Shown piece by piece: positions 1 through 64,000 of a DNA stretch of 64,000 nucleotides. Origin of the DNA: the human T2T-CHM13v2.0 reference genome, Homo sapiens; NCBI RefSeq assembly GCF_009914755.1, contig NC_060933.1; one strand, 5' to 3'. The notes under the pieces are model-generated. The model saw only the letters and a program-made list of their open reading frames with translations. It searched no databases and was not told where the DNA came from. The translations under genes were made by a program, and so were the position numbers. How positions within the stretch are numbered: position 1 is the stretch's first letter; each line of letters opens with the position of its first letter.

Positions 1-289
1 GTTTGGGTGGTTGATGTGGTTAGCTGCACTAATATAGTAGTGATCTTTAAATGGTTGTAGATTTTTTTTTTTTGGTCACGGAACTGGTTGAGCAATATAA
101 ACATGGGTCTTCCCAAAATGGACCCCTAAGAGATGCAATTTAATGTTTCTAGATAGAAAGTTGTGGCAGTTTTGGGGGGAAGGGAGGAGTGCTTGAAAGC
201 TATGCATAAGGGTGCTCTTTATAATACTCAGAAGGTTAAATGTGGATAAACACAAAACAAGGCTTCAGAAAAGCCACACTATTATTATG

Positions 290-830
290 CAGCGTTTCTC
301 GGACTATAGTCCCCGAGACGCACTTCATAAAGCCAATAAAGCGCGCACTGGTGGTCTCCCGTTGCCCTAGCAACGGGCCACGGGGCACAGTGTATGTGAA
401 ATGCATGAACATCTGTGAATTAATCTTTTTTAGTTTGTTCTTTTCTTGGCACTGATTGGACCACTCGGGCTTGTGCCTGTGACACTGCGTGCAGAGGGGT
501 AATCTGGAGCAGTCCCCAGGGCCTTGCCCTAAAGTGGATAGTGGAATGGAAAGTGAAGGGAGATTTATCCCGGCAGTGCATTCAGCAGTGCAGGGATTTA
601 GCCTGACAGCACTCTCAGCGGGATGTTATTAGCTTACTTTCTGGTGCATGGGGAAATGAATAAAAATTTTTCTAGTAAATCTGGGCATTATTGGGTTTAT
701 TGGGTTGCCCTGAAAAAATAATCTGCAGAGAAAATTGAAATAATCACTTGTGTTTGTACCACAGTTATCAGGACTTGAAAGCTGAGTTATTCCACATCCT
801 TGGCCCAGCCCCCGCCTCAGGGATTATAAC
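290..830. promoter_or_regulatory. Candidate intronic enhancer/promoter: RFX X-box, CCAAT/Y-box, SBS-like motif, TAATC homeodomain sites, local CpG cluster
   Basis: GTTGCCCTAGCAAC at 361-374; CTGATTGG at 452-459; CCAAT at about 333; TAATCT/GGATTA at 421, 500, 719 and 821; several CpGs at 290-385. Confidence 0.55.
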
Positions 831-2523
831 CAAACCATATTGGACTGTCACTGCTCTGAATGAGACTCCTGAATTGGATGCGTAGGCTGGAATCTGATTT
901 GATGATAAAATCTGGTAGTAACCTAGTCTGACCTTATTTAGGGAAATTTTAAACTAAGCTGGTGACATTTTTGCCTTTGGGAGAATAGAGCAAATAATGA
1001 CTAAATACGTAAGCGTCCAGGAACAGTACTTTTGTTAGTTAGTCCCCCACCCCTGACCTCTTCTGTTCTTTCCCTCCTCCTGCCTCCCGCTGCCACTTCT
1101 TCCCTCCCTCTTTTCAAATTGCCATCCTCCTTCTAGACTTCAGCATGACTGTACAGACTGTGTTCAGTTCCTCCTGTCAATACCAGATGTTCACTTGTAA
1201 ACTGTTTTGCTCACCCTTGTCATTTTCAATTCCCTTCTCTTTTCTTCCTTTTTTCTCTTTGTGCCTCCCTTTTTTTTTCTCTCTCCATTCTTCCTTATGG
1301 GTCAACCCTCTTTCCTGGGGAGAAATGAAAGAAGAATATTACATATGAAATGTTTCACGATGGATGTAGTCTATTTGGTTAATTGTTAGGGTGAAAATTT
1401 CCTTTATAACAAATGTATTAAAACAGAAGTTCGATTGCATTAGTACTGAAAGGTATTTAGGTGGGAAGAACTCCTTGTCAATTCTGTATATGTTTTCCTT
1501 TGATTATTAAAAAGGCACAGCTATACCTCTGTATGTAGCTGAGAGATTTTTCTGATTTGTTTTTTGTTAGACAACTGACTAAAAATTATATTAATGGTTC
1601 CTGACTTTGAAACCTGTTGGTATTGACAGATGAACTTGCAGTCCAAATAAAATATTTAAATCAGTAGGTATTGATTCAGCAGCTGGAGGGCAAACAGGCC
1701 TGTACTGCATTGGGGGTGCACAGTAAAGATTAGATACAATCCCTTCCTTCAAATCATGTTCCTGTTAAAATATGGAATTGCGATATGCTGCCTTCTGAGT
1801 AGAATAAAATATATTAATGGATCGTTCTTCTTCATTTCTCAGAGCTTCTGGTGAGTCCTGAATTCTTTAAAATGTGCATATAAAACCAGTTTATGATGAT
1901 GGGAGGACTAGCTCTGAAGGCAGTCTTCCCAGGAAGCTGCCCGGGCTGATGTGCAAATGCATGCAAACATGAACCTTTAGCAAACACTGACAGTAATGCC
2001 AGTGGCAACATTCTGTCGACTCCCAATCGGGATATGGGCCTTTTACTCGAATTCAGAAAGTGTTTTGTAGGAATCAGCAAAACAATTGAACTACAGAGCT
2101 AAAATATTTATCATCTGATTTTTTGGCACTTGAATACCCTCACTTGCTTTTCAGGTGGTTTCTCTGTTTTCAAAATTAGTAAATAATTTTATTTGTTTTT
2201 TTGCTGCTCCCATTTAGCTCTGATGATATTTTCTTCTTTCAAGAGTATTTTTAAAAATTGCCAGCTTTCTAGTTGTTACTTGAAGCCAGCTTCAGAAGTA
2301 GAACAGTTAACACGGATTATTAGAGACCTTTAGAAGGAAGTAAAATTCTCAAATTTTATTTCTATGTCTTGGACTGTTATTTGGTTTTTGAAAGCACAAT
2401 TTTTTATGCCAAGAACTAAAAATCTGTAGACACTGGTGGTAAAAAGTAGAAATTCCACAATTACAAGTGGCAGTGAGTAAACTGGCTAGAGTGAGAAGCA
2501 GGAATGAGGTGGAATGAGTATGA

Positions 2524-2943
<420 letters not shown>

Positions 2944-5900
2944 TAAAATCTCTGTCATGTTCCTATGTACTAGGCTGGTAAATAGCCATAATTCTTGAAT
3001 TTTATTTTTAACTTTTCTACTCTTACTGTGTTTTAAAAGCAGTAATAGAAATAAAATCAGCACTTTAATTAGTGTTGTAGATATGTGTATCTATAAAAGT
3101 GAAAATGTTTAGGGGAAAAAAATGCTGCTTGTTTTCTTAGACACACAACATTACATGGAAACATTTGGTGATTGCAGTGGCTTCAGCATTTTAAGACTGG
3201 GCTACCAAAAACTGTACCTGATACTTAACCTGTTGGGCCTACCCAGGGACAGTGAAAGAGTCCAAATGGAGGCCCTCATACCATACACTGAAGTATTTAA
3301 AAGTTATAAATCCAATAAATAAATACACCTTAGTGATAACCTGAAAGACCAGGTTGGAATTTAAAATTCTCAGGCACTTTGGAGTTCATTGCTTTAACCA
3401 CGTGGGTCCTCACGTATTTTCTTGTACACACCCTAGTTCTTACTTCAAAGCTTCATCGAACCCCTACAGCTGCGCCCAGATCTAGACACACTCAAACCAG
3501 CAGCTTGATCTAACCCTGGGAGGCTTCAGGAAGAGGACTGAGACTGAGTAAACCCTGGAAGTGGGCCTGGGGTGTTAGGGCAGGGAATTTCAGGGTCCTG
3601 GGTACCCAGCTCATGGTGTAGAGGCCACGGACAAAGGCTGTGTGTGGGCATGCCCCCTTGGTCTTACAGGGTGTTGCTCAGCCAACTGAGGGCCAGGGCC
3701 CACGTCAGGGGCCCTTCTCCTTCTCGCCAGGCTGCTTGGTTTGTACATGATTTCATAAGCTATACACTTAAGAGGAAAGAAAGGGAACTTAGAACTGTTT
3801 TATCTTAAAATAATTCTTTGTTAAATAAATGTCAATAGTTTTAATCAAAATTCATCCAGGGAATTCTAAAATATAACATACATATACACATATATATATG
3901 TATATAAAATATTAAAGATAATCTCTAGGAACAGCTGCTTTGACACTGTGTTTTATAGTCTGTTTACGGATGTGTATGTTTTTAAAATACTCCATTAAAA
4001 ATCCGAAATGCGTATCCTGCCTATTGGAAGTGCTTGTGAAAGGAAGGTGGGGAGTTGGGGTACCATTTAAAGCTGAGCAAGGTAAAGATAGTGTGGAGCT
4101 TCGAAGTCAGGATTTTCTACACGACCCCACCCTCAATCTGGTCCACATAGTAAAGATTGGATGCTAGTGAAAATGCCAGGCAAGGGTTAGGCCTAAAAGG
4201 ATTAGTCATGAAGATTCGAGATTCTTAAACTAAAGATTATCACTGGGAACTAACTCGGGTCATGATTTCTCTTTTCATCTGCCTTTGTTCCTTTTATGCA
4301 CTTCCACAGTTGGACAGCTGGAAGTGCCACAGAAATATTTGAAGAGCCCTATTTAGTAGTTTACGTGAAAAGTCGTTGAATAATTCACATAACAAATGAT
4401 TAGACAAGCACTTGTCCATCTGACTGAATTATTCTACATGTTTGCCCAAGCAACAAAGGAGAACAGCGTTTCCTCCTACAGAGGGTATACAGTGGTGGTA
4501 TTGACCCATCTAGTTACTGGGTGGGTTTCAGTCTTTTGTTGACATTGTTGTTAATGAAAGCAGCCCAGACGAGCTGTGAGCAGCTGGGCTGGATAATTGT
4601 GAAGGATTCATGCTTGTTGCTGTTACCCCCAGTGTTTGCAGTGGGTTGTTTGCTTTGACTTTTGTTGAACTGTTGACAAAAGCATTAGATACAAATGGGA
4701 ACAAATAAAGTGGTGAGATGCCAGGAGGGCTTGGCAGGAGTAGTGGTTTTCTTTCTGACTGAAGTGGAGGATGTCGGAACGTATCTAGATGGGAAGTGGA
4801 AGGTGTATTCGGTGTGTGTGTTTAGCAGTTTACCCTTCCGATACCAAACTGGAAAATTTTGTTGCTTATGTACCTTGGCTCACAGAGGTGAGAGAATCAA
4901 GGAGGTCACCGTATCTTGTAACCCTCAAAAAGCCACGCTCTTTACCATGCCAGTCAGGTGGCTTGCAGGCCAAGAATGTTACAACAGAAATAGTTTCCAG
5001 ATTCCCCCTCCTCAACTTAAAACAAAATTTTAATAATAGAAGTATTTTGGACTGGGGAGATGACAGGCATGACGTTGAGGTGGGGAGGATTAAGAAGAAC
5101 AGTATATGCTAAAATAGTATAGCTAGCAAAATGGAAGTCATCTACTGGAACGCTTTTAATTTGCTTTAAACAAAATACTCTTTTGTATATTCAAATGGAG
5201 AGTAGCTCAGCTGTTGTGAAGCCAGAAAATTAATGGTATTTTTAGTGAAATAGCAAAAGCATGTCAACAATGTAGCTGCAGATGATAATGCTGGCATTTT
5301 ATTCATGAGGAATTATCAATGCAGGTTACTGGACAACATAGTGTGACTGAAAATGATTGAGTGTCGGAGAAGCCCGCCATCCTTCTGCTCGATTATTTCA
5401 TTTTGCATTTAGGCTTCCCCAGGCTTCATTTGTGCATGTATTTTCCCTATCACAAACCAAAATATAAAGTCTCCCTGGCTTAGGATTGTATGCATATTTT
5501 TTCTTCCTTTAAAATGTCTCCAAATGAAAGTTCCCCTTGAGTATTGACTCAGAAGCTGAGGAGTTCATTTTCAGTGCACACATGGTCAGTGGAGGTGGTT
5601 AGGCTTCAGAGATAGGTCCCTCTGAACAGTTTATCTAAATAGGTCTATGGCAGTTGTTTAAAAGCCAGCAAAACTCACCACCGTTTGATAGATGGAAATT
5701 GTCACAGAATATGCCTTCTCTGACAAGTAGAAGATTTGGAATAAGTAGTGAGGCCAGAAAAATGTTTAAAAAACATGGGCAAGAATAGGCAGAAACTGTA
5801 TTTAGGCAATTAAAATGTCTTTTGGAAGAGTGCGTTTCAGTGATAGTTGAAGAGTTACTAAAAATATATTTGAATAGTCAGGAAAATTAAGCTATGTCTT

Positions 5901-8900
5901 TTTTTTTGGCCTGCAGTTTTGGTCTGAGGCGCTCTGGGCACCATCACTCACATTGTTTTGTTGGTATTATTTCACCTAGTGTCTGAGCAAGGAAGAGGCT
6001 AAGGCTTCCTTTCAACATTCTGTTCTCCAACCTCATTTATTGGATTCCCCTCTGCTACTGGTGACAAAAAGAATGGATTATACCTTTGTGTAATTGTGCT
6101 TGTTCCAGTACTTCATGTGACCAAATCTAGGAAAGAATAGGAATTTACTGAGTTTGTTAAAAGTGGGAATGGCCCAATTGTTTTAGTCTTTGCAGCATCT
6201 TAATCCTAGAGAGCAGTGACCAGTGAGAAGAGGTCAGGATTTTCTCAGAAATGGGGGCATGCGTTACATGGCTGTGCTCCACTCAAAAAAGTTACATGAA
6301 TGCTCCCCACGTTTCAGCTCTCAGAAGATATTTTGCTTGTTTCAGTACTAGATGGTCAAATGGTAAAGGCCTAGATCTGAAGTTCATGAGGAAGAAACCC
6401 CTGAAATGACAGACACTGAATGGGGATAAATGCATCTATGTGATTAAGTAGTTGGTAGTTCTTCCAGGGTTTATTACTCAAGAGAGGAGGTAGGGAAATC
6501 GTGCAAGTAGAAAACTTGAAAAGACTCACCTTAGAGGGGATAGCTAAAGAGTAAAATGAGTAACAGTTAAATAAGAAAAAAAAAAGAAAGAAAAAAAAAC
6601 TTGAGAAGACAATAAGGCAAGAAGTTTATCACCATTAACAAGCCAGAAGAAAGAAAGAGACTACACCGACTTGACTCAGCATGACTCCAAAATTATGAGA
6701 CCCTGGGCAAAAGCACAACAAAAGGCTCACAAATGAAAAGAATGAGTTCAAGAGAAATTTACTTAGGCCACGTCAAAAAGATTGGTACACTGCACCCTCA
6801 GGCAGTGACCAGAGATGCAAGGGTAAGCATATTTTTGTAAAAGACCTGTTTTACAGACAGATATGCCTCAGTCTTTCCTCCCCCTCCTTTCCCACTGCTC
6901 AAGCAGGTATTCATGTTTGCTGTGCTTTTAAAGCTAAAATATCACCCTTGTTAACGGTGACTCAAGGTGACTCTACATACTCTGTTCAAACTGCATTTCT
7001 TAAGGTTGGGAAGCTGGTGTGTGTTGGGACCTGTCTACTTCTGTGCATGTGGCATGCTATGAACTCTAGACAGCCAGTAGGCAGGAAACAGTGTAGCAAT
7101 ACCAGCTAGACACTCATCCTCTGGAACCAGGTGGTCTGGGTTCAAATCATGCCTTATGCTATTTACCATCCTTGTGATTTTTGGCAGTCTTCTTCTCTAT
7201 CTGTGTAACATGGGAGTGGTAAAGTTGCCCAATATAGTAGGTCCTTATTGGTTTTTTTTTTGTTTGTTTTTTTAGTGTACAGTATGAGTAATTTGAAAAT
7301 GACCTGGTTGTGTTTATTCTTTGGAGGGTTAATATTTAAATTAACTTGCATTCCACAAACAAACACAAAACTAACAGCAGAAAGGAGCAAACTAGAAGTG
7401 TGCCAGGCCACAGGGAAATTATTGAGATTAAATTTTGCCTAAAAAAAATCTACAAAATGGATCTTGTACATGCAGATGGTTGAGAATTAACTTTAGCTGA
7501 TCCTAGCACATATTTAATTCCATTGGGGATTTTGTGTTTAGGGATAGTTCAACCTTGGCTGAGAATGTGACTTTTATGTATTTTACAGCAAAACTACTTG
7601 CTGCTCATAATGGATGAAATTGGAGACCAAAGAGGAAGAACCTTCTGGGTTCCTGTCAGTCTAAATCCTGATTTTAAAAGACATTCACCTGCCATGCTAG
7701 TGTTGTGTGCTTCTACTGGTAGGAAAAGCTAATAACTACCCTGACGAGCTGAACGAGTGGCCCGAGGACTGTGATCTCACAGTTTACCGTTTTTGCAGAG
7801 AGCCTCTTTTATTTTCATGTCAGATTATCTGTAAAATGGACTTCTCCCTCCAGTGTTGTAAACCATAACAATTCTGGCATTCCTCTAATTGTGTGGGGAG
7901 AGGGAGTATACCCAACAGATGCTTGTCGAGCAGGAGAGACTCTTGCTGCTTTTCATTATTTTACTACTCATACACCTAATCCCTGTCAATAAGGTTGGCT
8001 GTTTGGGGAAAGAACACACATCCCTGCACTATAATACTGATTTATTTGCAGCTTCTTTTCTTCAGACCGAGTTAACTGAGGAGTCTCACAAGGCAGTGAG
8101 TCAGCCTTGCTATGGACTTTGACAGAAGTATATCTGAAGGGAAGGGAGTGATTGCAGTATTCAGGGTGCTGGGGAACAGCAGACCTGGTTCAGCAAGGGG
8201 AGGTTAAGGACTATACTCCCACCCCTATTCAAGACATGAATGCCTCTCATAGTGTGATCCCTGGTTGCTTTGTTTTCAGTGAAGATTAGCCTCAGTTTCT
8301 CCGTTAAAAAAAAAAAAAAGTCAGTCTGGAAGATTTTATACGGCCTATGCTTTTTAGGCCATTGAAACAAAACACTTTTTTTTTTTTTTTTTTTTTTTTT
8401 TGCAGAGGTGGTGGTGGGGGAGGGGGGATGCCCTTTCAGTGATTAGTGCCCTGCTACATAGTTGTCTTCCAGAGCTACAATGTCAAGGAGCCCTCCTGTC
8501 CTGGGGAGAGAGGGTGCGCAGAATGGAAATTCAGCTTGCTCAAAGAGTCATACCAACAGGGCTCTAGCAGATTTCATATTTTCTTAATAAGAATGACAAA
8601 GGGGCCAGAGTCCTGGAAAGTAAGATACACACTGGGCATAAGATGGTGTTTGCCCTCATGGGAAGAGTGTGGTTTTCCCACAGGAGAATCCAGAATAACC
8701 AACCAACATGGCCAAGTTTCCCACTGTGGGCGGGCAGTGAGGGGCCCCTGAGCAGACAGGATTTCAACTTCCCACATGAGCCAGGGTGGGTCTGGCAAAG
8801 GTTTAGGAGATGTCTTTCAAGTGAGTCTGTTTTTCTACATGTTTTCTACCTCTGGATGTATAGAGTCAGCTTCCTGCATGACCTGTTTTTGTGAGACAGA

Positions 8901-10499
8901 GGACCTGGGAAACATGAGGCCATATTTGAGGCAGTTCATTCTTACCAACCGCCAGACCTTTGTTTTTAGAGAAGTGGAATCTTCACCAAAGGCCCAAGAA
9001 GCCTTTGTGGGGTCAGCTGTGCTTGAGAATTCTTGAATCTTTGTTACTCTTTATCACCTACCTGAGATGCCACTTTTGCTTGCTTAGCTCAGGTTTGGAA
9101 TTTGATTTAAGAGGGATTCACATTTCTCTGTTTATCAGAACTTAGCATCAATTGTGTTTCTTTGTAGAGATGTATGTTACTTAAAAGATAAGGGAAAGGA
9201 GCATGTGTTTCTGTAGCTCAGAAAACCCTAAGAGGAAGGACCAGATAAAGTGGAAACTTTCTACAGCGACAATTAGAGTTCTGTTAAAGAAACAAGTGCA
9301 AGTGAGGGCAGGTGGAGCATAGAAAACTCTCAGCACAGGGACTCAATTAAAAATGCTTTTAAAATGTAATTCCAATCAATGTGGATAGTCTTAGAACATT
9401 GCAAGATGTGTGAAAACATGCTTTAAATGCCAGCAACCAGTGAAAAGGGCACGGTTTTAGAAACCCTGCTATAAATTATGTGCCTTTGGCTTTCAGGAAC
9501 GTGGAGGATACATCGCTGAAATATTCAGAATAAATATCAGAGAGAATTGTACAGTCTTTTCATTCTGCAAGGAATGAAATTTTTAAAGAGCTAGTTGTGT
9601 TTGGCGTAAGATCCTGAAATTTTTTTATAGTGTCACAACATTTGTTTTGGGAGATGTACAAATCAAATCTGATTATAACAAATATTATAACAAAAATATC
9701 CCTCTAACCAAACAATTTCTAGACCCCAACCAGTGGTCCACTTATTTAAAACAATATTGAATGTAACCCAATTCCATTAAGGCAAAATAATGTGAGTTAG
9801 TCTTGGAGTTTTTCTTTCATGAGTTCCTTACCTTTTGGAATTCATATAGGCAATTGGCAGTGATTCCAAAAATGTTTATTTACCTTTGGAACTATATGAT
9901 TTTAAAAGTGTAGTTTATCTTTCAAATTATTTTCTGCATAGTTCCATTTTACAGTATCTGTTTTTGTGGGAAGAGACTACTCCAAATGAAATTCTGGTTT
10001 CTGATTGGTTTCCTCCTTGCCTATTTTAGTTTCTTATACTTTTATACCTAAAAAGTTTTTCTTGCATTTAACAGAGTAATTTCCCCCTAAAAACTATTGA
10101 AGTAGTAGCATAATTTACATGTTACTTCTTGTCAACCACCAAAACCACAGGGTACAACCTGATCAAATACACTAAATATGAAACAAAACACAGGCTCAAA
10201 ATAGAGTAGATGGCCATTGCTGCATGTGAGTAGTTTTTGCCCCGACCCCTGGTCAGTTGATTCCAGTCACGCCTCTCCATGCCTTCCTGGGGGGTGATTT
10301 TGTAGGGCCGTTCTGCTTAATGTTTCCTGACTCAACCTGTCCCTGGGTTCAGAACCCAGGGATCTTCTTCCTCCTAATTACCCTTGCCCTCTTTAGTCCT
10401 CCCAGGCTTCAGGCTTCCCTCCAAGTGGGGATCCCTTCCCAGATAAAAGAGTTGAGAAGTGGCTTATTGCTTTTCTCAATGTTTAAGGAAAACCACTAG

Positions 10500-10800
10500 A
10501 AGGCTGCTTAGTATAGAGTGAAAACCATGTGCTTTGTAGCCGTTGCCATGGGCTCTGGAGACAGCTCTGCCCCTGCTAGCTTTATGACCTTGGACATGAA
10601 TAATAATTAGCACTTTGGGTGCATATACTCTGTGCTGTCATCAGAACAGCCCATTAAGGTGGAGTTTGCTATTATCTCCGTGTTGCAGATGAGGAAAGTG
10701 AGACACAGTGAGACTAAGTAAGTTGCCTCTGGTTCACCCAGAACATAAGTGATGAGCTGACTAGGATTCAGTTAGTCTTCAGAGCCCATGCTCATTATCT
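10500..10800. mobile_element. MIR relics (others at about 7100, 13020, 13400, 20100, 34420, 36430, 48270, 54750, 59480 and 60600)
   Basis: MIR core motifs, e.g. gcagatgaggaaagtgagacacag...taagtaagttgcc. Confidence 0.65.
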
Positions 10801-11608
10801 CTATTCTAGGGTCAGTTTTAAACCCTCATCTGGATGTACCTTACTTGATGTAGGCAAAATGCAAAGATTAGAGATAGGAGGAGCCCCAGCAAGGGGCCTG
10901 CCACGTAGGAAAATACTTAAGATTATAGGAGCTTCCTCCTTTTCCTGTCAGATCAGCAAAAATCCAAAGTATCGATTTTGTATATGTGTATTTGTAGTAG
11001 TGCTGTTGTGATGTGTTCTTTTCATGTGACTTGTCTGTCATATGTCCTTAGAGTGTAAACTTGTCACGTGGGGCGGGATGTTTTAATACTTCACAATTTT
11101 TAGGACCTTCAAAGTGGCGGTTCAAGACCATTTCACTTTGGAGCATTTTGGAATGTCATCACACAGTCCCGTGCGTGTTTTTGTGTTAAATTTCTCATAT
11201 CCAACAGATGTATCCTCCTCTTCTACCAGTTCAGAATCTGCTATCTGATTAATTAAAATGTATGCAGATGAAAAATCTGACAAAGATTTTAACTTGTAGC
11301 CTCATCAGTTTGCTGGAGGTTAATAGGAATATTCTTGCAGTAACAGAATCCCCCAATTTGGATTTTCTAGCTTGATGTCATTTTTATTTCATGAAGAAAA
11401 AAGGGTAGTTTTTGTTTGGTTGGTTTTTTTTATAACCACTAACCAGATGTAGTGATAATACTTTATAACTTAAGTGTCTATAATTTTTAAATCTCTTTGT
11501 CCTTTCTGCCCTTCCCTAATTGATGAACAAGCACTTACACTTGCAATGTTTTGGCTCTTGTTTCCTATCAGCTGACTTTTGGAGATTTACAGCATGGATT
11601 AAGTAGGG

Positions 11609-12962
11609 ACCACTTGCTTATCCTACTTTTCTTTGTTTTCCTTTCCAGTATTCCATTCCCTTTTTCCCTGCCATCTCCTCCTGACCCTCCAGAAAAGGAC
11701 ATCTTAGTACCTTAGTTGGGTGGCAGTCACAGAAGAAAACTTGATTCCAGTGCTATATCAAATTGTTGGGGCAGCCTAAGGAATTAAGTTGAGGGCTGCA
11801 TATCATAGTGATTTATACTTTAAGAATACCAAATTGGGGCCCATGGCTTTACAAAGGCATTTTCTTATATTAATTTGTGAATCTACATGAAAACAATTAA
11901 GACATGGAAATTAAATTTCATTTATTCTTCATTTAACCAAGCACTTTAAAACAAACATAAAATCCTGAAATCAGTATATCCTTAAAATCCAGAATGTGTA
12001 GGCATTAACTATTTGTGACTGGTGGCTTAATCATTTTCAAGGTTCTTCTTTGATTCACTAAGCACTGTCACTGCCACTGTGGTTGGTCATTTTGCTTCTC
12101 TTTTAAACACAGTCCTCAGCTTTACATTAGGGAGCTAAAGTGAGGTGAGAGATAATGTCTTAGAATCTTATACCAGTTAAGTATCCCTTATCCGAAATGC
12201 TTGGGACTAGAAGTGTTTTGGATTTTGGTTTTTTTCAGATTTGGGAATATTTGCATTATACTCACTGGTTGAGCATCCAAAATCTGAAAAATCTGAAATT
12301 TTAAATGCACAATGAACATTTCCCTTGAGCGTCAGGTTGGTGCTCCAAAAGTTTTGGACTTTGGATTTCAGATTTTCAGGTGTGGGCTGCTCAACCTGTA
12401 CTGGCCACTTTGAACTGATTCGATAACAGGCATCACACAAGATGCTTGAAGCTAGATTGCCCTGGTAGAGTGACAATAAGGGATAATGACTTTACACTCG
12501 TTTTATACTACTGCCATATTTGATGATCTGTTAATTGCCAGTCATGTTTGTTTAGATATTGTTTAGTCACTGTGCCTCCCCAAGGCCTTTCTGGCAAAGG
12601 GCACAACAAATAGAGTAAATAAATTATTGCTTTTGTTACTACTGAAACTATTTTGGCTCAATACTCTAAATTAATTGTTTTCATGTAGATTCACAAATTA
12701 ATATAAGAAAATGCCTTTATGAAGCCATGGGCCCCAATTTGGTATTCTTAAAGTATAAATCACTATGATATGCAGCCCTCAACTTAATTCCTTAGGCTGC
12801 CCCAACAATTTGATATAACACTGGAATCAAGTTTTCTTCTGTGACTGCCACCCAACTAAGGTACTAAGATGTCCTTTTCTGGAGGGTCAGGAGGAGATGG
12901 CAGGGAAAAAGGGAATGGAATACTGGAAAGGAAAACAAAGAAAAGTAGGATATGCAAGTGGT
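11609..12962. repeat. Long inverted repeat: 292-bp arms (11609-11900 and 12671-12962), 770-bp spacer
   Basis: Base-by-base reverse-complement comparison gives 288/292 identity with no indels. Confidence 0.97.
12173..12398 (+). mobile_element. Tigger4a/MER46A-like non-autonomous TcMar-Tigger element
   Basis: cagttaagtatcccttatccgaaatgcttggg...gctcaacctg with TA dinucleotides at both ends. Confidence 0.85.
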
Positions 12963-14987
12963 ATTGTATTTTGTTTTTTAAATAAAATATGTGGAAAGAG
13001 AGAAAAGCCAACCAGAAATATGGTAGAAAGAGCACTGGACTAGATTCAGGGGAGGCGTGGCCATCGTCTAGCCTTATCTATGACGTCTATTCTCTCTGAG
13101 CCTCAGTTTCCTCTACTGCATAACCACTTAGGTTCTTCTGATGTATGATGGACCCTATGATTTATTTTACTTGATATTTAATAGCAGAGCTTTATTATTT
13201 TAAAAAATCCTCAAATTATTAGTTTGAGCTAAATGTTATTCTATATAGATATTCTCAGTGAAATGTTGGAGCTGCCTCAGACATGTAAATCAAAGATGTG
13301 TTCAGTATTTTAATTTCTTTCATGTGTTTGAAGATGCATTTCCCATGCATCCATGGTTTTAGCCATGAATAAAACATAGTATTATGGAAGGTATAATGGT
13401 ATAAAATCCAGAAGGATAGATCTGGGCTCAAATCGCAGACTAGAGATAGATGACTTAGCAAGTTACTCAGTTTTCCCCAACTAGATTCTTTTTAATAGTA
13501 ACAGTAGCAGCAATAATATCTATCTTATTGGGTTATTAAAAGATTAAATGAGACAGTGTGTGTAATTGCAGAGTGCCTGGCATTTTACTCAATTCTCAGT
13601 AAATGTATCATGTATTCAAAGTAGTAATTTTGGCTAATTCAAAAACTATTTGCATGCTAAAAGTTGTAGTGCCTAGTATTAATTTAGTTCGTGGCCTCTG
13701 TATGATTTTCTGTCCTTTTGAAGATGTATCCATGACAGAAGTAATAATAAGCAGACTGCTAGAGCATCCTGAGCATGTGTCATGGGCCAGGCATTGGGCT
13801 GTGTGCCTTATGTATGTTGTCTCATTCTAAGATTTCCTTTTCTTTTTCTTCAAAATGTTAACTCTACTTAGTTGAAAGTATTGGACTATGATAACAGCAG
13901 AGACAAGATGCCGTGGTAGAAACTTTTTTAATTTTTTTGAATTGGTAATCATGGGTCCTGATAACTTGTTATAGTTGTTTCTTCATTTTTTTTTTTTTTG
14001 TAAAACAATTCTGCGTTTTGAATTGTGTATAATCTGAGATGGATTCAATTTTTTTTCTTTTGTGGAAACAAACTTAATTGAGCTTATACTATTCCAGAAG
14101 TTTTAAGATGTGGCATCTTCACAACTATCCTGTTTGTGAATTTTGTAGGCTTGTCATTGTTTTCACATCTATAAAAATGTGGTCAATTTGTGGATGCTCT
14201 TTTACTTATAGAATCAGAAGTGGGTGGTGTAAGAGATTCTACACATTTATCAAACTATGGAACTTTAGAAGGAAGAGTACTGAAAGGTTAGCCTTACCAG
14301 GTACTTCTAGCGTAATTTCTCTCTTCTATTTTGAATGCTTCTTTATGTATAAAGATGAATATCAAATTCAGTAGCTTGTTAACAAAGCAACTAGTGAGTG
14401 ATGTCATTGCTAAACAAATTCAGTACACTGTTTTATACGTATGCAGTCTCTGTCTCAGTTAAAGAAATTAGTAGATATGTGAACTATAAATATATTAAAT
14501 GAGGCAGAAAAAAATCATGCATAGCCTCATCAAGCATCTAGATGCATAGGTCCACAGATAATGATCTTCATCAAGTTATGTACGTGAATCTGCCTGTTCA
14601 ATAATTAGTACCATTCTTTTGTCATAATCCTGACTTTATAATGAACCTAATGCAGTAAGGCCAAAAAACTTTGTAGATGTTAATCTATGTACATTGTATT
14701 TGAGTAAATGTCCTTGTTTATCAGCAGACTTTCATTGCAAGCTTGAATTGGAAACCACATACAGACCTTTCCCTAATCCTAACTTCATCTTTTTTTTTAA
14801 ATCAGAGAAAAATAATGAATTTATTCTATCAATAATTCTTAAAATAGCTTGGTAATAACTATCATTTATAAAGATTACCACTGTATCTAAGAAAAAACAA
14901 TACACAGTCAGTAATTCTCATCAAAATCACTTGAACGTTGCTTTAGGTTTCAGTGGCACTCTAGTTTAAGGAAGTACTTTATTATTG

Positions 14988-17512
<2,525 letters not shown>

Positions 17513-18109
17513 TCACTTGTATTTTTATTAATACTTAGTATTTAACACCAAAATATTTGGACTAGGAGTTCTCTAAGTCTGTGAATACATCCAAAAATTA
17601 AGATTTACTCTGGGGGAAATTATGTACTGATGAAGTAGAATGAGTCTTGGATATACTTAATCTGCTGTGGTTAAAGGAAGTCACTATCAGCCAACTCAGT
17701 AACGTTACTTTGTTTTTTATGTTTAGATGTACAAATAAAAATAGCTGTTATATATTTGTTAGATTTTGATGAAGAGCTTGCTTCATATGGTAAAGAGCTC
17801 TTCACATACATTGTTGTAGCAGAAGCGAAGGTTCATTGGATATAGGCTCTTTCCTTATAGAGTGACAGCATACATGCCTGGTAAAGTTGAAAGATCTCTA
17901 GCTTTCATGTTACTGGGTGTTAGGACATTTCTCTCAGGAATTGAAGATCGAATGTCCACATTAAGGACATTCTAGACATTCTAAGTCCTTATTCTAAGGA
18001 TACACTGACTTTTCTGGCTACATGGGTACAGATCTGTTCAGTGATTCTGTGGATAACTTTTTAAGAAAAATATGCTACATATTTTCCAAGGATTCCTTAA
18101 CTACTTCCT

Positions 18110-18206
18110 GGAGGCAGGGAGGGAAGGAGGGAGAGAAAGAGAGGGAGGGAGGAGGGAGGAAGAGAGGGAGAGAGGGAGACAGAGAGAGAGAGAGAGAGAG
18201 TGTGTG

Positions 18207-18248
<42 letters not shown>

Positions 18249-18257
18249 TGTGTGTGT
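18110..18257. repeat. Compound purine-rich/(GA)n + (TG)n microsatellite
   Basis: GGGA/GA tract at 18110-18200 followed by an interrupted (TG)n. Confidence 0.95.
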
Positions 18258-18557
18258 AATTTGGTATATAATATAGTTATATATAATTTGATATTTTTTT
18301 AATGACTCTTGGATAGCATAAGAAAATGTTACCAAAAGAGTGAAATCTTGATTAGTTTGAACTTACCTCACTGGTGTCTCATGTAACCTGTTATTGTTAA
18401 GATGTGGTGCCATAAAGAGGGCCACTCAGATTCAGCACATTGGCAGTTGGTTGGAGTTTGGATCTGGAAGCATCCTATTTTGTGGTTTTCTTAAGTTAAA
18501 ACTTTATTTTAAAAGAGAAAATAAATATACAGGCTCTTTTTAAGATCAGGCAGGCCC

Positions 18558-18785
18558 ACAGTCTTTTATCCACTATTCTGAAATCCAGAAAGCTCTGAAA
18601 ACTGAAAGGTTTTTTTTGCATCTCATTCATAACAAAACTGAACCTGGCTTGAAGTGATGTAAAAGTGTATTAATGTTTGATTATAGACTGTTATTCCAGC
18701 CCCTGTTAGAGTATATGCATCATATTGCCTTTAGGAAATTCCCCAGATACTGAATTCTAAAGCACATCTGGCCCTCAAGGATTTC
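18558..18785 (+). mobile_element. MER46C-like Tigger fragment
   Basis: ttctgaaatccagaaagctctgaaaactgaa...cacatctggccctcaaggatttc resembles the recalled consensus. Confidence 0.6.
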
Positions 18786-19328
18786 CTGACATGCCTTTTC
18801 CAAGTCCAGCCTTGGAACTTGTGTGCTTACCTTATCTCTAACTCTCATTGAAAAGAGGCAAAGCGGTCAAAAACCTTGTCCTTTTCAGCTTTGAGCCTTC
18901 CTGCATTCCTGTGAGGGGCCTGCGTTGTAGTAGTCGTTTGTCATAAATCAGTGAAGGGAGGGAGGAATGTTCAGGCAGGTGTTCCAAACCAGTCAGCCAG
19001 CAATTTCCTGTCCAGTGTCCTAGGCTTAAATTAAGCCATGAAACTCAGTTGCCTGATGAAACTGAAGTTATCAAGTAACAATTTAGGACCTTTCCCCGGC
19101 ATTTAAAATCATGAGAATGAAAATGCTCAAGCATCTCAGGGTGGTAAAATGACTCTTGGTTGGGGTTGCAGATCACACTATGCCCACAGCCATTATCTCA
19201 CCTCCTGGATCCTATTGAGAGCATCCTAAGAAGAGAATGCCAGAAACTTGTTATGATCGTTGTGGTGACAGTCTTCAGGTTATAAAAAAATGTAGGAATA
19301 CACTACATTCTCCTGCTCTTACATAGAC

Positions 19329-19541
19329 AAAGGGATGAGTAAACTATGGCCCACAGGCCAAATCTACTTCCCAGTTTGTTTTTCTGTGGCCTGTAAGGGA
19401 AAAATAGTTTTTACATCTTTGACAGGGCATAAACAAGTAAACAAAGAAAAAAGTGTACAAGACCTTATGTGGGTTGCAGAGCCTAAAATGATTGTTGTCA
19501 AGCTGTCAAACACTTTACACAAAAAGATTTGCCGACCTTTG
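19329..19541 (+). mobile_element. MER58-family hAT-Charlie element
   Basis: aaactatggcccacaggccaaatct...aaaaagatttgccgacctttg. Degenerate 8-bp TSD acatagac/atgtagac. Confidence 0.75.
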
Positions 19542-20668
19542 ATGTAGACCATCAGTTTAACTCCCAGCCTTACTGCTCCTATTTTTAAGATTGATTCTTT
19601 CCTTCTCCATTCCTATTCTCCTTTGTCTTCAAGAGTTGGCTGACTCTGTGGTCATTCAGGGCTCATAGTTACTTTTTTGCATGAAATGAGAACCCTAAAA
19701 GATGGTTTATGTCCCCTTTTTGAAATGTACACAGGAAGAAACTCTTAGGTAGAATTAAATTGAGCGTAAACATGAAGTTTAAACTTGTTTTGATATTCAG
19801 GTGTGGAGAGAACCAGTTAAAGAGTTTACATGGTACCTATGCCAATTTTACAAAGGCACCATTACTCTGGTCCCTTAATCAACAATGATCCATGTCTAAA
19901 TTATGTAATTCTGGAATATCAGTATAATTTAGGAATCATACTGTGAGCCATTCTATTTTTTTCTAAATTATGTAAGTTACATCAACATACAACTTTTTAT
20001 ATCTTGCCTTTTAATCCATGAACTGATAAGGTGTGGTTAATCTCACTGATCTTGAAATATTCTCCGTATTTTGTATTAGGAGATTAGTAAAAATCAGTTG
20101 AGACCTAGAGTCAGAAATATTACATTCTAATACTAGCTTGACTCCTCTAGCTTTGTGACCTTAAGCAGTCACCTAATCTCACAGGAGTTCTGTTTGCTCA
20201 TTAACATGGCAGTAATAATACTATCCAAATAAAGTTTTGTGGAGGGCATGTACAATGATGAAACGTGCAGAAATGGTATTGGTGAAGCTGTAATGAACTT
20301 ATGACGACAGTTTATCATTTATACATATACTGACTCATTTCTTAAGATATCAGAAACCATAATTCCATAGAAAGCCTGAGAACCAAAAGGAATGAGGTTG
20401 CTTTTTAATTTACATTATTTTCATCTATTTCTAATATGGATGTCTTAAAAATGAGAAGGAGTATTTATTCCTATAATGCATATCCTCAATTAAATGGTTA
20501 TATTAGTTAGCAATTACTACCTAAGAACTTCCTCTAAACCATACTGGTATGAAATCGAAAGCATTTGCTACATCTGATTGGTCTCTGTGTTGGCTGCGGT
20601 GGAAGCTTTTCTCTCTAGGCTGGGCTTGAATTTGCTTATATGTCTGCAGTCAGCTGGGTGGTCTAGAA

Positions 20669-21021
20669 CAGGGATCCCCAAACCCCAGGCCATAGACCGG
20701 TACTGACCTGTGTCCTGTTAGAACCCAGGCTGCACAGCAGGAGGTGAGTGGCGGCTGAGTGAGCATTACCACCTGAGCTCCACCTCCTGTCACATCAGCA
20801 GTGGCATTAGATTCTCATAGGCATGCGTACTCTATTGTGAACTGTGCAATGCAGGGATCTAGGTTGTACACTTCTTATGAGAATCTTAACTATTGCCTGA
20901 TGATCTGAAGTGGAACAGTTTCATCCCAAAACCAAACCACTACCGCCACCCCACCTCCGTCCATGGAAAAATTGTCTTCCATGAAGCCATTCCTTGGTGC
21001 CAAAAAGATTGGGGACTGCTG
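20669..21021 (+). mobile_element. MER1B hAT-Charlie element nested in an old MLT1-like LTR (about 20610-21275)
   Basis: Terminal inverted repeats cagggatcccca / ttggggactgctg. Perfect 8-bp TSD gtctagaa at 20661-20668 and 21022-21029. Confidence 0.88.
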
Positions 21022-22256
21022 GTCTAGAACGACTTCAGCTCAACTGACCAGGCTCTCCCTCATGTATCTATGGTATCCCTCTAGCAGGCTAGCCAAGGCT
21101 TGTTCTTTTGGCACTAGTCCAGAGTCTAGGAGAGCCTCTCTTTGCATCATGTGTGCTACTGTGCCATTGGCCAAAGCAAGTCATATGGCTGAGTCTAGCA
21201 TCAGTGACAGAGCCCTACCAAATGTGGATACAGGGAGGTGTGAAAAATTGCAGCCAATATTGCAGTCAGTCTAACACAGTAGTTTTAGAGGTAAAGGAAA
21301 GTCTGCCCAAGTGGTGACTGGCTTGTAGCCTGGCACATGCGTCATGGTTGGGCCCGTGTGCATGCGAACGGCTTGGTAATTTCAGTGCTTCCCTTCTCAT
21401 TTCTCATCGCTGCACTAGAACCGTGGCAGCCTTACCATCTGACTGCTTCATGAGAAATAGCCCACGCCCAAATACACACCTCTTGTGTTTGAAATAACAC
21501 AAAGAGTATTGTTTCCAAGACGACTTTGATGAAATGTCAGCTTTCCCTGGGTTCTAAACCCATATAAGAAGCATTGTTACCCTCATTCCTGCTGGGTAAT
21601 TTGTATACTGCAATAGTTTGTTTGAAAACATGCCCGTTGTTCTTTAAAATATGCTTAATGCTAGATTAGAACAGATTTTTTTTTCTGTTTATGCAAGCTC
21701 ATTTCTAAAGCATTTAAAATAAAGAGCTTGGGCATGTGTGGTATTTAAAAACCCCTCACATGATGTTTTTAAAACAGATCAATTTCAGCATTAAAATGTT
21801 AGGAATTCAGCCAAGGAAAATTCAGCTTGGATTGTATAGCTGTAATGATAATGTATTATAACCATCTTCTTTGAAAGTGATTGTAGTAACAGAATTGAAC
21901 CTGGTGAATTATATAATTTAACAGTGTTCACCAGAATACTACTCTAGGGGGATTATTCAAGCCTTTCCTAAAGCAAAACAAAACATGGATTTTATTATCA
22001 CAAGATAGTCATCACAAAATATCTAAAGATAACTCATTTGGATTGAACAGAAGGTCATATGTCTGAACATCACTTATCCCACTTAACTACTTGGCAGGAT
22101 ATTAGTATGTAAGAGTGCATGATTTTTGTTTTTTAGCTACTTTGTCTTGTATTAAAAATGTCTTGAGTTTGCTTATTACTTACCCAAAAGGTATTTTCAC
22201 GTCAGAAGTAACTTCATAATTGAGACATTAGTGATTCACAAATTGACTCCCAAGTA

Positions 22257-22601
22257 CAGATGGCCCTCTATATTCCTGGGTTCCACATCCTCAGCTTCAA
22301 CTAACCACAGATTGAAAGTATTTGGAAAAAAAATACAATAAAAAGTTCAAATAAAAATACAGCATGTACATTATATTATAAATAATAGAGATGATTTAGT
22401 TATAAAGAGGTATAAGTAATACTATAAATAGGCATTATAAACTAGAGATGATTTAAAATATACAGGAGGATGTGTCTAGGTTATATGCAGATACTATATC
22501 ATTTTATATCAGGGACTTGTGTGCCCTCTGATTTTGGTATCTGCAGGGGAGAGGGAGGAGTGTCCTGGAACCAAACGCCCATGGATACCTAAGGATGACT
22601 G
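22257..22601 (+). mobile_element. Tigger3a/MER7A-like element
   Basis: cagatggccctctatatt...ggatacctaaggatgactg flanked by TA. Confidence 0.8.
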
Positions 22602-22730
22602 TAATTTAGAAAGTTTATATATCAGTCATATTATTTAGGCATATTAATCTTTTTAAAACTTTTGTAAAAGCTTTGAACCAACAACCAGTTTCTAAACATT
22701 ATCAAAACATCTGTAATGTTGGTTTCTCTT

Positions 22731-23187
22731 CGGGGTTGAATTGTGTCTCAAAAAGATGTAATAAAATTCTGATCCACGGTACCTGTGACTGTGACTTTAT
22801 TTAGAAATAGGGTCTTGGCAGATGTCATCGAGTTAAGATGAGGTCATCCGGGAATCAAGTTGGCCCTGCATCCAGTGACTCATGTCCTTATAAGGAGAGA
22901 GAGGTTTGACGATACAGAGGAGGCACAGAAAGGAAGGCCATGAGAAAGCAAAGAGGAAAGACTGGAGTTGTGCTGCCACAAACCGAAGAATGCCAAGGAT
23001 TGCCAGCAACCACCAGAAGCTGGAAGAGGCAAAGAAGCATTCTTCCCTGGAGCCTTTGGAGGGAGCATGGTCCTGCCAATGCCTTGTTTTCAGACTTGCA
23101 GACTCCAGAACCGCAAGAAATAAATGTCTGTTGCTTTAAGCCACCTAGTTTGTGGTGGTTTGTTGTGGCAGCCCCAGGAAACTAATA
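22731..23187 (+). mobile_element. MLT1B/C-like ERVL-MaLR solo LTR
   Basis: gggttgaattgtgtc...aataaatgtctgttgctttaagccacctagtttgtgg...ggaaactaata. Confidence 0.85.
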
Positions 23188-23969
23188 ATGGCTCCCAAGA
23201 GCGAAGTTTATCTGTCAGTTGTGTTTCATCGTCAGTGAAGTACTTGCTGTATGATGCTAAATCCAGTGAGCATCTACGTTTAATAAGCCCCAGAACTGTA
23301 CATGTTAAAAGCTTTTAAAATTTTGTCATTTGGTATCATCTAGTCAGGTGCAGACACTGCACTTAGGCTCTGGGGATACTGTGGTGAAAACCCTGAATAA
23401 ATTTCTGCCCACATGCAGCTCACATTTCACTGGGAAGACACACAGTAATTATAGATTAGCAATAATGACAGTATTGCCTCAGTTTGCGTTTATGTAGCCT
23501 ACATTCTTCTTCTCCCCCGAATCGTAATTGCCCTTGGATCCAGCCGTGGGTGATGCAACGAGCTCACCATGCTCCTCACTTGCTCATGGGCTTGGGTTAG
23601 TGTTGCCATGGCCACGTACAAGTTATACAGAAGCGCAATTCACATGAATCTACGATGTTCTGGTGTTTCCTGGAGTTGTAGCATCTACATCCTGTGTGGT
23701 CATATGTGGTGGCCCCATGGGTGCCAAATTTTCTTCCTTGTCTCTCCCTTCAAAAATATCTCTCAAGTGGAGACCTCAGAGCTTTTCCTTCTCTAATCTT
23801 TTCAGAAAACAAAACAAAATAAAATTTTGTAACATTCTTTTTTCCTCGTCTTTCATTTTTATAGAACTTAAGTAGTTTTTACTTCTTACATGTTTGATAG
23901 AGTTCTCAGCCTACATCAAATATATTTGAATCCAGAATTGTCAACCCTAATGAAGCAAGTCCCTTGTCA

Positions 23970-24013
23970 TTCCTTGGCCTCTTCCTTGCCCTTCCTTGGC
24001 CTCTTCCTTGCCC
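23970..24013. repeat. Perfect 22-bp tandem duplication (ttccttggcctcttccttgccc)x2
   Basis: Seen directly in the sequence. Confidence 0.9.
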
Positions 24014-24220
24014 TCTTTTCTTGATGTTGCCTTACTGCTCTTTGTACAGGCTGGTTTCTTTTCACAATACACAAGTGTAATTTGCTGAGCCTCCTATAAG
24101 AGGCAGTCCTTAAAATCAGAGGCCTGTCTTCAACTATCAGCCCTTTGTGACCTTGCATGAGTTACTTCGTCCCCTAGGATTCAAGTTTCCTCCTGTTCAA
24201 AGTGAAGAGGTTGAGGTAGA

Positions 24221-24359
24221 CAAGTGCTTCTCAAACTTTTAATGAGCGTTAAAAGCACACGATTCAGTAGGTCTGGCAGTGAGACTGGGGTTCTGCATTT
24301 CTAACAAGCCCTCAGGAGATGCTGTTGGACAGTGGACCACACTTTTTTGAGTAGCAAGA
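24221..24359 (+). mobile_element. MER5A-like hAT-Charlie fragment
   Basis: gtgcttctcaaactt...gattcagtaggtctgg...ctgcatttctaacaagc...ggaccacacttt..gagtagc. Confidence 0.75.
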
Positions 24360-24959
24360 GGCTAGATGATTTCTCTGGTCCCTCCCACCTAAAGATGAGA
24401 ACTTCCTTCCCTTGTTCCACGTTGAGAAGGCCCACCTTGCTGGTCTTCACATTTTAATAGTCTCACCATCTCTGCACACTGTCTACCAAAGGAAAGGTCA
24501 CAGTATACTTCGTGCTGTCCTATAGTGCTTATAAGGACCTGCCATCTGCAGTTCTTATTTTATAGCTTGGCCTTCTCCCCTTCAACCCCCGAAAGACTGA
24601 AAACCCACTATCTAATGCCTAATTAGAATTAGCCTTCAGGTTACATAGTTTTTGTGACTGTTTCCCTTGGTTATCTGCCATTCCTTCATTTCACAGTAAT
24701 GGTAGATTTATAACAGTCCTCATAACTGATTAAATGTCTCAATTCTTTTGCTTTATGTGGCATTCTTGGGCACTTAATTATACTACATTAAATGGTGTCT
24801 TGTTGCTGTCAGTGCAGTTGGATTGCAGTATAGATAGCATCTTTGGATATTTTTTAATATGTTCCTATCATACACTTTAAGCTTGTAAATAGAAGTGCTG
24901 AGCATGCATAAATGTGTTTTAAGAAATTATTTCTTTATTACTGTTTAGCTGAACTGATG

Positions 24960-25083
24960 GTGACACTAAACACTGAGGCTTTGATGTTTATACGATATTC
25001 TTCCCCACTAATTAACTGCACTAATGAAGTTAATTGTGGGGAAGAATGCCGTATAAAACATCAAAGCCTCGATGTTTAATCAC
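24960..25083. repeat. Imperfect palindrome/hairpin of about 120 nt
   Basis: gaggctttgatgtttatacgatattcttccccactaattaact pairs with agttaattgtggggaagaatgccgtataaaacatcaaagcctc. Confidence 0.9.
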
Positions 25084-26188
25084 AACTTAAAAAGAAGTTT
25101 TATACTCTTCAATTGCCAAATACATTCCAATTAGCTGAAGGAAGGTCAAAAATTCTGTTTTCTTCCATCTCATCTTCAGAGCTTTTCTGGTTGACCATTG
25201 GTTACTTGAGCTGCCTGAGTGTTAATCTAGACAAGCTGACAGTGGCATGTGGAGGACAACATATCTTCCCCCAAGCTATAAGCCAGCATAACTGAGAGAC
25301 TCAGTTTCTGCAAAAGGCAGTGATGACCTCTTCTGTAATGTGTTGATGAAAAATGAATGAACTCACAGAGTAATGCATTTCTCTACCCTCTAATTTTATT
25401 ATTAGCTTGACCCACTACTCCATTTTCCTATATGTTTCCATATGTTGCTCTTATAAGCCACTTCTCTAATTTCTGATAGGCATATTTCCTTGATGAATTC
25501 AGACTGCAAAACCAAGGAAATGTGTATGTGTGTGTGTGGGTATGTTTAAAGGCATAGGGCGTATGTAAGTGGAGGCTTTGCAAAGTTGATAAGAATTCTT
25601 AAATGACCAGTAGTAGAACAAGAACTCCTTCTCAGGTCAATTTCCCTGTGGTGTGTGTTACATCAATTTTTATTGTTGTTTTTTTTTTTTCTTAATCAGG
25701 CAGGGTTTACAATAGCAATAATGTAATTCAAATAAGCAATTATTGTAATTGACCTTGGCGATGAGTATCCTTGGCTTTTACCACAGTTTGCTTAATACCT
25801 GAGGATGGGCAATTATCTCATAATGCCCACTTTATTGAGATTATTGTTTTAATTATGGCACTCAAAATACATCACTTTGTCAGCATTGTAGAGTCAAGCA
25901 TGGAAGCACTGCATTCAGTATTCAGAAGTGCGTAAAGAGCATCTTGCCTCATCTTATGACATGGTTATGATTGCGTTTTTTCTCTCTCCCAACTGTGGTT
26001 TTGAAATGTAGTTCATCCTGACGTGACTGGCTTATAGGGAGAGAAAGTCTGGGATTTGTTGCTGAGCTAATTGTGCTCTCAGAAAGGATGAAGGTGACTT
26101 GTGCTGATAGGTAAGCAGGTCTAGTTGATTAGGAGTGGTAATTGATAGCAATCACAGTGGCTTGTTGATTATCTGAATATGCCTTAGG

Positions 26189-26370
26189 TCAGAGGTTGTC
26201 AACTTTAGAATCACCTGGGAGCTTTTAAGATTGCCTGTATCCAGGCCACTTACTTAAGCCTACCCTCTCTGGACAGCGTCTGATTTAATTGTTCTGGGGT
26301 GGGTTCCAGATGGGGCTTTTTGAAAGCTCCACAGGTGATTCTTATCCCCTGACAGACCTTAGAACCACTG
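26189..26370. mobile_element. MER5A/MER5A1-like element
   Basis: tagaatcacctgggagctttt...ctgatttaattgttctgggg...aagctccacaggtgattct...agaaccactg. Confidence 0.7.
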
Positions 26371-26961
26371 CCCGGTCCTTTGAATTATTTACTCCTTGCT
26401 GATTTGTCTCATTCCAACCATGACCCCATCCCAGATTTTAAGACTCCTTTTGGGGGTCCTTGTTGCTCTATACCTTACTCTTCCTCTCTTTCTTTCCAGA
26501 CTTAGCCTAAGCCTAGCCACCTCACATGCACATGCTTGAAATAGCCTCAGTGCAGATTTGGGTCCTAGTAATGCTAATTCTTCCCAAGCAGTTCCAGGTC
26601 TACCCCTCCCATAGGAAGTGTCAGTGGGTAAATTTCACCTCTTCATAAACGTGAAGTGTCATTTCTTACTAATGCCTCATTATGCTCTTACAATTCAGTT
26701 TTCTCTTGGTCACATAAATATGGCTTAACCTTTATCTAAGTTTTTTGAGTAAGGATCAGAATTTATTCTTTAACATCTGTCTTAAGTACTGGGTACCACT
26801 TTGTGGAAATTTAATTCTGGTTGATTAGATCAGTAGTTATGAAGTTCCTAGTTGTTTCTCACCTTCTTTGATAAACCTGGAGGATACTGTTCACACGCAT
26901 CTTGCAGTCCCTTGATTCCCTAAGGATAGGAATATTCTTTTAGGTTACCTAAGACTCCTGC

Positions 26962-27285
26962 TTCTTTTTTTTTTTCTTTTTTCAAATTTTTAGACAGGAT
27001 CTCACTCTCACTCAGGCTGGAGTGCAGTGGCACCATCTCTGCTCACTGCAGCCTCCCAGGCTCGAGATCTTCCCACTTTAACCTTCCCACAAGGTAGTTG
27101 GGACTATAGGAATGTGCCACCACTCCTGGCTTTTTTTTTTTTTTTTTTTTTTTTTTTTGTATTTTCTGTAGAGACAGGGTTTCGCCATGCTGCCCAGTCT
27201 GGTCTCGAACTCTTGGACTCAAGCAGTCTGCCTGCCTCAGCCTCCCGAAGCAATGAGATTACAGGCATGAGCCACCATGCCTGGT
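26962..27285 (-). mobile_element. Alu (AluJ-like) with expanded middle T-run
   Basis: Alu consensus. Degenerate TSD ga(c/t)tcctgc. Confidence 0.93.
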
Positions 27286-27399
27286 GATTCCTGCCATTTT
27301 TACACTAAGAACCTGTATCTTATTGCAAATGCATGAAGATGGCATCATTATATTGACAAACTTGATTCCATTCTAATTTTGTATTCACATAGGAACACA

Positions 27400-28380
27400 C
27401 ATTTGTGTGAAGTGAGTCACTCATTTATATCCTAATGTCTCAGATTCATCCTCTTCCCCCTTCCCCAGTAGCCCTCCAGTCTAAACCACCAGCATTTCCC
27501 TCTGGACCACAGCAACAGCTCCTTACTGGCCCCCCATTTCTCCTCCAAGGCTCTGTTACCTGCCAGATCCACTTTAGCCCACACCAACAGCATGAGTAAA
27601 GTAGGGGCACCAAAAGTGGTAAAAACTCAGCTTTGATGATCTGATTCAGAATTTTGAAACCAGAATTCTACTATTTAATGTTAGCATACACAGAAGGTTT
27701 ATATTGTACACTTAGTGTTGTTTTTAATTGCAAAGGATGGAGGTAGGCAGTGTAATCTTTTCTGTTCTTATGGGCTTTAAAAATTCTTACTGTGATTCGA
27801 GCCTCCTCTCTGAATGATTTTTAGGATATGTGTGTCATCTCAACAGTCCCCTTCAGTGGCCCTTAGAATAAAACACACACCTCACCGTGTGCTGGGCCTG
27901 CACACTGTGGACCCCCTTTCTCCCAGCATCACCCCTCTGTGCTCTCCCACCTGCTCCCTCCACGTCAGCACCCAGTCCTCCTGTGTGCTCCAGTGCCATT
28001 GCCAGCTTTCCGCTTCTTCAGAGCTATGCATGTGTTATTCCCTCTTTCTAGAACAGTCTTCTGGCTGTCAGGAGGTTTGGCTCCAGCTTTTGCTTCAGGT
28101 GTCAGCCAGAATGTCATCTTTTTGCAGAAGCGTTTCCTGACCACCTGGCTGCTAGTTATTCTCAGTCTCAGCATCTTATGTTCTTTGTAACACATTGCCA
28201 TTCGCATTTATTTTATTTTTTATTAATGTTATTAGCAGCTTGTTTTACTTGATTTTTAATGTCCCTTAACTAGAACCAGTGCTCTGTGAGAACAAGGTCC
28301 CCATTCGCCCTCTTAATTGTATTTCTAGTGCCTTAGGGCCCAGCAGAATGCCTGGCAAATAGTGGGGACTCAATATAATA
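27400..28380 (+). mobile_element. LINE-2 fragments
   Basis: L2-type pyrimidine-rich 3' region ending ...tttctagtgcct...cagaatgcctggcaaatagtggggactcaata. Confidence 0.55.
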
Positions 28381-28908
28381 ACCCTCCTGCTTTGTTATTG
28401 ATAAGGGATTATGTGTCTGCATGCCCCCCTCCCCCATGTTAGTTTTGAGGCCCCACTCACTTTAGAGCACTTTAGAATTATTTGTCAAATTCCAGTGAAG
28501 TTGAGGATGCAAACCTAGTCTTCACTTAGCATTGTAACTCAAGGTTGCCCTAGAAGGCACATTTGACATGAATTCTGCAAGTTGGAGGAAGAGCGCGACT
28601 TCTGAAGAGAACACCAATCCAGGAGGGCAGGAAGATACCCAGACTTTGGAATGTGCTGTCTGAAATTTTGACTGTGGAGAAGTGGAGTGGCTTTTCCCCA
28701 GGGTCCTGAGGCTTGAAAAAGTGTCCATTACCCTCTTTCAAAGGCTTAGAGGAGACATTCACAGCAGCTCTCCAGGCCTCCTGCTACCCAGATTGGTTTG
28801 CTGGCAGAGACTTGGCCATTGCCTTTTAGGACAGATTCCAGAAACAATCATGAAAGGAAGGGCGGTATGCCTCCACTTCATGTAGTTATCTCGTTTAATT
28901 GTCATGAC

Positions 28909-29256
28909 TATCTTAGTTTGTTCGGGGTGCTATGATAAACTACCATAAACTGGGTAGCTTAAGTAGAAATTTATTTCTCACAGTTCTGGGGGCTGGGAAG
29001 TCTAAAAACAAGGTGCCTCTATTAGATGCTTGATGAGTGCCTGATTCATAGATGATGCCTTCTTGCTGTCCTTACATGGTGAAAGGGGCAGAGGAGCTTC
29101 TCTAGGCCTATTTTATAAGGGTGCTAATCTTATTTCTGAGGCTCTACCCTCCTGACCCAATCACTTCTTAAAGGCACAGCCTCCAAATACCATCACCTCA
29201 GGGGTTAGGTTTCACCATATGACTTTTGATGGGACACAGACATTCAGACTATAGCA
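28909..29256 (-). mobile_element. MLT1A-like LTR inserted into a MIR (about 28880-29380)
   Basis: tatcttagtttgttcggggtgcta...gacacagacattcagactatagca. 5-bp TSD atgac/gtgac; the MIR core resumes after the LTR. Confidence 0.85.
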
Positions 29257-31700
29257 GTGACAATCCTGTAGGCGAAATATCCTTATCTCCGTTTTATAGG
29301 TATGACAAAGCCCCAAGGGGTTAACTTGCTAGGAGTCACACAGTTGATAAATGTTGGAGCTGAGGATTGAAACCTCATGAGTGCATGTGTATTCCCTTCC
29401 CTTCCCTTTAGACTCTACTCTCTAATCTCAGTGCTGGCTATAAAGCTGGTGCCTTTTTCACTGTTGTGTTTCCAGTGTCTAAAACATTACCAACACAGAA
29501 TAGCTATTCAACTTATGTCACGGGATTCTTCTGGTATTACAACGTGAATCTCTGCTTGTGAAGTCGTTGTTATTCTTCAGATAGAGGAATAAAGACTCAT
29601 TTTTCCATCTGCCTGCTAGCATTGAAAACCCTTAGGCAGAATCTCCCCCACCCAACCTCTGTGGTCTAGCTGGCCCTGTCAAGCCTGCTAATAACCTCTC
29701 CAGTCTACTCTCTATTCTCAGTGGAGGAAGGTCAGTGGGTATCTGTTTTAGAAATGTTGTCAGTGGCTCAAATGTCTGTGACATGCCATTTGTTTAATCC
29801 CATGCTCCTGGATACTTGCTTGTACACATTAGGTTGTGGGATCTTCTGCGTTTCAATTACTATACCCTGGAAGTTTATAAACCATAAGACTTACCAGATA
29901 GCAGACTGTTGGCTGTGTTAGCAGAGAGCTGTCCTGCGGTGGGACATGCATGCACACATGCCACACGTGTGCATGCATGGAAAGAGAGAGACAAACTCAA
30001 CCACAAAAGTTGTACCTCTGCTTTGAGTTATTTTAATCTTCCTTCATTTGTTCAGCAAACACTTATGAATTGTCCTTGCATTAAAAAGTGCATCATGTCC
30101 TTCGAGCCATATTTAGTATTAAATAGCAAAAGCGCATCACTGAGCTAGCATTCTTTTTAATAAAATAGTGATTGATCAAATGGCATTCACCTCATTTCTC
30201 TGTGTGGTGAGTGAGAGTATTTTCTTGCAGTCCATTTTCAGCATGCTGCTATTACTGCACCACTTAGCTTGATGCCAAATTGCAGTTGGCTCCATTCATT
30301 TCTGTTTACTGAGTAGCGCTGTAGTGATTAAATGTCACTGGGTACACCAAGTATACAAAAGTAATTAACCTAAAAGGACATGTTAGAATAAGGGTCAACA
30401 ACCTCTTTAGCCCACAGTGCCACCAGCAAGACAGAGTATTGACAGAGGTATTGCTGGCAGGGCAAGGGCGGAGGGGGGAGTGTGGAGAACGGAAAAGAGA
30501 GAAGCGAATGGAAGGAGAAAGAGGGAGAGGGAAAGGTCAGAGAAACAGGAGCGATAGACCAGGACTCACAATTGTCTGAAATGGCAAGTAGAATGGAGCT
30601 AAGATATTTTTCATCAGTCCTTTATAATTTAGTTCTCTGACCTGTGATCTTTTGCTGGGGGAGGGTGAGAGATTAGATCATAACTGGACTTACCTTTCAA
30701 CATTTTAGCACTGGTTAGTGGAGTGCTCTTGTCTGGTTAGACCAGAGTAATTTTGGCACATGCTTGGTGAATCAACCTGTTCTTCCAGTGTTTTTTGTTT
30801 CCTCAAAGTCTCCTGCATCTTAGATCTTGTTGTCATGTGAAAGCTCGAAATCGTTTCTGTAGAATGAACTGAAATTGTATCTCTTAAGTATCTATGTCTC
30901 ATTTATTTTCATTCCTCAGCATACTGAAGTTACTATCAGTCACAACTGATACTAATAATGCTTTATGTTGCTTTACATAATAAAAATTTACATAAAGCAC
31001 CAGGTAGTCATCTATGACTTAAATATCAACCAATGTAAACATCTTCCTTAAAAAACAAGTATTATATCTGTCTGCCTTATATTTGGCTTTTTCTTTCATC
31101 ATCTGTGTGTGGTGACTTACTAACCAGAAAAAAAAAAAAGCAGGGGGGAGGACTAAGGATGTTTTTCCTTTTACCACATACCTCCTTGGGGGATAAACAT
31201 TTCAAGGAGCTCCCCAGGGTCACTATTCTCTAAATGAGCAGCACAGAAAAACTGCTGATGCGTGCATTCTTCCCTGGGTCTGTCAGGCAGGATTCCTTTA
31301 AATCCTGTCTTTTCAGTGGTCAGACTTAAGTAAGATTTGTTTCCCTGTGGTCACAGACAGCTGAGGAGTGTGTGATGAGAGACAAGGAAAGGGATAACCT
31401 GTTGAAAACTTTCCCTCTTATAGGAAAGATTAATTTCTATTACAATTTTTAAAAAGGTGGCCTTCATACATTTATCCAACAATGAATATTCATTGCATGC
31501 CCACCCAGAGGCCAGGACTGGGCACTGACCTTGGGGGAGGGGCCTGCATCCTTGATTGGTGAGGAGAGCAGCAGTGAAAAGGCACCAGCTTTAACTGTCT
31601 TTTCAACATAGTTCTGAAAATTATCTTGTCACCCTATTACTTTCAAAATTACTATTTTTGAAGGCTGCCTCCCTCCTTTGGTGTGCCTACAAATGCATAT

Positions 31701-31725
31701 CACACACACACACACACACACACAC
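31701..31725. repeat. (CA)n microsatellite
   Basis: Seen directly in the sequence. Confidence 0.95.
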
Positions 31726-32371
31726 CACTGTTCTTGTATTACAGGCATTATATTAAGCACTGAGGATGCAAAGAAATAAGACACAATAGTGCATGACCTT
31801 TAGGAATGCATAATCTCCTATCTTAATATAATGAACATAATATGGTAACATGAAGCATACATGAGCAGAACCAAGTTTTGTGCCCATTCATTTGTTCAGC
31901 AGCTGTCAATTAAAACACCGAAGTACTGGATTTTCGTGGTGATCCAAACGGGCGTGGTCCTTGCCTTCATGGAGCTTCTAGTCAAGTAGATGAGATAAAT
32001 AATCAAAAGAGTAGCCACAGCCACAGTGCTGGGAAGGAAGCACACAAGGGAGTGTGTTAGAGATCGGCTGGAGGGAGCTCCTTGGATAGCATTACAGATA
32101 AGACCTTTCTGAAGATGTGACATTTAAGCTGAAACATAAAAGATGAAAAGATGCTAGCCACTCAGGCTGGGAAAGAGAGTTCTTGGCAGAAGTCTGCACA
32201 GAGGCTCTGAAGGATGAAAACGTTTGGGTTGTCTGATGCTCTGAGAAGGAAATTTTCAGATCAGATTGGAGAAGGTGGGCAGGAGCTAGATGACACCTGC
32301 TACTTATATCAAGTGTGAGATGTTTGTCTTAATGGGTGTTGATTTCTGTTGTGACTCTGAGAACTTTTAGA

Positions 32372-32685
32372 CCTGTGTTGTCTGACATGGTAACCACAAG
32401 CCACATGTGGCTTTTCAGCAGCAGCAATGTGGCCAGTCCAAATTGAGGTGTACTGTTGTCAGTATAAAATGCACATCAGATTTTGAACAGTTAGTACTAA
32501 AAAAAATGTAAAATGTCACATAATTTTCATATTAATATGTGTATTGACATGGTATTTTTTGAAGTATTGGATTAAATAGATGACCACAGTTAATTTTACT
32601 GTTATACATTTAAAAAAATCTGACTATCCGAAAAGTGTAAAATACATAGGTGGTTCACATTATATTTCTGTCTGTCAGCGCCATT
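32372..32685. mobile_element. MER33-like hAT-Charlie element
   Basis: ctgtgttgtctgacatggtaaccacaagccacatgtggc...ggttcacattatatttctgt. Confidence 0.7.
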
Positions 32686-35600
32686 CTAAAGAATAACTTT
32701 AATATTTTAATGAAGGCCCTTAAGACCAATCAGTTAAGCGATAATTGAAAACTGTTTAGCCCTTTTGTGGTGATATGAAGAAGACCAGAGTTCCTGATTA
32801 GCGACCTTAAAACTTATTAGGCAGCCTTCCTTTAAATTGATATATTGTCATTTCTTTCTTTGTTCCTGTTGTATTACCCTCAGACATTGTATAGAGTATA
32901 TTTGCATACAGAATACATAAGAATATATATGAGAATCTGTGGAGTTAACACTCTTTGGAAAAAAAAGTTTAGCCTTTCAAATAGATTAAAGCAGTTTACT
33001 GGAAAAAAAAAATAGCAACATGAAAAGACTTTCTTTTCTAATAAATGTTAATAGTTACTAAAATGAAGATTCTGGTCCATTAAGATACAGCTTGCCAAGT
33101 CCTAAAGCTTAGTAACTTATTTCTCTGAGCTGTTACCCTACTTCAGCTTTGTCAAAGCAGCTGTTATGCTTGTGTTGATATTTTCATTCAAAAACAGAGC
33201 ACAGTGCAGGGATAGGTATAAAGCCAGTGCACCTTCCGTGAACATCCAGGAAAGAGATTTTTGCCGACCCTCTCCACTTTTGTTTTTAGGGCAGTCAAAC
33301 TCATGTACCACATGAGATTTGCCAGTGAGACTTAGTAACATTGGTTATAAAGCAGTAGGTGAATGAGTGGTTTATGATATGTTTTACAGGTCATATACTG
33401 AAAAAAATAATTCCAGAAGAAAGTGGCCAGTGCATGTAACTGTAATTTACAGAGTTAGCATACAAGATTTATAGAATTTATATTAAGGAGAGCGAGAATT
33501 CTTGCTGGAGAACAAATGGACACAGAAATGTTAGACTTTGCAAACTTTGAGGAGGTCCATTGGATTGAAAAGTGCGAAATGACTTTGGGGTGATAGGTAG
33601 TTTAAACGATGAACACAATACAAAGTTGTATGCAGTTGGCAATTTTTATTACAATTTCTGTTAGACTGTTAATACCATGCCATCTCTAATGATCAGGAGA
33701 GGGATTACTTGATTAATTCAGCTTGTACTTTGGATTCTTCTCTCCATCAGTGGTGAGGGGTTGTACTTGTTCCAACTCATTCATCTACTTTCTTCCTTGT
33801 GTGGCCCAACACTTGCACCACATGCAGACTAGCTTTCAAGAGAGGGCAACTAAGCTCCCTACATAAGAATCAACCCTGTGTCTTTGGCATCAAAGCATCA
33901 TGTCCCAGCAGCTCAGTTTGTCAGCTAAAGTAACTGTGTTCAATGAAATTTCTGGGGTGGAGCCAATAGCTTTATTCCAGGAAGAGGAAGCAACAGTGAA
34001 GAAACCCCCGAGAGGACATTAAGATAATGTTCTAATTTAAAATCAATTTTATTGATATCTTATAAATTATTAGAGCGTTTTATACTGACCAAGCAATACA
34101 TAATGCTGAGGCCATGAAAACAGAACATGAATGAATTAATATTGAAGTGCTGTATTTTCTACTACACATGAAGAAAAAAATATGTAATACTTTTGTATCC
34201 TAAGTATTTTGACTCAAGGAGCCCTACTGAAAAACAAGGTGTATATTTCATTCTTCAAGGTGTGTATTAATATTTTATTCAAGACATTTCATGTGTTTCT
34301 GTACTTAGTGGGTTAAATACTTGTTGAATGAGTCCATAAGCAGACAAAAAATATGCGGTTGTTTCCACATTTGCCAAAAGGGAATAGCTGTCTATGGGGG
34401 CTTACTAGTACTAGATGCTAGGTTGAATTCTTCTTTATCCTTATGGCAACTTACAAGGAAGTGCTGCTAACACCCTCGTCTTACCTACTGGAGAAATGGA
34501 AGCTTAAAGAGGTTCATGAATTTTCCCAAGGTCACATAGCAAGTGTTACAGCCTGGTCTTGAACCCAAGGCTGTCTGACTTTTATACCTGTAGCATAACC
34601 ATTGTAGACACTGCCTCTCTTCTGTTATTCTTCTGACTGTTGGTTCCTCTGGTTTGATAATATTTTGATTACCTGCAAAAGAAATTTACCTTGATCCAGG
34701 TTTCTCTTACCAGTAGAGAAGCAGAGACAAAAACAATAGAACATTTTAAAGAATATATTGTTCATGAAATGTTACAGAAGGTGAAACATTTGTTAAGAAT
34801 AGATTCATTACTTTATATGGAGATTATATTAAATCTTCTTTTAACAAGGGCAGGGCTTTAGAAAGTCCCAGTCATTTTTGAAGGTGAGTTTTGATTTATG
34901 TTAATTTGAAAAAAGCAAGTTCTGTGAGAGTTTTATACAGATTGTGCTTTTAATGACTTCCTTAATCAAGCAGGTTATAAAAAAGAAAAACCTCTTACTG
35001 TGATGAGCAGTAAACTGACACCAGTGACTGGCTCAGTCAGAGCTCTACTATATTCAAGTTTTTTACCACCAGCATGCTATAAATTTTAAGTTCATTTACA
35101 TAAATTTACATGTGTTATGTGTTAGTATGTGAGACTTGTGCATTTTGACCAAGTAATTTTCATTTTAAAGGTTTTATATTTACTTTTTTCCAATTGAGGA
35201 TTATTTCTTATATATATATACATATATATATATATATGTATATCCTGGTGGTTTCCCTGTAAATGAGATAATAATATGTTAAAATGTTTTATCAGTTATA
35301 AAGAGCTCAATGAATGGGAAAATAAACATTTTGTGTAATTCTGTACAATAAAATCCAAGCAGAACTAGCTGGGTTATGGTACAACAGTAGTTTGATGTAC
35401 GTAGGTTTATTCAGGATATTACTTTCCAAACTTACTCAAAGTAGTTCCAAAAAAACAGAAATACAGTGCTTTGTGGTCTGGTGAACATGATCAACTCTTT
35501 GGATGATTCATGACTATAGAGTCACCAGTGTTCATTTTTATTTTTGACATGGGTCTTTTGCTTTTCTAAGGGGTTGCAGAGGAAAATATGATTGAGGACT

Positions 35601-38600
35601 TTGGTTATGGCATCAGTAAAGGATCTACAGGGGCCTTCTTCAGCTTTCTGTCTTCTGTGCCTCCACCCCTGTCCCCATCACCAAAAACAAACTCAACTTG
35701 AATCGTCCCTGACTCTGATTAATGTTTGAGAATTCCTATAGTGACTGAACTATAGTTAAGAGTAACTATAATTTATCGTCTAAACTTGGCCATTTTTGAG
35801 AGTGAAGGGAAGTCTGGACAACAGGTGTAGAAAGGGCAAACCGGGACTTGCAATTACCCTTGACATATTTTAGTGGTACCTTCTGACTCCTCATTATCCC
35901 ATTTATCTGTTTGAAAACTGATTTACCCTTTTGTACCGTGTGGATACGATTTTTGAAGGCCATAGCTGATGAGCAAACAAGCCATAACGAATGAGTTTTA
36001 GGCTGCTTGATCATGGTTTCCATGCGACCTTTAGCATGTTCTTTCTGGTTGTTATCGTCTATGGGCAGGGAAGTCTAAGCACTGCACCTGTGTGAATGGA
36101 AAGCAAAATTGGCATGGTGTGCATTTGAAATCAAATTAGAAAGTCCATTGTGGAGATGGTATTTGCAGTCTTGCCTCTGTGCAGTATTGAACCAAAACCT
36201 TATCGTGATTGTTGAAAGGAGAAAAGTTTTGGTGAATAGTAGCATATTAAAACCCTATAATTATGGGGCATCAGAATATCTATGCTGGGGGAAGTCCTAC
36301 ACAAATGTCTAGAAAAGACCTAACATAAGGTTTAAAATAGAAGATCCACACTAGGTCACCATCCCAATCTCTAAAGTAAGTAGAATCAACTGGAGTCCAG
36401 TATACAGTGATAGGACTAAGTTGCACTGTTGAGGGGCTAGGCTATGTGCCTGGGACTGCGCGTTGTACTTTATGTGGATTATTTTTCTTGGTCTTCAAAG
36501 CAGCCCGTGGGGCTGAGAATGGTGTGTTGTTACCCCAGACTAAAGAGAGGCTGAGACTAAGCAACATCCCTTACGGCTATTAAGTGAAGACTCTAGACTC
36601 ACACCAGGCAGTCTGACTCCAGAGAGATGCTCTTGCCTGCTATTAAAATCTGTGCTCCCTGTTATTAAAATTAGCTAATTATAACAACAGCATCTTCTTT
36701 TGGAGGGGGAAGTTACTTTATAGAAGTCTTTCTCATACATTGTCATCTTTGATCTTGAGGTGGCAGAGGAGTAAAGGTGGAGGGGTGGGGCCTTCCCTTT
36801 CAAGTTGCTGGAGGTGTCAGTTTTCCATCTGACTTGGTCAACAGCCCTAGTAAAGTCTGGGATGGTCTTTAATCTAGGAACTAGAATCTTCTCATAGTGA
36901 AATTAGAACCTGATTATAGCTTTTTAAAGCTTACCTTTTGCTACCAAAGCAATTGGGGTTTCCATGTAATAAGTCTTTTAATCCTTTAGTATTTTTTTCT
37001 TGGTTTCTCCTTGTTTTCCTGCTCTTTTTCTTAAACAGATCTACCCTGTTCTTTTTAAATATCCCAGCATAAGTGTTTACTTTTAAAATCCAGAGCTTTA
37101 CTAAACATTCACATTCAGGGTATTTTGCTTTCTCTGGATCAGCCATTGCTTGTGACCGTGACTCTCCAATCATAACAGATTTGCTGAGATACACACACAC
37201 ATACACACACACACGCACACTCAAACTGTAGTGAGAAAGACTTGTGTTTAATCCTTCTAAATTTGTAGATTTATAGGGTCACAATGCAGCTTCAGTAAGT
37301 TTCTTATGTAGTAAACTTGAGAAATATCTAAATTGAGCTTTTAAAATAATAATAGAGAAATAAAAAATAATAAAATAAAAAGCTTTTCTAGTAAAAGCAT
37401 GACTTTATCGGTATTTATTTAATTCCTCTTATTCACATGCCTAGCAAAGATCCAAGTGGCATTCCTGTGGCAGAATGGTGGACTTACAAGATTCATGATG
37501 AGAGTCTGTGCCAAGTCCAATTTGATTCCAGAGTAATTATGTTATTAGAACATTGCTGATTGCCCCAGTGCCCACTGTGCAGCTTAACCTTTAAATGCTA
37601 GTGATAATTAACTACTTTATCATTCTACCAAGAAACTCCAACATGTAACTCTGTTCTACAGTCAACTTCAAAAATACAACGCTGCCTGCAAAACCGGAAA
37701 CAGCTAGCTTAAGAAAAATATAAAGTATTTGGTTGTACATATGAGCCAATAAATGAACATAAAATCTAAATCTAAATAGGCATTACCTTTTAGTATTTTT
37801 AAGAAATTGTTTTGTTTAGAAATTTTTCCTCTTAAACAATGTGGAAATAACTTTCAATAGAATATAGCAGAATCAGAGAATTGTTAATAAAAGATATATA
37901 TACTCCATTTTTCTTCTTTTTGTAAAATATGAAATTAGCCAGATTTAGTGCATCTAAAGGTAAGTAAAGGAGCAAAGGTGAGGAAGGGGCTGAATTGCCA
38001 TATTACCGATTCCAAGGGCACCACAACACAAATCTTACTCTAGTGAATGGTCTCCCATGGAATTGTTCATCCTAGTGATGCTCAGAAAAGGAATGTATCA
38101 TAAGAGATTTGGAGTGAGATTGAGGCGTGCAGAGGGGATGTTCAGCCATTTGTGTTGAGAAATATTTCTGGGCAGTTCCCTTCTGCTCATGATGCTAGGT
38201 GCCCCACCCTCAGGGAACCCACAGCCTAAAGTGGGAAGTGGCCTTGTAAACACAGCAATAAATTTGTTGTGAGTGCTTTACTCATTGGAGGAACAAAATG
38301 TTAAGGGAACAAAGAGGAATGAATGATTAATTCTGCCTGACAGCATCTGAGGAAGCTTTGAAAGGTGACATTAGAGCTGATTCTTAAGGATAGTGGGGGA
38401 TTTCAAAAGATAGATCTTGAGAAAATAGTCATTGCCATAAGCCAGGAAAAAAGGCTACAGGTGCAACGAAAATACACAGAGCCCAGGGGAACACTGGCTT
38501 ATAGTGCTGATGTAGGATACAAGGCCAGGACTCTGGATTGGGGTGTGGAGTGAGGACTTTGGAAAACAGCCATACTCAGAAATTTGGAATTTTTTTCCCC

Positions 38601-40382
38601 CTGTGAACAGTAGGAAACTGTCCTTTTAAAAGAGGAGTTAAAACAGGCTGAACCTCTCTTTGGGAAGTATGAATTCCAGAAGTGAGGTGGATAGACTGGA
38701 GAGGGGAAAACTAGAAACGGGATTGAGGCATGAAGTATGGTAGATAGTAACCCACAGATGATGATTGCATGCATGGTTTCAGTGGTCATGAAAACCTACT
38801 GAGTGCATTGGGTTGTGTGAAAGCAAAGCAGAAGTGTTGACCCAAGTCTCATGGCTTGGGAGTGAGGTTTGGAACTCAGCAGAGATACACAAAAGTCAAG
38901 AAGTAGTCCACTTTAAAAAATCGTTTGGCTCGTAATGTTTTGTGTCAATCTTCAGCCTTACTGAATAATGCCTGCAGTCTTTTCTGCCACTAAGTTTAAG
39001 GCTGAACGTTTGATAGGGCTAGGGCTAGAGTATTCATATAAAACCTCAAGAGGGGCTGGCACAGCAGGGACGGATTTAGAGGTCCCCAGCCCGCCCAGTG
39101 GGCACCCACTCACTGGTCCCATCTCTCTCCCCCACCAAACTCCCACCTGCACATCTTTGGAGCTTGTAATAAAGAGTTGCCATCACCACAGGTATGAAGA
39201 AAGACCATCAATCTTCTTAACAATGTGCTTTGGAAGTTCAGAAATGCCACAAAAGAGATTGTGACATTAAGGCTCAGTGGAAATAAAATGGAACATAGAC
39301 CCAAAAGTTCTGGGTAACACACTTTCTCTCATAGTTAATTAAAAGGGCCTCGTAAATGTTGTATGTTTTTATAAACATCAGTTATTACCAACAGACTAAG
39401 ATAAAGCAAAAAAAAAAACCCGTTCAAAGAGTTAGTCTTATATGAAATAAATTTATAAATGAGGAAGAGCTTTCCTGACCAGTTTTCTGAATTGATTTGC
39501 ATGCCAGACAGAGACGTTCCAGTGGTGATTGTTCTTCCTATAACTTTTTTTCCATAGAGATTTTCAGATATTCTTTCTACTACTCTCCAAGATCAGCCCT
39601 TTGTTACCCTGGGTTAGGGTCATTCACACTTGGGAGCCCTGCCCTGGTGCCCTGCCAAGGGACTGTGTTACTCAGGTTTTTGCCATTCACCACTCAGCAG
39701 CATAGCGCAGCCCTCAGTCCAGCTCCCGCTCTCCCACCTCACCTGCATTTAGATCTTTTCTTTGGTCTGTCTGAAGCTTAGTCACTAGGCAGTTGTTAAG
39801 ATTGTTCCAGTTTTCATTGGCACTTTTTTCACTTCTTCATCCATGATTTTAAGCTCTCATATTATCTAAATGTGCCCAATAACCACCTGACCTTCATGGC
39901 AGATAGAGTCATTCTCTGCTTCAGGTCTTGTCACCCACGTCTCTTGTGTGTATAGGAGACTTCTCCAGTTGAGAGCTCCTTGAAAGCAGAGGTGAAGCAT
40001 ACAGGCTGAGCCTAAGTGTGGTCCCAAGAGGCATGGAGCATCTTTCTCCATTCCCTGGCCCCAGTGGCATTCCTAGGTTTCCAGACATTGAAAGGTGTGG
40101 GTTCATGAAAACTATAGGAGTGAGAAAGGAATAATACGCATTTCTGCAGGTGGTGTTTTTCCTGCCACTCTGTATCTTCCAGGCCCTAACATATGGCGCT
40201 GAGCAAAACTTCATAAATATGACCTATATGTCACATGACTGCCATCTTTGGTTGCTCAAATCCCCCAAAATTACTTTCCCCCCTTTTTTTTTCATTGACT
40301 TACTAATTACCTCTTAAAAGCTCTACTTTATAGTTTTTCTATAGAAGCTTGAAATGCTGGCTTCCCATTAGCCAGCAAACTT

Positions 40383-40414
<32 letters not shown>

Positions 40415-40469
40415 CCTGGCTTTTTCTCCTTCCCTTTTTTCTCATATATGCTTCCTTTCCCAACTTTCT

Positions 40470-40761
40470 TTCTTTTTTTTGAGACAGAGTTTCACTCTGT
40501 CGCCCAGGCTGGAATGCAGTGGCGCCATCTTGGCTCACTGCAGCATCTGCCTCCCGGGTTCAAGCAGTTCTCCTGCCTCAGCCTCCTGAGTAGCTGGGAC
40601 TGCAGGCACGCCACCATGCCCAGCTAATTTGTTTTGTCTTTTTAGTGGAGATGGGGTTTCACCATGTTGGCCAGGATGGTCTCGACCTCCTGACCTTGTG
40701 ATCTGCCCGCCTTGGCTTCCCAAAGTACTGGGATTACAGGTGTGAATCACCATGCCCAGCC
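40470..40761 (-). mobile_element. Alu (AluSc-like)
   Basis: Alu dimer. TSD cctttcccaa(c/g)tttct at 40454-40469 and 40762-40777. Confidence 0.95.
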
Positions 40762-41131
40762 CCTTTCCCAAGTTTCTAAAGGCACTTCAACAGTACAATA
40801 TATCCGTAAAACCAAACCCATTCTGTTTTGAGTTTACACTAATTCCTGCCACCCTTTTTATTTCCTCTCCTCCCTCTGTCCCATCTCTCTGCCTCTTCTC
40901 GTTTTTTCTTTCTTTCCCATTATCTTTCCCCCTTGTCTTTTGCTACTTGTCTTTCCCTTTATATCCCTGTTTTCTTCCTTTCGTCTCCTCCGCTTTCTCC
41001 TATCTCCTCTTAACAGCTTTGCAAGTATATGCTAAAGAATAAAAAGAAAAGAAAGTCTCAAGTGACTTAAAAATCACTCGGCTAAATAGATGATAATTTC
41101 TCAACCATGCTTCCTCTCCTTCTAATTCCAG

Positions 41132-41251
41132 AGCTCTTCAGTATCCCCATCAGCCAGTTTCCGAGGTGCTGAGAAGCACAGAAACTCCGCAGACTACTCC
41201 TCAGAGAGCAAAAAGCAGAAAACTGAAGAAAAGGAAATTGCAGCTCGTTAT
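41132..41251 (+). CDS. TLE4: TLE4 coding exon (probably exon 9), start of CcN domain with basic NLS: [40 protein letters not shown]
   Basis: Acceptor ttccag|, donor |gtaagt, 120 nt, phase 0-0. Translation matches recalled TLE4 sequence. Confidence 0.97.
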
Positions 41252-42008
41252 GTAAGTTCATTCACCTTTGTGTTAGGGGAGGCCAGCTTGCCTTTCTATC
41301 TGCAGCCATTTTACCCTTTGACTATTACCAGCCAACACAGGAACACAGGATAACATCCTTTAGGAGACAAAAAACATTTATTGTATTTATAGCTCTGTAG
41401 CCATTGGCTAGCTGAAGTCCTGTGTGTGTACAGATGCATGTGAGGATAGAATGCTTCATTGGGCAGCTAACAGAAGACCTGGATGATCCATATTATTGTT
41501 TCTATAGGTGTATTTGCTTCCCCATTCATTTCAGAGTGGTTGGATTTTCTGTGGTTAGCTGGAATTGTTAAGCAGAAAAATATAAAATCATAAAAAATGT
41601 GTTTAAATGCCTAGATGGATTCATGTGCTGAAGGATATACCAAATGTTGTGGAATAAAACATGGAGAGACATCCAAGATCATCCCTAGCCTGGAATGAAG
41701 CTCATTTTCCTTTAGTGGCTGGGCAGGTCACAGGAGTGAGATGGGGGAGCAAGCTGGATGGAGCAGTGTGGAGGCAGGCGGCCCCTGCTCTGCTTCCCTG
41801 CTGGTGTCCTACAGGGCCGCAGGCCTCATGAAAAGCTGGAAATCTGGATTTTTACCTCCCAATATGCAGTTTTTTAAAATACCAACAAACCAGACCACAC
41901 CTATCTGTAGGCCGGATTTAGCCTGGGCCTGTCAGTTTGCAGCCTCTACTCTAGAGTAATAAGCCAACCATCAGCTTCAAGTTTGTAACTGAAAAATGTA
42001 ATCAGGTC

Positions 42009-42052
42009 ACCCTCTTGGTGCAGTGGGTAGTGCATCAGTCTCATAATCTGAA
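42009..42052 (+). pseudogene. 3'-truncated tRNA-Met(CAT) retrocopy
   Basis: ACCCTCTTGGTGCAGTGGGTAGTGCATCAGTCTCATAATCTGAA matches the 5' 44 nt of recalled elongator tRNA-Met (GCCCTCTTAGCGCAGYGGGCAGCGCGTCAGTCTCATAATCTGAA). Anticodon CAT at 42042-42044. No T-arm. Confidence 0.8.
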
Positions 42053-42237
42053 AAATATATTACCCACCTCCATAGCATCATCATGAGGATTAAAGAAAAT
42101 AGGACATTGTCAAGTATTTAACACTGTTTGGTACAGCTCATCTTTATAAGATATGAGGAATTAGTCTGGACTTACTTAGGGTAAATGTGGTATGTTTTGT
42201 GAGGGGAGAAGATAATGCTTCTCACTTGTCAATGCAG

Positions 42238-42291
42238 GACAGCGATGGTGAGAAAAGTGATGACAACTTGGTGGTTGACGTTTCCAATGAG
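42238..42291 (+). CDS. TLE4: TLE4 coding exon (probably exon 10): DSDGEKSDDNLVVDVSNE, acidic CK2-site motif of CcN domain
   Basis: Acceptor atgcag|, donor |gtatgt, 54 nt. Motif is conserved across Groucho/TLE proteins. Confidence 0.97.
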
Positions 42292-42379
42292 GTATGTTTG
42301 TGGCTACTTTAATTTTTTGCTCTTGCCCAGCCATATCAAAGACTAGTTGCCCAAACAATTAGTATCCAAAATATCTTGA

Positions 42380-42658
42380 GGTTTGTCGTTTTGTTATTGT
42401 TGTTGTTTTTTGAGGCAGGGTCTTGTTCTCTTGCCCTGGCTAGAGTACAGTATTGTGACCACAGTTCACTGCAGCCTTGAACTCCTACGCTAAAGTGATT
42501 CTCCCTGTTCAGCCTCCCGAGTAGCTGGAACTACAGGCACGTGCCACCACGCTTGGCTCATATTTAAATTTTTTGTGGAGATGGGGTCTCATTATGTTAC
42601 CTAGGCTGGGCTCAAACTCCTGGGCTAGGATTACAGGTGTGAGCCACTGCACCTGGCC
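42380..42658 (-). mobile_element. Alu (AluJ-like) with internal deletion in the left monomer
   Basis: Alu consensus. ctcctgggct|aggattacagg skips about 35 nt of consensus. Confidence 0.9.
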
Positions 42659-43095
42659 CAAAACATATTCTTGATTTCTAAAGGGACCCACTTTTTATTT
42701 ACATAAAAATTATGTACTACTGATTTTATATGTTATTGATCTTTTTTTTTTTCATTGTTCTTATTCTATTAAGAATAAGGTGTCATTCTCTACTGCAGTG
42801 AAGGCACACCAGATCTCTGTGGTCAGCCTGCAGGTCTCATTGACGTGCAATTTGCAGATGGGTGGGGTTTTGATTTTTCTTTGGGTTTTAAATAAGTACT
42901 ATAAATACTATAATTTTGGGGCCCTCAATACTGAATATTTTCGTTAGTAGTTTCAGTGAGTATTGTTATCTGTTCTAGCACATTTGTGCTTCTAAGCATG
43001 CATTAAATGCTTTTGGCTAGAAATGTCCACACCCAACAACCCCAGCATTATAAATGTGCTGTGCTTGCATTACTGTCCACGATGTTCCTTTGTAG

Positions 43096-43248
43096 GATCC
43101 ATCTTCCCCTCGAGGGAGCCCAGCACATTCCCCCAGAGAGAATGGCCTAGACAAGACACGCCTGCTCAAGAAAGATGCCCCGATTAGTCCAGCCTCTATT
43201 GCATCTTCCAGCAGTACTCCCTCCTCCAAATCCAAAGAACTTAGCCTT
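43096..43248 (+). CDS. TLE4: TLE4 coding exon (probably exon 11): [20 protein letters not shown]...SKSKELSL
   Basis: Acceptor ttgtag|, donor |gtaagc, 153 nt, phase 0-0. Confidence 0.97.
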
Positions 43249-43471
43249 GTAAGCAGCTCCTTACCATCTCTCTGAGTGTGGCCTCTGCCAATTTGATGTT
43301 TGAATTTGATGTTTTTATCTTTATATTTCTCACATTTTTAACAGGACTTTTATTTCCAAATGTATATATGTTCGGTATTTAAGTTTAATTGGCAAAAGTA
43401 TGTAGAGCAGAATAAGTTTACTAACTTGTTGGTGATGAGTGTTTATTTTATGATTCTTTTTGCAAGGATAG

Positions 43472-43567
43472 AAGAGGGATATGGGGAAATTGAGTGAAAC
43501 ACGTCTTAGCGAAGATGAACAATGCACATTGGGGTTACAGAGATGGTTTTGTCGCCTGTGGTTTATG
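43472..43567 (+). CDS. TLE4: TLE4 alternative cassette exon, 32 aa: KRDMGKLSETRLSEDEQCTLGLQRWFCRLWFM
   Basis: Acceptor ggatag|, donor |gtaaat, 96 nt, stop-free in phase 0. Matches my recollection of a longer TLE4 isoform. Confidence 0.8.
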
Positions 43568-44466
43568 GTAAATTTAGTTTGGGGCTTGAATGTGATTTTG
43601 TTGCTAGCTTTGTTTGAATTACCAAGCTACATATGACGGCAATAATTTTCCCTTCCTATCTAAAAAGTAATCTCTCATTTACAAAAGTCTATCTTGACTT
43701 ACATCACAAATCACAAATGCAAAAATGAACTGCTCACCCATCAGGATAATCTCCCTGCACCCTATTCTTCTGTGGCTGTGTAGTTAATTGCAACTTTGTG
43801 TGGTGTGTCTTTTTTCCTCACCAGTTATTTCCTTGTAACATAACATTTAAAAAAAGAATAAAAAGACAAATTCAGTTTTCTAATAACCTCTGGAATTCAC
43901 AGCTAAAGGAAAGGAAATTCCTCACTTGGTCTGCAAATTAGGGGGGATAAGTGCGACGGGCTAGATTGTTGGTGTTGTTTTTTTAAATTTTATTTTCTCT
44001 TGGCCTTCTGGCCTTCTTTTAATGGCACCTGCTCTCTGCTTAGTCTCTATGACAATTCAAGCTTGGATGTGTTTTCTAATGTGACCTGTTCACCAGGAAG
44101 CCTCTTGTGACATGAACAATCTGCCAGGAGCCCACAGTTACCCCAGTCTTTACCAAAGTCACCAGCAAGTGGCCACAGTTAGGACATCCTGGTTTGTGAG
44201 CCTCATCTGACTCAGACCAATTTCCTAGAAATGAGCTGCTCTCCTCTAAATTCAGCTTCAGTTTATGTCTTCCCAAATATTAGGTCTGCTGTCTCAAGGA
44301 ACTCTTTTGTTTCTTTGTTAACTTTTCTATTAAAGAAAATCAAGGCCCAAGCTGAAGAACCTCTTCCATTTCTTTTCCTCCTTTCCTTTTCTTTACCTTT
44401 TTACTGTTTAACGTCATTGTTAAAACCATGTTCTAATTGCTGGTATATGTCATTTCATCTTGTTAG

Positions 44467-44599
44467 AATGAAAAATCTACTACTCCCGTCTCAAAGTCCA
44501 ATACCCCTACTCCACGAACTGATGCGCCCACCCCAGGCAGTAACTCTACTCCCGGATTGAGGCCTGTACCTGGAAAACCACCAGGAGTTGACCCTTTGG
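44467..44599 (+). CDS. TLE4: TLE4 coding exon (probably exon 12), SP domain: [24 protein letters not shown]...PPGVDPL
   Basis: Acceptor tgttag|, donor |gttagt, 133 nt, phase 0-1. Confidence 0.96.
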
Positions 44600-44941
44600 G
44601 TTAGTAAGAAAAAAGTTTTTTCTATATTTTTATGCTCGTTTTTAAGAATTTAAAGCAATTTAAGGAGTACAGTACATTAAAAGTGCTAATGACCAGCATT
44701 GAATGGCTGTTAGACAAAGTTACTTAACCTGAACCGAGCACCTGGGACCAACCTTGTCTGGCACATGGTAAGTGTTCAATAGAACAAAGTGAATGAGTGA
44801 ATTCTGAAGGCTTGAATGACTTTTGAGAATATTAAAATAAGCTCATTTGAACCATAGATTCTATTTTGTGACATGTTTACAAATGTCTTCACTGTTGTTT
44901 CCTGTGTTCTTCATTTTTCTTCCATCCATTTTGGTTTGCAG

Positions 44942-45135
44942 CCTCAAGCCTAAGGACCCCAATGGCAGTACCTTGTCCATATCCAACTCCATTTGGGATT
45001 GTGCCCCATGCTGGAATGAACGGAGAGCTGACCAGCCCCGGAGCGGCCTACGCTGGGCTCCACAACATCTCCCCTCAGATGAGCGCAGCTGCTGCCGCCG
45101 CCGCTGCTGCTGCTGCCTATGGGAGATCACCAGTG
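44942..45135 (+). CDS. TLE4: TLE4 coding exon (probably exon 13), SP domain with 11-Ala tract
   Basis: Acceptor ttgcag|, donor |gtgcgt, 194 nt. Overlaps ORF 44962..45147 ([12 protein letters not shown]...). Confidence 0.96.
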
Positions 45136-45189
45136 GTGCGTTTGTGAGCTTCACAAATAATATTTTAGCACACGGAGGATTGTCATGCT

Positions 45190-45497
<308 letters not shown>

Positions 45498-45971
45498 TAA
45501 TTTATATAATCTAAGGTATTTAGAGATCTGTGGGTATTTATAAGTTAAGCTACATGTGATTATAATCTTGAGGTCCATTTTCTTTCGTAAGGTGAAGAAG
45601 TTTCTTTTTTATTTTATATGTCTTTTTAAAAGAATACTAATTTTAAATTTTCCAAAATGATACTAATTTTGGAAACTTCAAACCTACAGAATTAGATCAC
45701 ATAGTATAATGAATGTAATGACTCTTTGGTTCTACCATGAGCTTCAATAATCATTAGTATAATTTTTTAATCTGTGTTCCACCCCCAAGTATGTTACCAT
45801 TAAATCCTAAACATTGGTTATCATTTCACCAATAAATACTTCTGTATATATCTCTAAAACCTTATTTTTAAAGGATCTATTCTCCCAGGTTTTAGAATAG
45901 ATTTTGAGAAGGATAAAACAAGTCAAATGTAACTGTGCTTATTTCTGTTGTTTGCTTGGGAAAAATTCTAG

Positions 45972-46048
45972 GTGGGATTTGATCCACACCATCACATGCG
46001 TGTGCCAGCAATACCTCCAAACCTGACAGGCATTCCAGGAGGAAAACC
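45972..46048 (+). CDS. TLE4: TLE4 coding exon (probably exon 14): VGFDPHHHMRVPAIPPNLTGIPGGKP
   Basis: Acceptor ttctag|, donor |gtgagt, 77 nt, phase 0-2. Confidence 0.96.
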
Positions 46049-49000
46049 GTGAGTACCTTTTTGCCTCTGTGCTCATTGTGTGTCAAACTCAGGTCCCTTG
46101 CTGGCCCCGTAGACTTAGAATACCACTAGACAGTGTTGGGGGAGTTCCCATGACTTGTATTTTTTTACCTTGCAAGGTATTTTTCATTTTCTCTTAGCAC
46201 AAGAAGAGAAGTAATGAAGTGGGGTTTTGCATTGTAAAATTTTGAGCTTTAATATGTAAATGCAAATTGCAGAGGCATCTCCAGTAGTCAGGTCTTCTCT
46301 ACATCTGTTGCAGATTTCAAGGCAATTCTTTGTTCCAAAAGTCTGATTATTATGTGCAAACCTGAATGTTCAAAATTTGAATATGTTGGGAAAAGACATG
46401 CCAAACCTCAAAGGCTGAAAGGAAATAAGGGCACTCTTATGCTTAGTTCTGTTTTCAGAAAAGGTGACTTGCTTAGTTGGCTTCTTATACCGTGCTCTGG
46501 GCATCTGGAGCCTCTGTATTCACAGATTCCTTGAGTTAGGAAAGACAAAACACAACACACCAGTTGTTCTAGCCTTCTCTGAACGGATCTCATTCCAAAT
46601 ACTTTATTTTAATCTAATGCACCTTTTTATTACTACCTAATCACAGTTGTCTCTGCTAATTGGCTTCATCTTCCCAGAAACAAAGATTTTACTATAAAGT
46701 AGCACTGGCTGTTTCTTTAAAATCCCAGCTGGCTGCTTTCTCTCGCTTCTCCTTTGGGAAGCCTCCCCCGCAGATCCTCCTTGCCTTGTTAGTCACCTGT
46801 GTGTGTGCATTTTTCTCATCACTCTTTCTGTGGGCATCCCCTCTGTCACTACACATGCCGTGTATGTGCTGCCTCCCCAGTCTCCAGGGCTATCCAGACC
46901 TGACCCTCAGTAGCAGCTCAAGGCGCCTTCTCCCAGAGGCTTCCCTGGTAGCTTGCCTGCCTTGAGGTATTTTGTCCTTACTGTCCTTCTTCCTGCAAAA
47001 CTTTCTGTGGCTTAGTGTCTCATTTAGTTATCTAAGATGTCATTATGTCAGAGCGTTCTGCCCTGACAACCCTATTATCCCTCTTTCCCTTCCTCCCTAT
47101 TCTTTCCTGTTCTACTACCTTTTTAATGCTTTTTTATAGCCATTATCTGCCTCTCCCTCTTGACTATAAGTTCCATGAAAACAGAACAGAACTTTCTGCT
47201 ATTCAGTTATAGAAGCAGTCTCACTGCCTAGAATGGTACCTGGTTCATAGTGGTGCTCACGGTATGGATTTATTCAGGGAATGGATATGTGCTGATTTCT
47301 TTCTTCTCGGACCTCCCATTGCTTGTTTATTCACTCCCACACACTCGGGCACTTAGTTTTCACCCTGGTGTTAATTGCGTGCCCTCTTCTCCCCACATCC
47401 CTTCAGTGTTGCCTAACCTAGACCCTTTCTTTACTTTCCATCTGAGGAATCCAAATCTCAGTTCTTCCTTTTGTAGCATATTAATACTTCTCTACAGACT
47501 CTATCCTAACCTTCCTTTGTTGTATCAAGCACAGTGCTGGCTCCATAGCCAAGTTGCTTGGTAAATATTTGGCTGATTAATAGGGGAGAAAAGACAAATT
47601 AGAGTTCCTCAAGAGTTGAAGGTATAAATATCAATTACCATAAAATTCTGTGTACCTGTGTGTGTTTTGCAAATAGTTGTTGACTGACTAACAAGTCTTA
47701 TTGACCAAGAAACTTTGATGTATTTGAAGGTGAAAGTTGGGTCTATTTCAAGCAATGCTAAATAACAAGGTTATACAATTAATCAAATAATGACTCAGAT
47801 ACCTACAAGTTCCATATGAACTTGTGGGGAAAGTGGAAGGGTTCCTTTAGGGAAGAAGTACTATCCCTTTTTTTTGGTTACTTCTTAGGTAACCAACAGT
47901 TGTACCCAGAGCTACAGCATAACCACTAGAGCAAATGAGATGATGCTTCTTGCCTCAGCTGCTGCTTCGAGGGGCAAGGGGTGTAAGTGTCTTTAAGGAA
48001 ACACCTTGGCTAAGGGATTTGGACCAGTTAAACCACTGTGGAATCACAGCTGCTCTGACTCAGATGGTGCTTCTGAGTCTTGGGCTGACTTCCCTTCATC
48101 AGTTTTAACTTTCGATGTTATAAAATGTTTAAATGTTTAAGATCCTTTAGGGTGGGTTAATGGATTGGAGGATTGTTGAGAATTTTTGTTTATGAGAGTG
48201 ACAGAGTCACATCTACTGCAGTTGGCAAATGACACTTTACCAGGAAAATGACACTACTAAAAAGCATGTGGTGCAGTCAACAGAGTATGGTTTTGGGAGT
48301 GTGACAGATCCAAGTTTGAATTTAGACTCTGCCAGTTGAACCACTGAGAAGAGTGGCTTTATGCACAATTTCTTTGTGAGCTTCAATCAGCTCATTCATG
48401 AATCAGGGATGGCCCCTCCTCAACAAGAAGGATGTGAAGATAGGAAGTAAGATAATATGTTGTGTGTTCATTCAGTGCCACATTTGTTACATGGTGGCTG
48501 TTTAGTCAACCCCAGCATTATTTCCCTTTCAGCTTTGTCCCAGCATATTATTCATTTTTCAGCTACTTATGTAGTAGGAGGTACATTGTGTTTTAGGGGC
48601 AGAAGTGACCCAAGAAGATGGGTCATTGGTGTGTCTTTATGTAACAGAGCATGAAGACGTATAAAGTTACATTCACTTATATGCATACAGAGATAATATA
48701 CTTTTATTATAGATTTTTACAGCAGAAATGAATATAACAGTTATGTGGCTCTCCAGATCATAAGATACTGAATTGTGCAATGTTGTCTTGTGCATATTTT
48801 TCAAGACAAAACTTTTTTAAGTGTGCTAGAAAATAAAATAAAAAATCACCTAAAGTCTTCCTCCACCATACATACCCACAATGTAACTACCTTTCTCCAG
48901 AAAGACTTATAAAAGTTATGTGTCTCTGTTCTAATTATTTCACACAATGAATTGCTAGATATGATCAGAAATTATAATTAAATGCATGTTCCAAATTAAT

Positions 49001-50181
49001 AAAATGGTGTTTATTGTATAATTCACATTGAATCCTCTTGTCTGCTCAGGTGAATTAGCAGAGGTTCTACTTCATATGTAGTTGGAATAACAGCATAGTT
49101 TAATTTCAACATAAGCCAAAAATGGCCCTTCTCCTTCACCTGCTACTCAAATGAGACTTCTATGGCTAGTGTATAACTATTTGATTAACATCACGGTACT
49201 AATTGTATGAGATGTGACATGTGAACACAGCAAAAATAAAAGATCTCACGTTAGTGGATTATAGGCTGCTCACAATTCAGAAATCTGACTCTTTTGCATT
49301 GATTTATTTTTATAAAGCAAGATTTTCAAATGAGAATAATGCCTGATACATAGTAAAAACCTTCAACGAGTATTTGTTGGCTAACTCACTGGTCTGTATG
49401 CTACTTAGAACCGAATTTTCTATCGTATTTCAATGTAAAATACAATAACCAGACCTCTCATTGTGACCTCAAGGTCGAAGCCCATCTTGTGACACATTGG
49501 AAATGTGGAGAAGGTACTGTGCGCGTGAGAGATGAGCACAGCATAACAGAACTGGGCCTCAGAGAGGAGAATGAGGGGAAGGTGGGAAAGCCAGTGACCT
49601 TCTTTAAATATGCTGGGTCTTTGTCAAGATGATAATCCATATATAACAAGTTTGACACACATGTTTTTAAAAAAGCAAATTGCATGTGTCTGGATTGTTT
49701 AAAGTGTAGTTATGTCAGAGAGTCCAAGCCTAGCATTTTCTTCAACTGTCTCTTATTCTCATCGCCATGTTTGTTGGAGAGCCACTCTGCTCGTAGCAGC
49801 TTAACCTGTGGTGTGTGTGTTCGTGTTGAGAGGAGGTCAGGTCACTCTATTTCTCTGACTCCCTGCACCCTCTCCCTCCAGCCCTGTATTTCTAGTTATT
49901 TGTTGGGCATCTTAGCTAGGGATCTTGGGTGTATGTTACTTGCACCACAAATTCATTATATTCAGAAAGTACTTTTGTAAATTAGGTCCTCTTCCCAGTT
50001 TGCCCTTTTTTTGTTAACTACAAGTACCATGTTTCTTTTTTCCTGAGCTCAGAAACTCAGTTACTCTAGCTCCTCCTCAGATCTCGTCAATTTAGTCCTA
50101 CAGGATTTTATATCCATTGTACCTTCTAACTTGTCATCCTTGCCCTTGCCTGGTTCAGGACCCCCAGTACCTCTTACTTAA

Positions 50182-50508
<327 letters not shown>

Positions 50509-51639
50509 GGAATAATTGTTTTTAATTCCTCCTGTCCATCCTACTCCTTGCTACCAAGTTTATTTTATGAATAGCTTTGCCCAGTAATGGCACACTCCCT
50601 TTATCCCTCAAAAATCTCTTCAGTCAATTCTGGGAAGGTCTCAGGCTGGCATTCTGGTCCTTCCCTTTTATAGCCTTACATTGATTTTAATTATATAGAG
50701 ATATAGATCTGGTATGTTTTTTCAGACTACGCTTGGCCAGTTCCTCCATCCACCTACTGTGTAGTTATTATTGAATGAATTCCTGGATTAAAACCAATTC
50801 AAGGATTTCCCAGCTCATTTTACCTCATCCTTTTGGAACTTTTGCTCTCTGCTATTCTTGCTATCTGGAATATTTTTTCCATCTTTCTCTTTACTCGATG
50901 GTATCTTTTCATTCTTTAAAAACCCATCTCTATTACCATGTCTGTCTCTCATCCAACATAAACTTTCTTTCCTTTTCAAAACACTTCAGAATACTTTCCA
51001 TTAGAATGTGACCTGATATTGTCATTTCTGTACTTTTCTCTCATCATGCTAACTAGATTGTTAGTCACTTGTGGGCAAGACCAGGTGCATTACCTAGTTT
51101 TGTATCCTTAGCATGACGTTTGCGTCAGAGTATATGGATGGGAGGTACTTAACACATTGTGCATTAAATTAGTTAGAAACAGAGTAGCCCTTTGCGCCTC
51201 GGTTTCTCTGATTCCTAGCAATGTTGACTTCCCTCATACCTTCCAGGAGTATTTGCTAGTTACAGTCAAAGAGTTTATCGAAATCTGATAATAAGTATGT
51301 ACTAGAGCTTTATTATTTCCAGTTCTGAGTGCCTTCTATGTATACTAATAGCAAACAGAGGGCCACATTAATGTCATTAATGAAAGCAGGCTCTTGGAAT
51401 TCATTTGGACTCTTTGAAAGGACTCTTGCCAGGAACATAGTAGGTGCTCACAGAGTGGTTGTTGTTGAGGTGAAGGCTGTCCTGTTGAAGGCCTTGAAGG
51501 AAATTGTGTGCCTGGTTTCTTAACTATTTGAAATCTCAGTGCTCTTTAATAACCATTTAGTGATTCTAGACTAGAGAATGAGATGGCTTTTCTAATAAAT
51601 TATCATTAAGAATGTATAACACCATCTAAACTTGGAATA

Positions 51640-53900
51640 ATCTTTCTTTCTCTTCCTTTAAGATTTAGTCTTCATGACCTCCTAATTGCTAAATCAATTA
51701 GCCTTTTTCTCGGCCATCATCCCTCAGAACCTCAGCCTTTCACAAGCGTTACTGCCACCTTCTCCTTGTCTGAACTGAAATCTGGCCGTCTCCTGAGATC
51801 ATCCCTTCACTTGCAGCCCTATACAGGGTGACCTTTCCATTTCATTCACTGACCTCAGCACCAGCGGTGGGGTTAATAACAGCTGTGGTTGCCACCCCTT
51901 CTCCAGCCTCTCCATGAACAGAACTTTTCTACCTGTTGGTGAAAACCTTGCTCCTTTCAGGCTCGTGCCATTGGACTACCCCCTCTTCCACCTTGTTGGG
52001 AGTATTTCCCCAGTGTATTAAAGACTTGATACATGGCTGAGAGTCTTCCACTACCCAGAGGCTGCCATAATCCTGGTTGACTCTGGTATCTACAAAGACA
52101 ACCCCCCAGTATCTTCATCATGGTCTTGGACCCCCTCATCTCTAGTGAACATCTGCCCTCCTCACCTTCAGTTACCTGTATTTACAGGTTCACAAAGAAG
52201 AGCTTATCATCACCCCTGTGTCACCTCCAGATTCTAAGCGTCCCATCCAGTACAACCTACTGTGGCTCCAGTCAGCCAGAGTGCTCCACGTTCTATTTCC
52301 AACTTACCACTATCTCCCAGGCTCTAGCCACTGCTTCTCCTCTAGATTACCGTGTAGTCCCCAGACTAGTTGTCTTTCGTTTTGCCACCTACACTCCATT
52401 CTTCACCCAGCAATCAGAAGATCATTTGAAGACGTTAACTGAATCATGTCACTTTTTTTGCACAAGTCTCCAGAATCATATCTGTACTCATCACAGCCTA
52501 TATGGCCCTTTTTAGTTTGGCCTTGCCTGTCCCTTCACTCTTATATCCTATATGCTCTCCACCGAATGCACTCTGGCCTCCTTGCTTCGTTCTGGTCTCA
52601 AGGCCTTTGCATTTGTTGTTCCCTCTGCCTGGCACGTTCCCCATTACTTATTTGTAAGGCCTGTGTCATTCCTTCAGCTCTCCGCGCATATGCTGCCTCT
52701 TCAGAGAGGGCCACCTGACTGCCACTGTGTGCTCCCCTACTCTCTTTTATCTGAAAATGTGTGTGTATATTTAATGGTATTTTCCACTGTCTGAGGTGTT
52801 TATCAGGTATTTATGTTTATCTGTTACCTGTTTTCCTCTCTAGGATGTAGACTAGTGGAAGGATAGGGACTTTGTCAGTATTGTTCACCTGATTCCCCAG
52901 CACCTGATGGTAACTGGAACATACGAGGCATTTAGGAAGTATTTGCTGAATAAATGAATAATTAGCACGCTTTCTTGCTCTGGCCTTCGAATTTGCCATA
53001 TTCCTAATCATCATACTGTCTTCAGACAATTCGTACCCATTCTTTATGTTGCAGCCCTATTGCCATTTTCTCTGTCCTTTTCACTCTGTTAAATTCCTAG
53101 ACTACCATGCATTGTTCACTGCACTGACCATCTGACATTTTGATAGTTACTTATGTGCATATCTCACTAATGAATGTGCCCCTCAGGCTGTAATTTCAGG
53201 AGAACAAGGTGTGTGCATTTCTTTCTTATTCCATTCTTACCATAATGCTTGGCACACTGGCATACTCAAGAAATATGTGTTAAGTGAATGAATCTTAGTA
53301 AATTGTCATGTGATTGAACATCTTCTCCCCCTTTCTATTTTATTATCTCTGCTAATAATCTACTTCCATAACTACTCTGGCCGGAGATTCCTTAAATGTC
53401 CACATTCTTTGGGATTCTGTATCTGGTCTGCTTTTCACTGCATAATCTGCTCTGGGATTCTTCTTTCCGTCCCCTTAGCTTCAGCCATCACTTCTTTATG
53501 GATGATATCTAACCTGACCTCTCTCCTGAATCACAGCTGTTTGGATTTCTGCCCTGAAGTTCAAGAAAACCAATTCCTTCACCTCCCCATAGGTGTACCC
53601 TTGAGTTATGCTTTCCTGTCATCTTTACTAGGTAATGCAGTCTACCTAGTCACCCAGGTTCTTAGCCCTAGGGTCCTCTTCAGCATCTCTCTCTCAGGTC
53701 ACACATCCAGTGTATCTCCAAGTCCTGTTGATTTGATGCAAGAAATGTCTTCTGTCCATTGGCTTCCTAGCTTCCCACCTCCTTCCCCTCCAGCAAGTCT
53801 CACATACTATGTTCTTCTACAACGCTCTGTAGTCTGTGGAGGAAGTAAAAGCCCGCCACTGTCTAGTGCCCTCATCTTCCACAGCCACAATGCATGCGTC
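51640..53900 (+). mobile_element. Cluster of LINE-2 fragments
   Basis: L2-like pyrimidine-rich sequence with typical 3' ends (...ggaagtatttgctgaataaatgaat at about 52960; ...aaatatgtgttaagtgaatgaat at about 53290). Confidence 0.65.
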
Positions 53901-55024
53901 ATTTTTTCTGGGAGCATTCAGGTAGTTGAGGACCATTCAATAATGGACTGAATTTTGATGAACATGGCCAGCCTGTAAATTTTTGCATTAAGGAACGATA
54001 AACTGTTTTAATTTAATTCTACAACTTCCGCAGTTTGGTCCAGCTTCCTGTCCTTTACGCACCCACAATGCTTTCCCTTGGTATGTCTTTTGTAAACTAT
54101 TTTCTGTAAGCAGAGCAGATTCCCAAGCTCCGTGCCCAAGTAGAGTAGCATCTTTTCCAAAATGGGCTGTTGCCTATGATAGTCCCCAAGATAGGCCCAG
54201 CTGCCTCCTGCCTGCCACTGGCGTCTTCTGCTTCCAGAAACCTAACATGCGTCACAACAGCCTCACTCGTCCCTTCCTGACTTCAGTGCCCTAAAAATAA
54301 AAATGAGTCTGTTGGGGGAGACGCTCTTACTTAAGTTGCATTTTAGGACCAAATGCTTTTACCACCTGAGGGCTTTCCCTGGAAATGAACTGGAGATGGA
54401 ACTGCCAAGAGATACTCACAGGTAGGCCTTTGGGGCTGTCAGGATGCCTTTTTAGGTTCTCATTCCATTTGGATTGACTAGGATTTGTGATTGTCAAGTC
54501 TGATCAAGGTTTTAAAATAGGGCTTTATCTTTTTTTTTTTGGCACATCTGTCATTTCAACGTCTAAGCCTAGAGGCTCTTAACTCCTTAAAGCTTCCTGA
54601 TTTTGGCCTACTCATCTCCCTTAGTAAGTCCCTTGCCGGGAATGAATTGATCTATAGGCGAGGTCTCATCACAGGCCTCTGATTCATCCAAAGGAGAAGG
54701 CAATGCAGGTTTATAGGGCATCCCTGAAAGGTGGCTACTGCACTTGACGGTGGTTATCTCATTTAATTCTGTGAGGTATAGGTAGTGTTCTCTTCATTTT
54801 AGAGACTAGAACTGCTGTTCTAGTTTAGAGATTCTAAGTAACTACTGATGTCCCACAGCAGCTTGTACAGAGTCAGCCTGAGATCTGGCCCTGTAGCAGC
54901 CTAGCTGTATGATTCTGGAAATTATGTTCTTTACACTGTATGGACAAATTCGATTTGTTCGTAAATCACAAGTGGCACTGAAGGTGTTTTATTTCTCATC
55001 TCATTACACTGAACAGTTAAGTGA

Positions 55025-55336
<312 letters not shown>

Positions 55337-56377
55337 TGAACAAGACTTAGACTTTCATTCAGAAAACAGGAGGGGCTGATGAGAGAACTGTATGTATGAG
55401 CAACACCACACAGTATTGATCCCAGGTGGATAGTTGCTCTTCAGGGGACTGCGATCTTTCACTTGGAGGTGTGTCTTTTGCTTCCTAGACACACAGTGAT
55501 CTAGTTCTTCATGTGTGGCATGTGCACCATACTGATTTCATTAACTCTGCCTCCCATGGGAAAAGGCAAACCGCTTGTTTTCCTCTCTGATGGTTAAGCA
55601 AACTAAGAGCCCATACAGTGACTATGAGTGTGCACCTAAATATCATCTGTCACATGTAAAGAGTAACTTACTGCCTCATGTGGCAAATACTAGATAGCCC
55701 CTCAGCTGCTTCATTGGCCTTTTCCCTTGAGTTCCTTAGGAAATGTCAGTTTAGTAGAATTTTTGCTATAGCATGAGGCTACATCAGTTGAACATAATTA
55801 AATATACATAAGATTCCCGTAACCTCATGAGCTAGGAGGAACTTTTTTTTTCTGTAACTTAACACTCCATGATCAAGTCTTGCCTCTGGTGCAGCTTTCA
55901 TCAAATGCATGATGCCCTTTAGTCACGTAATGCAGGCCCAGGCAAAAGGAACAGACTGCCAGGGATCTACCCCCTGAAACTTTCTTGACATCAGTAGCAG
56001 GACCTTTCAACAGCAGAACTGAGCCTGAGTCTACCAAGGTTCCAAGTTTGGATACTCCAAGACTGTGAGAGCTCCTGCATTAGTGTACGTGTGTATCTGT
56101 GTGTGCAAATGATGCAAGCAGTTGGTTAATTTGGTGGTGGTGGGAGTGGGTCTAGAGCTTTGCATTTTGATGCTAATTAAGATTAAATATCTCAGTACTA
56201 CATTTTGTAGATCAACTTTAAGTACTTCCCTAATTTCATGTAATTTTCTAGCATTAATCCACTTTATCATTGTCATAAGTATAAACGGCTCATTAAACCA
56301 GGAGGGAACACAATACTTTTATGGATTTCTGCTCTCATGTTAATGCTGTTTTCCTTTCCTCATGAGTAATCTCTTGA

Positions 56378-56644
<267 letters not shown>

Positions 56645-56727
56645 TAGGTTAGCAGGATCTGTTACCAGGTTGTGAGGAGGAGCCGATTTTACCATATTTT
56701 GCCAAAGTGCTGTGTATATAGGTATGG

Positions 56728-56729
<2 letters not shown>

Positions 56730-56771
<42 letters not shown>
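56730..56771. repeat. (TG)20 microsatellite
   Basis: Seen directly, about 87 nt downstream of the donor at 56643. Confidence 0.97.
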
Positions 56772-56774
<3 letters not shown>

Positions 56775-58042
56775 GTGATATAATTATCTTACTAAAAATT
56801 GTTCAGAACAGGTCCATTTTAAGATGTTAAAAATAAATTATCAGTGTGAAAATCTTGTTTTCTGTAGTACTTGAACTTCATAAAATGAGGTCTTTTTTCC
56901 TTCCTTGACTTATACTAAAGCATCGCCAATTTGTTTTAATAAAATGAGGTCAATTTGACATAATTAATGTACATAAAGTTTCCATGACCCCATGAGCTCC
57001 ATGGACATCTGTAATTTGCCATCTGTGCTTGCTAACAAACGATTATTGTTGATAGAGCCTCACTGAGAAGATTCACAGTGTATGGTACTGTCTTGAGTGC
57101 CATACACATCTAACAGGTTCATTCCTTCAGCAGATATTTAGCAACTCCCATGGGCGTATGCACTGTATTGGGTGCAACTCACTCTGAAATGGTCTAGATT
57201 ATCTGTTGTCCCACCTTTGAGGTTGGATAGATATAACTTTACAAATGAGATTATAAAAGATTGGTGTTGGTAGATGGGAAAAGCTCTGAAATGATTTTCT
57301 AGGTGTCAATACCCTAAGAGATTAGCAAGCAAGTAGAATGATCAGCTACAGGTATGAAAAGGTTGTAACCAGAGGTAGCTACAAGTCAGGTGTGTAAAAG
57401 AAGAAGGCTTTACTATCTGTTATTTCAAAGTACTGAAACCTATAGATCCCAAAACAAATCATCACTTTCATTGCTTATCAGGCAGCCTCTTATGAGAAGC
57501 TGCTTCTAACCCTGTTTTCTCCTGGTGACCTTGGTACGTTTTGCCATGAGTGATTCCTGGGCCAGTAGTTCACACTGAGTGTCTTTCCAGGTGCCTTACT
57601 TGAGAGCCTCGCCTTCCGTCTTGCACAGCCACCCACAGACACATTGCTGCTCACTGGCAGGACTGGTCCTGTCGCTCCCTGTGCCATCCCCAGTCCTTCT
57701 TTAAAGGGAAAATTAAATTCTCTCTCCCTCATACCACAGTAATAGAATAGGTCTCAGAATATATCTTTAGTTAGTGCATATATGTGTAGGCGTGTTTTCT
57801 TTTGTTAATTTCAGAGATTTTTTTCCCATTAGTAATATCAGTCATGTTTTCATGAAAAAGTAATTTGAGGAATTCCTAAGTATTCAAAACCAAGCAAAAA
57901 GTACAGGATATGTGGCATCTCTTTGTATATGCTTTGTTATTACTTTGAATAATTAGAAACCATAATAAACCAAAATGAAATCTACAAATAAGGCCTGCAT
58001 TGAAATTGAATCATCAAGGAATTCTAAATTGATTTTAACTAA

Positions 58043-58596
<554 letters not shown>

Positions 58597-58796
58597 TCAC
58601 TTTTGACTCTGGATTAACCACTTTGAAGTCTCATTACTTTGAAATCGCCCATTTGACTTTGGTTCTCCCCTGTACAATTCAAATTATCTTGATTTTCTTC
58701 ATAATTTAAGTAGTATCTACAGAAGAGATAGTACCTCCCAGATAAAAGAAGCGTGTCCACTGTGGCCACTGTCACCATCACCTGTTTTAATTCTAG

Positions 58797-59102
<306 letters not shown>

Positions 59103-59267
59103 TAATTTTCTGGCATTAATCCACTTTAACCTTAAGGATTAGTGACTCGATTAAATCCAGAAAGATAGGCTTTATTTTTGAAGTGAAAGTTATTTTTTAC
59201 AAATGGATGAGTTTTCTGTTAATAGTTTGGTGTTCTATAAAGCAAATCTTGGTGTCTGACAGAGTAA

Positions 59268-59483
<216 letters not shown>

Positions 59484-60907
59484 TAGTATTATGCACATTG
59501 TACAGAGAAGGAAACTGTGTCCAAGGAGAGGTTAAGTGTCACAGCAAAGCCGTGGAGCTGGGGATAGTCCCCAGTGTTCTGAGCTCAGAGCCAGTGCTGT
59601 GCCTGATTCAGTGCTCACTGTTGCTTCATCATCAATCCCTTTTTGGAGTAGAGGTTTTATGTCTTCTGAGAATTTTATACATGTATGTCTTTTGTAATTT
59701 TTAATTTTAAAACTTGAGCATTTTGCTTAAATACACTCTTGTTAGTAGTAGTAGTTTTTTTATTTTATTTTTTCCAAAGAAGAGTGTTATGGAAAAGTTT
59801 GATAAAAATCAGTTTTATAAACTTTTATTTTCCCTATTGACTCAGTGGAACTTTGTATAGCTTGTGAAATTATTTGTAGAAGGACCAAATTGTAGACATA
59901 GTACACATATATGCACGCGTGCACACACACGCTCTCCTCCTCTCTCCTACTGGTATGTGAGAATTTCATAGGCAAGGTGAAAGACTTGCCTTTATTAACC
60001 TTCTATATTTAGGATGTTATTTCCTAGTGTTCTTTTTTACAAGCAATATAATAGACTTGCAGTTTTCTTGACCAAGTGGTATTATCATAAAGTAGATTAA
60101 TTCCATCGAATCCAAAATAGTATGCAAGATAATCAGTAGGACAAAAAACGCCAATTGTTGCAGTCATGAAGCTTAGAATTTAATAGAGCATTTTTCATAA
60201 CATGGATTATCACTTGTTAGATAGTCCCAACTGCGCTTTAAAAAAAGAGTAGTACATTTTTTATAGTAAGCATAAGTACTATGTCTTTAAGTGTTTAAAG
60301 TATTCAGAGTCCTGGTTAAAATCCTGTGTTGTTTTCATTTTAAATGAGCACAGTTTAGTTAAAAGTTAACATTGAATCCTTCCTACTACAGTTGAATATG
60401 GTATACAAAATTCTATGGTATGTTTTTAACTGTTGAACCTCTCCCCTCTCGCAAATTTGTGTCACATTTTTACAGTGGGAACATTAGGCTTTTTACTAGG
60501 AATATTTTTACATTCTTTTTTTTTTTTTAATGTATTCTCAGTGCCATTTCTCATATCTGATCTCACTGAACTCTGCTGCATCCCTCTGAGGTGGTAGACA
60601 GGTAAAATGTCTACCTGTTTGCTATTGTAAGGAAACTGAGGTGCAGACAGGTTAAGTGACCTGTGCCGTGTTCCACAGCTCAACCTGACTCCAAGCCATC
60701 TGTTTGAAGTTGAGGGTTTTTCATACCAGTAACACCCCGTCTTAATGGTAGAATAGGGTTTGAAATAAGGTCTTGCTTTGCCAGCAGAGGTGCTCATGCC
60801 ATTGGCTTGCCTGCCTAGCTGATGTCCCCAGGACAGAAGCCTCCTGACTGACCTGGTGAGGTGTCGCCAAGGGTGGATCCGATCCACCTCTGCCATTTTA
60901 AGAAAGT

Positions 60908-61191
60908 GCCACGTGGTGGCTCATGCCTGTAATCTCAGGCATAATTTGGGAGGCCAAGGCAAGAGGATCTCTTGAGCCCAGGAGTTCGAGACCAGCCTGG
61001 GCAACTTAGTGAGACCCTCTCTCTACAAAAAAAGTTTGAAAATTAGGTGTGATTGGACACATCAGTGTCGTAGTCCCAGCATCTCAGGAGACTGAGGTGG
61101 AAGGATTGCTTGAGCTCAGAAGGTCGAGGCTACAGTGAGCCATGGTCACACCACTGCACTGCAGCCTGAGTGACTGAGGGAGACCCTGTCT

Positions 61192-61233
<42 letters not shown>
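60908..61233 (+). mobile_element. Alu (AluJ-like) with A38 tail
   Basis: Alu dimer with J-type diagnostics (ttgagcccaggagttcgagaccagcctgggcaac). Pure A run at 61196-61233. Confidence 0.93.
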
Positions 61234-61234
<1 letters not shown>

Positions 61235-61388
61235 CAGCAGTACTGTCCATGACCACCTTTCACCTTTCCTTGACTGGGCTTTCTGTTTGGTCAAGGAGCA
61301 CATTACATTTGCATTTGCTCTAAGTCCTCCATACTCATGGGATTTTCTTTCAGTATTTAACATTTTTGATTATATGTTTCTTTCCTAG

Positions 61389-61496
<108 letters not shown>

Positions 61497-63230
61497 AGAC
61501 AAATCTTCATGCAGACTGGACTTCTCCTCCTGGTAGCACTTTGCTCTGTCATCCTTTTTGTTCACCCCCATCCCCGCATCTAAAACCAAGGATTTCAGAT
61601 ACTCATTGCAGTTGTGGAGTTTAATCCCCTTTCTTAACCTCACTTCCCACTTGCTATTGAATTGTGAATAGTCATTAAAAACCTGTGATACCAAATCTTC
61701 AGCTGTCTACTTGGAAGAACATGGAATAAGCATACTTAACAGTGAAAAGAATCTTTAATTATGTATTATATCTGTAATATATTTATTTTGTTTAAAGAAG
61801 GCTTTCTAACAATGACTGACTAAATAAAGCTGTCTGCTCCTGCATTGATAATGAAGGTGCGTTGTATTTGATACCCCTCCCCCCCTTTTTTTGGCAAAGG
61901 AGGGGAAAGGAAGGTTTAAAATAATTGATTTAAAATGTCACTAAGTGTAGACTGATGACTGTATAGAGATGTGAAATGTATAATTACACATGGAAGCAAT
62001 ATGTTGCTGTGTTGTTATTAGGTTTTTTTGTTTTTGTTTTCTACATCTTTTAAAGACTTTTGGAAATTTGGCTGAACAATTAGAACACAACAGGCCAACT
62101 CATACTCATTTGGATCTATTTAGACAACGTTAACCAATATATCTATAGCTTTAGATTATATTCGATAAAAGTAATTGGACTTTTTTTCTTTTTTTGACTC
62201 GTTGACAAGTGTCTTTGTAATATGTTTTTAGTTCCCTTTTTTTGTTGTATTATAGGCAGATGAACAAATTAAATTTGGCCTCAAAGAGAGAACTTACTCC
62301 CTTCTGGATATTTTTGCCACATTTCTTTGCAAAAGGAGATATATATATCTTTAGTCAGTTTTGTTGTTATGAGAAATTATGGGTTATTTTGTGGCATGCT
62401 CTTTGGGAGCTGCACAGTTATGGGGAGGACTCCCACTGCTGTGCAAGTTAAGTCTTTTACAAAACAAGGACAGCAGAGGAGGGTTTGCAGAGACCTCCCT
62501 CTGAAAAACACAAAGAATGGACTCTCTCCTGGGATGAGGACTTGCTTTCTTTACCTCCGGTTCTTTCCATGTCTTAGTTGGATGTCCCTGAAATGGACAC
62601 AGGCTGTGCCATTGTGCCAGAAACATTGTGTTATCTTTTATGTTGTTGTTGTTGCTGTTAAACTATAATATGTGACTTCTTTTTTTATTATTTTTTGTTT
62701 GAATGCTTTAAAAATCTTTTAAGTCTGTGGATCTGCTGATGTACAGTGCCTTTGCTGCTATGGATCAAAATCAAAAGAACCGTGTAGATATACTTTATTG
62801 TATAAGTAGAAAATTACTTAATTTCATACTAGAAATGGATGGATGCTGCAAGTTGAAATGGACTGTCCATTGACGTTCCTAATGTGGTAGCAGAAAAAAA
62901 TGGTGTCTTAAGTGCTTAGTGTTTGATGTCATTAACAGTTTCGTAAAACTCTACAGTGTAGAAAGATTTTGATACTAAACTGTGCGTTGTACATAGTTCT
63001 AATGCATTGTATTGACCACCAGTACTTCTATAATGGTAGATTGTTTGTGAATTCAGACTTTTAAGCATTAAACATAAATAACTTCTAGTATGCTTATTTT
63101 TCTAATTCTTTGTCTTGATGACATTAGTTTATTTTTTATCTTTGGCTGTGCCACTCCTATATATTAAAAATGCCTAGTTTTTTCAAGGGAGATTGTTGTT
63201 AAAGTAAAGTGGTTTTTTTTGTTGTTAAAG
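61497..63230 (+). other. TLE4: TLE4 3'UTR (end approximate)
   Basis: AU/U-rich sequence after the stop codon with no recognisable repeats. Distal hexamers ATTAAA (63067, 63163) and AGTAAA (63203) are followed by a GU/U-rich tract. Confidence 0.75.
61823..61828 (+). terminator. Proximal polyadenylation signal AATAAA
   Basis: Canonical hexamer with upstream UGUA motifs and GU-containing downstream sequence. Confidence 0.6.
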
Positions 63231-63280
63231 TAATGTGGGTTTTTTTCACTGTTGCTGTTTTTGTTTTGGTTTTGTCTTTA
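63163..63280 (+). terminator. Distal polyadenylation region (ATTAAA 63163, AGTAAA 63203, downstream GU/U-rich element)
   Basis: Variant hexamers followed by gtgggtttttttt...gttgctgtttttgttttggttttgt. Confidence 0.55.
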
Positions 63281-63422
63281 CTTGAGAGGAGCTAGAAAAG
63301 GTAGGTGATAGAAGTTAACAGTGACCAGTTGGTGCTAAATATTTATTGAGTACCTCTTTGATTTATAAAAATACTGCTTACCAAAAGGTTATCATGTCCC
63401 TCAAACCCTTGATGCTTTAGAG

Positions 63423-63570
63423 CTATGCTGTTCAATATGGTTACCCTAGGCATTTGTGGCTCTTTAAATTTATTAAAGTTAAATAAAACTAGAAATCTAA
63501 TTTACCAGTCACACAAACTACATTTCAAGTGTCAAGTAGCCACATGTGGCTAATGGCTACCGTATTGGAC
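63423..63570. mobile_element. MER3-like hAT-Charlie element
   Basis: gctgttcaatatgg...cagtcacac..acatttcaagtg..tagccacatgtggctaatggctaccgtattggac. Confidence 0.75.
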
Positions 63571-64000
63571 TAGACACATCAACACGGGCTTTAAGTTAGC
63601 CAATGTAAACCATTGCCAGCCATGTGGATTTGGGAAGCATTTCTAGCATAACACACTGAGGTCTTTACACCAGGCTTCTTGGGCTGCTACTGGTTGGGTG
63701 TATGAAGATTCAGTATAAAGAGGAGTTTAAATTAAGAATTCTAAAGTGCTGGGACTCAAAAATCCGACATTTTAAGGTTCTACTAAGTAGGAGGATTGGA
63801 AGCCCCACAGTAGTCTGGAGGGATCATCTATAAGAGATACTTCGGTTGCTGAGTTAAGTACAGTATTCATCAGTTGGACTGGAAGCCGCACTTCCATTGT
63901 GATACCATGTGCGTTGTTACATCAAATGATGACATACAAGTCATTGAAGGCTGGCTGAAAAATTAAAAACCATAAAAAACATGGGGGTAAGTGATCATCT

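What the first reader, a model, noticed from the sequence alone, without database searches (positions are those of the whole stretch)
11609..12962. Near-perfect 292-bp inverted duplication of apparently unique intronic DNA
Seen: 11609-11900 is the reverse complement of 12671-12962, with 4 substitutions and no indels. The 770-bp spacer contains a Tigger4a fossil. I do not recognise the arms as any transposon, and they are far more similar to each other than the old repeats nearby are to their consensus, implying a recent template-switch duplication or ongoing gene conversion. Inference: because it lies in a transcribed TLE4 intron, the pre-mRNA would form a ~290-bp non-Alu dsRNA stem. The DNA is also a substrate for cruciform formation or for non-allelic homologous recombination that flips the spacer (a micro-inversion polymorphism).
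Basis: partly seen in the sequence, partly recalled or inferred. Interest (0 to 1): 0.85.

Follow-up and report, generated by a model that had tools for sequence, protein, structure and literature searches.

The report
Small inverted duplication in TLE4 intron
Two nearly identical 292-base stretches of otherwise unique DNA face each other 770 bases apart inside an intron of TLE4; this is a real but small inverted duplication of a known kind, which should fold into a long RNA hairpin and has no demonstrated function.

Summary
Window 11609-11900 is the reverse complement of 12671-12962: 292 nt, 4 substitutions, no indels, 770-nt spacer. The arms and their flanks have no other copy in CHM13, and no target-site duplication is present, so this is not a transposon with terminal inverted repeats. 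The spacer does carry an old interspersed repeat.

In 264 kb of chr9 scanned, this is the only one of 8 inverted pairs of 150 nt or more above 85% identity.

My best reading is a single local copy-in-reverse event (template switch or templated repair). Taken at face value the divergence dates it to about 7-14 Myr, with a range of 2-35. It now sits as a passenger in the 50.7-kb intron 8 of TLE4.

The sense RNA folds arm on arm, so a long ADAR-substrate hairpin is plausible. It would be removed with the intron. Cruciform extrusion is unlikely with a 770-bp spacer. Flipping of the spacer by recombination is possible but untested.

No ape genomes, reads or pangenome were available, so origin, polarity and polymorphism remain open. 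This is a new member of a known, already catalogued class.

The parts
11609..11900 (.). Left arm of the inverted duplication (292 nt, 38% G+C, no CpG)
   Evidence: The only other copy in CHM13 is the right arm.
11901..12670 (.). Spacer, 770 nt. It is the loop of the RNA hairpin and the segment that would flip if the arms recombined.
   Evidence: Its T-over-A and G-over-C skews (+0.092, +0.018) have the same sign as the intron background (+0.072, +0.033).
12167..12405 (.). Old interspersed repeat inside the spacer, palindromic and MITE-like.
   Evidence: 2,638 candidates, 40 scored, non-self matches 76-83% identical and covering query positions 8-246. Internal short inverted repeats I2, I3 and I6. 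A sub-threshold Rfam mir-1290 match at 12327-12392 (31.2 bits against a gathering score of 82).
12671..12962 (.). Right arm, the reverse complement of the left arm with 4 substitutions
   Evidence: The only other copy in CHM13 is the left arm.
11609..12962 (+). Predicted RNA hairpin in the TLE4 sense pre-mRNA: a 292-position stem (288 Watson-Crick pairs, 1 G-U, 3 single mismatches) with a 770-nt loop
   Evidence: MFE -733.7 kcal/mol for 11589-12982, with the arms paired end to end in both the MFE and the centroid structure. Mismatch types are read.

Best explanation
This is a genuine, single-locus, small inverted segmental duplication of unique intronic DNA. One of the two 292-bp arms is the original. 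The other was written in reverse orientation 770 bp away in one event: a local template switch during replication, or repair synthesis that copied the nearby stretch from the opposite strand and then returned. That is the geometry of the published 'four-point' template-switch model, on a larger scale. The event happened in the ape lineage, millions of years ago if the 4 differences arose at the ordinary rate. The copy has since drifted as a neutral passenger in intron 8 of TLE4. Shown: the structure, its uniqueness, the lack of transposon hallmarks, its exceptional identity for the region, and the thermodynamic ability of the sense RNA to fold into a 292-position stem. Inferred: the mechanism of origin, the age, and the consequences. 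The expected consequences are that the pre-mRNA forms a long nuclear double-stranded RNA, is edited by ADAR, and is discarded with the intron. The arms could also occasionally recombine, flipping the spacer or homogenising each other.
For: Exact 292-nt inverted match with sharp edges, 4 substitutions and no indels. No third copy of the arms or flanks in CHM13: 2 of 2 candidates were self and partner in each. No matching direct repeat at the outer edges of the unit or around either arm (junction print). There were 0 nhmmer hits at E<=1 for 10800-13800 against 261 kb of local sequence, while other 3-kb tiles of the same intron gave up to 52 hits (9 of 14 tiles had at least 1). It is 1 of 8 local inverted pairs of 150 nt or more above 85% identity in 264 kb. 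The two polarities of the structure correspond to the 3-2-1-4 and 1-4-3-2 patterns, which the great-ape template-switch study says are the majority patterns and generate single inverted repeats (passages of PMC7954356). The spacer's strand skew matches the surrounding intron: combined +0.110 against a background mean of +0.106 and sd 0.12 over 49 windows. By my arithmetic on those numbers, that favours 'spacer never inverted' about 5:1 over 'spacer inverted at the origin'. The RNA fold pairs the arms end to end. The loop length of 770 nt lies within the range of edited human double-stranded RNAs (median 2,025 nt overall and 509 nt for non-repetitive ones; Table 1 of PMC11838218). Both arms are in one intron in 51 of 51 transcripts.
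Against: No outgroup genome was available, so the ancestral state, the parent arm and the microhomology at the switch points are all unseen. The sharp edges show no microhomology as they stand. Published short-range template switches act over tens to hundreds of nucleotides; a 292-nt copy with a 770-nt jump is larger. The skew test is weak, because 16% of control windows have a negative combined skew. The skews of the arms conflict with each other and give no polarity. The age assumes no gene conversion (which would make the event older) and no error-prone synthesis at the event (which would make it younger). No expression, editing or population data were available, so every functional consequence is inference.
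Confidence: 0.6

Rival explanations
1. By-product of an inversion. A small inversion of the 770-bp segment arose from a staggered break at one end, and filling in the 292-nt overhangs left an inverted duplication flanking the inverted segment. On this view the repeat is the scar of an inversion, not its substrate.
For: The layout (arm, unique segment, inverted arm) is what the staggered-break model predicts. That model is discussed for Drosophila inversions in papers I saw only in a search listing (PMC7584159, PMC3355041).
Against: The spacer's strand skew has the sign and size of the surrounding intron. By my arithmetic this gives about 5:1 odds against a recent inversion of the spacer, which is weak. 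A 292-nt stagger is long. No human example was found in the passages I read.
Confidence: 0.15
2. A much older inverted duplication whose arms are kept nearly identical by gene conversion or by repeated recombination that also flips the spacer. On this view the low divergence does not date the origin.
For: Validated human inversions are mediated by inverted repeats as short as 140 bp (PMC13629690). [quoted passage not shown] The arms share identical tracts of 134 and 96 nt.
Against: Repeat length is the main driver of recurrence, and most recurrent inversions have repeats of 10 kb or more; 292 bp is near the bottom of the range. Nothing in the sequence itself shows conversion. No population or outgroup data were available.
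Confidence: 0.2
3. A non-autonomous DNA transposon with 292-bp terminal inverted repeats.
For: It has inverted termini around an internal segment, and a DNA-transposon-like fossil lies in the spacer.
Against: There is no other copy of the arms or of the whole unit in the genome. There is no target-site duplication. The spacer repeat ends more than 260 nt from either arm. 98.6% arm identity does not fit the age of human DNA transposons (that age is recalled, not tested).
Confidence: 0.02
4. An assembly artefact (a fold-back chimera) in T2T-CHM13.
For: None from the calls. It could not be excluded directly, because reads and other assemblies were off.
Against: The arms differ at 4 sites and are separated by 770 nt of unique sequence containing an old repeat, unlike a fold-back read chimera. 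Inverted-repeat totals are similar in GRCh37, GRCh38 and CHM13, which is general rather than locus-specific evidence.
Confidence: 0.03

Closest known systems
Long, nearly perfect inverted duplicated sequences in human pre-mRNAs (Barak et al. 2020, PMC7006430; dsRNAscan preprint, PMC11838218)
   Same: Two inverted copies lie in one pre-mRNA, both intronic, with 98.6% identity and a predicted long hairpin that would be an ADAR substrate. Barak et al. count 197 such human structures in RefSeq transcripts. dsRNAscan counts 2,018 genome-wide, of which 88% are intergenic.
   Different: At 292 bp it is 8 bp under both studies' cut-off of more than 300 bp. The arms are unique DNA, whereas most of the 2,018 form between inverted LINEs. 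I could not check whether this locus is in their tables, because supplements are closed; 'TLE4' occurs 0 times in both main texts.
Four-point short-range template-switch mutations (Walker et al. 2021, PMC7954356; Loytynoja and Goldman 2017, PMC5453318, the latter seen in a search listing only)
   Same: A reverse-complement copy of a nearby stretch is inserted without loss of sequence. The layout equals the 3-2-1-4 or 1-4-3-2 pattern that makes a single inverted repeat.
   Different: The scale differs. Those events are sought within tens to hundreds of nucleotides; here the copy is 292 nt and the jump 770 nt. The ancestral state was not seen.
Inverted-repeat-flanked (NAHR) human inversion polymorphisms (HsInv set; PMC13629690; preprint 10.1101/2021.12.20.472354)
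   Same: A unique segment is flanked by highly similar inverted repeats whose length lies within the validated range of 140 bp to 134 kb.
   Different: No evidence of two orientations is available here. The repeats are far shorter than those of recurrent inversions. 'TLE4' and '9q21' occur 0 times in the main texts searched.
Inverted Alu pairs, the usual source of edited intronic double-stranded RNA
   Same: Similar arm length (about 300 nt), intronic, with loops of hundreds to thousands of nucleotides.
   Different: Alu pairs are typically about 80-85% paired (median base-pairing 84.7% for edited double-stranded RNAs; local inverted pairs 78-84.6%). This stem is 98.6% matched and is not a repeat family.
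Segmental duplications and genome-wide inverted-repeat maps (Fernandez-Luna et al. 2024, PMC11794170)
   Same: An intrachromosomal inverted pair of at least 200 bp and at least 80% identity, so it fits that map's parameters. The map has 627,791 inverted pairs in T2T-CHM13, with a median identity of 84.3%.
   Different: It is shorter than the 1 kb required by the classical segmental-duplication definition quoted there. It lies in the top identity range, where pairs are usually longer than 1 kb.

Membership tests
DNA transposon / MITE with terminal inverted repeats | Multiple dispersed copies in the genome | tested here: not met
   The arm query found only itself and its partner (2 of 2 candidates). 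The same held for the arm-plus-flank queries.
DNA transposon / MITE with terminal inverted repeats | Target-site duplication directly outside the inverted termini | tested here: not met
   The outer flanks do not match, and there is no TA at the outer edges (junction print).
Segmental duplication (classical definition, as quoted in PMC11794170) | Length of at least 1 kb | tested here: not met
   The arms are 292 nt, and identity stops sharply at both ends.
Segmental duplication (classical definition, as quoted in PMC11794170) | Identity of at least 90% and not made only of interspersed repeats | tested here: met
   98.6% identity. No other genomic copy. 0 nhmmer hits against 261 kb of local sequence.
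Long, nearly perfect inverted duplicated sequence in a pre-mRNA (Barak 2020 / dsRNAscan cut-offs) | Identity or pairing above 96% | tested here: met
   288 of 292 positions match, and the arms pair end to end in the fold.
Long, nearly perfect inverted duplicated sequence in a pre-mRNA (Barak 2020 / dsRNAscan cut-offs) | Stem longer than 300 bp | tested here: not met
   292 bp. It falls 8 bp short, so it works like a member but is formally under the cut-off.
Long, nearly perfect inverted duplicated sequence in a pre-mRNA (Barak 2020 / dsRNAscan cut-offs) | Both arms in the same transcript | tested here: met
   Both arms lie in one intron in 51 of 51 annotated TLE4 transcripts.
Four-point template-switch event | Reverse-complement copy of a nearby stretch in the descendant | tested here: met
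   The pattern is equivalent to 3-2-1-4 or 1-4-3-2.
Four-point template-switch event | Ancestral sequence lacks the copy and is otherwise collinear | not testable with these tools
   No primate genomes were available. Only a weak skew argument supports collinearity of the spacer.
Inverted-repeat-mediated polymorphic inversion | Flanking inverted repeats of sufficient length and identity | tested here: met
   292 bp at 98.6%. The validated range starts at 140 bp.
Inverted-repeat-mediated polymorphic inversion | Both orientations of the spacer seen in the population | not testable with these tools
   Reads, assemblies and the pangenome were off. No mention was found in the papers searched.
Cruciform-prone palindrome or fragile inverted repeat | Short spacer (a few to tens of bp) | tested here: not met
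   The spacer is 770 bp. Widening the spacer from 12 to 100 bp cut repeat-induced recombination 300-fold in yeast duplex DNA.

The most novel reading that the evidence does not exclude
An ape-specific, near-perfect 292-bp hairpin that is transcribed whenever TLE4 is transcribed could be a physiologically relevant double-stranded RNA. It might be one of the few unique-sequence substrates that ADAR1 must edit, a Dicer-processed hairpin-RNA locus, or an MDA5/PKR trigger when intron 8 is retained or lariats accumulate. In addition, its arms may toggle the 770-bp spacer between orientations in human populations.
Probability: 0.07. Interest if true: 0.6.

Novelty: new member of a known kind. Interest (0 to 1): 0.3.

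Why it matters
If the dating holds, this is a clean natural example of a large, local copy-in-reverse mutation in unique DNA, and it could be resolved to the base by comparing ape genomes. It is also a rare kind of RNA. Long, almost perfectly paired, non-repeat stems in expressed human genes number in the low hundreds (197 in RefSeq pre-mRNAs above 300 bp and 96%), and they are the candidates discussed as the dangerous self double-stranded RNAs that ADAR1 exists to disarm. Because this one is intronic, it is most likely harmless. Its practical value is as a test locus for editing, for duplex-mapping methods and for small-inversion genotyping, not as a new biological principle.

Tried and rejected
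Transposon reading: rejected.

Polarising the event from old repeats that span a junction: tried in two ways. Whole-genome queries of each flank plus arm found only self and partner. An nhmmer search of 10800-13800 against 261 kb of local sequence gave 0 hits; the positive control was tiles of the same intron, which gave up to 52 hits. Nothing spans any junction, so this gave no polarity.

Strand-skew test: the spacer gave weak support for 'not inverted', and the arms were uninformative.

Short repeats near the junctions: only chance-level matches. Examples are a 33-nt pair at 73% (11539/12206) and a CATGGA hexamer on both sides of the left arm that is not in register with the junction. I draw nothing from them.

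Rfam: there was no family match in the arms, only a sub-threshold mir-1290 match in the spacer repeat.

Literature:
- 'TLE4' + 'inversion' + 'inverted repeat': 0 papers.
- 'TLE4' + 'A-to-I' + 'dsRNA' + 'intron': 2 papers, judged unrelated from title and abstract and not read.
- In PMC3961182, 'staggered' refers to restriction enzymes, so it was of no use here.
- PMC8755829 was seen as outline and abstract only; its microinversions are 17-33 nt, a different scale.
- Supplementary tables that may list this locus were closed: dsRNAscan Table S5, Barak Table S8, the Fernandez-Luna data sets and the inversion call sets.

A wider rarity scan (1.2 Mb) was planned, but only 200 kb was obtained.

Full report
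**Observation.** The repeat finder gives arms 11609-11900 and 12671-12962, 292 nt, 99% complementary, 770 nt apart. Aligning the left arm with the reverse complement of the right arm, each with 50 nt of flank, shows ungapped identity that begins and ends abruptly at those coordinates. The four differences are at arm positions 10 (T/A), 145 (C/T), 242 (T/C) and 244 (C/T), leaving identical tracts of 9, 134, 96, 1 and 48 nt. The chance probability of such a match is about 5e-152 per placement. It is the only inverted pair of 120 nt or more within 5 kb in the whole 64-kb window.

**What the arms are not.** A whole-genome search of CHM13 with the left arm found two places only, itself and the right arm (2 of 2 first-look candidates). 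Queries of 10900-12165 and 12405-13700 again found only self and the partner arm. The tool warns that very common words are skipped and that closed regions are not shown, so this means 'unique at BLAST sensitivity'.

The sequences just outside the unit, and just outside each arm, share no direct repeat, and there is no TA at the edges. A transposon with 292-bp terminal inverted repeats is therefore rejected.

An nhmmer search of 10800-13800 against 261 kb of local sequence (20 ten-kb pieces of chr9 plus the rest of the window) gave 0 hits at E<=1. The same procedure on 14 three-kb tiles of the intron gave between 0 and 52 hits (9 of 14 tiles had at least one). The two tiles that each hold one arm had one hit each, presumably the partner arm, though I did not print it. 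So the arms and flanks are not recognisable pieces of the abundant repeat families either.

**The spacer.** Window about 12167-12405 belongs to an interspersed family. There were 2,638 first-look candidates; 40 were scored, and the 39 that are not the query itself are 76-83% identical. It has internal short inverted repeats and a sub-threshold match to the mir-1290 model (31.2 bits against a gathering score of 82), as expected of a palindromic DNA-transposon fossil. I could not verify the name Tigger4a. RefSeq's soft-mask table lists no repeat of 100 bases or more between 8000 and 14974, so that mask misses this old element.

**How unusual it is.** In 264,000 bases (the window plus 200 kb from chr9:91.25-91.64 Mb), a minus-strand self-BLAST found 11 inverted pairs with spacers under 10 kb. 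Of these, 8 had 150 aligned bases or more. Seven of the 8 are 78.0-84.6% identical, and only this one exceeds 85%, at 98.6%.

Published maps agree that the kind is rare but known:
- Fernandez-Luna et al. list 627,791 inverted pairs of at least 200 bp and at least 80% identity in T2T-CHM13, with a median identity of 84.3% (PMC11794170, sections read).
- The dsRNAscan preprint predicts 5,134,754 double-stranded RNAs. Of these, 2,018 are over 300 bp and over 96% paired, 88% of those are intergenic, and most lie between inverted LINEs (PMC11838218, passages).
- Barak et al. count 197 inverted duplicated sequences over 300 bp and over 96% identity in human RefSeq transcripts. Of these, 20 are expressed above FPKM 0.01 and 7 of those are heavily edited (PMC7006430, passages).

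This stem is 8 bp under those length cut-offs. 'TLE4' does not occur in those main texts. Their supplementary tables, which may hold the locus, were closed.

**Age.** Four differences in 292 give a Jukes-Cantor distance of 0.0138, with an exact Poisson 95% interval of 1.1-10.2 events. With recalled rates of 1e-9 and 0.5e-9 per base per year, and two diverging copies, that is 6.9 Myr (1.9-17.5) or 13.8 Myr (3.7-35). The arms have no CpG, so hypermutable sites do not inflate the count. Positions 242 and 244 may be one multi-nucleotide event. Gene conversion would make the true age older, and error-prone synthesis at the event would make it younger. 'Recent' therefore means ape-lineage, not necessarily human-specific.

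**Origin.** The layout (arm, unique spacer, inverted arm, no loss of sequence visible) is the single-inverted-repeat outcome of the four-point template-switch model. With the right arm as the copy it is the 3-2-1-4 pattern. With the left arm as the copy it is 1-4-3-2. Those are the two majority patterns in great-ape genomes (PMC7954356, passages), although those events are sought over tens to hundreds of nucleotides, so this would be a large example.

The main rival is an inversion with staggered breaks, which leaves inverted duplications around an inverted segment. I tested it indirectly. The TLE4 intron has T over A (+0.072) and G over C (+0.033) on the sense strand, and the spacer has +0.092 and +0.018. 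Its combined skew of +0.110 sits on the mean of 49 control windows (+0.106, sd 0.12). By my arithmetic, that favours a spacer that has long been in its present orientation by about 5 to 1. This is weak, since 16% of control windows are negative. The arms' skews conflict and do not tell which arm is the parent. Without outgroup genomes, neither polarity, microhomology nor conversion can be settled.

**RNA consequence.** Both arms lie in the same intron in 51 of 51 annotated TLE4 transcripts. In the select transcript NM_007005.6 this is intron 8 (50,675 nt), and from the intron coordinates the unit starts 21,152 nt after the intron's start and ends 28,169 nt before its end. Folding 11589-12982 as RNA pairs the arms end to end in both the MFE (-733.7 kcal/mol) and the centroid.

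Reading the mismatches on the sense strand gives U-U, C-A, a U-G wobble and C-A. That makes 288 Watson-Crick pairs plus one wobble in 292 positions. The 770-nt loop is well within the loops of edited human double-stranded RNAs (median 2,025 nt, or 509 nt for non-repetitive ones).

The expected fate, from established knowledge of ADAR and of intron turnover, is nuclear editing and removal with the intron. Barak et al. find that such structures are tolerated in pre-mRNA but almost absent from mRNA. No expression or editing data could be consulted.

**DNA consequences.** Cruciform extrusion from duplex DNA is unlikely. In yeast, widening an inverted-Alu spacer from 12 to 100 bp cut recombination 300-fold, and from 12 to 200 bp cut gross rearrangements about 20-fold. 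Widely spaced repeats interact mainly within long single-stranded DNA (PMC10164571, passages).

Recombination between the arms that flips the spacer is possible in principle. Validated human inversions have flanking repeats from 140 bp to 134 kb (PMC13629690), and 132 of 183 resolved balanced inversions have repeats of at least 200 bp. However, repeat length drives recurrence, and most recurrent cases have 10 kb or more (preprint 10.1101/2021.12.20.472354). No paper links TLE4 with such an inversion: 0 papers held 'TLE4', 'inversion' and 'inverted repeat' together, and 'TLE4' had 0 occurrences in the inversion papers' main texts.

**Verdict.** The cruciform idea is weak, and the inversion and editing ideas are untested. 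It is a new member of a known, already mapped class, and most likely a neutral scar of one local copy-in-reverse event in the ape lineage. Interest is modest.

Noticed in passing
window 12327-12392: A sub-threshold Rfam match to the mir-1290 precursor family (31.2 bits, gathering score 82, E 6e-4) lies inside the old spacer repeat. It probably reflects shared descent of that microRNA family from the same kind of palindromic transposon, not a gene here.
   Followed up: no
window 8000-14974: RefSeq's soft-mask table lists no repeat of 100 bases or more in this stretch, although 12167-12405 belongs to a family with at least 2,638 candidate copies. The mask misses old, diverged elements.
   Followed up: partly
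window 11850 and 11852 (partners 12721 and 12719): Two of the four arm differences lie two bases apart (TAC against CAT), which suggests one multi-nucleotide mutation rather than two independent events. That would lower the event count used for dating from 4 to 3.
   Followed up: no
window 3001-15000 and 33001-39000: Large parts of TLE4 intron 8 are poor in recognisable repeats. Five of 14 three-kb tiles gave 0 nhmmer hits against 261 kb of local sequence, and the two tiles holding the arms gave 1 hit each, presumably the partner arm. This is unusual for a human intron and may reflect constraint around this developmental gene.
   Followed up: no
window 11539-11571 and 12206-12238: A 33-nt direct repeat at 73% identity sharing the 9-mer TTTTGGCTC-like core. 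One copy is upstream of the left arm and the other is inside the spacer repeat. I judge it a chance match.
   Followed up: no
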